A stretch of DNA of 64,000 nt from the NCBI GenBank assembly GCA_964016885.1, contig OZ024740.1, forward strand, positions 136,834,001 to 136,898,000, in the 5' to 3' direction. Each line of letters opens with the position of its first letter. The first letter of the stretch is position 1. Positions 1 to 64,000 of this stretch are shown one piece after another. Source of the DNA: Eledone cirrhosa (lineage: Eukaryota). The notes below the pieces were generated by a model, which saw only the letters and a program-made list of their open reading frames with translations, did not search any database and was not told the origin of the DNA. The position numbers and the translations under genes are program-made.

Positions 1-156
1 GAGTGGTCATGTTGGTGACATGACAAAAACAACTCAGTCTACACTGTAAAGTGGTCTAACACATGCTAGTGTGGAAAATTGAATGTTAAATGGTGATGAT
101 GAGAATGAACCTTATATAAACAATGAGAACCATTTCATGGTGACTTAACATACTAG

Positions 157-1916
157 ATCATCATCATCATCATCGTTTAACGTCCATATTCCACGCTTGC
201 ATGGGTTTGGACAGGAGTTTTCCCACTTGAGGCAAGAGTGGTTGTCTTGCTCGCATAGGACTGTCTGGCGGGTTTTCTACAGCTGGATGCCCTTCCTAAC
301 ACCAACCACATTTACAGTGTGGAACTGGGAAGTTTTTACCGTGTTAGCTACACGGCCACATTACAGCGCGGACTGTCTGGCGGGTTTTCTACAGCTGGAT
401 GCCCTTCCTAACACCAACCACATTTACAGTGTGGAGCTGGGAGGTTTTTACCGTGTTACCTACACGGTCACATTACAGCGTGGACTGTGTGTTTTTTTGT
501 CGTGACACCTACACGACTTCATTTGTTTCGGCCTGGATGTTGTGGTACCAACATAACTTTACATTGAAAGGGGTGGTGTGGATGGGGTGGGGGTAGTGGG
601 ACGGGGGTGTATTTTGTTAGAGGTGCCTACTGACTGTAGTAGGTTTTACTTTGTATTTAGGTAAGGCGGGTCTTCTCTATTACTGTGTAGCGCCAAAGAT
701 CTCAGTCCAGTGACATTGTCTTGGAGAGGTGTAAGTGTGTGAGGTCGGAATTTATCAAGTCGTCCCAGGTTTTTGTGGGTCTGCCTACTCCGTGGCTACC
801 GTCTATTTTTATTGCCCTGCACTTTTTTATACAGCTGTCATCTTTCATGCGCATCACGTGACCATACCAATGTAGCCTTCTCTCGAGTAAACAACATCTG
901 ATCCCTCTTATTTCTAATTTTTCCCTTAGTTCGTTTATGATTTGCCGTTCACATATATTACTATTACACATCCAGCGGAGCATGCAAGCTTCGTTCCTCT
1001 CTAGTCTGCATATATCCTTATATCCTCTGCACACAATGCCCAGGTCTCACTGCTATGCAACATTGCTGTTCGTATGCAGGCATCATACAGCCTGCCTTTC
1101 ATTTTTAGAGAGAACCCTTTAGCGGCTAATAGTGGTATAAGCTCTCTGAACTTTTTCCATCCAGTTCTGACTCTAGCTACTGTACTTTCAGAGCACCCTC
1201 CACCACTACTGATTTTGTCACCCAGGTAATGGAAGCTGTCCACTATTTCTATAGAACCATCTGTGCAATTGAAAGAGCTAGTATTCTGTGGGCACTTGCT
1301 GCTACTTACTGTACCAGAGCACCGGCCACATATAAAATCTATGTTCTTAGTTAGCTTACCTGTGATCCCACTACATCTTTTATGCACCCATACTTTGCAT
1401 TTGGGACATAAAATGGAGTTTCTGCCTACTCCTTTCCTACACACTGAGCATGGCCATTTCCCGGATGGGACCGGCGCCCTATCTTCCTTCAAACTAGAAC
1501 TTTAGTCGTAGACAGGTTAATTTTAAGGCCTTTTGATTCTAGGCCATGCTTCCATGTTTGGAATTTCTTCTCTAGTTCGGCCATTGATTCAGCTATGAGC
1601 ATTAGATCATCTGCGTATAGGAGTTCCCATGGGCAGCCGGTCTTGAACTCCTCTGTTATAGCCTGAAGGGCAATAATAAATAGTAGGGGGCTAAGAACGG
1701 AGCCCTGATGAACACCAACTTTTACGCTAAACTCTTCACTATATTTGTTGTTAATTCTAACCTTGCTGACTGTTTCTTTATACATGGCTTGTATAGTTCT
1801 CACAAGCCATTCATCAACACCTAGTTTTCTAAGAGCCCACCAGAAGGCTTTCTCCAAGTCGACAAAAGCTAAGTATAGGGGTTTACTTTTAGCTAGGTAC
1901 TTCTCCTGTAGTTGTC
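157..1916 (-). mobile_element. 5'-truncated RTE-clade LINE (RT C-terminal half with frameshifts, 3'UTR with internal duplication, (GAT)n tail)
   Basis: ORFs 1489-1857, 1001-1492 and 702-1034 give GVHQGSVLSPLLF, LLYADDL and RRLHWYGHVMRM...GRPTKTW; the (CAT)n tail lies at 157-173 on +; near-identical to other copies in the window. Confidence 0.95.
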
Positions 1917-2280
1917 GTCACACTCTACAAAAGACATACTGGATAAGAAATAAAAGAAGATTTGATAGTCAAATAAAGTCATTCAGATACAATCCAGATT
2001 CAACTCACAGATGTGCTATTACTACTGCTACAACACTAGTCTCATACCACTTCTGCTCAGAGACTCCCAACTTACTCATCTCTTCCTTTTCACCACCTAT
2101 GTTGTGTTAACCTCCCATCAGCCCCCTTTGCCCAAATTGTCAGCCTTCTGGAGTTTCATCCTTGCTCATGTCTTTCATACAAGAATTGAGTTACAGAACT
2201 TTTACTAGAACATCAATGGTGCCAGTCTCTCTGGACTCAGAGAGCCTGTGAAGACCATGTTTACTGCCTTTTCCTTAAGA

Positions 2281-2580
2281 CATCATCACCATCATCATTG
2301 TTTAACGTCCATCTTCCATGCTAGCATGGGTATGATGGGCCATCCCTTTGTGAGGGATCAGGTCAGGGGACCATGATTCGCTCACACAGAAATTATTTTG
2401 GCTTGGTTTCTACGACTGGATGTTCTTCCTAACACCAACCACATTTACAGTGTGTGCTGGGTGCTTTTTGCCATGTCACCTACATGACCACTTTACAGCG
2501 TGGACTGGGTGCTTTTTGTTGTGACACCTACAACAACCACTTTACAGTGTGGACTGGGTGCTTTTTGTCGTGACATCTAG
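2281..2580 (-). mobile_element. Non-autonomous element or fragment made of the RTE 3'UTR
   Basis: Shares ttaacgtcc...catgg and ggatg..cttcctaacaccaaccacatttacagtg with the RTE 3'UTR; no ORF. Confidence 0.7.
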
Positions 2581-3267
2581 CAAAAAAAAAAAAAAAAGGA
2601 CCATATTTGGTTATTGGCCTCTTCTATTATAATTATATTGGTATCTAGGATTCCTTACAAATCAGCTTGATCAGGGCTAACTTAAAGCTAAACAATAACA
2701 TCAACATTTATAGTAAATATCTGTTAGTTTATACAGTTTTGGGGTTTGTAACATTTCACAGATTAAGAGCATTATAGTAAACTTTCTTCTTCACCATCAC
2801 TATCAACATCATCATCATAATCTAATCTTGTCACTTGAATTATTATCATAATATAAAAATAAACTATGAAGTGGAAATTATTTTAAGTGGTAATTTGATG
2901 GCAGTAGTGTCAAAAGGTCAAATAATTGAGACCATTGTTTATAACTATGCAGTCATTCGATTTGCTAAAAATAGGTCTTACAATCTTGAAGGACACATTA
3001 GAAAACATGGTCTTGATTTCACAGGGCCTGAATAAAACACGGGATGGTCATGATTGAAACACTTTTGATCATAAGTCTAATTTATAAGATGTGACCCAGA
3101 ATGCCTATAATAATAGGTCTGCTTGAGCAGTGTTGTGAACAGTGAAAATATGTTGAGCCAACAAAGGAGCTAATATGTGATAACACAACTTGCCTATAAA
3201 TAGCAGCCAAATCTATTTTAAATCATACACTACAGTTTTAAAATTGGAAGGAAACAATTGTAGTCCT

Positions 3268-4372
3268 AGATACTGGTTGAAGTCCTTCATTCTCAGTCGA
3301 AGAGAGGTAGTCATGGTTCTAGGACAGCATTCCTCACCGTATGAGATGTCATCTGGTGTACCACAGGGATCTGTTCTTGGCCCCCTTTTGCTTGTGGCAT
3401 ATATTAATGACATAGATGCTAACTTAAAGAATGCCACAGTACTGAAATATGCAGATAACATCAAGCTGTACCTGACCTGGACACAATGCAACAATGGATC
3501 ATGGACTGGCAACTCAAGCTGGCTGTGGACAAGTGTACCACCATGCATTTTGGGAGTAAAAACCCAGCGTCCAAATACTCCCTCCACAACCCTAATATCA
3601 AGAAGTCTTCTTGTGAACATGACCTGGGCATTACTGTCAGCAGCGATTTGCGTTGGACGAGGCATGTCTCTAAAATTGTCAAGAAGGCCGAGGGTGTCTT
3701 AGCATCACTCAGCAAGACCTTTGTTAGCCGCTCTCCAGCTATCTATTTAAAGCTGTACATGGCTATGGTGCGGCCACACTTAGAATTTGCATCACCAGTC
3801 TGGAACCCCTATCTTGCTCAGAACATTGACCACCTGGAAACTGTTCAGAGACGTGCAACCAAGCGAATACCCTCCATCAGTCATCTACCATACTCTGAAC
3901 ACCTTGCTTCCCTGGGCATGGATACATTGAAGCTCCGACATCTGGCAACTGACTTGGTAAACACCCACAAAATTATTAACCATCTTGCCAACAACAACCC
4001 TGAGTACCTTTTTGATTTCCATGTGTCTAACACATGTCGGCATGCCAACAAAGTCAGAAAACAGGACAGCTCCCATGACTTTCGGAAACATTTTTTCATG
4101 CTCAGAGTTGCTGAAGCATGGAACAAACTACCTGCATCAATTGTTAGCTGTTGAGACACTGCATCCTTTAAAACCTCCATGCTTCCTGAGATTCGTCAAC
4201 ACTACACTTAATATTCCTCCTCCATACACACGCACACATGTATATCATGACTCATACACTATTCACTTCCCTGACATTTGTATATTATTCTATGTACTAT
4301 ACATGCACAATTGATGAGTTGTAGTGCACCTGAGCACTGTACACAATAATTTCATCATCATTATTATTATTA
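3268..4372 (+). mobile_element. 5'-truncated CR1/L2-group LINE (RT C-terminus and 3'UTR)
   Basis: SGVPQGSVLGPLL, YADNIKLY, VRPHLEFASPVWNP, ETVQRRATK and RVAEAWNKLP in ORFs 3190-3702 and 3486-4154; ends in (ATT)n. Confidence 0.9.
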
Positions 4373-5332
4373 TACACTGAGAGAAAAAGACGGGATGATC
4401 ACCACTGGAAGATCTTCAATCATAGCTCACACCTGTGTCTAAACAATAAAAAATATGTAAATATTTAAACGAAGCAAAAGGGATACAGATATAATTAAAT
4501 TCAGAATAACACTTGTTCATTGTTTGGTTTAGGCCTGGTTATTTAACCCCTGCTTAACAACAACGATAATAGTGGTTTTCTTATTGTGACCACTCCATCT
4601 TTTTGGCAATATGTCTAGTACTACAGAATCATTATTCAATATGCCTTTTCCTCATTTAAGATGATGGATAGTATGTTGAGAGATTTTGACTGCTATTTCT
4701 AGCAGCCCATGCGACCATATAGATTCTCTCTCACCGGGTTGTAATAGGCCTATGCCAGATGTAAACTGGAGGACTCCAAAGCCGGTAACAAGCTCGGACC
4801 AAATGTGAAATACCAGCTCCATTCCAAATTGCTCAATAAGTACTTCTACAATCAATGCTAACTACTGTTACATGTATGGATATAAACATGTAGTGTAAAT
4901 AATATACGATTACAAGTAACATATGTTTTAACTGTAGGTTACAAATATATACGTGTACATGATGAATTTACAAGTAACAGAACAGAATAAAAGAAATAGA
5001 ATTGAAGTCAGTAGCCCGTTATCTCAAATATCAGACCTATGTCAACTGGTTCGTCACCTCTTGTCTGGCCAGGGTAACAAGCGTCCTTACGCCCATTTAA
5101 ATACAATGGGAGACCAAGGGTGGTATTAGGTAATTGGAAAAGTGAAGGTGGGGACGAGATTTGAACTGATTATTATTTGGATCCCATTAAACGTTTGGTT
5201 GGTAACAACACCCAGAACAATACATGGAATAGTAGAATGACTGATATTTGATGGATTGTTTAGTGTTTCGATAGTCTATGGAAGAGTTCATTGTTTACGC
5301 AATTAAAAACATACATGCACATTAACTTACAT

Positions 5333-5442
5333 ATATTCATTTATTATGGTTAAGTAGTGAGTCTTGTTACTCTGGAGTTTCACCTGCGCAGATGAATCTC
5401 CGGAATAACAAGACTCCCTACTTAGCCATAATAAATGAATAT
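5333..5442. repeat. Decayed fold-back palindrome (55-bp arms, about 6 mismatches) carrying hammerhead 3' halves
   Basis: Arms centred on ctgc|gcag at 5387/5388; the minus strand reads gcaggt-GAAA-ctccagag-TA-acaag; a tail with ATTGAGTAC runs to (TA)n at 5499. Confidence 0.8.
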
Positions 5443-5495
5443 TTAAACTCTACTTCGATATTGAGTACTTTTTTCTCTCATCCATCAACTACACA

Positions 5496-5536
<41 letters not shown>

Positions 5537-6689
5537 ACAAACATTCTACACGCCAGCAAAATACACAATGGCTAGACCTGCTAGAAATAGCAGCCAAATC
5601 ACATCATACTGTCTTTAAAAAAGGACCTATTTGAATAATTTTTTTACCGAAAAGAAAAGACGAAAAATGATGCGATGATGATGAAACGCCTTTGATCTCA
5701 AGTCTGCTCTATTGAGGCCTTTATTGGTCTAAACAACATCGGTTCAATTCTGAGACATATATACAACGGCCCAGACATGTTATTGCATGTCATTTGCAGC
5801 CGTATTTCAAATTTCACCTATTCTCGGATTACTAAAATGTTATTAAATTATAGCAAAAGTAACTAAACAAGTTAGGTTTGAGGGAGAGAACAGTGTCCAA
5901 GGACTTCGCACGCTCTTCGAAATTGGATGAATGCCGTTAACGTTCCGTTTAAACTATTGTAAGTTGATGACTGCAGGAAAGACACGAAAGGTTGGACTTC
6001 CAGAGAGTCGATGTTTTGCGAAGGAAGGTCTAGGCATAGTAGTTAGTGTAGTGTCTGAGAGGGGTTGAATATGACAAGGTTGATGAGAAAGAGATATTGC
6101 TTGAAAAAAAAGAAGGTATATTATTGTTTGAAATGAAAGGGTGCTGTTAAGAAATTCATGTAAAATATGGGAGTGCTATAATGCACAGCTGCTTAATAGA
6201 CTAAAAAAAAAACAACTTTACAATATGTCAAATATAAAACATGTAGTCACACCCGTCACTTTTTATTCACACAGAAGACAAGAATAAAGAACTTGAGAGG
6301 TGGCACAGTCGTTTAGTGGATAATAAAGGAGAAAGAAAGACAGCAGATACAAAAACAATATATAGGTAAAGATATAACGGTTTTAACATAACTATATATG
6401 ATGTACATGGAAAATAATTCCTGCTACTACATTTGCGTGGATGAAATATTGATAAACGGATGCGAGGTTATTTCGTGTTTATTTCAAGCGATCAGCATGT
6501 TAAACAAACGTGTCAACGACGTCAGTGTGGTACGAACTATAACCCCCTACTAGAAAATTTGATAACATATACTTTTGCTAGATGTATTTAGTTTTTTGTC
6601 CATCATGTTATTGATGAGTTGACATTGAAATAACGGGGAAAAAACGATTGTCGCAATTCACATGAACAAAAAATAATAAATGAAAAAAA

Positions 6690-7680
6690 TTGTTTTTCTT
6701 ACCGATTAATGGTGGTTTTGTCGTATTTTTCCCTTTCCCTCCAAATTACTGGAAAATTTTTTACCCCAAAGAAAAAAAAACCTCCAAGAAAAAACTTCGG
6801 TTGTCATCTAAATTCCATTTTAAAGTTGACAACTCGCGACGTGTCCTAGTAGCAACATCCGGTTAGAATAATTGAACAGCAGTCATACTTTCGAATTTCA
6901 ACAAATACGTGTCTAAAATTATATTTATGTAGAAAAAAGTGTCTAATATAAACTGACGGATATTTTAAGGAAATTATTAACGTAGACATTAATATAAGGA
7001 AAATAAAAAGCGGCGTATTTAAAACTGAAAGTAACGAAAATGGAGAACAAAAACCAGCGTGGCTTCCCTAAAATACCGAAACGAATAAATTTCATCTTGA
7101 GTGTTCCCTTCCCCAGATAAACTTGGTTTTTACCATACACACACTCTGCCATCATATTTTATTTATAAATATATATTCATTTGAAACGAAATGTTAATCC
7201 TTAATAATTCGAAAAGGAAACATAATTGTAAATTTTCGGAAAATGAAACAACGAATGCTTTTAGATGCAACAAAATATACTTAATGTTTCATGTATAAAC
7301 TCATTTTAAAATCATAGATATTTAAAAAAAAAAACATTAACTTAATTTAGACGTATTTAATTAGAAACGAAATGGTATTAATTAAAATAAAACATTTAGT
7401 TAACGTATTCGGCAGTGTTAAAAAAAAATATGCTAAAATGAATCTTATTCGTTTCGGGAATTCAGGAAAGCCAAGTTTTTACGTTTAACAATATCGTTAG
7501 ATTCATTTTTTTTTTATTACGCCGTTTTACACATGGTTGAGTGGAAATAGATTTTGTGTACACACATTTTGTTTACACTTAACCTCTTCCGTTTGTAAAT
7601 CTATCTACGTTGGGATGTCGTTATATAAAGCTTTGACCAATAGAAAACAACTATCATAACTAGGCTTTCACATTGATAAA
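6690..7680. promoter_or_regulatory. ECHDC3 promoter, probably bidirectional
   Basis: Relatively CpG-retaining; CCAAT near 7637; YY1-like AAAATGGC over the ATG; ETS-like CCGGATGT (minus, about 6855); minus-strand donor CG|GTAAGA at 6703/6702. Confidence 0.5.
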
Positions 7681-7704
7681 ATGGCAGCGTTATTCAGTCG
7701 AAAG
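7681..7704 (+). CDS. ECHDC3: ECHDC3 exon 1 (MAALFSRK; start of mitochondrial presequence)
   Basis: ATGGCAGCG...AAG|GTATTT; phase 0 matches exon 2; R/K-rich presequence. Confidence 0.75.
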
Positions 7705-9169
7705 GTATTTGTCATAATGTTGTTATCATTTTGGGGAGATTTCTCTAGTGTTGTCTTTACTAGATCGTAGTTTTATGTGTAAACTTTTATTAAATTTTGT
7801 ATCTATAAGCACATTTATGTAAGGAATATAATTTACAAAAGAAAAAGGTTAATAAAAATTAATCAAAGAATAAAAAAATTGTGCGAAGATAGGCACATTC
7901 AATTACACGGTATAACAGAGAATTGTGATGTTTTTCTCTAAAAAAAAAAATTGGTACAGCCAAGACAAGATACTTATGGCATAGCCGCGAGTGATAGCAA
8001 AGCTAAGGATCTAGAATAGCTACACAATTCCACGAGTATCATCCGATACTTTGTTGTCAGCAGCCTAGCTCGCTTAAACTTATCGAGCATCACAGACTGA
8101 AAAGTGTTGTTTACTGACAAATCACGGTTTTTCAGAAGTTTATTCCGTTTGGTTACGGATGTAGCGACTCCCACCCCCGGAAGGGTCGCTGACCGTGGCA
8201 TCCCATAAGAGCTAGGGATAAGAATCATGGAACTCTCTCCATCGTCCCCGGGCAATCCGGCTGGCTCCAGAAATTAAAGTATATTGACTTTGGTTAGTTA
8301 ATTTTTCTCTTTTGTAAATTATATTTAATATATAAATTGTTTTATGTGTTGTTTTGACTCTATAATTCCACTTTTCAAGGCAACCACCATGAATTTTTTC
8401 TCTCGTCATTCTAGAAATTCTAACACCAATACTAATGATCTCTATTATCATCATTTGGAATTGTTATAAACATATCAAACGCTATTTGTGAGCAGGAGAC
8501 CGAATAACAACGACGGAGAAATTAATAAATAAACCCCCAAAACTGTGTTTATAGTCTATAATGGAACAATTTCAAACATGCTATTATGATTTCAATCGTG
8601 CCACGTGTAAGATTACATAATATCCAATGTGATTTTTTGGAGATACGGCTGTTTTAACATGTCGAGCAACTACATGGAACCCTACTCCTTTTCACCAACG
8701 TTAACTCCCACTTGTTTATTTTTATTGAATTCGTTCCATGGGAGGTAACTCGCAACTTATAGTGTATATTCCTTCTCGGTGTAACGATTTCAGATTACCT
8801 CTTCCATTTTCAAATAATTCCCCAATTACTTTTGTATTATTAGTTCTTTATGAAATTATTTCCGTCACTTTATTGTCAATATGAATGTTTTCTTCGCTGA
8901 CCAAAACATTTTTCTAATATGTGATTTTAAGTAATGTCCTTGACATGCATAACTATATTTCCTTTCCATTTGTAATAACAGTTTTATACTTGATAAATTA
9001 AAAATAAAATAAAGAACATCGTTTGAAATTTTCAAAAAGGGAAACAAATTAATCTTTTCATTTGAACAAAATGATACATTTTAAAAGCAAACGAAATATA
9101 TTTATGCACTTCAAAGTTAAAATTTACAAACAGGAAAAGAGGAAAAATAAAGAATGTAGGAAGCAGAGG

Positions 9170-10130
9170 ATGCAAACTCTACACTCTTGGCTGAGCAGTA
9201 CATTTCAGCTGCACTCCACAGACAAAATGGGTGGAAGTATTGTCATAGAGAACAGCCAGGGATACCCACTGCATCGGCCATTCTACCATACGGCGCTTCT
9301 TCCTCTGGCGAGGTGACTCCTGCCTGATTTTGCAGATGGAAATGGCAGAAATGCATTCACAGCCCAGCAATTAGTTATTTTCTACTCTACTGTGTTATCA
9401 GTTGCTGTGCCTGGAGCAATGACTTTGGCATTAGAGAACATATCACAGCATGTGATATCCCAGACTATTGAAAATTGGTGATCCCACTTGGGTGCCTACC
9501 ATCACTGTGATCGAGGCAGACAAATACCAATCTTAATTGGAAAGTGATCCACATAAACGCTCCCTCTGATGAAGTCATTCAAGGTTGCACATCAAAGCAC
9601 TAAAGAGTGGATGTAGTCCCAACATGTCAACAGTGGCTCCACAATGGCATTTATGTGACTGACACATGTGGAGACCAAAGCATAGGGCTACTCTATAACA
9701 AGTGCACTCATCATCAAGAAAGGTGCTACTGTTTGGTTGCAAGGCAGACCAGAGGCAGGTGATATAGTGTTAAGCTAAGGATGACTTGTGCAGTTTGAAC
9801 TGCAGTTGATGTCTCAGTTGTGTTGGAAACTGCGTACTGTGGACAATGAGGCCATTATTAACCCAAAGTTAATAAGCTGACTCGAGTTCCCTGTCTACAT
9901 TCCTGGATGAGGCATTTTGCATATCCAACTTTACCCAGAAGCAAAGTAAGGATGGAGATGCATGCCCAAGAAAGTGTCAGTCTGCATGAACAACTACCTC
10001 ACATCTGCATAAACCCCTACTTCAAGTTAAATGATGCAGTTCCTCGATGAGGACCCCCACAATTGATTTTCAGACTACCTTGGTGGCGAGTCACCAAAAG
10101 ATGTTGCCCATTGCAAATGGCAAAATACTT
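9170..10130 (-). mobile_element. Highly decayed CRE/NeSL-type (restriction-like endonuclease) non-LTR retrotransposon remnant
   Basis: Manual translation of the minus strand gives ILPFAMGNIFW*LATKVV, EVVVHAD, VKLDMQNA and VWDITCCDMF, resembling the CRE motifs RPIAVGNTFRRLAAK, CEAAVHA, KLDFRNAFN and VWDATCVDT. Confidence 0.6.
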
Positions 10131-11738
10131 TTATCATTTTATCATGCTAGTGTGGAAGATGGATGTTAAACGATGATGATGATTTCTTATTAATGCAGTT
10201 AAGCAAAGCTGAAAGCAAAGGGAGGGTGGCATGGAGGAAACTTTGTTATCCTAAGAATTTAGTATTTTAGCTAATTCAAAGAAATAGGTAATATGAAAAA
10301 TGCAGACATAATTTGATATCGGGTTCAGGCTACTATCCCCAGGGATAGTATGGAAGTGATTTCAGATTATTGGGAGGTAACTTGTAATGAAGGTTAGTTG
10401 AAGTCTTGACATGGAGATCACAGTTTGTTCAGGAGAAGATTAAGATTATGTGACATTCATGCCTTTTCAGAGCATCTGCAACATGAGTTGGTAATAGGCC
10501 CTGGCCTGGTGTGGGAAGGCTACCAAAGCTAGTAATAAGCTCAGGGCTGATGTAAAATTTAAGCCAGGCCAAATAAGTAGTTTAGTAATCAGTGTTAAAT
10601 ACATGTGATTTATGTATGAGTTACATGTATTTACGTGTACTACAATAGAATATTCTATTATGAAATCCTCCATAAATTATGTTTGAAAATAAGGCTGGAA
10701 TGCTTTTAACCAAGTTGACCTAGGGCTAAACAACAAGAAATTTAATAAATTAATTAATCTTGTGGCTAAAAATGTGTTGCTTATGCAAGTCAGTATATCC
10801 AGTTTAATTAAGCTACTAGTTTATAATAAGTTAATAACCAGTATGTTTGTGAGCAGTTAAAAAGCCTATTTAGCCTACTTAAGGTCAAAGCTAGTTTGGT
10901 TAATCACTCTTTTCCTGTTCACTAAGATATCATGTATACAGAAAATGTGTTTCCATATTTAGAAAGAAAGAATGTTGGCTAAAGTCTATAGATATATTCT
11001 ATTGTACAGTATTACAAATGTTTTAAGACAGTTGAGACCTTTCACATGCAATGTTATAATATTTCTGAAGAAACTCTATTTTTACCCTACAACCTTCCAC
11101 AACATTAGGTAAAACCTGGAGGCAGGATTATGGTACAGGTGAAGCCTAAAAAACTGACACTACTGCTAATAAAATGTATCCCTTCATCATCATAATTTAA
11201 TTCCATTTTTCCTGCCAGCCTGGGTTGGATGGGTCAGCACTCAAGCGGAGCTACTGACTTTTCAGATAGGCTGGGGGCCTGCATCTCATTTACATATGTT
11301 CTTTCTCCCTATTAAGTATTCATGTGGACCTGGAGCCCACACCTTGCTTATATATGTTACTACGCTCTACTGTGTGCATTTTCTCATGGGTCCAGCACTA
11401 GGGAAGTTGGTATGTCTTTGACACATCTGAAGGATTCTCCAAACCCTTTGTTTCACATGTTTTCTACAACTGCATACCATTTTAATTACCAAGCACTTTA
11501 CTAAGTGTACCAGTGTTTATCATGTAGATCACCAACACTAGGGAAGCTGTCATGACATAATTGAAAAATCATCTTAACCCTTTTTAGCATTAATTACTTT
11601 AGGAAATATATAGAGAACACAACCTCTTATTTTCATTCTCTTAAAAATACTAGTCTTTATGACTTTATGTAAAAAAAAAAAAAAACAGTTATTTCATGTT
11701 GTGTACCCTATGGTTTATTTTTTTTTCTCCTCTTGCAG

Positions 11739-11875
11739 TGCCTCAGGCTGGTACCAACAGCAACAGCAGCAGCAGTCAGGAGACTTCACAATGTAGAGGC
11801 CAAAGTTGAACCTTTAGTTTTGAGGAATCTGGACAATGGCATTCTGACCCTGACACTCAATAATCCAGTTAAAAG
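11739..11875 (+). CDS. ECHDC3: ECHDC3 exon 2 (CLRLVPTATAAAVRRLHNVEAKVEPLVLRNLDNGILTLTLNNPVK-R)
   Basis: Polypyrimidine tract plus CAG; AG|GTAAT donor; crotonase N-terminal GILTLTLNNP. Confidence 0.92.
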
Positions 11876-12204
11876 GTAATAACTGCTGTGTTTAACCTCA
11901 CTGTCAAATAGACACACACATACACTACTATTATTATCATCATGACCACCAACACCACAACCATACTGCCATCTCCACCATCATCATCAGCATCATCATC
12001 AATATTGTTTATACAGGTGTTGCTGGTCAATCCTGTGACCATTTCATCTTTTTATGTATAACTAAGGCAAAATGATCTAATATTTCCTTTCCTATTTTAA
12101 GATTGAAAGTTTGATTATTAATAGTACATCTAGAGGTTACAGAAATAGCCACCACATTAGTATCTAAGGTAAAAGTAATTAAAAATGTTAACACTTTACC
12201 GCAG

Positions 12205-12480
12205 AACATCCAGTCCACTCTGTAAAGTGGTCAGGTAGGTGTCACGACAAAAAGCACCCAGTCCACGCTGTAAAGTGGTCGTGTAGGAGATAGGGTAAAA
12301 AGGTTCCCAGTCCACACTGTAAACGTGGTTGGTGTTAGGAAGGGCATCCACCCATAGAAAACCTGCCAGATACAGTTCTATACGAGCAAGACACGGTCAC
12401 CCGACCAATCTTGCCTCATGTGGGACAATCCCGTCTAACCCATGCTAGTGTGGAAGATGGACGTTAAACGATGATGATGA
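12205..12480 (+). mobile_element. RTE 3'UTR-derived fragment with (GAT)n tail
   Basis: Matches the RTE 3'UTR at 21740-21985. Confidence 0.75.
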
Positions 12481-13024
12481 ATGCAAATAAATTTATAACC
12501 CACTGATACAGCAGGAAAATTTCCTATAAATCACAAGTGTCACTACCTACACTAGGCAAAATATTGAACAAGTCAAGTGACCACATGGCGGCTTTTTCAT
12601 GATATTATAAGTTTTTGTGTTGTCTCATTTTTCACTTCATTGAAGATTGGGTGTTGGGTGTACCACGTTCCTGGTCATTTTTTTTTACTCAGAACCAGGT
12701 TTTGTTTTTAACTGCTTAATCAGGGAGGGAAGGACAGAAACAGTTTCCATTTTTCTTTTCAGGATCTCCAAGATTGGTGGGAGAGAGGGAGGGAGGGAGG
12801 AAGTTATCCTCAAACCAAAGACATGGATCAGATGCTTCCAACAGAGTTAACTCTGCGAAAAGCATGCAAGCACTCAGAACATAATGAACTAGAACAAATA
12901 CTGCAAGGCATCTCATCTAAGTCTAACAAATCTGTCTATCATGGAAAAACGGATTTTAGACAATGATGATGATAATGATAATGATTGTTCATAGTAATAA
13001 TAAGGCGAGGAATTTGTGGGGAGA

Positions 13025-13670
13025 GGGTCTCGATAAAGTCGACCCCAGTACTTGTCAGGTACTTTATATTTTATATACTCTGAAACGAAGAGAGGCAAAG
13101 TTGACCATGGCAGGATTTGAACTTGGAATGTAAAGAAGCAGAATAAATACAAGGCATTTGTCTGACACTGCAATGATTCTGCTAATTCACTGCCATGATG
13201 ATAATAATAATAACAATGATTTGCAATTTAGGCACAAGGCCAGCAATTTATGGGGAGAGAAAAGTTGATTATATCAACCCCAGTACTAGACTAGTTCTTT
13301 ATTTTATTGACATTGGAAGGATGAAAGGTAAAGTTGACCTCAGCAGGATTTGAAACCAGAACATAGAGGCTCATAATGAAATATTGCAATCATTTCATCT
13401 GACACACTAACAAATCTGACAATCCACCAAAATCAATAATAATAATTGTTTCTACTTTAGGCACAGGCCAGCAATTTGAAGGGGAAGGAAAAGTTGATTA
13501 AATTGACACTACTAGTACTTTATTTTATCAACCCCGTAAGGATGAAAGGCAAAGCTAACCTCAGCGGGATTTGAACTCAAAACGTAAAGGGCCATAACTC
13601 TATGCTGCAAAGCATGGTGTTCGACGCTCTACCGATACTGCCAGTCCACTGCTCTCACCCACCCTCAATA
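13025..13670 (-). mobile_element. Cluster of three tRNA-derived SINEs
   Basis: Each carries the core (sense) gagttcaaatcc...gaggt..actttgcctttcatcc...gataaaataaagtacc, repeated many times in the window. Confidence 0.8.
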
Positions 13671-13799
13671 ATAATAATATTGATTTCTTTATTAACCACA
13701 AAGGGTTTACAAAAAATACATTAAAGACAGCACAAGAAGATACAAATATGGATTTTTGCATGTAAGAAAAAGGAAACAAATTTCTTTTACTTTATCATA

Positions 13800-14308
13800 A
13801 CTATAATAAAGGGAAGAGTGCGGGACTGTGTCCCGAATATATTTTTTTATCCCGTTAATAAAATAAGTTACATTACTTTGAATAAATAATGAATGAATAT
13901 TACATAATTTATCTACTAAATTTCGTAGCGGTTGATTAAACATAATAAATATTCTTATGTATAATTATTTTAAGATTCATTTCTTTTAAAATTTTCAAAT
14001 GTCTCCACTTCCGTTTAGCATCCGTTATATCATAACACTTATTACATCGCTTATGTAAACATCCATATATTTGCATCGTTATATAAGGTTTCATTACATT
14101 TCACCATAATGCAGTTTATATATAATATCATCTTTTTTAAATGTATCATGGATTACTTTACTGATTACAGAAGATAGTGTAACAGTCTCTCTTCAATTTC
14201 TGTGCATATTGTCAATTACGATTTTATTTGACATATATCTACATACATGTATATTTGCACACTACATATGCTAGCAGAAAACCACCCGAAGGGTGGTTTT
14301 TCTACTAG
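13800..14308 (+). mobile_element. Non-autonomous Helitron-like element
   Basis: 5' (T)CTATAATAAAG; 3' hairpin agaaaaaccaccc-ga-agggtggtttttct followed by CTAG|T; homologous to 43829-44525 and 50071. Confidence 0.75.
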
Positions 14309-14394
14309 TATATATAATTAATAATGATAATAATAATAGACTATAGTTATCTCTTTTTTTTCGTCCTTCTGTTTCTTTTATGTTTTGTTCCCAG

Positions 14395-14536
14395 AAATGC
14401 CTTGTCTTTTGCCATGCTGTCAAATCTTCAAAAAGAACTGAAGAGCTGTAGCAATGATGATAATGTAAGAGTCGTATTGATAACATCTAAAGGGGATGTT
14501 TTTTCATCAGGACATGATCTCAAAGAACTAGTTATT
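14395..14536 (+). CDS. ECHDC3: ECHDC3 exon 3 (NALSFAMLSNLQKELKSCSNDDNVRVVLITSKGDVFSSGHDLKELVI)
   Basis: CAG acceptor and GTAAGT donor; FSSGHDLKEL motif characteristic of ECHDC3. Confidence 0.95.
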
Positions 14537-15227
14537 GTAAGTCTTTAAAAAACTAATATGTTTTTTTAAAAATAATATATTTTATTAAAACAATGTTGTC
14601 TCTGATCGAGATGAAGCAAGAGTGTATTTTTGATTGAATACATATAAAAATGAGAAAATTCACCACTAGAACAGCCGTTAAAACAGATAAATGCTGTCAA
14701 AGACAGTGGTGTGTAAAAATGCATCAGGGGGACAGAGACCAGTGGCCAGTGGTCCAGCTTTTTAAAATGGTACTCTGAATTAAATTATGCAAAATCATTT
14801 TGCTGGTTTGAGAGCTGATGAGGGTGAAGATGTGTGTGTCTGTGTAAACTTGTCCTTGTACATTGCCTTTCTTTATTTCCTTCTTCCAGTCACTTCTGTG
14901 TGCCGGTGCACTTCTCTTTGTCCTCCTCCTCTTTCAATCTTCTCTATATTTCATCTGCCTGTCACCTACCTTGTGGATCGTCTCTCTGTTGACCACTGTC
15001 TGGTGGTGTCTGACCCCTGAGGCATTTTTGCCCATCAGTGTCTTTGATAGCATTTAGCTGTTTTAATGGCTGCTCTAGCTATGAGTTTTCTCATTTTTAT
15101 GTTTTCAATATATTTTATATTTTATTGTAATACTCATTACCCACCATATGGTGGATAATTTTTGCTGTATACTTTTATATACTATATTATATATAAGTAT
15201 GTATGTATTTTTGTTGTTTTTTCCCAG

Positions 15228-15299
15228 ACAGATGAAAGATCAAAGACTAAACAAATTGAGATTTTCAGGTCATGCTCTGAAGTTATGTCTATGGTACAG
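15228..15299 (+). CDS. ECHDC3: ECHDC3 exon 4 (TDERSKTKQIEIFRSCSEVMSMVQ)
   Basis: CAG / CAG|GTTAGT; phase 0-0. Confidence 0.92.
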
Positions 15300-15738
15300 G
15301 TTAGTGATACTTTCATTGTCTTTACCATCACTGCAATCATCACCACTATCACTATCAACATCATCAATGGCACTATCATTACTATTCTCACCAACTTCAC
15401 TGCCATCATCACCATCAGTCTAATCTCATTATCAACACACCTATCAGTTTCATTTATTGCATTTCTGTTGTCATCATAACTATCATCATCATCATCTACA
15501 CCAACACTCCTTATTCAATTCATTTTATCAAAATCCTCAAGTGGGACTACCCCCGTCCAAACCCATGCAAGCGTGGAACACGGACGTTAAACGTTGATGA
15601 TGATGATGATGATGATACAGTAGCATTTTTCATCTCTTTGTTTTGAATTCATTTCTTACATTTTCATTAAATATCAAATAATTTTATTTTTTATCAAATT
15701 TTTCTGATGAGTTGTTACTTTACCCCTCCTTTCTCTAG

Positions 15739-15772
15739 GATATGGCAGTACCAGTAATTGCTCAAGTCAAGG
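15739..15772 (+). CDS. ECHDC3: ECHDC3 exon 5 (DMAVPVIAQVK-G)
   Basis: TAG / G|GTATGT; PVIA motif. Confidence 0.92.
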
Positions 15773-17809
15773 GTATGTGTTCCCTTATTCTGTCCCATTC
15801 ATTCATCTATCATCATCACCATCGTAAATGTTTTAGGTCAGTAGTGATCTTAGGGTCTTTCTTTCAGCTCTGATCCACTTCACTTCTTTAGGTTCCCATT
15901 AGTCATGTACAATTTCCTTACACGTCTGCCAGTTTTAGCTTGATATTCACCATCATTAATCATTATCTTTGGTTTCTCCATTTTTTGTAGATCCTTTTTA
16001 GCCAGAACTTTTACAGTACTTTTTTCTTTTATTTTTCATTCTTGTGGTTGGAGTTGTATAAGTAGTTTATGTGAAAATTTTAAATAATCACTTTGATTCA
16101 TACTACTGAACCAGTATGAATTAACCTTTGTATATGAATTAATTTGGATATAGCTGGCAAAGGCAAGTTTGTCAAATGGATTCATTTCACAGACAATTGA
16201 TATGTAATGCTCTGAGATTCAGCAAACACATCCTATTTGAGAGACTTCAAAAATATTCAAATCTCTCTAAAATAATGTCCATGATTCAATACTATACTTC
16301 AAATACTCAATAGAGTATTTGAAACAACAAGGGAGCCTCAACCATGTTGCTTGACTTGCTAGAAATTGCAACCAATTCTCCATTAAATCACAATACTATC
16401 TTATAAAAAGAAAGTACACATTTGATAATGGAATCTTAGACTATGTCTAAAAAAGAGAGATACTATAAAAAGAATGGACACATTTGATAATGGAGTCTTA
16501 GATACACTGTCTAAAAAAGAGTTATGATGATCATAAATAGAACACCTTTCTTTGATCATAGGACTGACGTAGGGTGCAGGTATAGATGTGCAATTAAGAG
16601 GTTCACATTGTAACTACATCGTTTTAGGTTTACTCACATTATGCAGCATCTTGGGTGTCTTCTACCATAACCTCAGGTTTGTGAATGAGGGAAATTTGGT
16701 GGATGGGAGTCCATTAGGTGGACCTTTCTTGTTCTTTGATGGTAGACCATCCAGTTTAATTGCACCATCTAGCCATTAGGTAACTTGAGCAGGGCCTACT
16801 TTGTTGCAAGCAATTGAGACAGGTCCACACTCTGAGGTTAACATCTTCCTTTCTTCTCACCAGTTGTGGAGGCCCTGGAAAGGCTCAGGATTGCTAGCCT
16901 AAGTCATTGAAAAAACATAACGAAAGCAGCAACAATGAAGTATGTTATACTATAGTATAGCAATCTCCACTATGTAATGGGTAGACATAGATTGTTAATT
17001 CAATAGAGTGTCAGACTGAGGTGGCAAACTGGGAATTAAATTAATTTTTGCCTGGCAAACAAGGCCATTCAAAACATTAGTCTGTACCTTTCTCATCATA
17101 TACCAACATCCACCTCTTTTATGACAGGCATCATACTCTTCATGGATCCTTTTTGAGGCACTATTTTAGTTTTGGATGTCCTTCCTGGTGCCAAGGTTTT
17201 TAGTCACCCTTTATAACACACAGGAATATGGTGTATGTATTCTGAACAGGATACACATAGCAACATAGACTAACTTATAGTACCTTAATATTTCTTCACT
17301 TTTGCCAATTCATTGCCATGGACTGGTACTTGATTGATTGAAGAAAGGCAGAGTTACCTTGGCATGATTTGAACATAAAATGCAGGGTCCAAAACAAATA
17401 CTGCAAGGCAAGTTCTATACACTGCTAGTTTCCCACCTAAATTGGGAAAAAGTTAAACAATTGGTTTTGTTTTTCACATATAGATAAAATGAATGCATAT
17501 TAACAAACAAATTAAATTATTTGGACACATTTCTGATTCTATGAAGAGAAAATGTTCCTCCTGACAGTTTATATTTAAAAAAAGTCCAGTCCATCATGTA
17601 CAGTGATAGTACTGGTATCACAATGAAAAGCAATCAGTTCATCCTGTAAACTGGTAGTGTTGGAGTCATGATAAAATACTTCCAGTTCACACTGTAGTGT
17701 TTGGCATTTGGAAGGGCATCAAACCATAGGAACCAAATAAAAAATGGAATGTATGAGCAAGATGTGGTCACTTGACTTGTCTAGCCTCAGAACCTGGTAA
17801 CTCATTGAA

Positions 17810-18041
17810 CCCTTTTGTTACCAACCCGGCCAAAACTGGCTCTGGTTCTATGAAATAAAACCTCCCATTTTATAGATTTCCAATTTGAATTAAAATCTCC
17901 CAACTTAATTTTATATAAGAACCTTATATTAAGTTACTATGTTAGTAATGAAATAATTAATAATTTTAGTAAATCCCTGAAAATTCTTCATTAATTAATT
18001 GAAATTGACTGTATTTCATTAGAAATGCTGTCATGAAAGGG
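17810..18041. mobile_element. piggyBac-type MITE inserted in an RTE-tail-derived repeat
   Basis: CCCTTT...AAAGGG termini with TGAA/TTAA flanks. Confidence 0.6.
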
Positions 18042-18103
18042 TTAACCCATGCAAGCACGGAAAATTGATAATGATGATTATGATGATGTTCTCTATATTT
18101 CAG

Positions 18104-18188
18104 GTTTGGCTACAGCAGCTGGTTGTCAGCTTATAGCATCATGTGATGTTGCCATAGCTTCAGAAAAAGCCAAGTTTGCTGTACCTGG
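18104..18188 (+). CDS. ECHDC3: ECHDC3 exon 6 ([29 protein letters not shown])
   Basis: CAG / GG|GTAAGT; ATAAGCQL signature of ECHDC3. Confidence 0.96.
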
Positions 18189-19171
18189 GTAAGTCCTCCA
18201 CTTCCCCACCTTATCATCTCCCTCTTTCCATGCTTCCCATCTTCCTCCCCTTCCTCCTCTCATTCCATCCTCCTCCTATTCGCATCTTCTTCCCATGCTC
18301 CCTTCCTCTTACCTTACTACACCCTCTCCTTCTTTCATATAAAACTCCAAGGTATTGCTCCCACTCCCACCTTTTTAAAAAAAAAAAAGTCATTTTTTAA
18401 ATTCTGTTTTATTATTTTAGGGGTTTTAGTAATTGGTTTGTGGTCATGCTGGTGCACTGCATTCAAAATTATAGTCAATTATATAATCACCCCCAATATA
18501 TGACTGGTACTTATTTTATCAAATTTCGAAAGTGGAATTGAGATTAGTGAAAGAGTGAGGAGGCTAGGAAGGAGAGATAAGGGAGGAGCAGAGAGAAGTA
18601 ACAAGTAATAGCCAAAAGGAACGGCAGCAGATTTGAAAAATATTGAGTAGAGAGAAGAAATATTGACAGTGCAACACTGTTATAACATTGTATCAACATT
18701 GGCAAAGTTGTTTGAACAGCAGATAGATTGCTTTTTGGTATTTGTGTTCTCTGCACTTTGAGTTCAAAACCTGACGATATCAACTTTTGTCCTTTCGAGG
18801 TCAATAAAAAAAGTAACAGTCTAGTACTGGTGTCGATTTTTCTTTATATCTCTTTCCCATTTCCTTTCTATCAGTCTCATCTGGAAGAAATCAGCTGTGT
18901 TCAGACTTGGAGAGGGGATGGGCTCTGCCAGGTTTAAAATGCCTAAGACATGCTGTTTGACTGTGACACCATCAGGAGTTACATGTTCATACATATATAT
19001 ATATATATATATACATCAAAATTATATCAGTCTCACTAGTAGTAGGGTGTATGCAAAAGCTATGGGCACTGTCCCTTCTTTCAGAACTAGCAAAAACCAT
19101 TGTTTCTACCTTGCATTGTATGAACATACAACATCTTTGTTTTTTCTTTATCATTTTTTTTTTTTTGATAG

Positions 19172-19281
19172 AGTAAATATTGGTTTATTTTGTTCAACAC
19201 CTGGTGTAGCACTTGGCCGATCTGTTCCTCGCAAAGTTGCCATGGAAATGCTTCTCACTGGACAACCAATATCAGCTGATG
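19172..19281 (+). CDS. ECHDC3: ECHDC3 exon 7 ([37 protein letters not shown])
   Basis: TAG / G|GTAAAA; [10 protein letters not shown] signature. Confidence 0.97.
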
Positions 19282-19931
19282 GTAAAATATAGATTTTTAA
19301 TTTTAATATAATAATTTAATAGTTATAGTTGTTTGGCAAGTGACTTGATCTCAGTATTGAAACTCAAATAATTACAGTGACCAGGTTGTTTTTCTTTTTT
19401 TTTTTAACTGTTTTGTCAGGGAGGAAAGAGCAATACTCATATCATTTTTCAGAGCCTCCAAGAATGCTAGGAAAAAAGGTGGAAGGTATCCTCAAACTGA
19501 AGAGCTGTTCTGAATACTTGCAATAGAGTGAATTCTGCTAAAGACACTCAAGGGACAGATAGTGTGGTTAAAATGGGCATGAGGCTAAGTTTATCACACA
19601 ATGCCATAGTGGGATTTGAACTGAGAACTGAAAGAGCTGGAACTAATACCACAAGTCAACTCATTGGATGCTCTAACAATTCAACCAATCTCCACACACT
19701 GGACTGGTACTTTATTTTATCAACCTGAAAAGACAAAAAGCAAAACTGACCTCAATGGGATTTGAAGACATTGCAGAGAGCCAGAAAAATTACTACAAAG
19801 TATTTTCTCCTAAACCCTAATAACTGCCAATTTGCTGCCTATATATAGGTTATAGATGTACGATAATATATTTTTAACGCTTAATAGAATATTATAATAA
19901 TATTAGAAAATGAAATTGAATATAACAATAT

Positions 19932-21985
19932 ATGACCCAAATCGATCCAATAGAGGGACCAGCGGTGCAAGTTAGTGGTTGTATAATAAGTCAGGCAATC
20001 AAAGATATGAAGACAGGCAAGGCGGCTGGGCCTTCGGAGATAGTTGCTGAGATGTTGAAAGCATCTGGAATGATGGGACATACTATGGTCACCCGGATAG
20101 TAAACCAAGTAATACAGAATGGGGTCATACCTAAGGACTGGCGTAGCAGCATCATCGTTAACTGCTACAAGGGTAAAAGAGATGTTCTAGATAGGGGAAA
20201 CTATAGCGGCATTAAGTTAGTTGACCAAGTCATGAAGGTCACAGAAAGAGTTATGGCAATCAGAGATCGAATTGATCTAGATAAAATGCAGTTTGGGTTT
20301 GTGTCAGGTAAAAGTACCACAGATGCTCTTTTCCTTGTACAACAACTACAGCAGAAGTACCTAGCTAAATGTAAATCCCTCTACTTAGCTTTTGTTGACT
20401 TGGAGAAAGCCTTTGACAGAGTCCCACGCACCATTATCTGGTGGGCCCTTAGAAAGCTAGGAGTAGATGAATGGCTCGTGAGAGCTATACAAGCCATGTA
20501 TAAAGATACAGTCAGTAAGGTTAGAATTAACAATGAATATAGTGAAGAATTTAGCGTAAAAGTCAGAGTTCATCAAGGCCCCCTCCTGTTTATTATTGCC
20601 CTTCAAGCTATAACAGAGGAGTTTAAGACCGGTTGCCCATGGGAACTTTTATATGCAGATGATCTAACGCTCATAGCTGAATCTATGGCTGAACTAAAGA
20701 AATTCCAAACATGGAAGCATGGCCTAGAATCAAAAGGCCTTAAAGTTAACTTGTCTAAGACTAAAGTTCTAGTATGTAGAAAGGAAAATAGGGCACAGGT
20801 GCCCTCTGGGAAATGGCCATGCTCAGTATGTAGGAAAGGAGTAGGTAGAAATTCCTTTCTATGTTCCAAATGCAAACTATGGGTGCATAAAAGATGTAGT
20901 AGGATCACAGGCAAGCTATCTAAGAACGTAGATTTTATATGTGGCCGATGCTCATGTGTAATAAGTAGCAAGTGCCCACAAGATACTAGCTCCTTCTACT
21001 GCCCAGATGGTTCCATAGAGATAGTGGACACTTTCCGTTACCTGGATAACAAAATCAGCAGTGGTGGTGAGTGTTCAGAGTTAGAACGGGATGGAAAAAG
21101 TTCAGAGAGCTTATACTGCTGTTGACCACAAAAGGTTTCTCTTTGAAAATGAAAGGCAGATTGTATGATGCTTGTATATGAACATCAATGTTACATGGCA
21201 GTGAGATATAGGCATTGTGTGCAGATGACCTGCGCAGATTGGAAAGGAACGAAGCATGCATGCTCCGTTGGATGTGTAATAGTAATATACACGAGCAGCA
21301 AAACATAAATGAACTGAGTGAGAAATTAAGAATAAGAGGGATCAGATGCTGTTTACTCAAGAGAAGATTACGTTGGTCCGGTTACGTGATGCACATGAAA
21401 GACGACAGCTGTATAAAAAAGTGCAGGACAATCAAAATTGAAGGAAGTTACGGAGTAGGTAGACCCAGAAAAACCTGGGACGATATGATAAAGTCCGACC
21501 TTGCACACTTGCACTTCTCTAAGACAATGTCACTGGATCGAGATCTTTGGCGCCACGCAGTATTACAGAAGATCCGCCTTCCCTACGTGCAAAGTTAACC
21601 TACAGTCAGTTGGCCACTCCAAACCAAACACACCACAATCCATTACCCCACTCCATCCTCCCACTCCCGCCAACACCACCCTTTCTCTATAAAGTTATGT
21701 TGGTACCACAACATCCAGTCCAAACTAATGAGATTGTGTAGGTGTCACGATAAAAAAAAACACAGTCCACACTGTAATGTGGCCGTGTAGGTAACATGGT
21801 AAAAAGTTTCCAGTTCACACTGTAAATGTGGTTGGTGTTAGGAAGGGCATCCAGCCGTAGAAAACCTGCCAGATAGTCCTATACGAGCGAGACACAGTCA
21901 CCCGACCAATCTTGTCTCAAGTGGGACAATTCCCGTCTAACCCATTCTAGTGTGGAAGATAGGCGTTAAACGATGAGGATGATGA
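19932..21985 (+). mobile_element. 5'-truncated RTE LINE in ECHDC3 intron 7 (RT domain, frameshifted)
   Basis: ORF 19932-21125 (QFGF..GKST, FVDLEKAFDRV, LLYADDL) and ORF 21215-21598; 3'UTR and (GAT) tail. Confidence 0.96.
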
Positions 21986-22189
21986 GTGTGTGTGACCCGA
22001 AAAAACCAACATTGTTTTGTTTCGTCCTGTGAAATACTATAGTTAAGCTTGAAAATGATCTAATTCGTTTCTACTATTTATGTAGTGTCTTGCTATTTTC
22101 ATATGCATCTTATTTGTACCTTATTACTTTATATTTCGTTTTTCTTATTACCAACACCAACTTTAATGCAAGTGCATGCCATCACAGGA

Positions 22190-23033
22190 ACCCATGTATA
22201 TACACAGACATATGTTCGACATGTAGGAAAGGAACTGGCATAAATTCCATAAAATGTACGCAATGCAGATCTTGGGTACACAAGAGATGTAGTGGGATAG
22301 CAGGCAAACTAACAGGTAGGGAAAACTATGCAGTAGATGTACAGGGAAAGTTGGCAGTAGTAATCCCTGTGATAGACTCATTTTTCCAATGCAGGTGGGT
22401 TCTATAGAAGTGGTTGATAGCTTCCGGTACCTAGGTGATCAGATTAGCATGGGGGGGGGGGGTGTTCCGAGGCCATAGTATCTAGAATAAGGATGGGTTG
22501 GAAGAAGTTTAGGGAGCTGTTCCCTCTGTTGACAAAGAAAGGTTTCTCCCTGCATACGAAAGGATGGTTATATGATGCCTGTGTGAGATATGCGATGCTG
22601 CATGGTAGTGAGACATGGGCAGCAACTGCAGAAGATATGCGACGGCTGGAGAGAAATGAAGCAAGTATGCTCCGTTGGATGTGCAATTGAGCGTGAACGA
22701 CCAAGCATAGACGAGTTGAGAAAGAGACTGGGTATAAGAGGGATAAGTTGTGGTGTGCAGGAGAGAAGGCTGAGATGGTATGGACATGTGATGCGCATGG
22801 AGGATGACCGATAGGTGAAGAAGTGCCAGGAAGTCCCAGTGGAGGGAAGACGCAGTAGAGGTAGACCACGATAAACATAGGCGGAGGTGGTGAGAGCAGA
22901 CCTCAGATCGCTGAAACTCATGGAGGAGATGACGAAGGATGGTGACGGGTGGAGAGATGCTGTGCTGAATAGGACCCATCCAACCCTTGCAAGCAGGGAA
23001 AAGCGGACGTAAAATGACGATGATGATGATGAT
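22190..23033 (+). mobile_element. RTE LINE 3' fragment from a second subfamily with a short 3'UTR
   Basis: MLHGSETWA, RRLERNEASMLRWMC and RRLRWYGHVMRM; (GAT)n tail. Confidence 0.9.
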
Positions 23034-23052
23034 GTATATATATATATATATA

Positions 23053-23461
23053 TGAAAATTGAATTAGTAACTTTGCCATATATTTTTTACTGCAGAAAAT
23101 AGTCTAATAGTAACAGAGCATATAAGGTCCTAGAATTGAAAAAAATGCTCATTTTTCAGTGCTAGCGGCTCATACGCTCTGTTATTATTAGACTAAGGGC
23201 AGTGGGTTGGCAGCATCGGTAGAGCGTTGGACACCATACTTTGCAGCATAGAGTTACTCCCCTTTACAATCTGAGTTCAAATTCCACTGAGGTTAGCTTT
23301 GCCTTTTATCCTTACGAGGTCAATAAAGCATCAGTAATGCACTGGGGTCAATTTAATCGACTTTCCCTTCCCCTCAAATTGCTGGCCTTGTGCCTATAGT
23401 AGAAATCATTATTAGACTATTTTCTGTAGCAAAAAAAAATTACTAATTTGATTCAATTTTC
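23053..23461. repeat. Decayed fold-back palindrome between (TA)n tracts, with a SINE inserted in the right arm
   Basis: gaaaatagtctaatagtaacagagc pairs with gctctgttattattagactattttc once the SINE is removed. Confidence 0.7.
23196..23407 (+). mobile_element. tRNA-derived SINE with 12-bp TSD
   Basis: A/B-box-like head (tggcagcatcggtagag...gagttcaaattcc); TSD ATTATTAGACTA at 23184-23195 and 23408-23419. Confidence 0.88.
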
Positions 23462-23512
23462 AAATTTCATTGCTGCTTTCTAATCATATGATGTTTATAT
23501 AAATATATGATG

Positions 23513-23578
<66 letters not shown>

Positions 23579-24714
23579 ATAATAATAAATTTGAAGACTA
23601 AAATCCAAAGAGGGTGAAAGCAGCGATTCTTTGCTTAAACTTTAATCTGTTATTTTAATATATATATATATATATATCATCATCATCATCATCATCATTT
23701 CATTTTATGTCCACTTTTTCCCTGCTTGCAAGGGTGGGACGGGAACTGATTCTGGCTTGATTTCTACAGCTGGATGCCCTTCCTAACACCAACCTCATTT
23801 ACAGTGAGTGCTGGGTGCTTTTTTGCCGTGGCACCTCCACGACCACTTTGCAGTGGAATGATAGGGACCTCTGTCCCTATCATCTCATTTCTACAGCTGA
23901 GTAAACTGGAGCAATGTGAAATAAAGTGTCTTGCTCAAGGAAACAACACATCACCCGGTCTTAGAATTGAACTCACAACCTTTCGATTGCAAGGCCAATG
24001 CTCTAACCACTAAGCCATGTGCCTTGTATATATATATATATACAAGGTTAATTAGTCTCTAATACTTAAACATCTCAATGAGAGGAATCTCTTAGAGAAG
24101 CAATATTATATATTAAAATTAAGTGAGAAAAAACTCTATTTATGGGAGTACAAACAAGATAGACAGAAACACTCTATTTAAACTTGCTTATATATAGATC
24201 TCCCTACCATGGTTTCATATGGGGGGAATCTAATATGTAAGGAAAGAATTTTACAGAGATCAGCAAACTTTAGCAAATGTTAGAAGTAATTGACAGTCAG
24301 GGCTGGAATAAGTCTTTTTGAAGCTCTAAGCACTTAAAAGATTATGGTAGCCCCCATATATAAAGTCTGAAAATTTTTTTGGGTATGATGAATTGAATTA
24401 TTTGGAATAAAATGGTGTTTCTCTTCTCTTGATACCTTAAGCATGTCCTTATTTTACTTATTGGTTAATCCAGCATACAGTGGGCATACATTGTTATATC
24501 TAAGGGTATATACTGATGTAAAATAAGGATGATAACAGTATACTTTCATTTTTATTGTTAGATCGATCAACAAGATCTCAGCCCAATGTTTCCACTGGTC
24601 TTTCCATTGATGATATTATCTAGCAGTTGCAACTGGAAGAAGGAGCAACATGAAATAAAGTGTCTTGGTCAAAGACATAACTCATTGCCCTGTCCGGAAA
24701 TCAAACTCATAACC

Positions 24715-26015
24715 TCATCATCATCATCATCATCATCGTTTAACGTCCATCATCCACGCTTGCATGGGTTTGGACGGGAATTTTCCCACTTGAGGCAAGA
24801 TTGGTTGTCTTGCTCGTATAGGACTGTCTGGCGGGTTTTCTACGGCTAGATGCCCTTCCTAACACCAACCACGTTTACAGTGTGGACTGGGAGGTTTTTA
24901 CCGTGTTACCTACACAGCCACATTACAGCGTGGACTGTGTGTTTTTTTGTTGTGACACCTACACGACCTCATATATTTCGGACTGGATGTTGTGGTACCA
25001 ACATTGAAAGGAGTGGTGTGGATGGGGTGGGGGTAGTGGGACGGGGGTGTATTTTTGTTAAGAGGTGCCTACTGACTGTAGATTTCGCTTTGTACTTAGG
25101 CAAGGCGGGTCTTCTGTATTACTGTGTAGCACCAAAGATCTCAGTCCAGTGACATTGTCTTGGAGAGGTGTAAGTGTGTGAGGTCGGAATTTATCAAGTC
25201 GTCTCAGGTTTTTCTGGGTCTGCCTACTCCGTGGCTACCGTCTATTTTTATCGCCCTGCACTTTTTATACAGCTGTCGTCTTTCATGCACATCACGTGAC
25301 CATACAAACGTAGTCTTCTCTCGAGTAAACAACATCTGATCCTTCTTATTCCTAATTTCTCTCTTAGTTCATTTATGCTTTGTTGTTCACGTATATTACT
25401 ATTACAGATCCAACGGAGCATGCAAGCTTTGTTCCTCTCCAGTCTGCGTATATCCTCTGCACACAATGCCCAAGTCTCACTGCCATGTAACATTGCTGTT
25501 CGTATGCAGGCATCATACAGCCTGCCTTTCATTTTTAGAGAGAAACCTTTAGTGGCCAATAGTGGTATAAGCTCTCTGAACTTTTTCTATCCCGTTCTGA
25601 CTCTAGCTACTGTACTTTCAGAGCACCCTCCACCACTGCTGATTTTGTCACCCAGGTAACGGAAGGTGTCCACTATTTCTATAGAACCATCTGTGCAATG
25701 GAATGAGCTAGTATTCTCTGGGCACTTGCTGCTACTTATTGCACCTGAGCACCGGCCACATATAAAATCTATATTGTTAGTTAGCTTACCTGTGATCCCA
25801 CTACATCTTTTATGCACCCATACTTTGCATTTGGGACATAAAATGGAGTTTCTGCCTACTCCTTTTCTACACACTGAACATGGCCATTTCCCAGATGGGA
25901 CCAGTGCCCTATTTTCCTTCCTACATACTAGAACTTTAGTCTTAGACAGGTTAATTTTAAGGCCTTTTGATTCAAGGCCATGCTTCCATGTTTGGAATTT
26001 CTTCTCTAGTTCAGC
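24715..26015 (-). mobile_element. 5'-truncated RTE LINE in ECHDC3 intron 7, antisense
   Basis: ORFs 25587-25874 and 25248-25559; (CAT)n tail at 24715. Confidence 0.95.
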
Positions 26016-26440
26016 CTCATAATTGCAAATCCAATTCTCTAACCACTAAGCGAAATAGAAAAATGAATATATTCTAAATTCACAGTAAGTCATAAAACAT
26101 AAACAATACGAAAATCTTGGAGTTGTATAGAAAGTGACTTGATCTGAAATTATAAGTTCTCTTCATAGATGCAAAAATAAAACTACTCATCTTTAGATGA
26201 ACTAATGGGGAAAAATGCGAAGCGAATACCTATTTTTTCTGTGTACAAAAACTTTTATATATTTGTTACTTTTTCACAGTGAAGTTTATAATTTTAAACT
26301 GTAGTTATATAGTTATACTTATATTAAATTTGTGAGATTTAAAAAAATCATTATGTCACGGATTGTTTAGCTCCATATCAATTTTAACTGAACAAATACA
26401 TTCCATCTATGTCTATGTTAGTCTATTATATCTATTACAG

Positions 26441-26499
26441 AGGCTCTCCGGCATGGTTTAATCAGTAGAGTTGTCAGTTCTGAGACACTGGAAGAGGAG
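26441..26499 (+). CDS. ECHDC3: ECHDC3 exon 8 (EALRHGLISRVVSSETLEEE)
   Basis: CAG / GAG|GTAAGA; crotonase EA..GL(I/V)S.VV motif. Confidence 0.95.
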
Positions 26500-26679
26500 G
26501 TAAGAAACTCAAACTTTAAGTAAAAGTTATTCTATGGAAATATTATTGTGTTTGAATCAGTAATGATAAATATAGGAGAAACTCCAGAATAATAAGATTT
26601 AGCCTTCTCTACTATGATATTGAGTATTCATTCTCTTGACCATCAATACTAAGTATATATTTGTGTGTGTGTGTTTAGG

Positions 26680-28470
26680 ATTGCGAAGCAGTGTCAGAGA
26701 AAATCATGACAAGTGTGTCTGAGATGATAATGGCTCAAAAGAAAGTAGTAAGGATGTGCCAATATGACAGACAGATGAATGAAGAGAATGCATGGGAGGA
26801 AGAGAGTCTGCTGCAAGTGGATCCAATAGAGGGACCAGCTGTACAGGTCAGCCGCATTGTAGTAAGGCAATTAAGGATAGGAAGAGAGGCAAAGCAGCTG
26901 GACCATTGGGGATAGTTGGTGAGATGTTGAAAGCATCTGGGATGGCAGGTCACACTATAACTACCTGTATTGTAAAACATGTAATACAAAATGGTATCAT
27001 ACCCAATCACTAGCATAGCATCATCAACTGCTACAAGGGCAAAGGAGATGCATTAGATAGATGGAACTATTGAAACATCAAATTGATGGACCATGTAATG
27101 GAAGTTACAGAAAAAGTTATCGCACAGCTGATTAGAGATCGAATTAACCTAAATGAGATGTAGTTTGGAGTAGTACCAGATAAAGGTGCCACTGATGCCC
27201 ACTTTCTTGTAAGGCAACTGCAGTAAAAGTACCTAGCTAAAAGTAAGCCCCCATACTTGGTATTTGTTGACCTGGAAAAAACATTTGACAGAGTCCCCCA
27301 TTCCATAATCTGGTTGGTGTTTAAAGGTAGATGAATGGCTTGTGAGGGCAGTACAAGCCATGTACTGAGGAGCAGTTAGCAAGGTTAGAATCAATAATGA
27401 TTGAAAAGTTTACTGTGCAAGTGCGTGTCCACCAGGGCTTTGTTCTTAGCCCTCTCCTGTTTATTATCATCCTCCAGGCTATAATTAAAGAGTTTAAAAC
27501 AGGCTACTTATGGAAACTCCTATATGCCACATAGCCAAATCTATAGTAGAATTAGAGAAGAAATCCAGATCTGGAAGCATGACTTGGGATCAAAAGGCTT
27601 TGAAGTCAACTTGGCAAAGACTTAAGTCCTAGTAAGTAGAAAGGAAAACAAGGCCCTGATCCTTTCAAGGAAATGGCCTTTCTCAGTATGCAGGAAAGGA
27701 ATGGGTAGAAATTCTATCCTATGTCCCAAATGCATACCATGGGTACACAAAAGATGTAGCAGGATCACAGGCAGGCTAGCCAAGAATGTAGGTTTTATAT
27801 GTGATTGATGCACAGGTGCAGTAAGCAAGCAAGTATTCACAGGTAACAAGCTCTATCAAATCCTCAGAGGGTGCTGTAGAAGCAGTTGACAGCTTCTATT
27901 ACCTGGGTGACCAATTTAGCAAGTAGAAGTGGGTGTTCAGAAAGTACAGTAGCCAAGGTGTAAATGAGATGGAAAAAAGTTCAGGGAGATACTACCACTG
28001 CTAACTACAAAAGGTTTTACCCTCAAAATGAAAGGCAGATTGTATGATGCTTGTGTATGAACAGAACAGCGACACTGCATGAAAGTGAGACCTGGGCACT
28101 GTGCTTAGGGTCTATGAAGATTGAAAAGAAATATAGCTGCATGCACTGATGGATGTATAATAGTAGTACTCTTGAATGGTGAAGCATTAATGAACTGAGA
28201 GAGAAATTGAGCATAAGAGAGGTCAGATGTAGTGTGCAAGAGAGGAGATTGCCTTCGTATGGATATGTGATTCTCATGGAGGATGACAGCTGCATAAAGA
28301 GGTGTAGGGTGCTTGAAGTTGAAGGAAACTATGGAAGACCTAGGTAAGCCTTAGTTTGAAGTGATAAAAGCTGACCTTGTACAATTAAACTTCTCAAAAA
28401 CAACGACACAGGATCGAGATTTCTGGCAATATAGTGTACTGCAGAAAATCCGCCTTCCCATGTGCACAGG
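26680..28470 (+). mobile_element. Old, heavily mutated RTE LINE in ECHDC3 intron 8
   Basis: Colinear with 19932-21600 (DPIEGPAVQV, GKAAGP.GIV.EMLKASG, FVDLEK.FDRV) with many stops. Confidence 0.9.
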
Positions 28471-28673
28471 ATGAAACAAACATTTAGAGTACACTAGTTT
28501 GCACTAAATCCTCTCTTCCTACCTGTCTAAACTATAAAAAAAAATCAAATACAGGGTTAAGGTTTAGGAAATGAGAATATGAATACGACTTGAAGAAGAG
28601 AGATGTACAAGTGTTCTGATGGCATTAGAATTCTTGTGTTTATGCTTTGTACTTTTTCTTTTCTATTTGTTAG

Positions 28674-28780
28674 ACTTTGAAGATTGCCCAACGAATATGT
28701 GAAAACAGCCGAAGTGTTTTGTCGTTAGGTAAGGCAGCATTTCAAGTGCAGATGAATATGGACCGAGATTCTGCATACTA
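28674..28780 (+). CDS. ECHDC3: ECHDC3 exon 9 (TLKIAQRICENSRSVLSLGKAAFQVQMNMDRDSAY-Y)
   Basis: TAG / TA|GTAAGT; phases consistent. Confidence 0.94.
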
Positions 28781-29034
28781 GTAAGTTGCAAGTAATGATT
28801 GTGAAAATTTGAATGTTGGTTGCCTGTTCTTTTTTGTTTTTTAAAATCTTTTTCTTTCTTCTGTCATTGAAACAGGACCACACTGGGGCATCTCCAATGT
28901 TTTAGTCAATTGTATCAATCTTTTTATTCATTTTATTCTGCTAGTTATTTTATTGATCACTATTTGTTGAACTGCTAAGTTCATAAAGGATACAAAGGTA
29001 TGCAAGACATCACTTTCTAATCCTTTATTTAGAT

Positions 29035-29490
29035 CAAGGGTCGGCAACCTTTTGGGGTGTGCGGGCCTCATTGCTATACAGTGTCTTGTCGGTGGGCCAC
29101 AAAAGTATGTAGTATCTCGTCGGCAGGCCATGATATCAAAATATAAATTTGCTCGACCTCAGACTGCTCTGTCCAGAAGGAAACCTTAATCCCGGGATTA
29201 ACAATGAATTTAATGTGATATTGGTTTAATGATATTTCTTTCTACAAATAAAATACAGACAGAAATGGTCAATTGTTTAATGATTGTTTGTTTGTTAATG
29301 TCACGCAAAAAATTACATTCAGTTAAGTTAGTTATGTGGTTAGACATGTTCTCTAGTCGGTATTCAAATCCAATTATAATTCAGAGTACTTTTTCAGGGA
29401 TCACTTAGCCTAAGATTGAAACCTTGGTGGGCCGGACAAAAATCCTTGGTGGGCTGGATGTGGCCTGCAGGCCGGGATTGGCGACCTCTG
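29035..29490. mobile_element. hAT (Charlie-type) MITE
   Basis: TIRs CAAGGGTCGGCAA / TTGGCGACCTCTG; 8-bp TSD ATTTAGAT/ATCTAGAT. Confidence 0.85.
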
Positions 29491-30044
29491 ATCTAGATCC
29501 TACAGATGTCTGTGGGATTGTATAAAATAACAAGTATTACATATAGGGAAAATGACCCTCATGTCTTCTTTTGTTAAAGGAAATGAATTGGCAGTTATGA
29601 ATATTGTTATATTTGGGGAGGGTCATGTTGTTATAATATTGTCAGAAATATATAATAAAACACACTCACTCTTTGGTTTGGGTTGGTTTTCACTTCAGTA
29701 TATTTTATATCTCTATAGTTAATTTAGCTGGTAATAGATATAAATATATATAGTCTCTTAGAGTTCTTTTGTCACACACCTATGACATCATCAGTGATAC
29801 TATTATGTTTCCTCCTGTTGTATTGCTGTAATGTTTACTTATTCTATTTTATTTATTTATTTATTGTTGTCTCAGTTTGCGCATGCAAAACAAATTCATT
29901 GCTGTCACAGAGTTATTAATGTATATGACAAAATGCCTTGTGGTATTTGTTCCTGCTCTCTGTGCTGTGAGTTCAAATCCCATTGAGGTTAACTTTGCCT
30001 GTCATCATTTCAATATCAATAAAATAATGTATCAATCTGTTCAT

Positions 30045-30230
30045 GGTGGGGGATTGGCAGAATTGTAAGAGTATCAGACAAGATTTCCAGCATAGTTACG
30101 TCCCTTTACGATCTGAGTTCAAATCCCGCCGAGGTTGACTTTGCCTTTCATCCTTACAGGGTCGATAAAATAAAGTACCAGTAATGCACTGGGTATTTGC
30201 TGGCCTTGTGCCTAAAGTAGAAACAATTAT
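30045..30230 (+). mobile_element. tRNA-derived SINE
   Basis: Near-identical to 51033-51215 and 43921-44111. Confidence 0.85.
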
Positions 30231-30670
30231 TTGTTGTAGTTCTTTGCATTCTGAGTTCAAACCTCACTGTGGCTTACTGTTGCTCAATTTAACACCACCA
30301 TCTGGCCATTGTGGTATTTAGTTAGAATTGATTTTTCACTCCTCTTGGCAGATCAAAACACTGTAAAGTGCAGAAACATATGTAATCAAGAAGCATATCC
30401 CCAATCTGTCTGAGAGGTCAGTAACTCCAATTTCAGTGCTGACTTTTGACATTGAATGATGATGATGATGCAAATTTTTTTTCAATGAATTTTATTGCTT
30501 AACTTTTGCTGATGGTTGTCAACTTTGCCTTTCATCTTTCCGGGGTTGGTAAAATAAAGTCTTGGCTCAATGTAATTGACATCTTTTCCAAAATTGCTGG
30601 CCTTGTGCCTAAATTAGAAACCCATATTATTATTATCATTATCATCCTTGTCTTCTCTATGTTTTTGCAG

Positions 30671-30773
30671 CTACACTGAGAAAATAATGGTGTGTAATCT
30701 AAGTAAGGAGGATGGACAAGAAGGTATTAAAGCATTTCTGGAGAAGAGACGTCCTCAATGGTGCCACAAATGA
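30671..30773 (+). CDS. ECHDC3: ECHDC3 exon 10, last coding exon (YTEKIMVCNLSKEDGQEGIKAFLEKRRPQWCHK*)
   Basis: CAG acceptor; DGQEGI.AFLEKR.P.W motif; TGA stop; several AATAAA downstream to about 31445. Spliced CDS totals 873 nt (290 aa). Confidence 0.96.
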
Positions 30774-32604
30774 TAACTGTGTCTCACTACATGAGGACAT
30801 TACTTGGATACACACATGCACATAAGGACACACACACACATACATATATACATGAGGACATACACATATACAGAAGGACTCACAGAGTAATAAACCAACA
30901 GGATCAAACACATTCACTTATGCAAAGTATGCACATATAAATTCATATATATCACAATACACACATGCATACATACACTTGCAAACATATACACTCACAT
31001 ATATACACACATATGTACACATACTAATATGTACAAGTACATACACACACACACACATACACAAACATACAAATATATACTCTGTCTTGGATTCTGTGTA
31101 TACATATATTGCACAGTGTGTTCTGTAACTAACCAATCCACCAGCCAATCAATTAATAAATTAACCAACTAACCAATAAATCAAAGAACTGAAACTATGT
31201 AATATCTTTGTTATAGCATTCCTTGCCATCAACACACAGGTTCCCATTCCCACTACCATGTGATATTTATATAATTCAAATAATTTTTTCTACCTGCTCC
31301 CTAACCCCTCCATGTAATTTTATGATCCCATTAAAATATTAATGGAATTTGTTGATTTAGATTAAACTGATTTTTTAAAAAGAAATAAACAAATAAATGA
31401 AATAATAATATTTGGGAAAAAAAACTTTTTTTTACTTGTAAATAAAGGGTTTAATTATTTAGAAAATATTAATTTAACAATTTCCTTCTTTTTTTTTTAT
31501 TAAATTACCAAATTAAAAAATTTCTTTGTGTGTGGTCTCTTTTGTTAATGCTTTTGGTCATTTATTATTATATTTTTTTTTTACATTTAATTAACTTTTT
31601 TTTAACACTGTTCAAATCCAGCTGAGATCAACTTTGTCTTTTATCAGACGATAACATATAGTACCAGTCATATACTGGGATTGATATCAATTGTTCCCTT
31701 TCATCCAATTTTCTAGCCCTGTGCTTATGTTAAAAATTATTGCTTAGTCAGGAGGAATGGCAGTGCACATTACTCTTTTCAGGGCCTCTAAGATTGGTGG
31801 GAGGGTGATATCCGCAAACTAGGGACTTGTCTTAAATATTTGCAACAGAGTGGCCAAGTTGTGGTGTGTTAAACTGGATAACAGATTAAGTCTTCCACTC
31901 AAGTAGGTTACAAGGTTTGAATTCAGAAAACAAAATCTGAAAGAAAAACTGCAAATCAGTATTTCCAATGCTCTAACAATTCTGCCAGTCTAGACTGGTA
32001 CCTTATGTTATCAACCCTTCAAGGGTGAAAGGGGTGGGGAATTGACAGAGGTGTTAGATTGTTGGATAGAATGTTTTATGGTATTCATTCTGGCTCTCTG
32101 CACTGTGAGTTCAAAACTCGCCAATGTCAACTTTGCCTTTCATCCCTTTGAGGTCAATAAAAAGAATACCAATTCAGTAGTGGGGTAGATCTTCCTCTAT
32201 TCCTCTCTATCACAGGCTCAATAAAATACCAGTTATGCTCTGGTGTTCATTTAATTATGGACTACAACATTTACAATCTACTAATAAACAGCATCACTAA
32301 CAAATATATGATAGCTACAGATAACAAATTATTCTTTAAATAACGATATAAAAGCTATAGCCTTGAACATCACATAGATAACAAGAGTAGAAATCCTAGC
32401 ATTTAAAATTCTTATGTAACTATCGATGATTACAAGTATTTTGAAGAACTCCTTACCCATACTTCATTAATCCAGCAAAAACTGAAGTAGGAAAAATCAG
32501 TAAAAAATATACGAGATAAACTCAACAACAATATTTAGAAAAGCTCCATATTAGCACTTAATGCATTGATTATATATTGGTTTACTTACATCCCAGATAT
32601 TCAA

Positions 32605-33570
32605 CATCATCATCATCATCATCATCAACGTTTAACGTCCGTGTTCCACGCTTGCATGGGTTTGGACAGGGGTTTTCCCACTTGAGGCAAGAGTAATTGT
32701 CTTGCTCGCATAGGACTGTCTGGCGGGTTTTCTACAGCTGGATGCCCTTCCTAACACCAACCACATTTACAGTGTGGGGCTGGGAGGTTTTTACCGTGTT
32801 GCCTACACGGCCACATTACAGCGTGGACTGTCTGGCGGGTTTTCTACAGCTGGATGCCCTTCCTAACACCGACCACATTTACAGTGTGGGGCTGGGAGGT
32901 TTTTTACCGTGTTGCCTACATGGCCACATTACAGTGTGGACTGTGTGTTTTTTGTCGTGACACCTACACGATCTCATTTGTTTCGGCCTGGATGTTGTGG
33001 CACCAACATAACTATACATTGAAAGGGGTGGTGGGACGGGGGTGTATTTTGTTAGAGATGCCTACTGACTGTAGTAGGTTTTACTTTGTATTTAGGTAAG
33101 GCGGGTCTTCTCTATTACTGAGTACTGCCAAAGGTCTCAGTCCAGTGACATTGTCTTGGAGAGGTGTAAGTGTGTGAGGTCGGAATTTATCAGCTCGTCC
33201 CAGGTTTTTCTGGGTCTGCCTATTCCGTGGCTACCGTCTATCTTTATTGCCCTGCACTTTGTTATACAGCTATCGTCTTTCATGCGCATCATGTGACCAT
33301 ACCAATGTAGCCTTCTCTCGAGTAAACAACATCTGATCCCTCTTTTTCTAATTTTTTCCTTAGTTCGTTTATGCTTTGCCGTTCACATATATTACTATTA
33401 CACATCCAGCGGAGCATGCAAGCTTCGTTCCTCTCTAGTCTGCGTATATCCTCTGCACACAATGCCCAGGTCTCACTGCCATGCAACATTGCTGTTCGTA
33501 TGCAGGCATCATACAACCTGCCTTTCAATTTTTAGGGAGAACCCTTTAGCGGCTAATAGTGGTATAAGCT
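32605..33570 (-). mobile_element. 5'-truncated RTE LINE
   Basis: ORF 33289-33528; 3'UTR nearly identical to 157-700. Confidence 0.95.
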
Positions 33571-33830
33571 CATGTGTATGCATTCACCTAATTTGATATT
33601 GAATCCTATCCATACATCACTAAACATCTATTATTAAAAGTCCTAGAATTTGTGAAACTGTATTGCACCATAACAGAAAACTTCATACAAATTATAATGA
33701 ATGCCAGGAAATTTATCCTACTATCTTACAAAAACTGATGAGAAAGCATAACACACACCACTTCAATGAAAGCATGCAAGCTCATGATCCTGCAGAAATT
33801 TCGAAACTAATTGGATTATATATTCTTAAC

Positions 33831-34030
33831 TTAATCCTTTAGCATTTAAACCGACTGTAACTGGCTAGAATTCTCTCACCTCTTTCTGTTCAAACCGGCT
33901 GCAACTGGCCACTCATACTGATGTTAAGGTATTGTTCTCAGAATCTCAGTGATTCGATATTATGTGAGGTAAAGCCTTTATTGTGAAAAATAATAGTATA
34001 TGTAGAGTAATGTAAAAGCTAAAGGATTAA
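33831..34030. mobile_element. piggyBac-type MITE (TTAA flanks)
   Basis: TTAA-TCCTTTAGC...GCTAAAGGA-TTAA. Confidence 0.75.
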
Positions 34031-35439
34031 TACAACAAATTCTATACCATTAACGGAGTTATCTATAGAGGTGATGGCCTATTAATCTCCAAAAGCATAA
34101 ACAATCCTCAAGCACATATGAAAGGACCTAACCTAACCAAACCAAACGATACAATGACGAATGACCAGCTAGTTATCTGGCTCCAATCTTAGTCTAAAAC
34201 AAGTCTGAAATCAACGATAAAAACGCATCCAAGATGACTGTCAATGTGCATGCTCTCTATCATGTCAAGGGAGGTCACTGATAGCATAGCAATTTTCCAT
34301 TACAATTGTATTAAGTAGTAGTCTCGAAATAGTCAATTTCTTAGACTTAACATTCAACTTTAGTGATAAAAAAATTCCACTCTTACAGTAAACAAAACGA
34401 ATCTCGGCAAACTTTTACGTCGAACACACACACGTGCATGCGCACACACATGTATATGTGTGTGTATTTGTACATACATACCCTGGGAAGCACTGAGAAG
34501 ACTAACATCTTCACTGTTTTGCAAAAGATTTTGAAGGACTTGTTGCAGATCGGAAGGTCTGGAGGAGAGGTGTATACAATGATGTGTAACAGTTTGAAGC
34601 TGAATGCACTAAACAACGTATTTGAAGAACAGTTTGTCACCATTGTCAAATTCGGTCACCCTACAACATGCCTCCGGATAAATAATATAATATATACTAC
34701 GTATAAATAAATATTATATATTTTTTATTTTACTATATATGTATTATTTGATATTTAATATACTATTATATCATCTCTACCGCCCCACCCCTCTTCGGCT
34801 GCAGTGCCCCCGTGGACATTCTCACCCCCCCCCCCCCTCGTGGGTGGTAGCACCCACTTTGCGAACCTCTTAGTTTAGAGTAAACGTAATGTATCTATGA
34901 AAAGAAAAAAAACTGTAAACAGTAAACTGATGAGGACACAACGCCTGAAATTCAGGCATTAAAGTATTCTTTTTTTTTGTGTGTATAGAGGTTTCAACCC
35001 TTATTCTTGATAAAACAGTACCAATAAAGTACTCATGTCGATTTATATTCTTATAACGCAACCTAGATATGAATGGAATTATTATAATAGAAGACATGAC
35101 AATTAATTTCATCATATTTTGTTTTATTTTTATTCTATTTTATTTTATTTCATTTTATTTTGTCATAGCAAAAGGTTGAAGGTGCAATGTAGTCTGTTGT
35201 TGGTGTTGGGGTTACAATTCCGAACTGAGTCATTATTCAAATAAATGTCACGTGTCAATTGCCAACATTTTTTAAAATAATTAATAAGGTAGTCAGGGGC
35301 AATTCCATGACTTGGTTGGAGTGAAGCTGTCGATGTCAATTGTAAACCCACAGGTAAATATTTGTAGAAAAAGAGAACATGGGTGGAGTGCGAACCGGAA
35401 TCTCATCCGAATACTTGCAATAGAGTGGATACTGCGAAT

Positions 35440-36010
35440 GTCACCCAAGGACTTAATGATGGTGTTAAACCAGGTGACGTTCTAGGCTTACTATAAAATC
35501 TAGCTGCATGGAAAACAAACAAAGAAAAACAATTGGTGGTGTTAAACTGGGCGATGTCTCAAGCTTACTACTATCGAAAGTAGGTGTATGGAAAGACCAA
35601 GTGGTGGTGTTAAACTGGGTGACGTCTTTGGCTTTCTTTTAAAATTAGATGCATGGAAGTATCAAGTGATGCTATTAATATGGGTGACGTCTCAAGCACA
35701 GTAATAAAATAAGGGGTACTGAAAAAAAAACCCACAACAACAGGTGGTGATGTTGACTAGGACATATTTTAGGCATACTACTATCAAAACTAGGTGCACA
35801 GAAGGAACATGTACTGGTGTTAAACTGGTTGACATCTTAGTCCTCAATAAAAAAAAAATTAAGGGAAGAGTAAGAAGAAGTAGTAGTGTTAGACCGGGCA
35901 ATGTTTTAGTTTTACTATCGAAGCTAGAGGCACGGAAGGAACGGGTAGTGGTGTTAAACTCGGCAAAGTTTTAGGATTTCTCTGAAAACTAGGTACATGG
36001 AAGGAAGAAA
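35440..36010 (+). repeat. Degenerate tandem repeat, about 65-75 bp unit, about 8 copies
   Basis: Recurring ggtgttaaactgg(g)tgacgtct...tactat..aaactagg(t)gcatggaa. Confidence 0.75.
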
Positions 36011-36988
36011 TAATGTTGTTTTTGTTTCGCCCCATATTGGTCCTGACAGATCAGATCTTTGTCATGCACCCTTTGTTCTTTAGTTCCAGGTCAGGATTGA
36101 TCGAGTAGACCTATGATAAAAAATATGCCTTTTTTGAGGCATTGTTGTTTACTCCAGACTATATTGTCTAATGTGTGTTTTTATAAAGACGGTAAGCAAA
36201 GAGATTACAAACAAGCGTTTGAGCAGCATTTTAAGCATACCACCAAAACTCGATGTACCATGAACTAGCTGTTGTTGCTGGTATTAAGGTTGTTATTGTT
36301 GATGTTCTTTAGCGCCAGATCAATTTAATCGAGCAGAAAGGTCTTCAGATTGTGACGATTTCACTTTTTTTTAGGGATATCTAAGACTACATTATCCAAT
36401 ACGCCATTTTAAGATAACATGGTATATTTGGAGGCAAATTTGGATGCTATTTCTAACATATCGAGTGACCATGTAGATGCTCATTCTAAGCCTGGTACCT
36501 GGCCAACAATGGCTGAAATTAACATCAGCAAATCTAATTTAATTTGTGCACGGTTTTGTAGATATTTATGTGAAAGTGTAGGTGGGTGTGCGCGAGTGTG
36601 GATAGCTCAATCATCAACAAATGAAAGAACTCTTTAAGCACTATATAAACATATACAGGTCTCATGAACAACTGTCTAACACGGAGTTAAACAATTCTAA
36701 CAGAAGCGTCTGAATTAGTTAGAATCTGTTAGAATCGTCTAACTCCGTGAAACCTTAGGTAATGGAATAATTATATTGTGTTGTTTATTACATAATTAAA
36801 TAGCTCTGTACTATACATAGAGCACTCTCCTTTCCTTTACCTTTTACACGGAAATACTTAACACACACACATACACACATTTATATATATATATATATAT
36901 ATATGTAAAATGTAAACAGAAATAACACAATCGGTACAGTATATGGAAAGGATATATTAGGTTAACGCTTGATATAGCAGGAAGAGGG

Positions 36989-37024
36989 TCTTAACGTTTC
37001 GGACGCTAGCCCTTCATCAGAAGA
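36989..37024 (-). ncRNA. Minimal type I hammerhead ribozyme with intact core
   Basis: Minus strand: tctt-CTGATGA-a-gggc-tagc-gtcc-GAAA-cg-TT-aaga; stem I tctt/aaga; loopless palindromic stem III (ACGT). Confidence 0.85.
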
Positions 37025-37667
37025 AAGAATGAAAAATAAGATAGATTGAGGGGACGGGCGGGTTGGAATTGGAAAAAATGTCTTTAGATAAAAATAACTG
37101 GTCCATTCATGTTGACATCTCTTGCAAAACTGTTGGTGCTGGCGTTTTGTGTATGATTTATTTTTTAGAAAAGTGGATGATGGAGCGCAGGACCCCGACG
37201 GCTGCGCTCCTGCCGTTTCAACAGCTAGATTCGAACGAGGTCCCGAATCCTCCATATTACCCCCTATACTACCCCAAGTATCGAGTAATCTGGTGAGTAA
37301 TGGTCTAATTAGTTTTTACTGCATCCATTCTGATTTATACATATATATATATGTGTATGTGTGAGTGAGTGAGTGTCAGTGTGTGTGTGTGTGTGAGTAA
37401 GTGAGTGAGTGAGTGTGTGTGTGTGTGTGTGTGTGCGTGTGTGTGTGTGTGTGCGTGTGATCTATATGTACATGTCTTGAACGTAACACAACCGATGGGA
37501 AGGTTTAATCAAAAACTGCTCGGTAGATATTTAATAAATTAGGATATGAATAGAGCTCAGATATTAGTCTATACGATAGATATGGAAGACAGCTTCTAAA
37601 GAATGACATAAAACAGACGACGAACACACACACACACACATATGTATATTCATACATATGCACACAT

Positions 37668-37716
<49 letters not shown>

Positions 37717-37792
37717 CGAGGGAAAAGTGGTAAGGAACCAGGTGGACCATAACGCACCAAAGTACTCAATACTTAGGGTAGTAGAGTGGGAA

Positions 37793-37897
37793 ATAGGAGT
37801 AAGTAAGACCCCGACGGCTGAGCTCAAGCCGTTTCGACGGCTAACGTTAATTAGCCGTCGAAACGGCTTGAGCTCAGCCGTCGGGGTCTTACTTACT

Positions 37898-37902
<5 letters not shown>
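37793..37902. repeat. Perfect fold-back palindrome (52-bp arms, 6-nt loop) with a hammerhead 3' half in each arm
   Basis: ataggagt...ggctaa-cgttaa-ttagcc...actcctat; the arm reads tagccgtc-GAAA-cggc-ttgagctca-gccg-TC-gggg. Confidence 0.92.
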
Positions 37903-37957
<55 letters not shown>

Positions 37958-38109
37958 AGGACTGAGTGCTCTACCACTACGGATATTACTTTCCAGTGTT
38001 CCATCACTATATATATATGTGTGTGTGTGTGTGTAATATGAAAAGGGTCAAGACCCCGGCGGCTGAGCGCCGGCCGTTTCGACAGCTAGATCTTACCACA
38101 CCCTTTTTC

Positions 38110-38573
<464 letters not shown>

Positions 38574-39363
38574 GCATCGTCTCTACTTGTTATTGAACAC
38601 AGATCTGTTTATTAACCATATTACTTTACTTTGCTGTTGTCTTATCCCTTGTTGTTGATGTTGTTGTTGTTGTTCTTGTGCTTTGGTTCTTGTTATTGTT
38701 GTCGTTGTTCTTGTTGCTGTTTCTCTTGTTATTCTTGCTGCTGTTGTTGTTACTGATCTTTTTGTTGTTCTTGTTGTTTCTGTTGTTGTTCATCTTAATG
38801 TTGTTGGTGCTGTTGTCTTTCTTATTAGTACTATTAACAAAGGTTAAAGAATTTAGCCTGAAAATATTTGCATTTTTCTAAAGAACATAACAAGTAGTAT
38901 TGTCAAATTGGTTCATAGAATTGAGAAATGATTCCTACTGTTACCAAATTTCAATGAAATGGTATTTTCTGTCCAAGAGCAGAGCTTTGTTTGTAGTTAA
39001 ATATAGTTAAATGTAACTCCAAAACATTTCACCAGGAGCAGGTCGATGTCAAGCCACAAAGAAATGAGACAATTGCTGAAAGTTTGGTATTGATGCTCAA
39101 AACAAAACGATGTTAAAAGATGGTAAATGTCAGAGCTATGAGCAAATTTTTTCACTTCTGTTTTTCATTTCTTTTATATTTTCTTTACTCTCAGAAACTT
39201 ATTTCTTTTGTGTAGGTATTGATTTCTTTTGATTGAACAAAAAATGTTCAAGAGCTAATTTAATGGCGGTGTATGAAATCGTTCCCTATATATGTGTATG
39301 TATGTGTACACACACACGCACAAATATATATGTATATATATATACATACATATATATATATAT

Positions 39364-39400
<37 letters not shown>

Positions 39401-39408
<8 letters not shown>

Positions 39409-39717
39409 TAAGAGGAATTCCAACTTTGTCTGATTTACTCGTTTTATTTACAATCCTTTAAAATATATATAATGGTATTATAATGAAAAAGTACTTTCAT
39501 GCTTTCGCAATCTTCAGGTTCATGATATGTGGTGACAGTCGAGTTTGCAATTTTCAACAGTTGAAAATTGCAAACTCGACTGTCACCACATATCATGAAC
39601 CTGAAGATTGCGAAAGCATGAAAGTACTTTTTCATTATAATACCATTATATATATTTTAAAGGATTGTAAATAAAACGAGTAAATCAGACAAAGTTGGAA
39701 TTCCTCTTATTAATATA
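39401..39717. repeat. Perfect 317-bp palindrome (158-bp arms, 1-nt centre at 39559)
   Basis: The arms reverse-complement exactly; the ORF track shows the same 63-aa peptide on both strands, differing only at the centre. Confidence 0.97.
39595..39635 (+). ncRNA. Minimal type I hammerhead (mirror copy on - at 39483-39523)
   Basis: atgaac-CTGAAGA-t-tgc-gaaa-gca-t-GAAA-gtac-TT-tttcat; palindromic stem III GTAC; one mismatch at the base of stem I. Confidence 0.8.
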
Positions 39718-40019
39718 ATCTTCTATACACAATCATACACACCCGTGTATATTTACCTATCTATATCTATATATATATATATAGATATCTATGAACCACC
39801 TAAGAGAACATTAGTCTACGACTTCTTTTATACCATAAACGTGGTTCTGCCTTTGTGTGTAATTGTTTTTTACCGCTCCTATTAATGACGTATTATATTC
39901 GTTTTTTCCCGTTCTTTGCCAGGGAACGTTTCCACGAACCAAAGTATCGTCTTCCTGTCTTCCTCCGGTTGCAACGTTTTTTGAAATATCCAGTTCTGCG
40001 TTTACAGATTGACTTTGTT

Positions 40020-40070
40020 AGTTTCAGAGGATCCCGTTAAGGGTGAAAGCAGCGATTCTTTGCTTAAACT
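40020..40070 (+). ncRNA. Type I hammerhead with a U4A core change
   Basis: agttt-CAGAGGA-t-ccc-gttaa-ggg-t-GAAA-gca-gcgattctt-tgc-TT-aaact; all three helices pair; (TA)n follows. Confidence 0.78.
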
Positions 40071-40086
40071 TTAATCTATTATTTTA

Positions 40087-40200
<114 letters not shown>

Positions 40201-40489
40201 CAAGAGTAACCAATCTTAAAGAGAGAGATGGAGATAGGAGAGGAGAGATTGGTGAATTAGTTAGAAGCCAAAGCGTAAAGGCACGTGCTCAATGTGCAAT
40301 ATGCAGTGGACATTATTATTATTATTATTATTCTCTACATTCCTTACATCAAACTAAAATATGTTGACAATCTTTTAATAATGTCTTCCTTGTGAAATTT
40401 GTGGTCTTGTTTTGCTTAACTAATGAATATATATATATATAATAAGTTTCCAGTGTCCTCGCTTTGCCTGGAAACTTACATGAGAATAG

Positions 40490-40572
40490 ACTTTCCTGAC
40501 GACGGAATGCTTCTCTATATTATTCTTCGGAAAATATATTTACTCCATTCCAGAAACTAATTAGTTGGAAGT
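40490..40572 (+). ncRNA. Type I hammerhead with an extended stem II
   Basis: actttc-CTGACGA-c-ggaatg-[insert with cTTCGg hairpin]-cattcc-a-GAAA-ctaattag-TT-ggaagt. Confidence 0.8.
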
Positions 40573-40682
40573 GATATTTTAGTAAGTAAGTTAATTTTAT
40601 AATTTTCTTATTTTACGTCTCTTATATATATATATATATATATGTATATGTATATATATATGTATATGTATATATATATATG

Positions 40683-40713
<31 letters not shown>

Positions 40714-40720
40714 GTGTATG

Positions 40721-40753
<33 letters not shown>

Positions 40754-40754
40754 G

Positions 40755-40785
<31 letters not shown>

Positions 40786-40810
40786 GTGTATGTATATATA
40801 TATATATATG

Positions 40811-40864
<54 letters not shown>

Positions 40865-40876
40865 GCACACACACAC

Positions 40877-40921
<45 letters not shown>

Positions 40922-40932
40922 TATATATATGT

Positions 40933-40977
<45 letters not shown>

Positions 40978-40992
40978 GATTTAATATAATAT

Positions 40993-41026
<34 letters not shown>

Positions 41027-43828
41027 TATTATATCATATATATAAACACCCTATAGATATTCTCACCACTGATTCAATACTTTCTTTATCGAACCGGAAA
41101 AGATGAAAAGCAAAATAAACATCTGTGGGGTTTAAATGCAGAGCGCAGGAACAAATATTACAAGGCATTCTATCCAATATTCTAATATTTCTGTCAAATC
41201 GACCAATCTGGGAATGAAAATATACATACGCTTTTTACCGTTGATTCGTTCTCCGAATATATACCTAGTTTTAATGATTCCAAACCTGCCGATCTCTAAA
41301 AAAAACCAAACGGAGAGTACCATGAAAAAAAAAAAATAAAAAAGATGTTACATAATGAAAGCTATACCCATTTTCAAAGAGAAGACATCTCTCAGGCATC
41401 GCAAAGTGGGTGGAAGATCTCCCCTCCGGACGGGGAGAGATAACAGGTTTGTCATTCTGATACCCCTCGAAGTGAAATGAAAACAAAAACGTATCCTGTG
41501 GGAGATTTAAACTCATAAAGACGTGGCGCAAAATTTATACAATAAAGCAGCACCCACTCTAACGTTCTACTGTCACGGACTTCTTCACAGAACTTAATTT
41601 TGGCTTATATTGAAGGGTCATCGATGCATTAACGTTTGGTAATTCACTCCTGGTGATTGGACACCTACTATTATCAACATCTGGTCATTTATATTTTGTG
41701 TAGACGACAACATCTTTGGGAAGATGTTACATTTTAAGCTGAAGAATAAGAAGATAAATTAGATTAGGCTAAGTCAGCGACAAGTCTTTTTTTTCTTACA
41801 ACTTCATTTAACGTCTTAACGAATCACATGTATTGGTACAAAAACAAACCTTAAGTCATGTAAAATAACAAATGCATTAATTTTTCTCAAGATCTCTTTC
41901 GATAAAAAGTGAATATCTTTAAGAAATCATTTCCATGATTAATTTTTTCCTATCTTGTTTACGCAGTTCATTCACAACGAGGCAAAAAATATTTGGTGCT
42001 AACATGTATCTTCGTAATACATTAACTGTACAAAAGTAGCGAAACACTTCGATTTACCTGTATATACGCATAAGTAATGGTATAGATCTCCGTCATTTCC
42101 GACGATGGATATACAAGCTGCTCGATCAATGGTGTAGCCTGCTCGAGAAATTAGCAAGCAAGTGGCTAAGCATTCCATAGACATGTGTGCCATTAAAGTA
42201 ATTCTCAGAGAGATTCAGAGTGATACAGTGTATGGTGAGGATGACCCTTTGAATTACAGGTACAGTCTATCCGACGGGCTTCCACACAATTTTTGTCTAC
42301 CCAATTCCACTCACAATGCCACGCAGTGGAGTTGAACCCAGGACCTAATGATTACAAAGCCAACTCCTTAACCATTCTGCCTTGTTGCTGATGTGATTTC
42401 AAACATGATGGTGTCAATGGTGTTTATTCTTAAGAAGCAATAAAAGCATTGCTTACCCTGTAAAATTATTTATTCAATATTTAACCTTTTTCGTTTTCTA
42501 TTTCAGTTTTGTAGAATTCTATCCCCATTATCATAGGCGGCGAATTGGCAGAGTTGTTAGAAAGCAGGTACAATGCTTTGCGGCATTCGTTTTGTCTCTG
42601 TTCTCCGAGTTCAAATTCCTCTATGGTCAATTTTGACTTTCATCTATTCAAGGTCGATAAAAAAGTACCAGTGAAGTACTGGGTCGATTTTCCCTCTATA
42701 TCTCTTTCTCACTTCCTTTCTCTCATTCTTTATTCTTCTCCGGAAGAAATCTGCCATGTTCAGACCTGGAGAGGAAATGGGCTCCGTCTGGTTTAAAAAT
42801 GCCATATGTCAATACGGTGTCCCAACGACTCCCTCGGAAGTTACGGGATCATGCATCATACTCATGATTGTAATAACTGTGGACGCAGCATGGCCAAATG
42901 GTTAAAACGTTTTCTTCGTAATCTTGAGGTCTCGGGTCCAAGCACTGTGAGAGAAATTGGTCAGATAGAAACTGTTTGGAAGTCCATCAGATGGACGGTA
43001 CTTGTAATTCAAAGTGTCACACTGAATATCCTTGCGAATTACTTTAAGGGTACACGTGTCTGTGGAATTCACGGCCATTTACACGTTGATTTCATGAGCA
43101 AGCTGTTCTGTTGATCTAATAACAGGAACAGCCATCGTCGAAACTGACGTCCATTCCTTCCTACCGTTATACAATGATATTAACATTTTAATGGTATAAT
43201 TCTATTTTTAATCTCCTGTATGATTTTCATTTGAAAGATATGGTATTACTGTGTTAGATTATTTTTCTTCAATACACAACATTCCATTTGCTTAACCTAA
43301 CCTATTTTCACATCACACCACGGATGGCCTGGATATTTACACTGAGGTAAAAATAAATAGGAATGTCGCGAGCGAAATGCCTCATGAACCAACTAGAGGC
43401 TATTGCCCGCTAAAAATAGCAGCCAATTTTCTCTGAAAACTTGCTATCGTTTTTAAATAAGAAAAGTTATTAAATAAAGTGGTCCTAGACAGGCTATTCT
43501 TTTTAGTCTTTTACTGATTTCTATAACTTATAATTGGGCTGTGTTTTAGTAAATTATATTGATTCCAGTACTTTGTCTAGTATCTATTTTATTGACCTCA
43601 TACATTATGACTGACCCCTCTCCCTCTCCAAACTATGGCCACTACTAGTACACCTTTAGTCATAGGTTTGCTCCACCAGAGCTGACATGGGGTTAACAAC
43701 GACAACAATGCACCAAGAAATGTCGTATGGTAGATTTAAAGAATATACGATAACGCAATAGAGCAGGTTTTCTAAATAAACTAGAAGATCAGTACGGTTA
43801 ATAATATCGGCAGTATCGCTGAATCTTA

Positions 43829-44525
43829 ACTATAATAAAGAAAGGAGTGCGGGATTGCGTCCAGAATATAGTTTTTTTTACCCCGTTTGTAAAATAAGTT
43901 GGATTACTTTGAATAAATAATTGTTTCTACTTTTTGGCACAAGGCCAGCAATTACCCAGTGCATTACTGGTACTTTATTTCATCGACCCCGTAAGGATGA
44001 AAGGCAAAGTTAACCTCGGCGGGATTTGAACTCAGAATGGCAAGGGACGTAACTCTATGCGTCAAAGCATGGCGTCCGACCCTCTACCGATACTGCCAAT
44101 CCACCGCCCTCATGAATGAATATTACATAATTTATGTGCTAAATTTCGTGGCTGTTGATTAAATATATTTTATAGCTTATTAAAAGATCTTTAAAATTCA
44201 CTTCTTTAAAATTTTCAAATGTCAACACTTCCGGTTAGCGGCCGTTATATTGTAACAATTATAAAAATATCGCATATATTTCCGTCACTAATTTTCTCCT
44301 AATGCAGTTTCTATATAATATCGTCTTTTTTTAAATGTATCATGGATTACGTTACTGATTACAGAAGACAGTGTAACATAGACTTCGTTCAATTTCTGTG
44401 TATATTGTCAATTACGATTTTATTTGATGTATCATATCTACATGCATATATATTTGTGTATAATATCAATATACACACTACACATGCTAGCAGAAAAACC
44501 ACCCGAAGGGTGGTTTTTCTGCTAG
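43829..44525 (+). mobile_element. Non-autonomous Helitron-like element with a SINE insertion (43921-44111, minus)
   Basis: Colinear with 13800-14308; terminal hairpin plus CTAG. Confidence 0.78.
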
Positions 44526-45070
44526 TGTATTTAATTTTTCGAGTTGGATTGGTATGCCACATATATCAGGATTACTGTACAAATTTTGCATTTTGATAAA
44601 CCCATGATTTGCATGTGAGGGTTTCTCATATGCAAAACATTAATTTACTGACACATGGAAGTGATTAACGATAACAATTATATTTTAATATAATTTGCTT
44701 TTGCTGGAACCCGCTAGATGGCGCTACGTCATTAGTTTCCAAATTCATAGCTGAAGGCTTTCAAAATGTTTATTCATAAACATACCGTATATCGCTAGAT
44801 ATACAAAATACGCATATATACACAGCTATGTTACAGCAAACAATTTAATTATATTTTAATAATTTATTTCTAGGATATAATTACATAAATGTTCAGCATG
44901 TATGTACAAATGACATACAGGAATAAATGTTTGAATAACCATGGAGAAATAACTATTTATAGAGTTAAATGGTGTGATTCAAAAGCCAACTTTTTATTGT
45001 AGCGACACGACTGCGTGTATGTGCGTGTATGTTTGTGTGCGTACATTTAAGAGTTACAGACAGAGGTATA

Positions 45071-45267
45071 CGTGGGTCGACTGAAAAGTTCTATGTTGAC
45101 CACGAAGGATTGATACTAGAGCTGTGAAATCTTGCATACATAAAATTTAAGTCTTCTTATTAATAACTGCACTGTTTCTTTCTAGGGACTTTATTGAAAA
45201 ATAAACCTCATTTTGTCATTCCATGAGAGTATCTTGGTCAGCGTATGAACTTTTCAGTCGACCCTCA
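45071..45267. mobile_element. Tc1/mariner-type MITE
   Basis: TIRs GGGTCGACTGAAAAGTTC / GAACTTTTCAGTCGACCC; TA flanks. Confidence 0.85.
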
Positions 45268-46457
45268 TATACACACGTTGCGTATTATTATGACTGATGA
45301 TGCTGATAAATAGATGAAAACATTTGGTTATTTCCTGAATTGAGCAAGTAAGGCAAAACAAAATGCCAAAACAACTAAACAAAATATCTAAAAATAACTC
45401 CTATATTAAAACAACTCTTATCTCAGCAGGCTAATCAGTGGTTCACCGTAGTCATGGCGGTGTGAGTGACAGGAAAATGTCTCCGTCTCGAGGTGGAACA
45501 CATATCATTCGTAGAGAACCAGTTTTCTTGGTCTTTGTACCGATATACATTACCTAAGCCAGCAGTAGAAGAATAAAGAGCACCGCGAATTTAAGTGTTT
45601 GGGAGTTTGGGTGGTGGTGGTGCGTGCATGTGTGTGTGGTTGGGGAGGGAGTAATTGTTTACCTGACGTCAGCCGAGGGCGGAAACATTGCTGTTTATCT
45701 TCCACCAAATGATTACATAATCCCAGAGCAGCTTTCTCACCGCATCCATTCCATACGCCTGATACGAAAAACAAAACAAATAATAATGATGATGATAATA
45801 ATACTAATTTCTTTTTATTTGCCAGAGGGGATTTACACAGAGATGGGGGAGGGGTGTTACTCTGAAATCGAGTAGAAAGAAATTAACAAACAAATAATAA
45901 GCAAAAGAATTACAACAATGAAAATTCTCCAATAGAGTGGATGACCACACAGGGTGACTTAGGAACCCTACAAACCTTAAACCACCGAACGCTCGAAGAG
46001 CAGCCTAGTAGGGCGTCCATCTCCTCTCTAAATCAATCAGCCTACAGGCATATACAGCCTACAGGCTATTATTGTAACATTAATTCACCTTTTAACAAAT
46101 GTACTGCGGGGCAGCACTTCCTTCTCCATCCGCATTTTCTTTTCCAAGGGAAACTCGAAAAAGTTGATGAGGGATTGGCCACCAAACAGAGGAAAGCTGC
46201 TTGTGCTTCCTGGGCAAAAAGATGACGGCATGTCGATCCTCACGGTGGACTCGTCTGATAGCCGGATTCCTCCTACACGTGATAACAGCTGTTCGACATA
46301 ACTCCACATGTTAGTAATGCACGGAAACTGGACAACTGCGTGCAGAACGGACTTGTCGCTTTGTGCTCATATCGGACAGGTCCATCTGACCGCACTTCCG
46401 TGTCTCTAAAGTTTATCTTGAACTGTTAGTGCTTCTTAATAACATTGCCAAGCGAGG

Positions 46458-46879
46458 GATTTCTGGAAGTTATCTATATTTCCCGACTAGAAAGTCCTCC
46501 CGAATAGACTCGATTTCTGGAAGTTATCTATATTTCCCGACTAGAAAGCCCTCCCGAATAGACTCGATTTCTGGAAGTTATCTATATTTCCCGACTAGAA
46601 AGTCCTCCCGAATAGACTCGATTTCTGGAAGTTATCTATATTTCCCGACTAGAAAGTCCTCCCGAATAGACTCGATTTCTGGAAGTTATCTATATTTCCC
46701 GACTAGAAAGTCCTCCCGAATAGACTTGATTTCTGGAAGTTATCTATATTTCCCGACTAGAAAGTCCTCCCGAATAGACTCGATTTCTGGAAGTTATCTA
46801 TATTTCCCGACTAGAAAGTCCTCCCGAATAGACTCGATTTCTGGAAGTTATCTATATTTCCCGACTAGAAAGTCCTCTC
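46458..46879. repeat. Homogeneous 54-bp tandem repeat, about 7.8 copies
   Basis: Unit GATTTCTGGAAGTTATCTATATTTCCCGACTAGAAAGTCCTCCCGAATAGACTC; about 2 substitutions among the full copies. Confidence 0.97.
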
Positions 46880-47029
46880 GATTTCGTCGACGCACAGAGA
46901 CACTCCAAGAGCGTCGTCGCAATTCCCACCACTAATCCTGTATTGAAGTCTAGCGTGGAATTTCCACTGACCGCATTGCCCGATTGGTAGAGGTCAGTGA
47001 GCGCCAGGCAACATTCCAATTGGTGGCCA

Positions 47030-47190
47030 GCAGCTCATTAGCATAGTGGTTAACGCTTTCGCCTGGCATCCGAGAAATGAAGGATTTGATTAATCGTAGG
47101 CACTTCTTTCCATTTTCTCCTTCTCTAAGGGTACTTTACCCGATTTTCTCAACTATTATTATGGTCATTTGTGTTGGGACGCACACATTC
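47030..47190 (+). mobile_element. tRNA-derived SINE of a second family (relatives at about 62595-62770 on - and 63005-63160 on +)
   Basis: tagcatagtggttaacgc...gcctggcatccgaga head; shared ccgattttc...atggtcatttg body. Confidence 0.65.
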
Positions 47191-47227
47191 TATATTTCTT
47201 ATGAATACAGTATGACTGAAACTAGTA

Positions 47228-47296
<69 letters not shown>

Positions 47297-48383
47297 CTAT
47301 TTGACTCTCCACCTATCGCTCACTATACATACTTACAGACACACATGCATACATACATACATACATATGTAAAAATATGTAAAAGATTTCAAATATTCTG
47401 CATCTAATAACTGCATATACACTTGTACAGATACAAAGAATATGCACATGCACACATATAACTAAAAACATCCACATCCACACATGCAATAACATCCATA
47501 CCTACACACATATGCATGCAGACATACATACATATCTACCTTGAGTTTTGTATCTGTGTTAGAGACCGACTCTTTCTCTATTGGTAAAAAAATCGTGAAA
47601 TTATAAAACCAGAAGAAAATACATACATACATACGTACGTACATACATATATACATACATACAAGCAAACAGACAAACAAACAAAGTATCTTAAAATAGG
47701 AAATAGACCGAACACATTGAGCATTATATATATGCAGTAGCAAACCTTATAAACGTTAAATTGGCGGCAGGTTGTGTTTATATAAAGTACAAAAAATGTA
47801 AAATACATATACATACATACATACATACATACATACATACATACATACATACATACATACATACATTCATACACACACATACACATACATATACATACAC
47901 ACATACACACACATACATACATACACACACATACATACATATATACACATACACACACGTTTGTGTGTGGATATATGCATGTAAACCACACTTGTTCATA
48001 GAGAAGGTCACGTCGTGTTCAACAGTTCTCCAAAGATGTCAAATTTAAACGAAGTAATTAGTCTTATGAACTAATTAGTCTATATACAGCCGTAAATTAC
48101 ACAATTTACTCAACAATAGTCGCAACAGGCGCCGGCGTAATTAAGCGTCATTGTATAACAAGCAATAAAAACAGTCTTTTCAATGCCGTGTCTATCTGTC
48201 TGTTTACATATACACCTATATATACGTACATATATACACGTTAGTTGTTAGTGACAACGAACGGGAGAAAAAGTGTGAGTTAAACATAACTATTAGCACC
48301 AGCTGAACACAAGCTAATTTGTTAAAAACATAGTATTGGATTTAAAGACAGACAAACACCACTGTAAGAATCCAAACGAAGAC

Positions 48384-48437
<54 letters not shown>

Positions 48438-48548
48438 AATTTATATCTAGTAACATTTATATACATACAGATGCACATCAATGCTAGCAAATATATAGGT
48501 TTTGTCTTAGTAACATTGTGGTTCAATGCATGGGGTTGCAGAACAATA

Positions 48549-48826
48549 ATATGAGAGACGTAAGATAAGAAAATTATAAAATTATAAAAAAATTATAAAA
48601 TTGACTTACTTACTAAAATATCACTTCCAACTAATTAGTTTCTGGAATGGAGTAAATATATTTTCCGAAGAACATATAGAAAAGCATTTCCTGACGACGG
48701 AATGCTTTTCTATATGTTCTTCGGAAAATATATTTACTCCATTCCAGAAACTAATTAGTTGGAAGTGATATTTTAGTAAGTCAATTTTATAATTTTTTTA
48801 TAATTTTATAATTTTCTTATCTTACG

Positions 48827-48836
<10 letters not shown>
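48549..48836. repeat. Near-perfect fold-back palindrome (about 140-bp arms) centred on a hammerhead core
   Basis: Apex ttcc-TGACGAC-ggaa; the arms differ by one 4-bp and one 1-bp indel; the right arm is the element seen at 40490-40622. Confidence 0.95.
48687..48764 (+). ncRNA. Type I hammerhead (paralogue of 40490-40572)
   Basis: tttc-CTGACGA-c-ggaatg...cattcc-a-GAAA-ctaattag-TT-ggaa. Confidence 0.75.
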
Positions 48837-48924
<88 letters not shown>

Positions 48925-49023
48925 GTTATTCCGGGTTGAATCGGAGGTAACCACAGTAAGTAAGGTACTCAATACATAGCAGAGTATAACAGTTTTAATA
49001 TAGATTTAATACAGTTTTAATAT

Positions 49024-49074
49024 AGATTCCTGATGATTTCTAATGAATGAAACAGTTCTAGTCCTGTAGAATCT
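49024..49074 (+). ncRNA. Type I hammerhead with intact core; predicted cleavage after GUA at 49068
   Basis: agattc-CTGATGA-t-ttc-taat-gaa-t-GAAA-cag-ttctagtc-ctg-TA-gaatct; 6-bp stem I, 3-bp stem II, 4-bp stem III. Confidence 0.9.
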
Positions 49075-49076
49075 CA

Positions 49077-49148
<72 letters not shown>

Positions 49149-49189
49149 CAATATTAATAAATGGAAAATATCTTTACAAAACCATATTT

Positions 49190-49248
49190 ATTTTATTATG
49201 CGTATTTCAAGGGTACTAATTTTTAAGTACGTTTTCGTCAGATAAAAT
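49190..49248 (-). ncRNA. Type I hammerhead with intact core
   Basis: Minus strand: attttat-CTGACGA-aaac-gtact-taaaaatt-agtac-cctt-GAAA-tacgca-TA-ataaaat; 7-bp stem I. Confidence 0.8.
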
Positions 49249-49271
49249 ATAATATTTGGTGTGAACTTATT

Positions 49272-49324
<53 letters not shown>

Positions 49325-50070
49325 ATGTGTGTGTGTGTGTGTGTGTGTGTTTGTATACAGTACATACAAAAATTCTAAGGTACTTTCCAGCCATAATTAG
49401 GAACCTTGCAGCTGAGTCTGTGATCTTTCTTCAGACAGAAGCATCTTTAATATGGTCGCCCCATATTATAACGATGGGCTAGCTAGAAGTGGTTTTGACG
49501 AGAAGCCACTATATAGGGGACATAACCTCACACCATTAAAGAACTATAAAGTAGAAGTTAACCTGGTTTCATCCTGCATTCAACACTTATCTGGACACCG
49601 ATATATTTAGGAAATGTTTATATGTAATCAGACAACATTTCCGACCCACTTAAAAGTATAAACTTTTCAATCTTGATAACATCAAAGTTACATTTTCCTT
49701 TCCGAATAACACACAACAACCGAATATTCACATCTAGACAGTCTCACTCCAGTACCCTACTTGTATCAGCAGAAGAACTTGTCTTCATAAGAGATATCTT
49801 AAATATTCTCCTGAGACTGTTTAAAAAACACTATACCGGACTTACTGCGAATACATTAAACATTCAATATTACCAGAATGTAAATTCACTCACGACAAAG
49901 TAAACTCCCCTTTCTTGTTCCAATTCGCCTGGCAGCTTATATATCATGGATCAAAACATATTCCATTAATATGGAACACCATCGATAAAGTAACATTAAC
50001 TGACGCAGAAGCTGCTAATTATGCTAATTATGCCTAGCTGAAAAGCTTCAGATATTAAAACAGCCAGCAA

Positions 50071-50220
50071 TCTATAATATAATATAGGAAGGAGTGCGGG
50101 ACGGCGTCCGTTTTATATTTTTTTTATCCCGTTAGTAAAATAAGTTGGTTACTGTGAATGAATAATGAATGATAATTATGTAATTTATCTACTAAATTTC
50201 GTAGCTCTTGATTAAAGATA
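50071..50220 (+). mobile_element. Helitron-like 5' fragment
   Basis: A|TCTATAATATAATATAGGAAGGAGTGCGGGAC, homologous to 13800 and 43829. Confidence 0.65.
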
Positions 50221-50845
50221 ACTAGGAAATTCATCGGAGGAAATTCTAACTGCACAGTTTCTATACGTCCGAATATCCATGGCGTACTGATACACTATCC
50301 TTTAATAGTTTAGCTATCAACAATACTATTTCTGATTTGCCACATATGCCATCATCTTATCTGCCTTGACCAATGAAAATGGGGCTAACCAGTATACTGC
50401 TAATGCAACGTTATAATCCATCAAATTTTGGCCGTACGAGCGTACGTATACAACTATACATGTGTGAAATTCGGAATAGTATTGAAGTGAATCCTTGATT
50501 CCTATTAAATATAAACTCTACACCATGTATTGACTACACCTTTCTTTCGTTTATAAACAAAAATGGTATATATACACCCACTTATATATAATTATATATA
50601 TCTTTTCCAAGGGTGAAAGAGAACGGGTAAATATTCAATTATTTTGTTTGACCTGTTTGGCTTGCCTCGTCTTTTTGGCTTAGGTGGTTGATGGCTTCTT
50701 GACCGCCATCTCAGTTTGCTTGGCCTTTATAACTTATGTTTATTGCTCTGGTCTTTATTTTGTCCATGGAGCGCTTGCCAGCATAACTCGGATATTGCAT
50801 TTTGCTTTGTTTTCGACCACGGCCGAAACCCGATTTCGCTGAAAT

Positions 50846-50973
<128 letters not shown>

Positions 50974-51032
50974 CGTGTGCGCGCGCGCGTATGTGTATAT
51001 CCATGTTTATACATAGACATATCTATATATAT

Positions 51033-51215
51033 TATTTGGCAGTATCGGTAGAGGGTCGGACGCCATGCTTTCCAGCATAGTTACGTCCCTTTACGATCTG
51101 AGTTCAAATCACGCCGAGGTTGACTTTGCCTTTCATCCTTACGGGGTCGATAAAATAAAGTACCAGTAATGCACTGGGTAATTACTGGCCTTGTGCCTAA
51201 AGTAGAAACAATTAT
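51033..51215 (+). mobile_element. tRNA-derived SINE
   Basis: tggcagtatcggtagag...gagttcaaatc...gcctttcatccttacggggtcgataaaataaagtaccag. Confidence 0.85.
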
Positions 51216-52238
51216 TTATTATGTAAAGTACAAGCAGAATTCTGTCTGGTTACCTTACGTTTCTGCTAGCTGACATACTAATTCAATGAATATTCATCAT
51301 CGAAAATGATGAAGATCCATTTACGTATTTTTAAGATGCGTGTATATTTGAATATATGTGAATGCGTGCACGTGTGTATGTGTATGTAAATGAAGAGTTT
51401 GGATGTTCACACATGTAAACGAGTTACTTACTGATGCATAAATCCCTGCACGGAAATGCTGGAGTATGATCTGTGCATTTTGGAAAGATGAGGCCGCAAT
51501 AGAAACCCATTACTTGTTTGGAACATCCTTGATCTAATAAAGGTTCAACTATGGTTCGGAAACGTTGCCGAGCAACAGTCTGGTTATTGTCTCCAAACAG
51601 ATTTGGAAGAAATGTTTGAGAATAACCTAGTGATATACAAGGATGAAATTCTAGCAGCTGGCAGCGAGCTGTAAATAGAGAATTTAGAATTAAAATATTC
51701 ATTTATAAATTAATAGCTAAGATTTTTAGGGAGTTAATTTTCGTCAGAAATGAAGGCGTGTGGTTTAGTGGTTAGGATATTGGAATCACGACTCTAAGGC
51801 CGAAACTTCGAATATCAGACCGGATGGAACGTTGTACCCTTCAGCAAACTATTTCATTTCACGTTGCTCCAGTTCATTCAACTGCAAATGTGTACAGGTG
51901 TCCTGTCCAGAAGTCTTGTACTCTCAGTTTGTTAATGATGTATGAAACTAGAATGAGCTCTTGTCTTCGTCTAACCCGCACATGCATGATGATACGGACG
52001 TAAAAACAATAACTGTTTCAATTCTCGTAGAAAAATATTGAACTAAGTTGGGCAGTTTGCTATGATGGGCATTAAGAGTATAATCTATTTCTGATAACCC
52101 AGTACCAGATTAAAGCCAACTGATGGATTACCAGCTTGGGCGGATAGACTACATTTCACACCTGGCTTGGCTTATTACCAGCTTCGTATGGACTTGCCTA
52201 AATGTATTTGTGTAAGTAGACCTTTGATGTGTTACACT

Positions 52239-52346
52239 CAGTGATGGGCCTACATTTTGGGTACCATGAAACTTAAAATGTTATGGGTCCCCTTCCAGGA
52301 TTAGGATCCTGAAACATTCATTAGTTTTATAGTAAATCCGTCACTG
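52239..52346. mobile_element. Small hAT-like MITE
   Basis: CAGTGATGGGCCTAC / GTAAATCCGTCACTG imperfect TIRs; GTTACACT/GTTAAAAT flanks. Confidence 0.5.
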
Positions 52347-52376
52347 GTTAAAATGGTGCAATATTACAATATTAAG

Positions 52377-52591
52377 GGAGGTGGATTGGCAGTATCGGTG
52401 GAGCGTCGGACAACATGATTTATAGCATAGTATTACGGCCTTTTACGATCTGAGTTCAAATCCTGCCGAGGTTAACTTTACCTTTCAAGCTTACGGAGTC
52501 AATAAAATAAAAGTACCTGTGACGTACTGGCGTCAATTTAATCGACTTTCCCCTCACCCAAAATTGTTGACCTTGTGTCTAAACCAGAAAC
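52377..52591 (+). mobile_element. tRNA-derived SINE with 18-bp TSD
   Basis: TSD CAATATTACAATATTAAG at 52359-52376 and 52592-52609. Confidence 0.88.
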
Positions 52592-53275
52592 CAATATTAC
52601 AATATTAAGAAAGTTGTTTTTTTTACCTATAATCGGTGCTGTCTCTTCAATATTTCCACTAGGTTTGTTGACTTCCGTTGTGTCCAGAATAATTTTTAAC
52701 ATGGTGATGTAAAAGTGAATCCGAACTGCAAATAGTTCTTTGTTAACCAAAGGCATGATTGAACCTCCTTAAACGGCGCAGGTCAAGGTGGATGAGAGAA
52801 GAGGACGACATTATAAAGAGTATTATGAATGGTCAAATAACAACATGAATCAGAGAAACAACAACAACAGCATTAACGACAAAGACACAACATTAGCAAC
52901 AACAATACTAATAACAACAACATTAAAAACAACATTAACGACATTTACTACATAAACCACCACAACAACAACAACAGCAACATTAAGAACAACAATATTA
53001 ACAACAATAACAGCCGCAATAACAACAATAACAATATCAATAGACCATCAATTACAATAACAGCAACAACAAGGACAACAGAAACAGCAGAAATTATAAC
53101 AAGAATAGTAGAAAGATAGGCGCAGGCATGGCTGACTAGGTAAGGAGTTCACTTCGCAATCAATTGGTTCTGGGTTCAGTCCTACTGTGTGGCACCTTCG
53201 ACATGCGCCTCCCACTATAGCTTCCGGTTGCCCTGTGAGTGGAATTTGGTAGACGGAAACTGCAGAAGACCGTCG

Positions 53276-53369
<94 letters not shown>

Positions 53370-54689
53370 CTGTGGTTGTATTTATGATTGTACGTGTGTC
53401 CATATCTCTGTTTATGTCCCGTACCTTAACTGTTCCACAAAACCGTACAAGTCTTGAAAAAATAAATATTGGGGGTTGATATAATAGACTTAATGAAGGC
53501 GGTGCACCAGCATGGCCGCATGGGTGCATCAACTGACTGAAACAATTAAAAGAATAAACGAAAGAACATCAATAAATATAGCAGCAACAGCAACAGCAAC
53601 AATTCCTGCAGCAGCTGCAATATCAGCAAAAAAAAAACAAGATTAGCAACGGCAGAAACATGAACAACAGAAATTACAATGGCAAGGCTAGCAACAATAA
53701 CATCTGTAGCCACAAATAAATAACAACAGCAACAACAACAGAAACAATATAAGTAACAACACCTATAGTCACATATATTATAAGAGCAGAAAGAGATGTG
53801 CATGGCATTAATGACAATAATGTCAGCAACAACAATATTAACACTAACATAGATGGCATCAATAAAAGTACCAGTTCGATTATATGGTCCAATCACCTCG
53901 AAGCGTTAAGTGTTGTTGTTATTGTTATTGTTGTTGTTTAGCTCTAAATAAGCCCTTATCGAGTCGACCCACTATCAAAAGTGCTCCAACCGCGATCATC
54001 CAATGTTTCTGTATAACTAAGAATTCAGTCCAATGTTTATCCTTTTCAAGGTGATAGAGTGTGATTTGAAGGAATTTGGTTGTTATTTCTAGTAGGTCGA
54101 GTAACTGCGTGGAAGTACCTTCATATTTTTTATGTTAATCAGAGAAGGGAGCGCCCATGATCTTATATTGTTTAGGGTCTTTCAGGCTGGTGGGAAGAAG
54201 GGAAGAAGTTATCCCTAGACAAGAAGCTTGCCATAAATGCTTACTAAAGAGAGAACTCCGCTAAAAGCACCCACGTATCCGGTGGGGGTGTGAAATCACT
54301 TGACAGATTAGATCTACCACCAAAAGAACTGAAAACTCAGAGTCGGAAAAATACTGTAAGTATAACCGACGCTGTAACAATCTCGCCATGGACTGGTAGT
54401 TTATCTTATCGATCCAAGACCTTGAAAGAATGAAATGCAAAGTTGGTATCAGCGGGAGTGTAGAAAGCCAAAACAAATACTGCAAAACATTTTGTCCTAC
54501 GTTATAATAACTCTACCAATTCGTTGGTTCGAAGCGTCGGACCTTTCTAGAAATGTCAGTAACAAAAAAACAAACAAACAAAAAAACAAAAAAACAACAA
54601 CAAAAAAAAACCCAAACAAACAACAACAACAACAAAAACAAAACAAAAAAAACAACAACAACCCCCACCTTTTCTTCGTATTAATAAAA

Positions 54690-54910
54690 AGGGGATTGGC
54701 TGTATCGGTAGAGTGTCGGATAACATGCTTTGTCCCATTGTGTTATGGGCCTTTGCGTTTTTAGTTCAAATTCCGCCGAGGTTAGCTTTGCCTTTTATCC
54801 TTAGGGGTCGATAAAATAACGCACCAGTAACACATTAGTGTCGATTTAATCGACGCCCCCCCCCCCCCCCCCCTCAAAATTGTTGGCCTTGTGCCTAAAT
54901 CAGAAACCAT
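54690..54910 (+). mobile_element. tRNA-derived SINE
   Basis: Same head and core; TSD-like ttaataa.aagggg on both sides. Confidence 0.8.
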
Positions 54911-55504
54911 TAATAAGAAGGGGGACTAGAGCGCGAGTAGTACATTGCCGTAACCGGAAGAAACTGAGTAATTAATGTTTCAAATATTTTGTCATTGTGC
55001 TATACTAGATACAATGCTCCCACGGAAACATAATCCACGCCCCATGCAATAAGTAAGAGGTTTTGCCATAATTGCAGAACAATAACAACACTTGTACCAA
55101 CAGAAAGAGGAAGAGTTACCATTGTAAAATAAGCTAATGAGGAGATACATGCATGTGGTTATTTGGCCTCCTAGGAATAGCAGCCAAATCTTCATCAAAG
55201 AACACCTACTATCGAAAAAAGAAAGATAATTGTTTAGATACCCACCAGAAGACGGAATCATTATGGCTGGAATACTTTTGATCATAGGTCTGCTCTATCA
55301 AGGTTAGCCTTGGGCTAAATAACAACAACAATCTTTTTATGCTACACTAAAATTGGTACCATGCGATAGAGAAGTCTCTACGTAGTCACATATATGTTAG
55401 CTATAGCAACCAAATATAACATTAAATCATACACTTCTGTCTTATAAAGGAAAGACACTTTGGATACAATATGTCTGATAAACACACACACACTCACTCA
55501 CACA

Positions 55505-55616
<112 letters not shown>

Positions 55617-56546
55617 CATTTAATGACGATTAAAATTATACTCTGAGGGTATATCATCAAACAAATTTGAAGATATTTAATCAAGCAAAAGCCCTAGTTT
55701 GAGGATATTTCATCAAATAAAATCTTAGTTAGAGGCTATGTCACCAAACAAAGCAATACTCTGAGTGATTGTATGTTTTATTTTTTTATTTTTGTCGTTT
55801 TTTCTTTAATTTTGATGACTAAAAAAACTCTGAGTAGCTAACGCAAGCCGTCTACCACATATGTAATGATTCTGAAACTTTCACTTAAATTCAACACATG
55901 TAAATCACTGTAAAAAAGGATTTTCCGAATGATAGAAAAGTTCGCTTCGCAATGAGGGGACACTCGGTTAGATAATACTGCATGGCGTCTTCAGCAAATG
56001 TCTTTTATCATAAGCCTCCGGGCAATGATAAAAGACATTTGCTGAAGCCTGTCGTATGAACTGTACCGGTCATTCAAAAGTCCAGCTTTATCACATACGC
56101 CCTATTATGTTGATTTCGCCCATGGCTTACATTAAGGATAATCGCTAATTCAATGGATAAATAGTTTGGTTGATTCGTCAATTGAATATATAGATAATCG
56201 AAACAGACAAAAATCCATCTACGTTGATTATTCTAGAATATTTCAAGAACAGTAAAATACTCTTTTTTTTCAGTTGATAATTTTTTCTAACATTTTTCAT
56301 ATTTTCATTCTATTAGAAAAAGCGTTTTTTAAAAAAAAAATCTATCTTTTACTGAATGTATTTAGCATATCGCAAACTAATGACAATATATGGATGAAAC
56401 CATTTTTGCACATGGCTTTCTTTACTCTAGGGAGCATCCCACCATCTGGATCAATCAAATGTCATTATATATGGATATATTATATTATATCATATATAAT
56501 ATATTATACTGTATTACATTATAATATATTATATTATACTATATTA

Positions 56547-56584
<38 letters not shown>

Positions 56585-57227
56585 GTGTGTGTGTGTGTGT
56601 GTGTGCGCCCGCCTGCGTACTATGTATGTGTGTGTGATGTATCTATGTGTTTTTATGTTTGTATACTGCTTTTAGTAAAGCTATCGTAGATACTCTGCTA
56701 ATTTTTTTTGTGGAATTCTCTATATAATTATAGTGTTATTAACAAATGTTTTTCTTTCTTGTTTTATTTCGTGTTCTGATCGGTGTAGTAAATGATGGTC
56801 AACTGACGAGAAAGTGTCGTACTTGTATGTTCCGTGTAACAGTTTGAGTTTACAACTTTCACGTTTACATTGAAACGTGTATGATACTTTAGTTGTCTGA
56901 AATATATTGTATAATTTACTAGTTTGTAGTTTTGTGTTGATGAACAGGTTTTTCATTCCGGTGTTTTTGCATATATTTTTTTAGATTGTGGTTAGGTGTA
57001 ATTCAGGCTATGTTCTGTTTCATGAGTTTTTTAATGACGTATTTCTACGTCCTGTAACTGCTGTGCATTTAGTTCTCGTAATAGAGGATATATGTGGTTT
57101 GTGGACTGTAATTTTATTGGCTGTCGTATCTATTGTATCACTCTGGGCTAACGTGTCCTTGTATTATTCTATAACAGATGTCTCAAACATGTTTGGCCAC
57201 TGCCCCCTCACGGCCACGTAATATCCT

Positions 57228-57507
57228 CAGTGTTCCCCAACCCTATTTCCAGAGAGACCTGCCTACACGCAAATTGTAAATAATATATAATAAATAAAAT
57301 CGTTAGTTATATATAATAAATAATATAATATATACTATGTATAAATAAATATGTATTTTTTTTATTTTACTATATTTATATATAATATGTATCATTTGAT
57401 ATTTAATATACTATTATATCATCTCTGCCACCCACTTTGGCCCCAGCGCTCCCCTAGACCTTCTCAACGCTCCCCGGGGGCGGTAACACCCACTTTGAGA
57501 ACCTCTG
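57228..57507. mobile_element. hAT-type MITE (related fragment at about 34665-34870)
   Basis: CAGTGTTCCCCAA / TTGAGAACCTCTG termini; AT-rich body shared with 34680-34870. Confidence 0.65.
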
Positions 57508-57716
57508 TTCTATAGTAATATACAAGTGTCAGGTACTACATTGCAGATTTACAGCTGTCAATAGATTTAGAGCTGTCAATATATCTATTTTTTAGAAATC
57601 ATAAACAATGGCACTCCGAGGTAGGAGGCCATGAGAGTGGTCACTAAACTACGGTTTAGACCTTTATATTATATAGACAAACACATTTTAAAAAATAGTT
57701 CGAGGTAGAAGTATGC

Positions 57717-57751
<35 letters not shown>

Positions 57752-57752
<1 letters not shown>

Positions 57753-58038
57753 GTGTGTGTGTTTTGAAACAGTGAGCAGGTTTGAAATTAGAAAATAGAA
57801 TCGCTTTCACCGTATTTTTTGACTAAAGAAATTTTAGTCTGATAATGGGGATTAGAACCCTCAGATAAATGGAAAAAGATGAGTATTGACGTACATGCAC
57901 GTCAATACTCATCTTTTTCCATTTATCTGAGGGTTCTAAACCCCATTATCAGACTAACATTTCTTTAGTCAAAAAATACGGTGAAAGCGATTCTATTTTC
58001 TAATTTCAAACCTGCTCACTGTTTCAAAACACACACAC

Positions 58039-58039
<1 letters not shown>
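57752..58039. repeat. Fold-back palindrome (about 141-bp arms, 2 mismatches, 6-nt loop)
   Basis: Apex gtattg-ACGT-acatgc-ACGT-caatac; flanked by (TA)n/(CA)n. Confidence 0.95.
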
Positions 58040-58100
<61 letters not shown>

Positions 58101-58151
58101 GTAAGAATATTTTCGAAACAGCGAGTGGGTTTGAAATTATTAGAAATGTAA

Positions 58152-58343
58152 GCTATCGCCGTATTTTGATTAAAGAAATTAAAGAAATTATTTAGCCTGA
58201 TATTTGGGTTAAGAACCCTCGGAGAAATGGAAAAAGATGAGTATTGACGTCAATACTCATCTTTTTCCATTTCTCCGAGGGTTCTTAACCCCACTATCAG
58301 ACTAAATAATTTCTTTAATTTCTTTAGTCAAAATACGGCGATA

Positions 58344-58345
<2 letters not shown>
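58152..58345. repeat. Fold-back palindrome (97-bp arms, no loop), paralogue of 57752-58039
   Basis: Apex gtattg-ACGT-caatac; the left arm extends unpaired to 58101. Confidence 0.95.
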
Positions 58346-58419
<74 letters not shown>

Positions 58420-58469
58420 CGAGGTAGAAGTATCTATTATATATATATATATATATACATATATACATA

Positions 58470-59535
58470 TACAAAGTGTTAAAACGATCAAATTTTAGTT
58501 TAGAACATTTATTTGCTGACAATTGTTTCTTCCAGAGGGAAGTCTGGAATCATCGGAGCATAGGGAATGTCGAAACATGTGACTAAAATCCTAGTCATTC
58601 ATAACATTTAGGGTACATAGTTGTTGTTAGTGTCATAGACATCATGTGGAGAATCAGGAGTTAACAAGTTGTTATGCTTGAGAGAACACAATTACAGGCA
58701 GCACTGGTTGAAAGTGTAAGAGGTATAAGCAAAAAGTACACGCAAAAAAGTTATAAGCAAGGAAAAATGTGGGTTAGGATAGACATAAGATATCTTAACA
58801 TTGGAGAACAGTTATTACTATGGGTGTACAATGCAGGAGTCAATACAATCAATAAGGCATGTATGAGGAAATAGTTATAATGCAGTTGAAATAAACATAT
58901 TTTGTGTGGGATGTTAAAGCATGTTATAAGTGTTAGAAATGTTTAAGATAGCGTGCAATTTGTTAGAGAAGCATGTCGTGATAATGTAGGTATATGTTAT
59001 GTGGGGTGTAATGCAAAGCACATGATAGAGTTGGATAGGTGATTTTCATTCAAGTGTTTTTGTGTTGTAGTTCGTATGTATGTGTATATGTTGTTTGTAA
59101 CTCACAGCTATTAACCATGGGATTATTTTGAGTCGTTTATAGTCAATAGGTGTTTGTTTTTTAAATGTAAATTCCACCGAATTACTGGCCATGTTGTTAT
59201 TGTAGGTATATTATCTTATGCATTTTTATCTACAAACTATCTTTTCCAGGGTTTGTATTAACCGTTATTAAGTTGTTGTTAAACCGTTAGGTTGCTTAAT
59301 TTTATGAATTTACACAGGAAGTTGTAAAGGGAGGTAATTAAGGTTGCTGACAAATTGAGGGTTGTTTTATTATTTTAGTAGTGTTATAAATTAATTTTTA
59401 TAGAGTATATAAAATATTATTATTGGTTATTAATTATATAATTGTTATCTTTTCAACTTGTGTGGAGGGAGTTAAAAACATTTTAAAAATTATTTTATTA
59501 TAACTAGATAGTTTTTACATATGTATATATAATAT

Positions 59536-59632
<97 letters not shown>

Positions 59633-59970
59633 GTGTGAAAATGTATCTATATATATTTATATATATACATTTGTGCAGAGAGAGTTGAAGTTTTTTATGA
59701 CAGGATAGGGAGTTGCATTATATATACTGGAGTAATTGGTGTTATATACACAGTTGTCTGCTATTTAGTTGGTGTTGTATATTGAGAGTATATTAGAGTG
59801 TCTATATTATTTAATTATTTTAATTGTATAAGATAAGAGATCAAACAAGGGGTTTATTGACAGTATATAAGTTAGATCTTTTAATTAAGGTGTAGTCCTA
59901 TATTTATGAAGATCTAATTGGATAAATTAAAAGGTGGTGGTCTAGTGTTATCTCCGACATTGGTTTTTAA

Positions 59971-60021
<51 letters not shown>

Positions 60022-62524
60022 GTTACTAGGTTTGAAGTAGTGGAAAGAGAATCTATGGCAATATGGACACGTGGAGAAGATCGCTGATTTCCTATTTAGC
60101 AGGCTAAGATTAGAGTGAATAATATTTCTAGACTCAAGGATGCAAAAGTTACAAAATTTGTTAGGTGGTCTATATGAAGGGGCCTTAGCTATCACTTCCC
60201 ATTTTAAGGTGTATCGTATATTACTTGATTTTAATGAGTGTATGTATGTGGATAGTGAGGTTACGTTGCTAAGTTTAGGGTTTCTGAACGAATGAATGTG
60301 TGAATTTTATCTGGTCTTAAAGCTATTCGATGTTGAACCTATATATACTTTCGAGATGTGATTAGCAGTTACAGTACCGGAGTAGATAATGTTTTTAATA
60401 AGGCAGTTCTTATTTAATGGGCATGTCTTGTTAGATCTACAATTACAATTGTTTTGGTAACTAGTATACTGGTTAAGGGGGTATGAATTTGAGTGGTTGT
60501 TTCTGTTTCTACTTCTAGTATTATGATTATGGTAAGTATTTGTACTATTATTATTGGTATTATTAGTATGACTTGCTGTATGGTCCTGTACTGTGTTATT
60601 GTTCAGGTTATTTCTATGCTGGACATTATTACTTTGGTGTAATCTGAAGTACTTTTTAAACTTTCTCTTGTTGGTGCTGGCTATATGGTCTGCTATGTTA
60701 GGTGTGGTGGAGTAGGCGATTTTAATGGTATTTTTGTTAAATAGGTTGTGGTATTTATGGTTGATTGGGAAGTTATTGTCTAGAATAGAGAAGAAAGCTT
60801 TAGGTATGTTTGTTGAGACATTTAAGTTGAACGGAGGATTAAAAAATGTGTTACTTCTTCTTCTGTTCTTCTTATGGTTGTTATTCATACTACTGTTTTG
60901 TGTGGTGCTAGGTACCTTCTTATCTATATTTTTCTTTCTGAGGTTTTTCCTAGGATTATTGCTGTGGTGTGAGTTAACTTTTTTGATGCCCTCTGTATAG
61001 GAGTCGGGGTTTTCAATACTATGATCATATCTAATTTTATTCATGGCCATGTTGAGTGAAATTATATTAGGCTGTCTATGGGTGGTTAACGATTTAGGTT
61101 TAAATTTAATTTTATCTCTATGGCCGGAACAAGCTAAGGCTTCATTATAGTATTGGGAGTTACGGTTAAACGTATTATCGTTGCAAGAAAGACTAGAGAT
61201 TCTATTAGATACCCCTTTAATGATTGAGTTCAATACAGATTTAGGGTGGTTAGAGTTGGTATTAACATAGAAAAGTATTTCATTAGGTTTATGATAAGGT
61301 GTATATTTTTTAGAGTCTAAGTAGAGAGTTAAATCCAGGAAGTTAACATTTTTGGTGTTTTTATCTAAAGTGATACCTAAGTTGTAGTTTTTAAATATTT
61401 TATGCAATTATTTTCTAGTTCTTTCTATATTAAATTTTTTAAAGTCTACGAGGAAAAGTGCGTCGTCTCGATAGAGACCACCGTTCAGGTAAGGTAGGTT
61501 CTTATGTATTTCGTTTAAGAGAAATAGACCAACTAAGTCAGTTACCTGTGCCAAGTCGCTAGATCCCATGGTGATATCAAAGTTGTTGGGTGTATTCTTG
61601 CGGGTCCATAGTTGGTCTTCAAATTTAATTATTGTTTTCCTGGCCGCAAGGATTATATCTACCTGGGATCTAGTGAGTTCACTATTATTCATGGCCATTA
61701 TTAAGGCTTTATTTAAAAGGATAGGTGAAATAGAGGTGTAGTAGGAGTTTATATCGAATTGGATGAATTTCTTATTATTTTCATTAATACCATTAAACCA
61801 TTCAATTACTTCACTAGTGTTTCCACAGAGGTTAAAATGGATTTTTTGTTTAATTTGGGGGATTACTTTATCTAAATTTTTTTACTAATAATACCAATGT
61901 CGGATCTGGATGGGCAAATAAGTCTAATTGAGGGGTTAGTATTGAAGTCATCCTTATGGTCTTTCAGAGAGAATCGTGGGGGATTAGGGGTGTAAGGTTG
62001 TGTATATCTCTCTAGTCCTAATTTACATATTAAACTACGGGCTTCAATATTTATGTCATCCAGGTTTTTATGAGATGTTTTTTTGTAGTTCCTATAAAGT
62101 TCTTTATATATAAATTCTCTATATGTATCGTAATCTAGGCTATATATGTTTTTAGTTTTATCAGCTAGTACTAAGACATTCCTATTTTTATTAAAGATTT
62201 TTTATGGTGGAATTTAGATTATTTAGGAAGTTGTTCTTCTTATTGTAGTATTTCCTGTAGTTAATTTTTTTAACAAGTGACACAAGGTCGTTTTCAAATG
62301 AGTCCAGTAAGATATTGTGTGGAGTGCTTTTATATGTTTTGAAGCCGTATGTTTCAAACGAAGGTGCATCCTGTTCTTCCACAACGCGGTTCCTATCATA
62401 GTGGAAAGCCCCCATCTAACTCTTTTAATAAAAGAGTTGACACTATTAATCAGTAGTTTTTCATATGTATCCTTAGATGGGATATGTATGTCCTTCAAAG
62501 ACAAAGGAAGATAATCTTTGATCA

Positions 62525-62525
<1 letters not shown>
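58470..62525 (-). mobile_element. Near full-length, disrupted Penelope-like element (Naiad-type: RT plus C-terminal GIY-YIG), flanked by (TA)n
   Basis: Pseudo-ORF about 62520 to 60019: SLKDIHIPS..FIKRVRW, ADKT, FIQFDIKSYY, MGSSDLAQVTDLVG, GLYRDDAL, VNFLDLT, FNPPFN..VSTN, CNCR..CPL..CL, IIY..YIGST..FKTR, W.VI, C..C..E, LLNR; at least two frameshifts and two TAA stops. Confidence 0.9.
58514..58560 (-). ncRNA. Type I hammerhead (U4C) at the 3' end of the Penelope-like element
   Basis: Minus strand: tgct-CCGATGA-ttccaga-cttccc-tctggaa-GAAA-caattg-TC-agca, then AATAAA and (TA)n. Confidence 0.8.
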
Positions 62526-62571
<46 letters not shown>

Positions 62572-63286
62572 CACACACACACACATATATATATGAAATG
62601 TCGTCCAACGCAGATGACCATAATCATAGTCGATCACTATAAATACTAATTGAGAAAATCGGTAAAGTACCTCAGCTGACGGAAAAAGAAGTGGGGAGAG
62701 ATGCATGCGATAAATCGAACCTCACATCTCATGGAGGCAGGGCGAGTACGCTAAGCACTACGGTAAAGAGTCACTGGTCACCATTTCCGTCTTTTGGGAA
62801 TATTTTATGCTTGAAACTAGAAGTGTAAGCAACCGGTTGGGAAAATTTGAAAATTGAAATGTAGTCATCCAGTTAATATAATAGTAAATCACTATAAATA
62901 ATAGGTTGGAAAAAGAAAACGAAGCCTTTAGTCAAACGGTTGTTTACATATCTAGATACAAGCTAAAAATGTTGTAAAATGACGGAATTAGTGGCCAGCG
63001 GTTCTTTAACGTAGCGGTTAACCCCCTTACCTGGCATCTGAGAGATGCTGGGTTCGATTTCTCGCAGGCGCCTCTGATCACCGTTTCTGCCTCCAGAGTT
63101 CCTTATCCGATTTTCATAGTGATTGACTTTAATTATAGTCATTTGCTTTGGAAAGACTACATTTAAAATTTTTATTTTTCTCAGTGTTTCTTATATGTGT
63201 GTGTGTGCATCTAGAAACTCCGAATGCTTAGAAAGTTATATACCAGTTCGCGTTGTGTTTTATAGTTTATATATATATATATATAT

Positions 63287-64000
63287 TTAGGGTTCTCCCT
63301 AAAAATGAAAGGCAGGCTGTACGATGCCTGCATACGAACAGCAATGTTGCATGGCAGTGAGACCTGGGCATTGTGTGCAGAAGATATACGCAGACTAGAG
63401 AGAAACGAAGCTTGCATGCTCCGCTGGATGTGTAATAGTAATATACGTGAACGACAAAGCATAAACGAACTAAGGAAAAAATTAGAAATAAGAGGGATCA
63501 GATGTTGTTTACTAGAGAGAAGGCTACGTTGGTATGGTCACGTGATGCGCATGAAGGACGATAGCTGTATAACAAAGTGCAGGGCAATAAAGATAGACGG
63601 TAGCCACGGAATAAGCAGACCCAGAAAAACCTGGGACGAGCTGATAAACTCCGACCTCACACACTTACACCTCACCAAGACAATGTCACTGGACCGAGAC
63701 CTTTGGCGGTACTCAGTAATAGAGAAGACCCGCCTTACCTAAATACAAAGTAAAACCTACTACAGTCAGTAGGCATCTCTAACAAAATACACCCCCGTCC
63801 CACCACCCCCACCCCATCCACACCGCCCCCTTCTATGTAAAGTTATGTTGGTACCACACCATCCAGGCCGAAACAAATGAGATCGTGTAGGTGTCACGAC
63901 AAAAAAACACACAGTCCACGCTGTAATGTGGCCGTGTAGGCAACACGGTAAAAACCTCCCAGACCCACACTGTAAATGTGGTTGGTGTTAGGAAGGGCAT
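63287..64000 (+). mobile_element. 5'-truncated RTE LINE running off the window
   Basis: ORF 63305-63742 is the RTE C-terminus; its 3'UTR matches the other copies. Confidence 0.95.

What the first reader, a model, noticed from the sequence alone, without database searches (positions are those of the whole stretch)
40430..48836. Before/after pair revealing the fold-back mechanism
The element at 40490-40622 is linear: gagaatagactTTCC-tgacgac-GGAAtgcttctc. Its paralogue at 48687-48836 is nearly identical downstream, but upstream of TTCC it is replaced by the reverse complement of its own 3' part. The switch lies at the 4-bp TTCC/GGAA micro-hairpin around the catalytic core, as expected if a truncated cDNA 3' end snapped back and was extended to the (TA)n end.
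Basis: partly seen in the sequence, partly recalled or inferred. Interest (0 to 1): 0.75.

Follow-up and report, generated by a model that had tools for sequence, protein, structure and literature searches.

The report
Two-ended ribozyme-repeat insertion, not self fold-back
Both pieces are copies of an abundant ~530-base mobile repeat with a predicted self-cutting hammerhead RNA, and the mirror-image copy carries 123 extra bases on its inverted arm that the other arm lacks, so it was likely written in from both sides of one DNA cut by a borrowed Penelope-type enzyme rather than by one copy folding back on itself.

Summary
The pair is real. Both are copies of a young 521-542 bp hammerhead retrozyme (1,447 exact 38-mer matches; tandem arrays). 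B's inverted arm runs 123 nt beyond the mirror of its forward arm (to 48431). The junction keeps an extra T. A and B are different subfamilies. In 146 sampled loci, 94 head-to-head junctions show enriched microhomology (3-6 nt in 21 of 94, null 12%), but most have 0-2 nt or inserted letters, and arm starts lie a median 130 nt apart. In 71 of 90 inversions one arm ends at a fixed site N and the other at N+123 (tail); a sister family repeats this, 13 of 13. 23 of 71, B included, cannot be self-copies unless later trimmed. The exact TTCC/GGAA snap-back product occurs 0 times in the genome. Likely mechanism: a Penelope-type enzyme primes two cDNAs on one RNA from the two cut strands of (TA)n, then their 3' ends pair in trans. 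Inverted copy plus one-sided tail is a known Penelope signature; the joining step is still open in print.

The parts
40440..40622 (+). Copy A: linear, 5'-truncated retrozyme copy (subfamily A, monomer positions 341-523), ending at site N, no tail
   Evidence: 99-100% to subfamily A
40441..40478 (+). 11-bp hairpin native to the monomer (not an inversion product)
   Evidence: present in tandem monomers; DNA fold -8.9 kcal/mol, z -4.9
40490..40572 (+). Predicted type I hammerhead in A: stem I 40490-40495 with 40567-40572, core CTGACGA 40496-40502, long stem II, GAAA at 40553, palindromic stem III, predicted cut after 40566
   Evidence: folds unconstrained; 84 of 84 cells paired, 2 compensatory pairs in 7 sequences
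40428..40441 (.). (TA)n at the 5' side of A
   Evidence: sequence
40623..41040 (.). TA-rich microsatellite at the 3' side of A
   Evidence: sequence
48390..48433 (.). (TA)n target tract at the outer end of B's inverted arm (site T)
48431..48553 (-). 123-nt tail of B (monomer positions 1-123, between sites N and T), present on the inverted arm only; predicted long stem-loop
   Evidence: 99% to subfamily B; fold
48554..48688 (-). Inverted arm of B (subfamily B positions 408-542); lacks the CUGA core
48687..48688 (.). Head-to-head junction, 2-nt overlap TT; 4-bp TTCC/GGAA pairing needs one bulged A
48687..48831 (+). Forward arm of B (positions 394-542) with hammerhead core at 48691, ending at site N; the 5' strand of stem I is shortened
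48833..48924 (.). (TA)n target tract at the outer end of B's forward arm

Best explanation
A and B are copies of a non-coding hammerhead retrozyme, and B was likely made when a borrowed Penelope-type reverse transcriptase/endonuclease cut a (TA)n tract and primed two cDNAs on one retrozyme RNA, one from each cut strand. Shown: two fixed outer ends (N and N+123), one of each per inversion; (TA)n at both ends; both arms from one sequence source; short microhomology or inserted letters at variable junctions. Inferred: one strand primes at N and the other at the tail end T; both cDNAs stop at loosely related points; their 3' ends pair in trans over 0-6 nt (in B, GGAAA with TTCC/TT) and each serves as template for the other's second strand. 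A is the case in which only the N-primed cDNA was long enough to see. The template is likely a circle or a homogeneous multimer. The enzyme's source element was not found.
For: 71 of 90 inversions with both ends in view are N+T, 1 TT, 1 NN, 17 with one non-standard end. Sister family: 13 of 13 loci with two detected ends are N+T, of 26 examined. Linear copies end at N (31) or T (19) of 52, so both sites act as 3' ends; (TA)n follows 84 of 86 N ends and 75 of 77 T ends of inversion arms. 23 of 71 N/T inversions have an arm not contained in the other, 20 by more than 25 nt. B and its twin at C13:29147842 share a junction, with the tail on opposite arms. Arms are of the same subfamily in 71 of 71 and share derived variants at 0.0081/bp, like tandem units (0.0096) and unlike other loci (0.0017). 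Variants seen in both arms are in all units at 54 of 60 listed sites. Three junctions overlap on a 2-4 nt palindrome with zero loop. In vitro, a Penelope-like protein cuts and extends both strands, starts at two internal sites that bound the tail, and is predicted to be a dimer (PMC11167929, parts 1-2 of 4).
Against: Arm starts are closer than independence predicts: 18 of 94 within 25 nt vs 10.2 expected (p 0.011); same register 9 of 71 vs 4.6 (p 0.029). Non-contained cases (23) are fewer than under independent ends (30.9 +/- 3.5). 4 junctions sit on the best local stem and one carries a 20-nt inverted copy of its own arm start, so short snap-back does occur. B's junction recurs once. Shared variants fit self-copying equally well. 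No partner element found. TSDs are unreadable in (TA)n (8 of 142 candidates vs 1-4 shuffled). The sample was chosen by 3'-half probes.
Confidence: 0.7

Rival explanations
1. Snap-back plus trimming: one cDNA primed at the tail end folds back, copies itself completely, and the endonuclease then removes the tail from either arm at site N. This rescues the first reader's idea for B.
For: Arms share private variants. Excess of near-palindromic junctions. B's junction can be drawn as a 4-bp hairpin with a bulged A and recurs once. Craig 2021 ascribes the tail to endonuclease resolution of an intermediate (PMC8557442, passages).
Against: Median distance between arm starts is 130 nt. 0 of 6 ends with a local stem of 7 bp or more, and 4 of 95 with 4 bp or more, joined at that stem. 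Exact snap-back junctions genome-wide: 0 at TTCC/GGAA, 0 at stem II, 1 match at the 11-bp hairpin that is a linear copy. Zero-loop junctions exist. Both tail bounds are RT start sites in vitro.
Confidence: 0.15
2. Self-priming on an antisense RNA that folds back at a palindrome, as proposed for rotifer Penelope elements.
For: PMC3846280 (abstract, outline and passages) infers self-priming from palindromes at head-to-head junctions. 5 of 94 junctions here have arm starts within 2 nt (1.2 expected).
Against: Junctions are spread over the whole monomer and mostly not at palindromes. Outer ends are precise at the sense 3' ends and ragged at the 5' ends, as for copying of sense RNA. It does not explain the one-N-one-T rule.
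Confidence: 0.07
3. B is a retrocopy of an older palindromic master locus, so the junction arose once and was propagated.
For: The same junction occurs at two loci.
Against: The two loci carry the tail on opposite arms relative to the loop. Other junctions in the sample are different from one another.
Confidence: 0.05
4. DNA-level rearrangement after insertion, or a long-read assembly artefact.
For: No short-read contig was listed that spans B's own junction.
Against: Arms end at two different fixed sites with different flanks; arms differ by 1.9% on average; two opposite-strand joints and the tail-to-(TA)n end appear in short-read contigs of one sample.
Confidence: 0.03

Closest known systems
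Metazoan non-LTR retrozymes (Cervera and de la Pena 2020, PMC7229834, passages; Li, Clavereau and Pollet 2026, bioRxiv 10.64898/2026.07.22.740005, part 1 of 5 and passages)
   Same: Non-coding tandem monomers, one type I hammerhead per unit, low GC (34-36%), monomers, dimers and multimers dispersed in an animal genome.
   Different: Monomer 521-542 bp, against about 300-390 bp in the passages read. Long stem II with an unpaired C and A flanking it. Head-to-head inversions and a tail are not described in the passages searched (0 hits for 'inverted' in PMC7229834; 0 for 'tail', 'junction', 'palindrom' in the preprint). RNA not seen here.
Insertion units of endonuclease-positive Penelope-like elements (Arkhipova 2013, PMC3846280; Craig 2021, PMC8557442; passages)
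   Same: 5'-truncated partial tandems, an inverted 5'-truncated copy at the 5' end, a tail at one end, microsatellite targets, microhomology at 5' joints.
   Different: No ORF. Tail is 123-125 nt rather than 30-40. Those papers propose self-priming or endonuclease resolution; the counts here favour two primers.
Anolis Poseidon PAc in vitro (Frangieh 2024, PMC11167929, parts 1-2 of 4)
   Same: Two internal RT start sites bounding the tail, AT-rich cuts, both strands extended, hammerhead read through.
   Different: Start sites are adjacent in an AC-rich loop without homology to the target. Here they are 123 nt apart and each is followed by TA-like letters. The parts read do not treat the inverted junction.
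L1 twin priming (recalled, from no call)
   Same: Two target strands prime on one RNA and give a 5' inversion with microhomology.
   Different: In L1 the second primer site is variable and the inverted part is upstream sequence. Here both sites are fixed and the arms overlap as mirror images.

Membership tests
Metazoan non-LTR retrozyme | Tandem repeats of a few hundred bp with one type I hammerhead per unit | tested here: met
   Arrays of period 521, 50 distinct monomers of 508-550 bp, hammerhead fold in four subfamilies
Metazoan non-LTR retrozyme | No protein coding, low GC | tested here: met
   Longest Met-ORF 27-77 aa in trimers, GC 0.34-0.36
Metazoan non-LTR retrozyme | Expressed as self-cleaved circular RNA | not testable with these tools
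   No RNA holder listed; shared variants across units fit a circle but do not show one
Type I hammerhead ribozyme | CUGANGA, GAAA, UH core with stems I-III and covariation | tested here: met
   7 sequences only, structure drawn from them; variant with an extra A before GAAA; no Rfam hammerhead hit in the window at E<=1
Type I hammerhead ribozyme | Self-cleavage | not testable with these tools
   5 of 188 arm starts lie within 3 nt of the predicted cut: no clear signal
Penelope-like element insertion unit | Inverted 5'-truncated copy adjoining the 5' end | tested here: met
   94 head-to-head junctions, 1 opposite arrangement, in 146 regions
Penelope-like element insertion unit | Tail at one end only | tested here: met
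   71 of 90; 13 of 13 in sister family; length 123-125 nt, longer than described
Penelope-like element insertion unit | Target-site duplication | tested here: inconclusive
   8 of 142 candidates vs 1-4 in shuffled pairings
Autonomous Penelope-like element | RT plus GIY-YIG ORF | tested here: not met
   No ORF in the monomer; (TA)n or unrelated flanks at the 5' ends
Derivative of a named PLE pLTR | Homology to the pLTR of a coding PLE in the same genome | tested here: inconclusive
   One PLE family tested (30 of 151 matches): only TA-rich low-complexity hits; other families not tested

The most novel reading that the evidence does not exclude
The family is a genome-wide record that a Penelope-type enzyme, working as a pair, copies one small ribozyme-made RNA circle from two fixed start sites 123 nt apart, one per cut DNA strand, and closes the insertion by pairing the two cDNA ends in trans. 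The hairpin-forming 123-nt tail would be the portable signal that recruits the enzyme. This would replace self-priming as the explanation for Penelope inverted ends and tie retrozyme mobility to these enzymes.
Probability: 0.5. Interest if true: 0.62.

Novelty: new member of a known kind. Interest (0 to 1): 0.4.

Why it matters
How Penelope-like elements make their inverted ends and one-sided tail is stated as unresolved (PMC8557442). Published ideas are antisense self-priming and endonuclease resolution. A short, young, high-copy passenger with a long tail makes the choice countable, and gives a ready template design (N site, tail, T site) for the existing in vitro system. The locus itself is ordinary, one of several hundred like it, and earlier notes of this scan reached the same reading for other families.

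Tried and rejected
Rfam scan of the window: only microsatellite-driven miRNA-type hits, no hammerhead. Junction hot spot at the catalytic core: 9 of 188 arm starts at 392-396, not significant in a scan (p 0.15; 0.73 without B and its twin). Arm starts at the predicted ribozyme cut: 5 of 188. A-to-G editing shared by arms: 2 of 31 locus-unique shared variants, no signal. Autonomous partner: the window's own PLE family shows no homology; L218 is a plain linear copy with no coding element seen in the 1.5 kb upstream; L219 was fetched and not analysed. RNA: no RNA holder listed. Short-read contigs on B: no listed piece spans the junction, uninformative. One structure string was misregistered and redone. 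Literature searches for a two-primer account of Penelope inversions found none in the held library; subscription papers such as the 2005-2006 Penelope reviews and bioRxiv supplements were not seen. Several of the 28 'inserted letter' junctions are probably miscalled extensions through variant sequence (for example regions 44, 65, 101); they were kept in the counts.
Full report
Observation. B's left side is the reverse complement of its right side over 131 nt with one 4-nt slip. Three corrections matter. The inverted arm does not stop at the mirror of the (TA)n end: it runs 123 nt further, 48431-48553, and has its own (TA)n. The junction reads GCA-TT-TCC, one T more than a clean TTCC/GGAA fold-back gives. 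A (40440-40622) and B belong to different subfamilies, about 93% alike.

What the family is. The genome (G000, 3.0 Gb; one earlier scan note calls it an octopus, not tested here) holds tandem arrays of period 521 and 1,447 exact matches to one 38-mer. The first 100 listed matches fell in 61 loci, 41 of them inverted, which extrapolates to roughly 870 loci and 590 inversions. Fifty distinct monomers fall into four subfamilies of 522-542 bp with no long ORF. Each unit folds without constraints into a type I hammerhead: 6-bp stem I, CTGAYGA, long stem II, GAAA, palindromic stem III. With three diverged relatives, 84 of 84 cells pair and two stem II pairs change on both sides (7 sequences, structure drawn from them). 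This meets the testable features of a metazoan non-LTR retrozyme (PMC7229834, passages; bioRxiv 10.64898/2026.07.22.740005, part 1 of 5 and passages; PMC4209133, passages). No RNA was seen.

Sample. 185 loci merged into 146 regions: the 30 best hits to A, all clusters among the first 100 of 1,447 exact matches, the 100 listed of 106 matches to a subfamily B probe, and the two junction matches. All probes lie in the 3' half of the monomer, which biases arm lengths. There are 94 head-to-head junctions and one opposite arrangement; 52 regions are linear.

Among 66 junctions without inserted letters, overlap averages 2.11 nt against 1.09 in 1,500 simulated junctions; 21 have 3-6 nt (null 12.3%; p 2.7e-5, or 0.005 counted against all 94). 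So microhomology is enriched. But 45 of 94 have 0-2 nt and 28 have inserted letters, many of them locally templated (a few are probably miscalls). Inverted microhomology is expected whether one cDNA folds on itself or two cDNAs pair, so the test does not decide the mechanism.

The deciding pattern. Arms end at one of two fixed sites, N or T = N+123 to 125, each followed by (TA)n (84 of 86 and 75 of 77). Of 90 inversions with both ends in view, 71 have one N and one T end, one has TT, one NN, and 17 have a non-standard end. A sister family about 73% alike repeats the rule in 13 of 13 loci with two detected ends, of 26. Linear copies end at N (31) or T (19) of 52. In 23 of 71 inversions neither arm is contained in the other, so self-copying is impossible without later trimming; B is one. 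B's junction occurs at one other place, where the tail is on the loop-bearing arm.

Hairpins are not the drivers. Arm starts lie a median 130 nt apart. Of 188 arm starts, 95 had a local stem of 4 bp or more and 4 joined on it; 6 had 7 bp or more and none did; 6 lay in the 5' arm of the 11-bp hairpin and none joined its partner. Exact genome searches for the predicted products gave 0 for TTCC/GGAA, 0 for stem II and 1 for the 11-bp hairpin, which is a linear copy. Exact patterns miss diverged copies, but the sample extrapolates to tens of ends in that hairpin arm. Starts are not significantly clustered at the catalytic core.

Results against my reading. Starts are closer than independence predicts (18 of 94 within 25 nt vs 10.2, p 0.011). 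Non-contained cases are fewer than the independent null (23 vs 30.9 +/- 3.5). One junction holds a 20-nt snap-back insert. B's junction can be drawn as a weak bulged hairpin and recurs. A minority of true snap-backs, or two cDNAs that stop at the same RNA break, would explain this. Among the 9 same-register near-palindromes the loop is in the T arm 5 times, the N arm 3 times and absent once, which fits the second reading better.

One template. Arms are of one subfamily in 71 of 71 confident calls and share derived variants as often as tandem units do, five times more than other loci. At 54 of 60 listed multi-unit sites a variant found in both arms is in every unit. This fits one circular or homogeneous RNA, and it fits self-copying too.

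Mechanism. Inferred: a Penelope-type RT/endonuclease binds the retrozyme RNA, cuts (TA)n on both strands, primes one strand at N and the other at T, and the two cDNA 3' ends pair over a few bases and prime each other's second strand. In vitro support comes from another element: both strands are cut and extended, RT starts at two internal sites that bound the tail, and a dimer is predicted (PMC11167929, parts 1-2 of 4). The partner element was not found.

What is known. Inverted 5'-truncated copies with a one-sided 30-40 bp tail and microsatellite bias are described (PMC8557442, passages; PMC3846280, abstract and passages), and the latter proposes self-priming at junction palindromes, so the fold-back idea is also in print. 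I found no paper in the held library that argues the two-primer model from counts. Earlier notes of this scan state it for other families here and in other genomes; they are unchecked and are not independent support.

Verdict. Real and explained at family level: a new retrozyme family showing a known Penelope insertion pattern, with an unusually long tail. The before/after fold-back reading fails for B as stated. Interest 0.4.

Noticed in passing
window 39400-39720: Another near-perfect palindrome next to (TA)n, with CTGAAGA cores at 39601 (+) and 39517 (-) and about 12 extra letters on the right arm; looks like a head-to-head insertion of a different hammerhead-bearing family.
   Followed up: no
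window 49000-49080: Short stretch with CTGATGA...GAAA ending in (TA)n at 49079, 200 nt from B; possibly a stub of another hammerhead family.
   Followed up: no
window 60307-61881 (-): Broken PLE-like RT plus GIY-YIG-like ORF (motifs recognised from memory; no Pfam hit); 151 matches scored in the genome; no hammerhead core in its 3' region and no homology to this retrozyme.
   Followed up: partly
L007:2656-3142 and L220-L249: A young sister retrozyme family (about 539 bp, about 73% alike) with compensatory stem II changes; its tail end is often followed by (CT)n before (TA)n.
   Followed up: partly
window 5333-5442, 36680-36749, 44487-44525, 55989-56047, 57752-58039: Further self-inverted stretches listed by the self-comparison; some may be microsatellite only.
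   Followed up: no
G000:C1:272316926 (L019): Three-piece junction with a 20-nt inverted copy of the forward arm's own start: a short true snap-back followed by joining to the other arm.
   Followed up: partly
G000:C1:170797952-170802700 (L028-L030): Array of at least nine near-identical 521-bp units ending in a short inverted arm.
   Followed up: partly
window 19926-21598 and others: Several RT-bearing LINE fragments with a PHD-like finger (Pfam RVT_1 and PHD).
   Followed up: no

What the first reader, a model, noticed from the sequence alone, without database searches (positions are those of the whole stretch)
48923..49262. Best test candidates: two intact-core hammerheads pointing into the same (TA)n
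49024-49074(+) has perfect stems and a GUA site and could fold as a monomer. 49190-49248(-) has a 7-bp stem I. The two are unrelated in sequence and flank the 49079-49144 tract. With the 48549 palindrome and an inverted tail at 48923-49000, at least three insertions have piled up within 700 bp.
Basis: partly seen in the sequence, partly recalled or inferred. Interest (0 to 1): 0.7.

Follow-up and report, generated by a model that had tools for sequence, protein, structure and literature searches.

The report
Penelope retrotransposon stubs carrying hammerheads
The two hammerhead-ribozyme motifs are real, but they are the cut-short ends of two abundant Penelope-type jumping genes that landed in the same TA repeat; one is identical to the motif of intact copies and is predicted to cut itself only weakly, and the other is a damaged copy that is likely inactive.

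Summary
Both motifs are genuine type I hammerheads (4 in the window, 0.1 expected by chance). They are 5'-truncated pLTR ends of two Penelope-like elements with Hydra-clade protein motifs, which insert in (TA)n. HHR1 is identical to the motif in front of intact 713-aa RT-endonuclease genes; its core 27-mer has 27,663 exact genomic matches. The 'inverted tail' is the same insertion's own inverted arm. Its stems are not perfect: stem II is 3 bp over a family-wide U.U. HHR2 carries two destabilising changes, one seen in no other copy, which breaks the family's stem III palindrome, so it is a poor test candidate. The third insertion (the palindrome) has the same build. The scan found such stubs before on other DNA. 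Two by-products matter more than the locus. Half of 90 family-A copies begin at the hammerhead's first base, 30 nt behind a TATA box, and almost none at the cut site, which suggests copying from uncut RNA. The same hammerhead also fills a roughly 377-kb array of 78-nt units on another chromosome. Cleavage and transcription are untested. New member of a known kind.

The parts
48386..48434 (.). (TA)n tract, left target remnant
48435..48832 (+). Insertion C: head-to-head stub of a third hammerhead-bearing family; inverted arm with long tail (about 48435-48688), sense arm to 48832. Parent ORF not identified.
   Evidence: 81-nt arms, 100%; 1,845 candidates
48687..48764 (+). Hammerhead C (long stem II, 12-nt palindromic stem III, GUU site); stem I cut to 4 bp by the inversion junction, 6 bp in the copy at 40490
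48833..48923 (.). (TA)n tract between insertions C and A
48924..49005 (-). Inverted arm of insertion A: the element's 3' end with its optional long tail, 5'-truncated just behind the hammerhead
   Evidence: exact 82-nt match to intact copy L278; same layout
49006..49023 (.). Junction of the two arms with an 18-nt local duplication (48989-49006 / 49011-49028)
   Evidence: variable junctions
49024..49074 (+). HHR1: type I hammerhead, stem I 6 bp, stem II 3 bp over U.U, stem III 4 bp with 8-nt loop holding a CUAG palindrome; predicted cut 49068/49069; sense arm ends at 49078 (short end)
49079..49145 (.). (TA)n tract between insertions A and B
49146..49270 (-). Insertion B: 5'-truncated pLTR end of a second family, short 3' end at 49146, with a deletion of about 24 nt upstream of the hammerhead
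49189..49249 (-). HHR2: type I hammerhead, 8-bp A/U stem I, 2-bp stem III, AUA site (predicted cut between 49197 and 49196); destabilising changes at 49200 and 49232
49274..49354 (.). (TA)n then (TG)n tract at the 5' end of insertion B

Best explanation
The region is one TA microsatellite split by three short repeats, two of which match the ends of reverse transcriptase-endonuclease elements elsewhere in the genome, so they are likely abortive insertions of Hydra-clade Penelope-like retrotransposons, with HHR1 predicted to cut weakly or as a dimer and HHR2 likely inactive. Shown: family A's intact unit is CCAAT/TATA box, hammerhead, short leader, 713-aa RT + GIY-YIG ORF, TA/TG-rich 3' region, second pLTR with hammerhead; family B's hammerhead lies about 1.1-1.3 kb behind a similar endonuclease. 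Inferred: the endonuclease nicks (TA)n, the RT starts at one of two internal sites just behind the hammerhead (short end and long tail) and copies to the RNA's 5' end, which in family A is predicted to be the first base of stem I; two such short cDNAs are joined head to head, often through the stem I complementarity, giving arm-with-tail plus arm-without-tail. The stubs have no promoter and the two motifs do not work together.
For: 16 of 16 fetched loci with the 758-codon open frame have hammerhead A in front (15 whole, 1 partial; identical to HHR1 over 55 nt in 10) and 15 of 16 a second one 4.7-6.3 kb downstream. 20 of 30 endonuclease loci have hammerhead B downstream in sense. Proteins show RW, DKT, CxCX5C, CxxC/CxH and no CCHH, the Hydra diagnostics of PMC8557442 section 11. 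83 of 90 long 3' ends run into TA; 46 of 90 5' ends lie in a 21-nt window around the start of stem I, 38 of them with an inverted partner. Two-sided changes in stems: 25 cells vs 6.6 shuffled for A, 9 vs 2.0 for B. Tail at one end and inverted 5'-truncated arm are described PLE features.
Against: No tree with published Hydra references was built; the likeness to Hydra-1_Obim is by eye from the supplement. Pfam gives only a sub-threshold RVT_1 match (E 0.014) for one fragment and nothing relevant for the others. Family A units are 4.7-6.3 kb, longer than the 'generally <3 kb' of Hydra. No intact family B ORF was seen (longest open frame 394 aa among the closest hits; only 150 of 55,956 candidates scored). 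The parent of insertion C was not found. The hammerhead fold of HHR1 has probability 0.03 alone and its stem I 0.01-0.02 in longer context. Transcription start and cleavage are not shown.
Confidence: 0.92

Rival explanations
1. The two facing hammerheads form one composite, functional unit (for example a ribozyme pair that excises or circularises the TA-containing RNA, or a retrozyme).
For: They flank one tract; a similar A(+)/TA/B-like(-) layout exists at L002.
Against: Opposite strands, so no single transcript holds both; different stem III palindromes; B-like sequence lies within 600 nt of only 2 of 90 family-A copies; each family is tied to its own RT-EN gene; not a tandem repeat here.
Confidence: 0.03
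2. The stubs were copied from hammerhead-cleaved or circular RNA, so the ribozyme sets their boundaries.
For: Model proposed in PMC4209133; a tandem array of 78-nt hammerhead units exists at G000:C28 and a 7-unit one at C1.
Against: Only 5 of 90 family-A 5' ends fall within 5 nt of the cut site and 72 of 90 extend to or beyond the start of the core; family B ends pile up 45-80 nt upstream of its core (15 of 30). A circle-derived copy would not show fixed ends, so the arrays remain compatible with this reading.
Confidence: 0.08
3. The 5'-end pile-up comes from stem I microhomology or RT stalling at the folded hammerhead, not from the transcript's 5' end.
For: 38 of the 46 piled-up ends have an inverted partner and many junctions use stem I letters.
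Against: 8 of the 46 have no inverted partner; an RT would meet the 3' arm of the hammerhead first; in family B the pile-up lies upstream of the hammerhead, about 35 nt behind an AT-rich box; TATAAATA lies exactly 30 nt before stem I in family A.
Confidence: 0.25
4. Chance matches in AT-rich DNA.
For: No Rfam hit; folding z-scores near zero.
Against: 4 observed vs 0.1 expected; core and stems conserved while loop 2 varies; position fixed in pLTRs.
Confidence: 0.01

Closest known systems
Hydra clade of C-terminal EN+ Penelope-like elements, e.g. Hydra-1_Obim, Hydra-2_Amil (Craig et al. 2021, PMC8557442; read passages, section 11 and supplement hits)
   Same: Single RT + C-terminal GIY-YIG ORF; RW, DKT, CxCX5C, CxxC/CxH, no CCHH; (TA)n target; type I hammerhead in the pLTR; inverted 5'-truncated arm and one-sided tail.
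   Different: Units of 4.7-6.3 kb with a TA/TG-rich 3' region; very high copy number; hammerhead sequences differ from the two Hydra rows seen in File S2, and two short motifs of A and B were not found in the supplement.
[quoted passage not shown]
   Same: Type I topology, palindromic stem III/loop 3, mostly solo copies from truncated PLEs, pairs on opposite strands 100-700 bp apart already described.
   Different: No G10.1-C11.1 pair (U.U in A, A-U in B) and no extra base after A9; HHR1 has a 4-bp stem III that could close as a monomer.
Poseidon PAc of Anolis (Frangieh et al. 2024, PMC11167929; read parts 1-2 of 4)
   Same: Two 3' ends (short, and long with tail) behind the hammerhead; copies made from uncut RNA.
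   Different: Other clade; in PAc the ORF starts inside the hammerhead, here the start codon lies about 130 nt behind it; tail about 65 nt rather than 30-40.
Axolotl HHR_Amex2 and non-LTR retrozymes (PMC7229834, read passages and section 15; bioRxiv 10.64898/2026.07.22.740005, read parts 1-2 of 5)
   Same: U.U at the base of stem II, with 22% cleavage in 1 h as monomer and more as dimer; the C28 array fits the preprint's working definition (tandem units each with a hammerhead, PLE-derived).
   Different: The window locus is not tandem. The C28 array has 78-nt units and about 4,800 of them, against a maximum of 300 units reported in the part of the preprint read.

Membership tests
Type I hammerhead ribozyme | Core boxes CUGANGA and GAAA with NUH cut site | tested here: met
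   Both motifs
Type I hammerhead ribozyme | Three stems around the core, ends in stem I, with family-level support | tested here: met
   support comes from stem I (A) and stem II (B); hand-picked, related rows
Type I hammerhead ribozyme | G10.1-C11.1 pair at the base of stem II (typical, not obligatory) | tested here: not met
   U.U in 24 of 24 A rows; A-U in 24 of 25 B rows; U.U precedent in HHR_Amex2
Type I hammerhead ribozyme | Loop 1 / loop 2 tertiary contact | not tested
   Loop 2 of A varies freely across variants, which argues against a fixed contact
Type I hammerhead ribozyme | Site-specific self-cleavage | not testable with these tools
   Needs a bench assay
EN+ Penelope-like element | pLTR-ORF-pLTR with RT and GIY-YIG-type endonuclease, hammerhead in the pLTR | tested here: met
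   Family A; family B: broken ORFs only
EN+ Penelope-like element | Inverted 5'-truncated arm and tail at one end | tested here: met
Hydra clade | RWK-type motif and DKG changed to DKT | tested here: met
   A: RWR and DKT; B: seen only in a closely related inverted copy in L061
Hydra clade | CxCX5C linker, no CCHH, CxxC and CxH around the conserved E and N | tested here: met
Hydra clade | Insertion into (TA)n | tested here: met
   83 of 90 long 3' ends
Hydra clade | Generally short (<3 kb) | tested here: not met
   4.7-6.3 kb between hammerheads in 15 loci; a tendency in the paper, not a diagnostic
Hydra clade | Phylogenetic placement with published Hydra RTs | not tested
   Only by-eye comparison with the supplement
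Neptune clade (first guess) | CX2-5CxxC linker and CCHH motif | tested here: not met
Non-LTR retrozyme | Tandem non-coding units each with a hammerhead | tested here: not met
   Window locus has single motifs; met only by the separate arrays at C28 and C1
Non-LTR retrozyme | Expression as circular RNA | not testable with these tools
   No run on record as RNA was listed

The most novel reading that the evidence does not exclude
In family A the hammerhead is the very first 51 nt of the transcript of a young, intact Hydra-clade element and acts as a switch: uncut RNA is the template, and priming at the 5' pLTR yields tens of thousands of 'strong-stop'-like stubs joined head to head through stem I, while cutting removes the cap and three upstream AUGs. 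The same segment has been reiterated into a 377-kb array of about 4,800 78-nt hammerhead units that still starts with an ordinary insertion arm, a Penelope stub caught turning into the largest retrozyme-like satellite I could find described, possibly yielding 78-nt RNA circles.
Probability: 0.3. Interest if true: 0.6.

Novelty: new member of a known kind. Interest (0 to 1): 0.27.

Why it matters
The locus itself is ordinary for this genome. What the family offers is a test bed for an open question, what hammerheads do for Penelope-like elements: an intact, near-identical family (150 of 150 scored endonuclease matches at 96-100%), insertion ends that point to uncut RNA as template, and a natural tandem array in which the ribozyme could pair in cis. 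It also corrects the choice of bench substrate: HHR1 or a family-type B motif in monomer and dimer form, not the window's HHR2.

Tried and rejected
Rfam scans of the window and of the region gave no hammerhead, only microsatellite-driven miRNA matches. Free folding gave no support. Pfam did not name the ORFs. My first clade guess, Neptune, was dropped after reading the motifs. L185's intact 821-codon ORF beside an A copy belongs to another family and was not used as A's parent. The protein search returned 18 unnamed relatives at 29-38%. Sequencing runs: no RNA holder listed; contigs of two runs of unknown kind were used only as the lead to the tandem joint, not for expression or copy number. 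The in-cis dimer energy for two array units was not obtained (one search found no pair of identical perfect neighbours). Lunse et al. 2017 is not held and is known to me only through the review PMC6765202 (passages). PMC5786291 was a wrong id and is irrelevant. No structure or complex prediction was run. Literature searches found no paper on these families, on 5' ends piling up at a pLTR start site, or on such an array; subscription journals, Repbase and the bioRxiv preprint's supplements were not seen and may hold them.

Full report
Observation. The sequence at 48923-49262 holds two type I hammerhead motifs on opposite strands around a (TA)33 tract. A strict descriptor finds four motifs in the 64-kb window (40490+, 48687+, 49024+, 49189-49249-) against 0.1 in shuffles. 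HHR1 has a 6-bp stem I, a 3-bp stem II over a U.U mismatch, a 4-bp stem III with an 8-nt loop, and a GUA site cut at 49068/49069. HHR2 has an all-A/U 8-bp stem I, an interrupted stem II and a 2-bp stem III. Rfam does not detect either, and neither folds better than shuffles.

Both are repeats. The window lies in a 3.0-Gb assembly; my calls do not name the host. A 27-mer of HHR1 has 27,663 exact matches (about 2,200 more on one strand, which the array below explains), and a 26-mer of its subfamily's 3' end 6,993. The HHR2 element gave 2,077 candidates and a 28-mer of its usual form 271 exact matches. The palindrome element gave 1,845 candidates.

Parents. Following family A upstream led through a CCAAT/TATA region and a TA/TG-rich stretch to an endonuclease. 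All 150 scored matches to it were 96-100% identical, and 16 had a 758-codon open frame. I fetched these 16: each has hammerhead A in front of the ORF (15 whole, 1 partial; identical to the window over 55 nt in 10), and 15 have a second copy 4.7-6.3 kb downstream. The ORF is 713 aa from its Met. For family B, broken RT and endonuclease frames lie upstream in L061, and 20 of 30 endonuclease loci carry hammerhead B downstream in sense; no intact B ORF was seen. The proteins have RW, DKT, a CxCX5C linker, CxxC and CxH near the C-terminus and no CCHH, the diagnostics of the Hydra clade in PMC8557442 section 11, whose supplement lists a (TA)n-targeting Hydra-1_Obim with a visibly similar N-terminus (by eye, no tree). 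The length exceeds the clade's usual <3 kb.

Anatomy of the locus. One TA microsatellite is split three times: TA, insertion C (about 48435-48832), TA, insertion A (48924-49078), TA, insertion B (49146-49270), TA/TG. The 'inverted tail' is an exact reverse complement of 82 nt of the intact A element: insertion A is an arm with the long tail joined head to head to an arm without it. Insertion C has the same build. This layout is described for PLEs (PMC8557442 passages; PMC3846280 passages), and the two ends match the two internal RT start sites shown for the Anolis element (PMC11167929). Facing orientation follows from 3' ends sitting in TA (83 of 90, 2 run on into the ORF, 5 unclassified). B-like sequence lies within 600 nt of 2 of 90 A copies and C of 1 of 90, so such neighbours recur without forming a unit.

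Are they good test candidates? In family A the core and stems are conserved while loop 2 varies; two-sided changes number 25 cells against 6.6 shuffled, all in stem I, and U.U stands in 24 of 24 rows (24 rows hand-picked from 112 variants that were filtered for likeness, so this is supportive, not a probability). In B, 9 cells against 2.0, in stem II (21 of 46 variants plus 4 of a diverged subfamily). HHR1's hammerhead fold is 0.3 kcal/mol above the minimum but has probability 0.03, its stem I pairs fall to 0.01-0.02 in longer context, and its stem III region prefers a self-dimer (-12.8) to a hairpin (-1.4). The axolotl motif with the same U.U cut 22% in an hour as monomer and better as dimer (PMC7229834 section 15). 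So weak monomer and better dimer activity is the prediction. HHR2 differs from its family at 49200 (palindrome broken; 1 of 46 variants, a set partly chosen by the palindromic pattern; 0 of the 29 closest other copies) and 49232 (stem II pair lost; 5 of 46); fold energy +1.8 against -1.9, dimer -2.3 against -6.5. It is likely dead. A negative T7 assay would not refute function, since the Anolis motif needed its protein and minimal PLE motifs cut poorly in vitro (PMC4209133).

Where copies begin. For the first 90 of the 100 listed (of 6,993) places of a pattern lying wholly behind the cut site, all on the first 65 Mb of C1, 5' ends were: 22 more than 100 nt upstream, 4 at -99 to -62, 46 at -61 to -41, 13 at -40 to -13, 5 at -12 to -3, with the cut site at -7, stem I starting at -52 and a TATAAATA box at -82. 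38 of the 46 abut an inverted arm. Ends can shift by a few bases through microhomology. In family B, 15 of 30 ends lie 45-80 nt upstream of the core (one of them an artefact of reference choice), 9 further up, 1 at -36 and 5 inside the motif (the anchor spans the cut site, so cut-site ends could not be seen). The simplest reading is that RT runs to the 5' end of an uncut transcript that starts in the pLTR; this is inference, with no RNA data.

A by-product. A joint in contigs led to 1,662 genomic matches of a head-to-tail junction, nearly all listed ones in one array. It runs from C28:30,496,774 to 30,873,662 as judged from both ends and 8 of 8 internal probes with 20-26 hammerheads per 2 kb (about 50 kb read, so about 4,800 units is an estimate). 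Units are 77-81 nt, differ from HHR1 by one loop base plus scattered changes, 218 of 291 in the first 23 kb keep an intact core, and the array begins with TA plus an ordinary inverted arm with tail. A 7-unit array with the same junction lies at C1:350.2 Mb. Partial higher-order periodicity (lag 112 units) suggests later DNA-level amplification. The retrozyme preprint (parts 1-2 read) derives such arrays from pLTRs and reports units of 51-972 bp and at most 300 repeats.

Verdict. Real hammerheads, known kind of element, ordinary locus; earlier notes of this scan reached the same class for other stubs in this and other genomes, which I count as leads only. Interest 0.27, carried by the 5'-end pattern and the array rather than by the two motifs.

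Noticed in passing
G000:C28:30,496,774-30,873,662 (L366-L376, L386, L387): Array of about 377 kb of 77-81-nt units, each with family-A hammerhead; starts with TA and an ordinary inverted arm; about three quarters of the units read keep an intact core.
   Followed up: partly
L347:1370-1900 (G000:C1, 350.2 Mb): Seven-unit array with the same 78-nt unit and junction, not flanked by TA.
   Followed up: partly
window 62528-60028 (-): Decayed, nearly full-length RT-endonuclease ORF with DKT and CxCX5C motifs, 32-44% identical to the family-A protein in pieces; another Hydra-type family.
   Followed up: partly
window 40490-40622 (+): Second copy of hammerhead family C with its full 6-bp stem I and promoter-side flank; a better-formed motif than the one in the palindrome.
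   Followed up: partly
window 49416-49514 (+) and 33571-33827 (+): Short remnants similar to the RT of family A (E about 1e-5).
   Followed up: no
L278:1089-1270: The hammerhead of intact family-A copies holds three out-of-ORF AUGs with short frames, all starting upstream of the cut site; one more short frame lies in the leader behind it (read).
   Followed up: no
12 of 90 family-A neighbourhoods, e.g. L022, L051: A recurring GC-richer, hairpin-forming repeat of about 200 nt inserted in the same TA tracts.
   Followed up: no
L185:1729-4191 (+): Intact 821-codon Hydra-type ORF of a further family with an N/T-rich linker.
   Followed up: no
window 46458-46881: 54-nt tandem repeat, 7.9 copies, 98% matches.
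   Followed up: no
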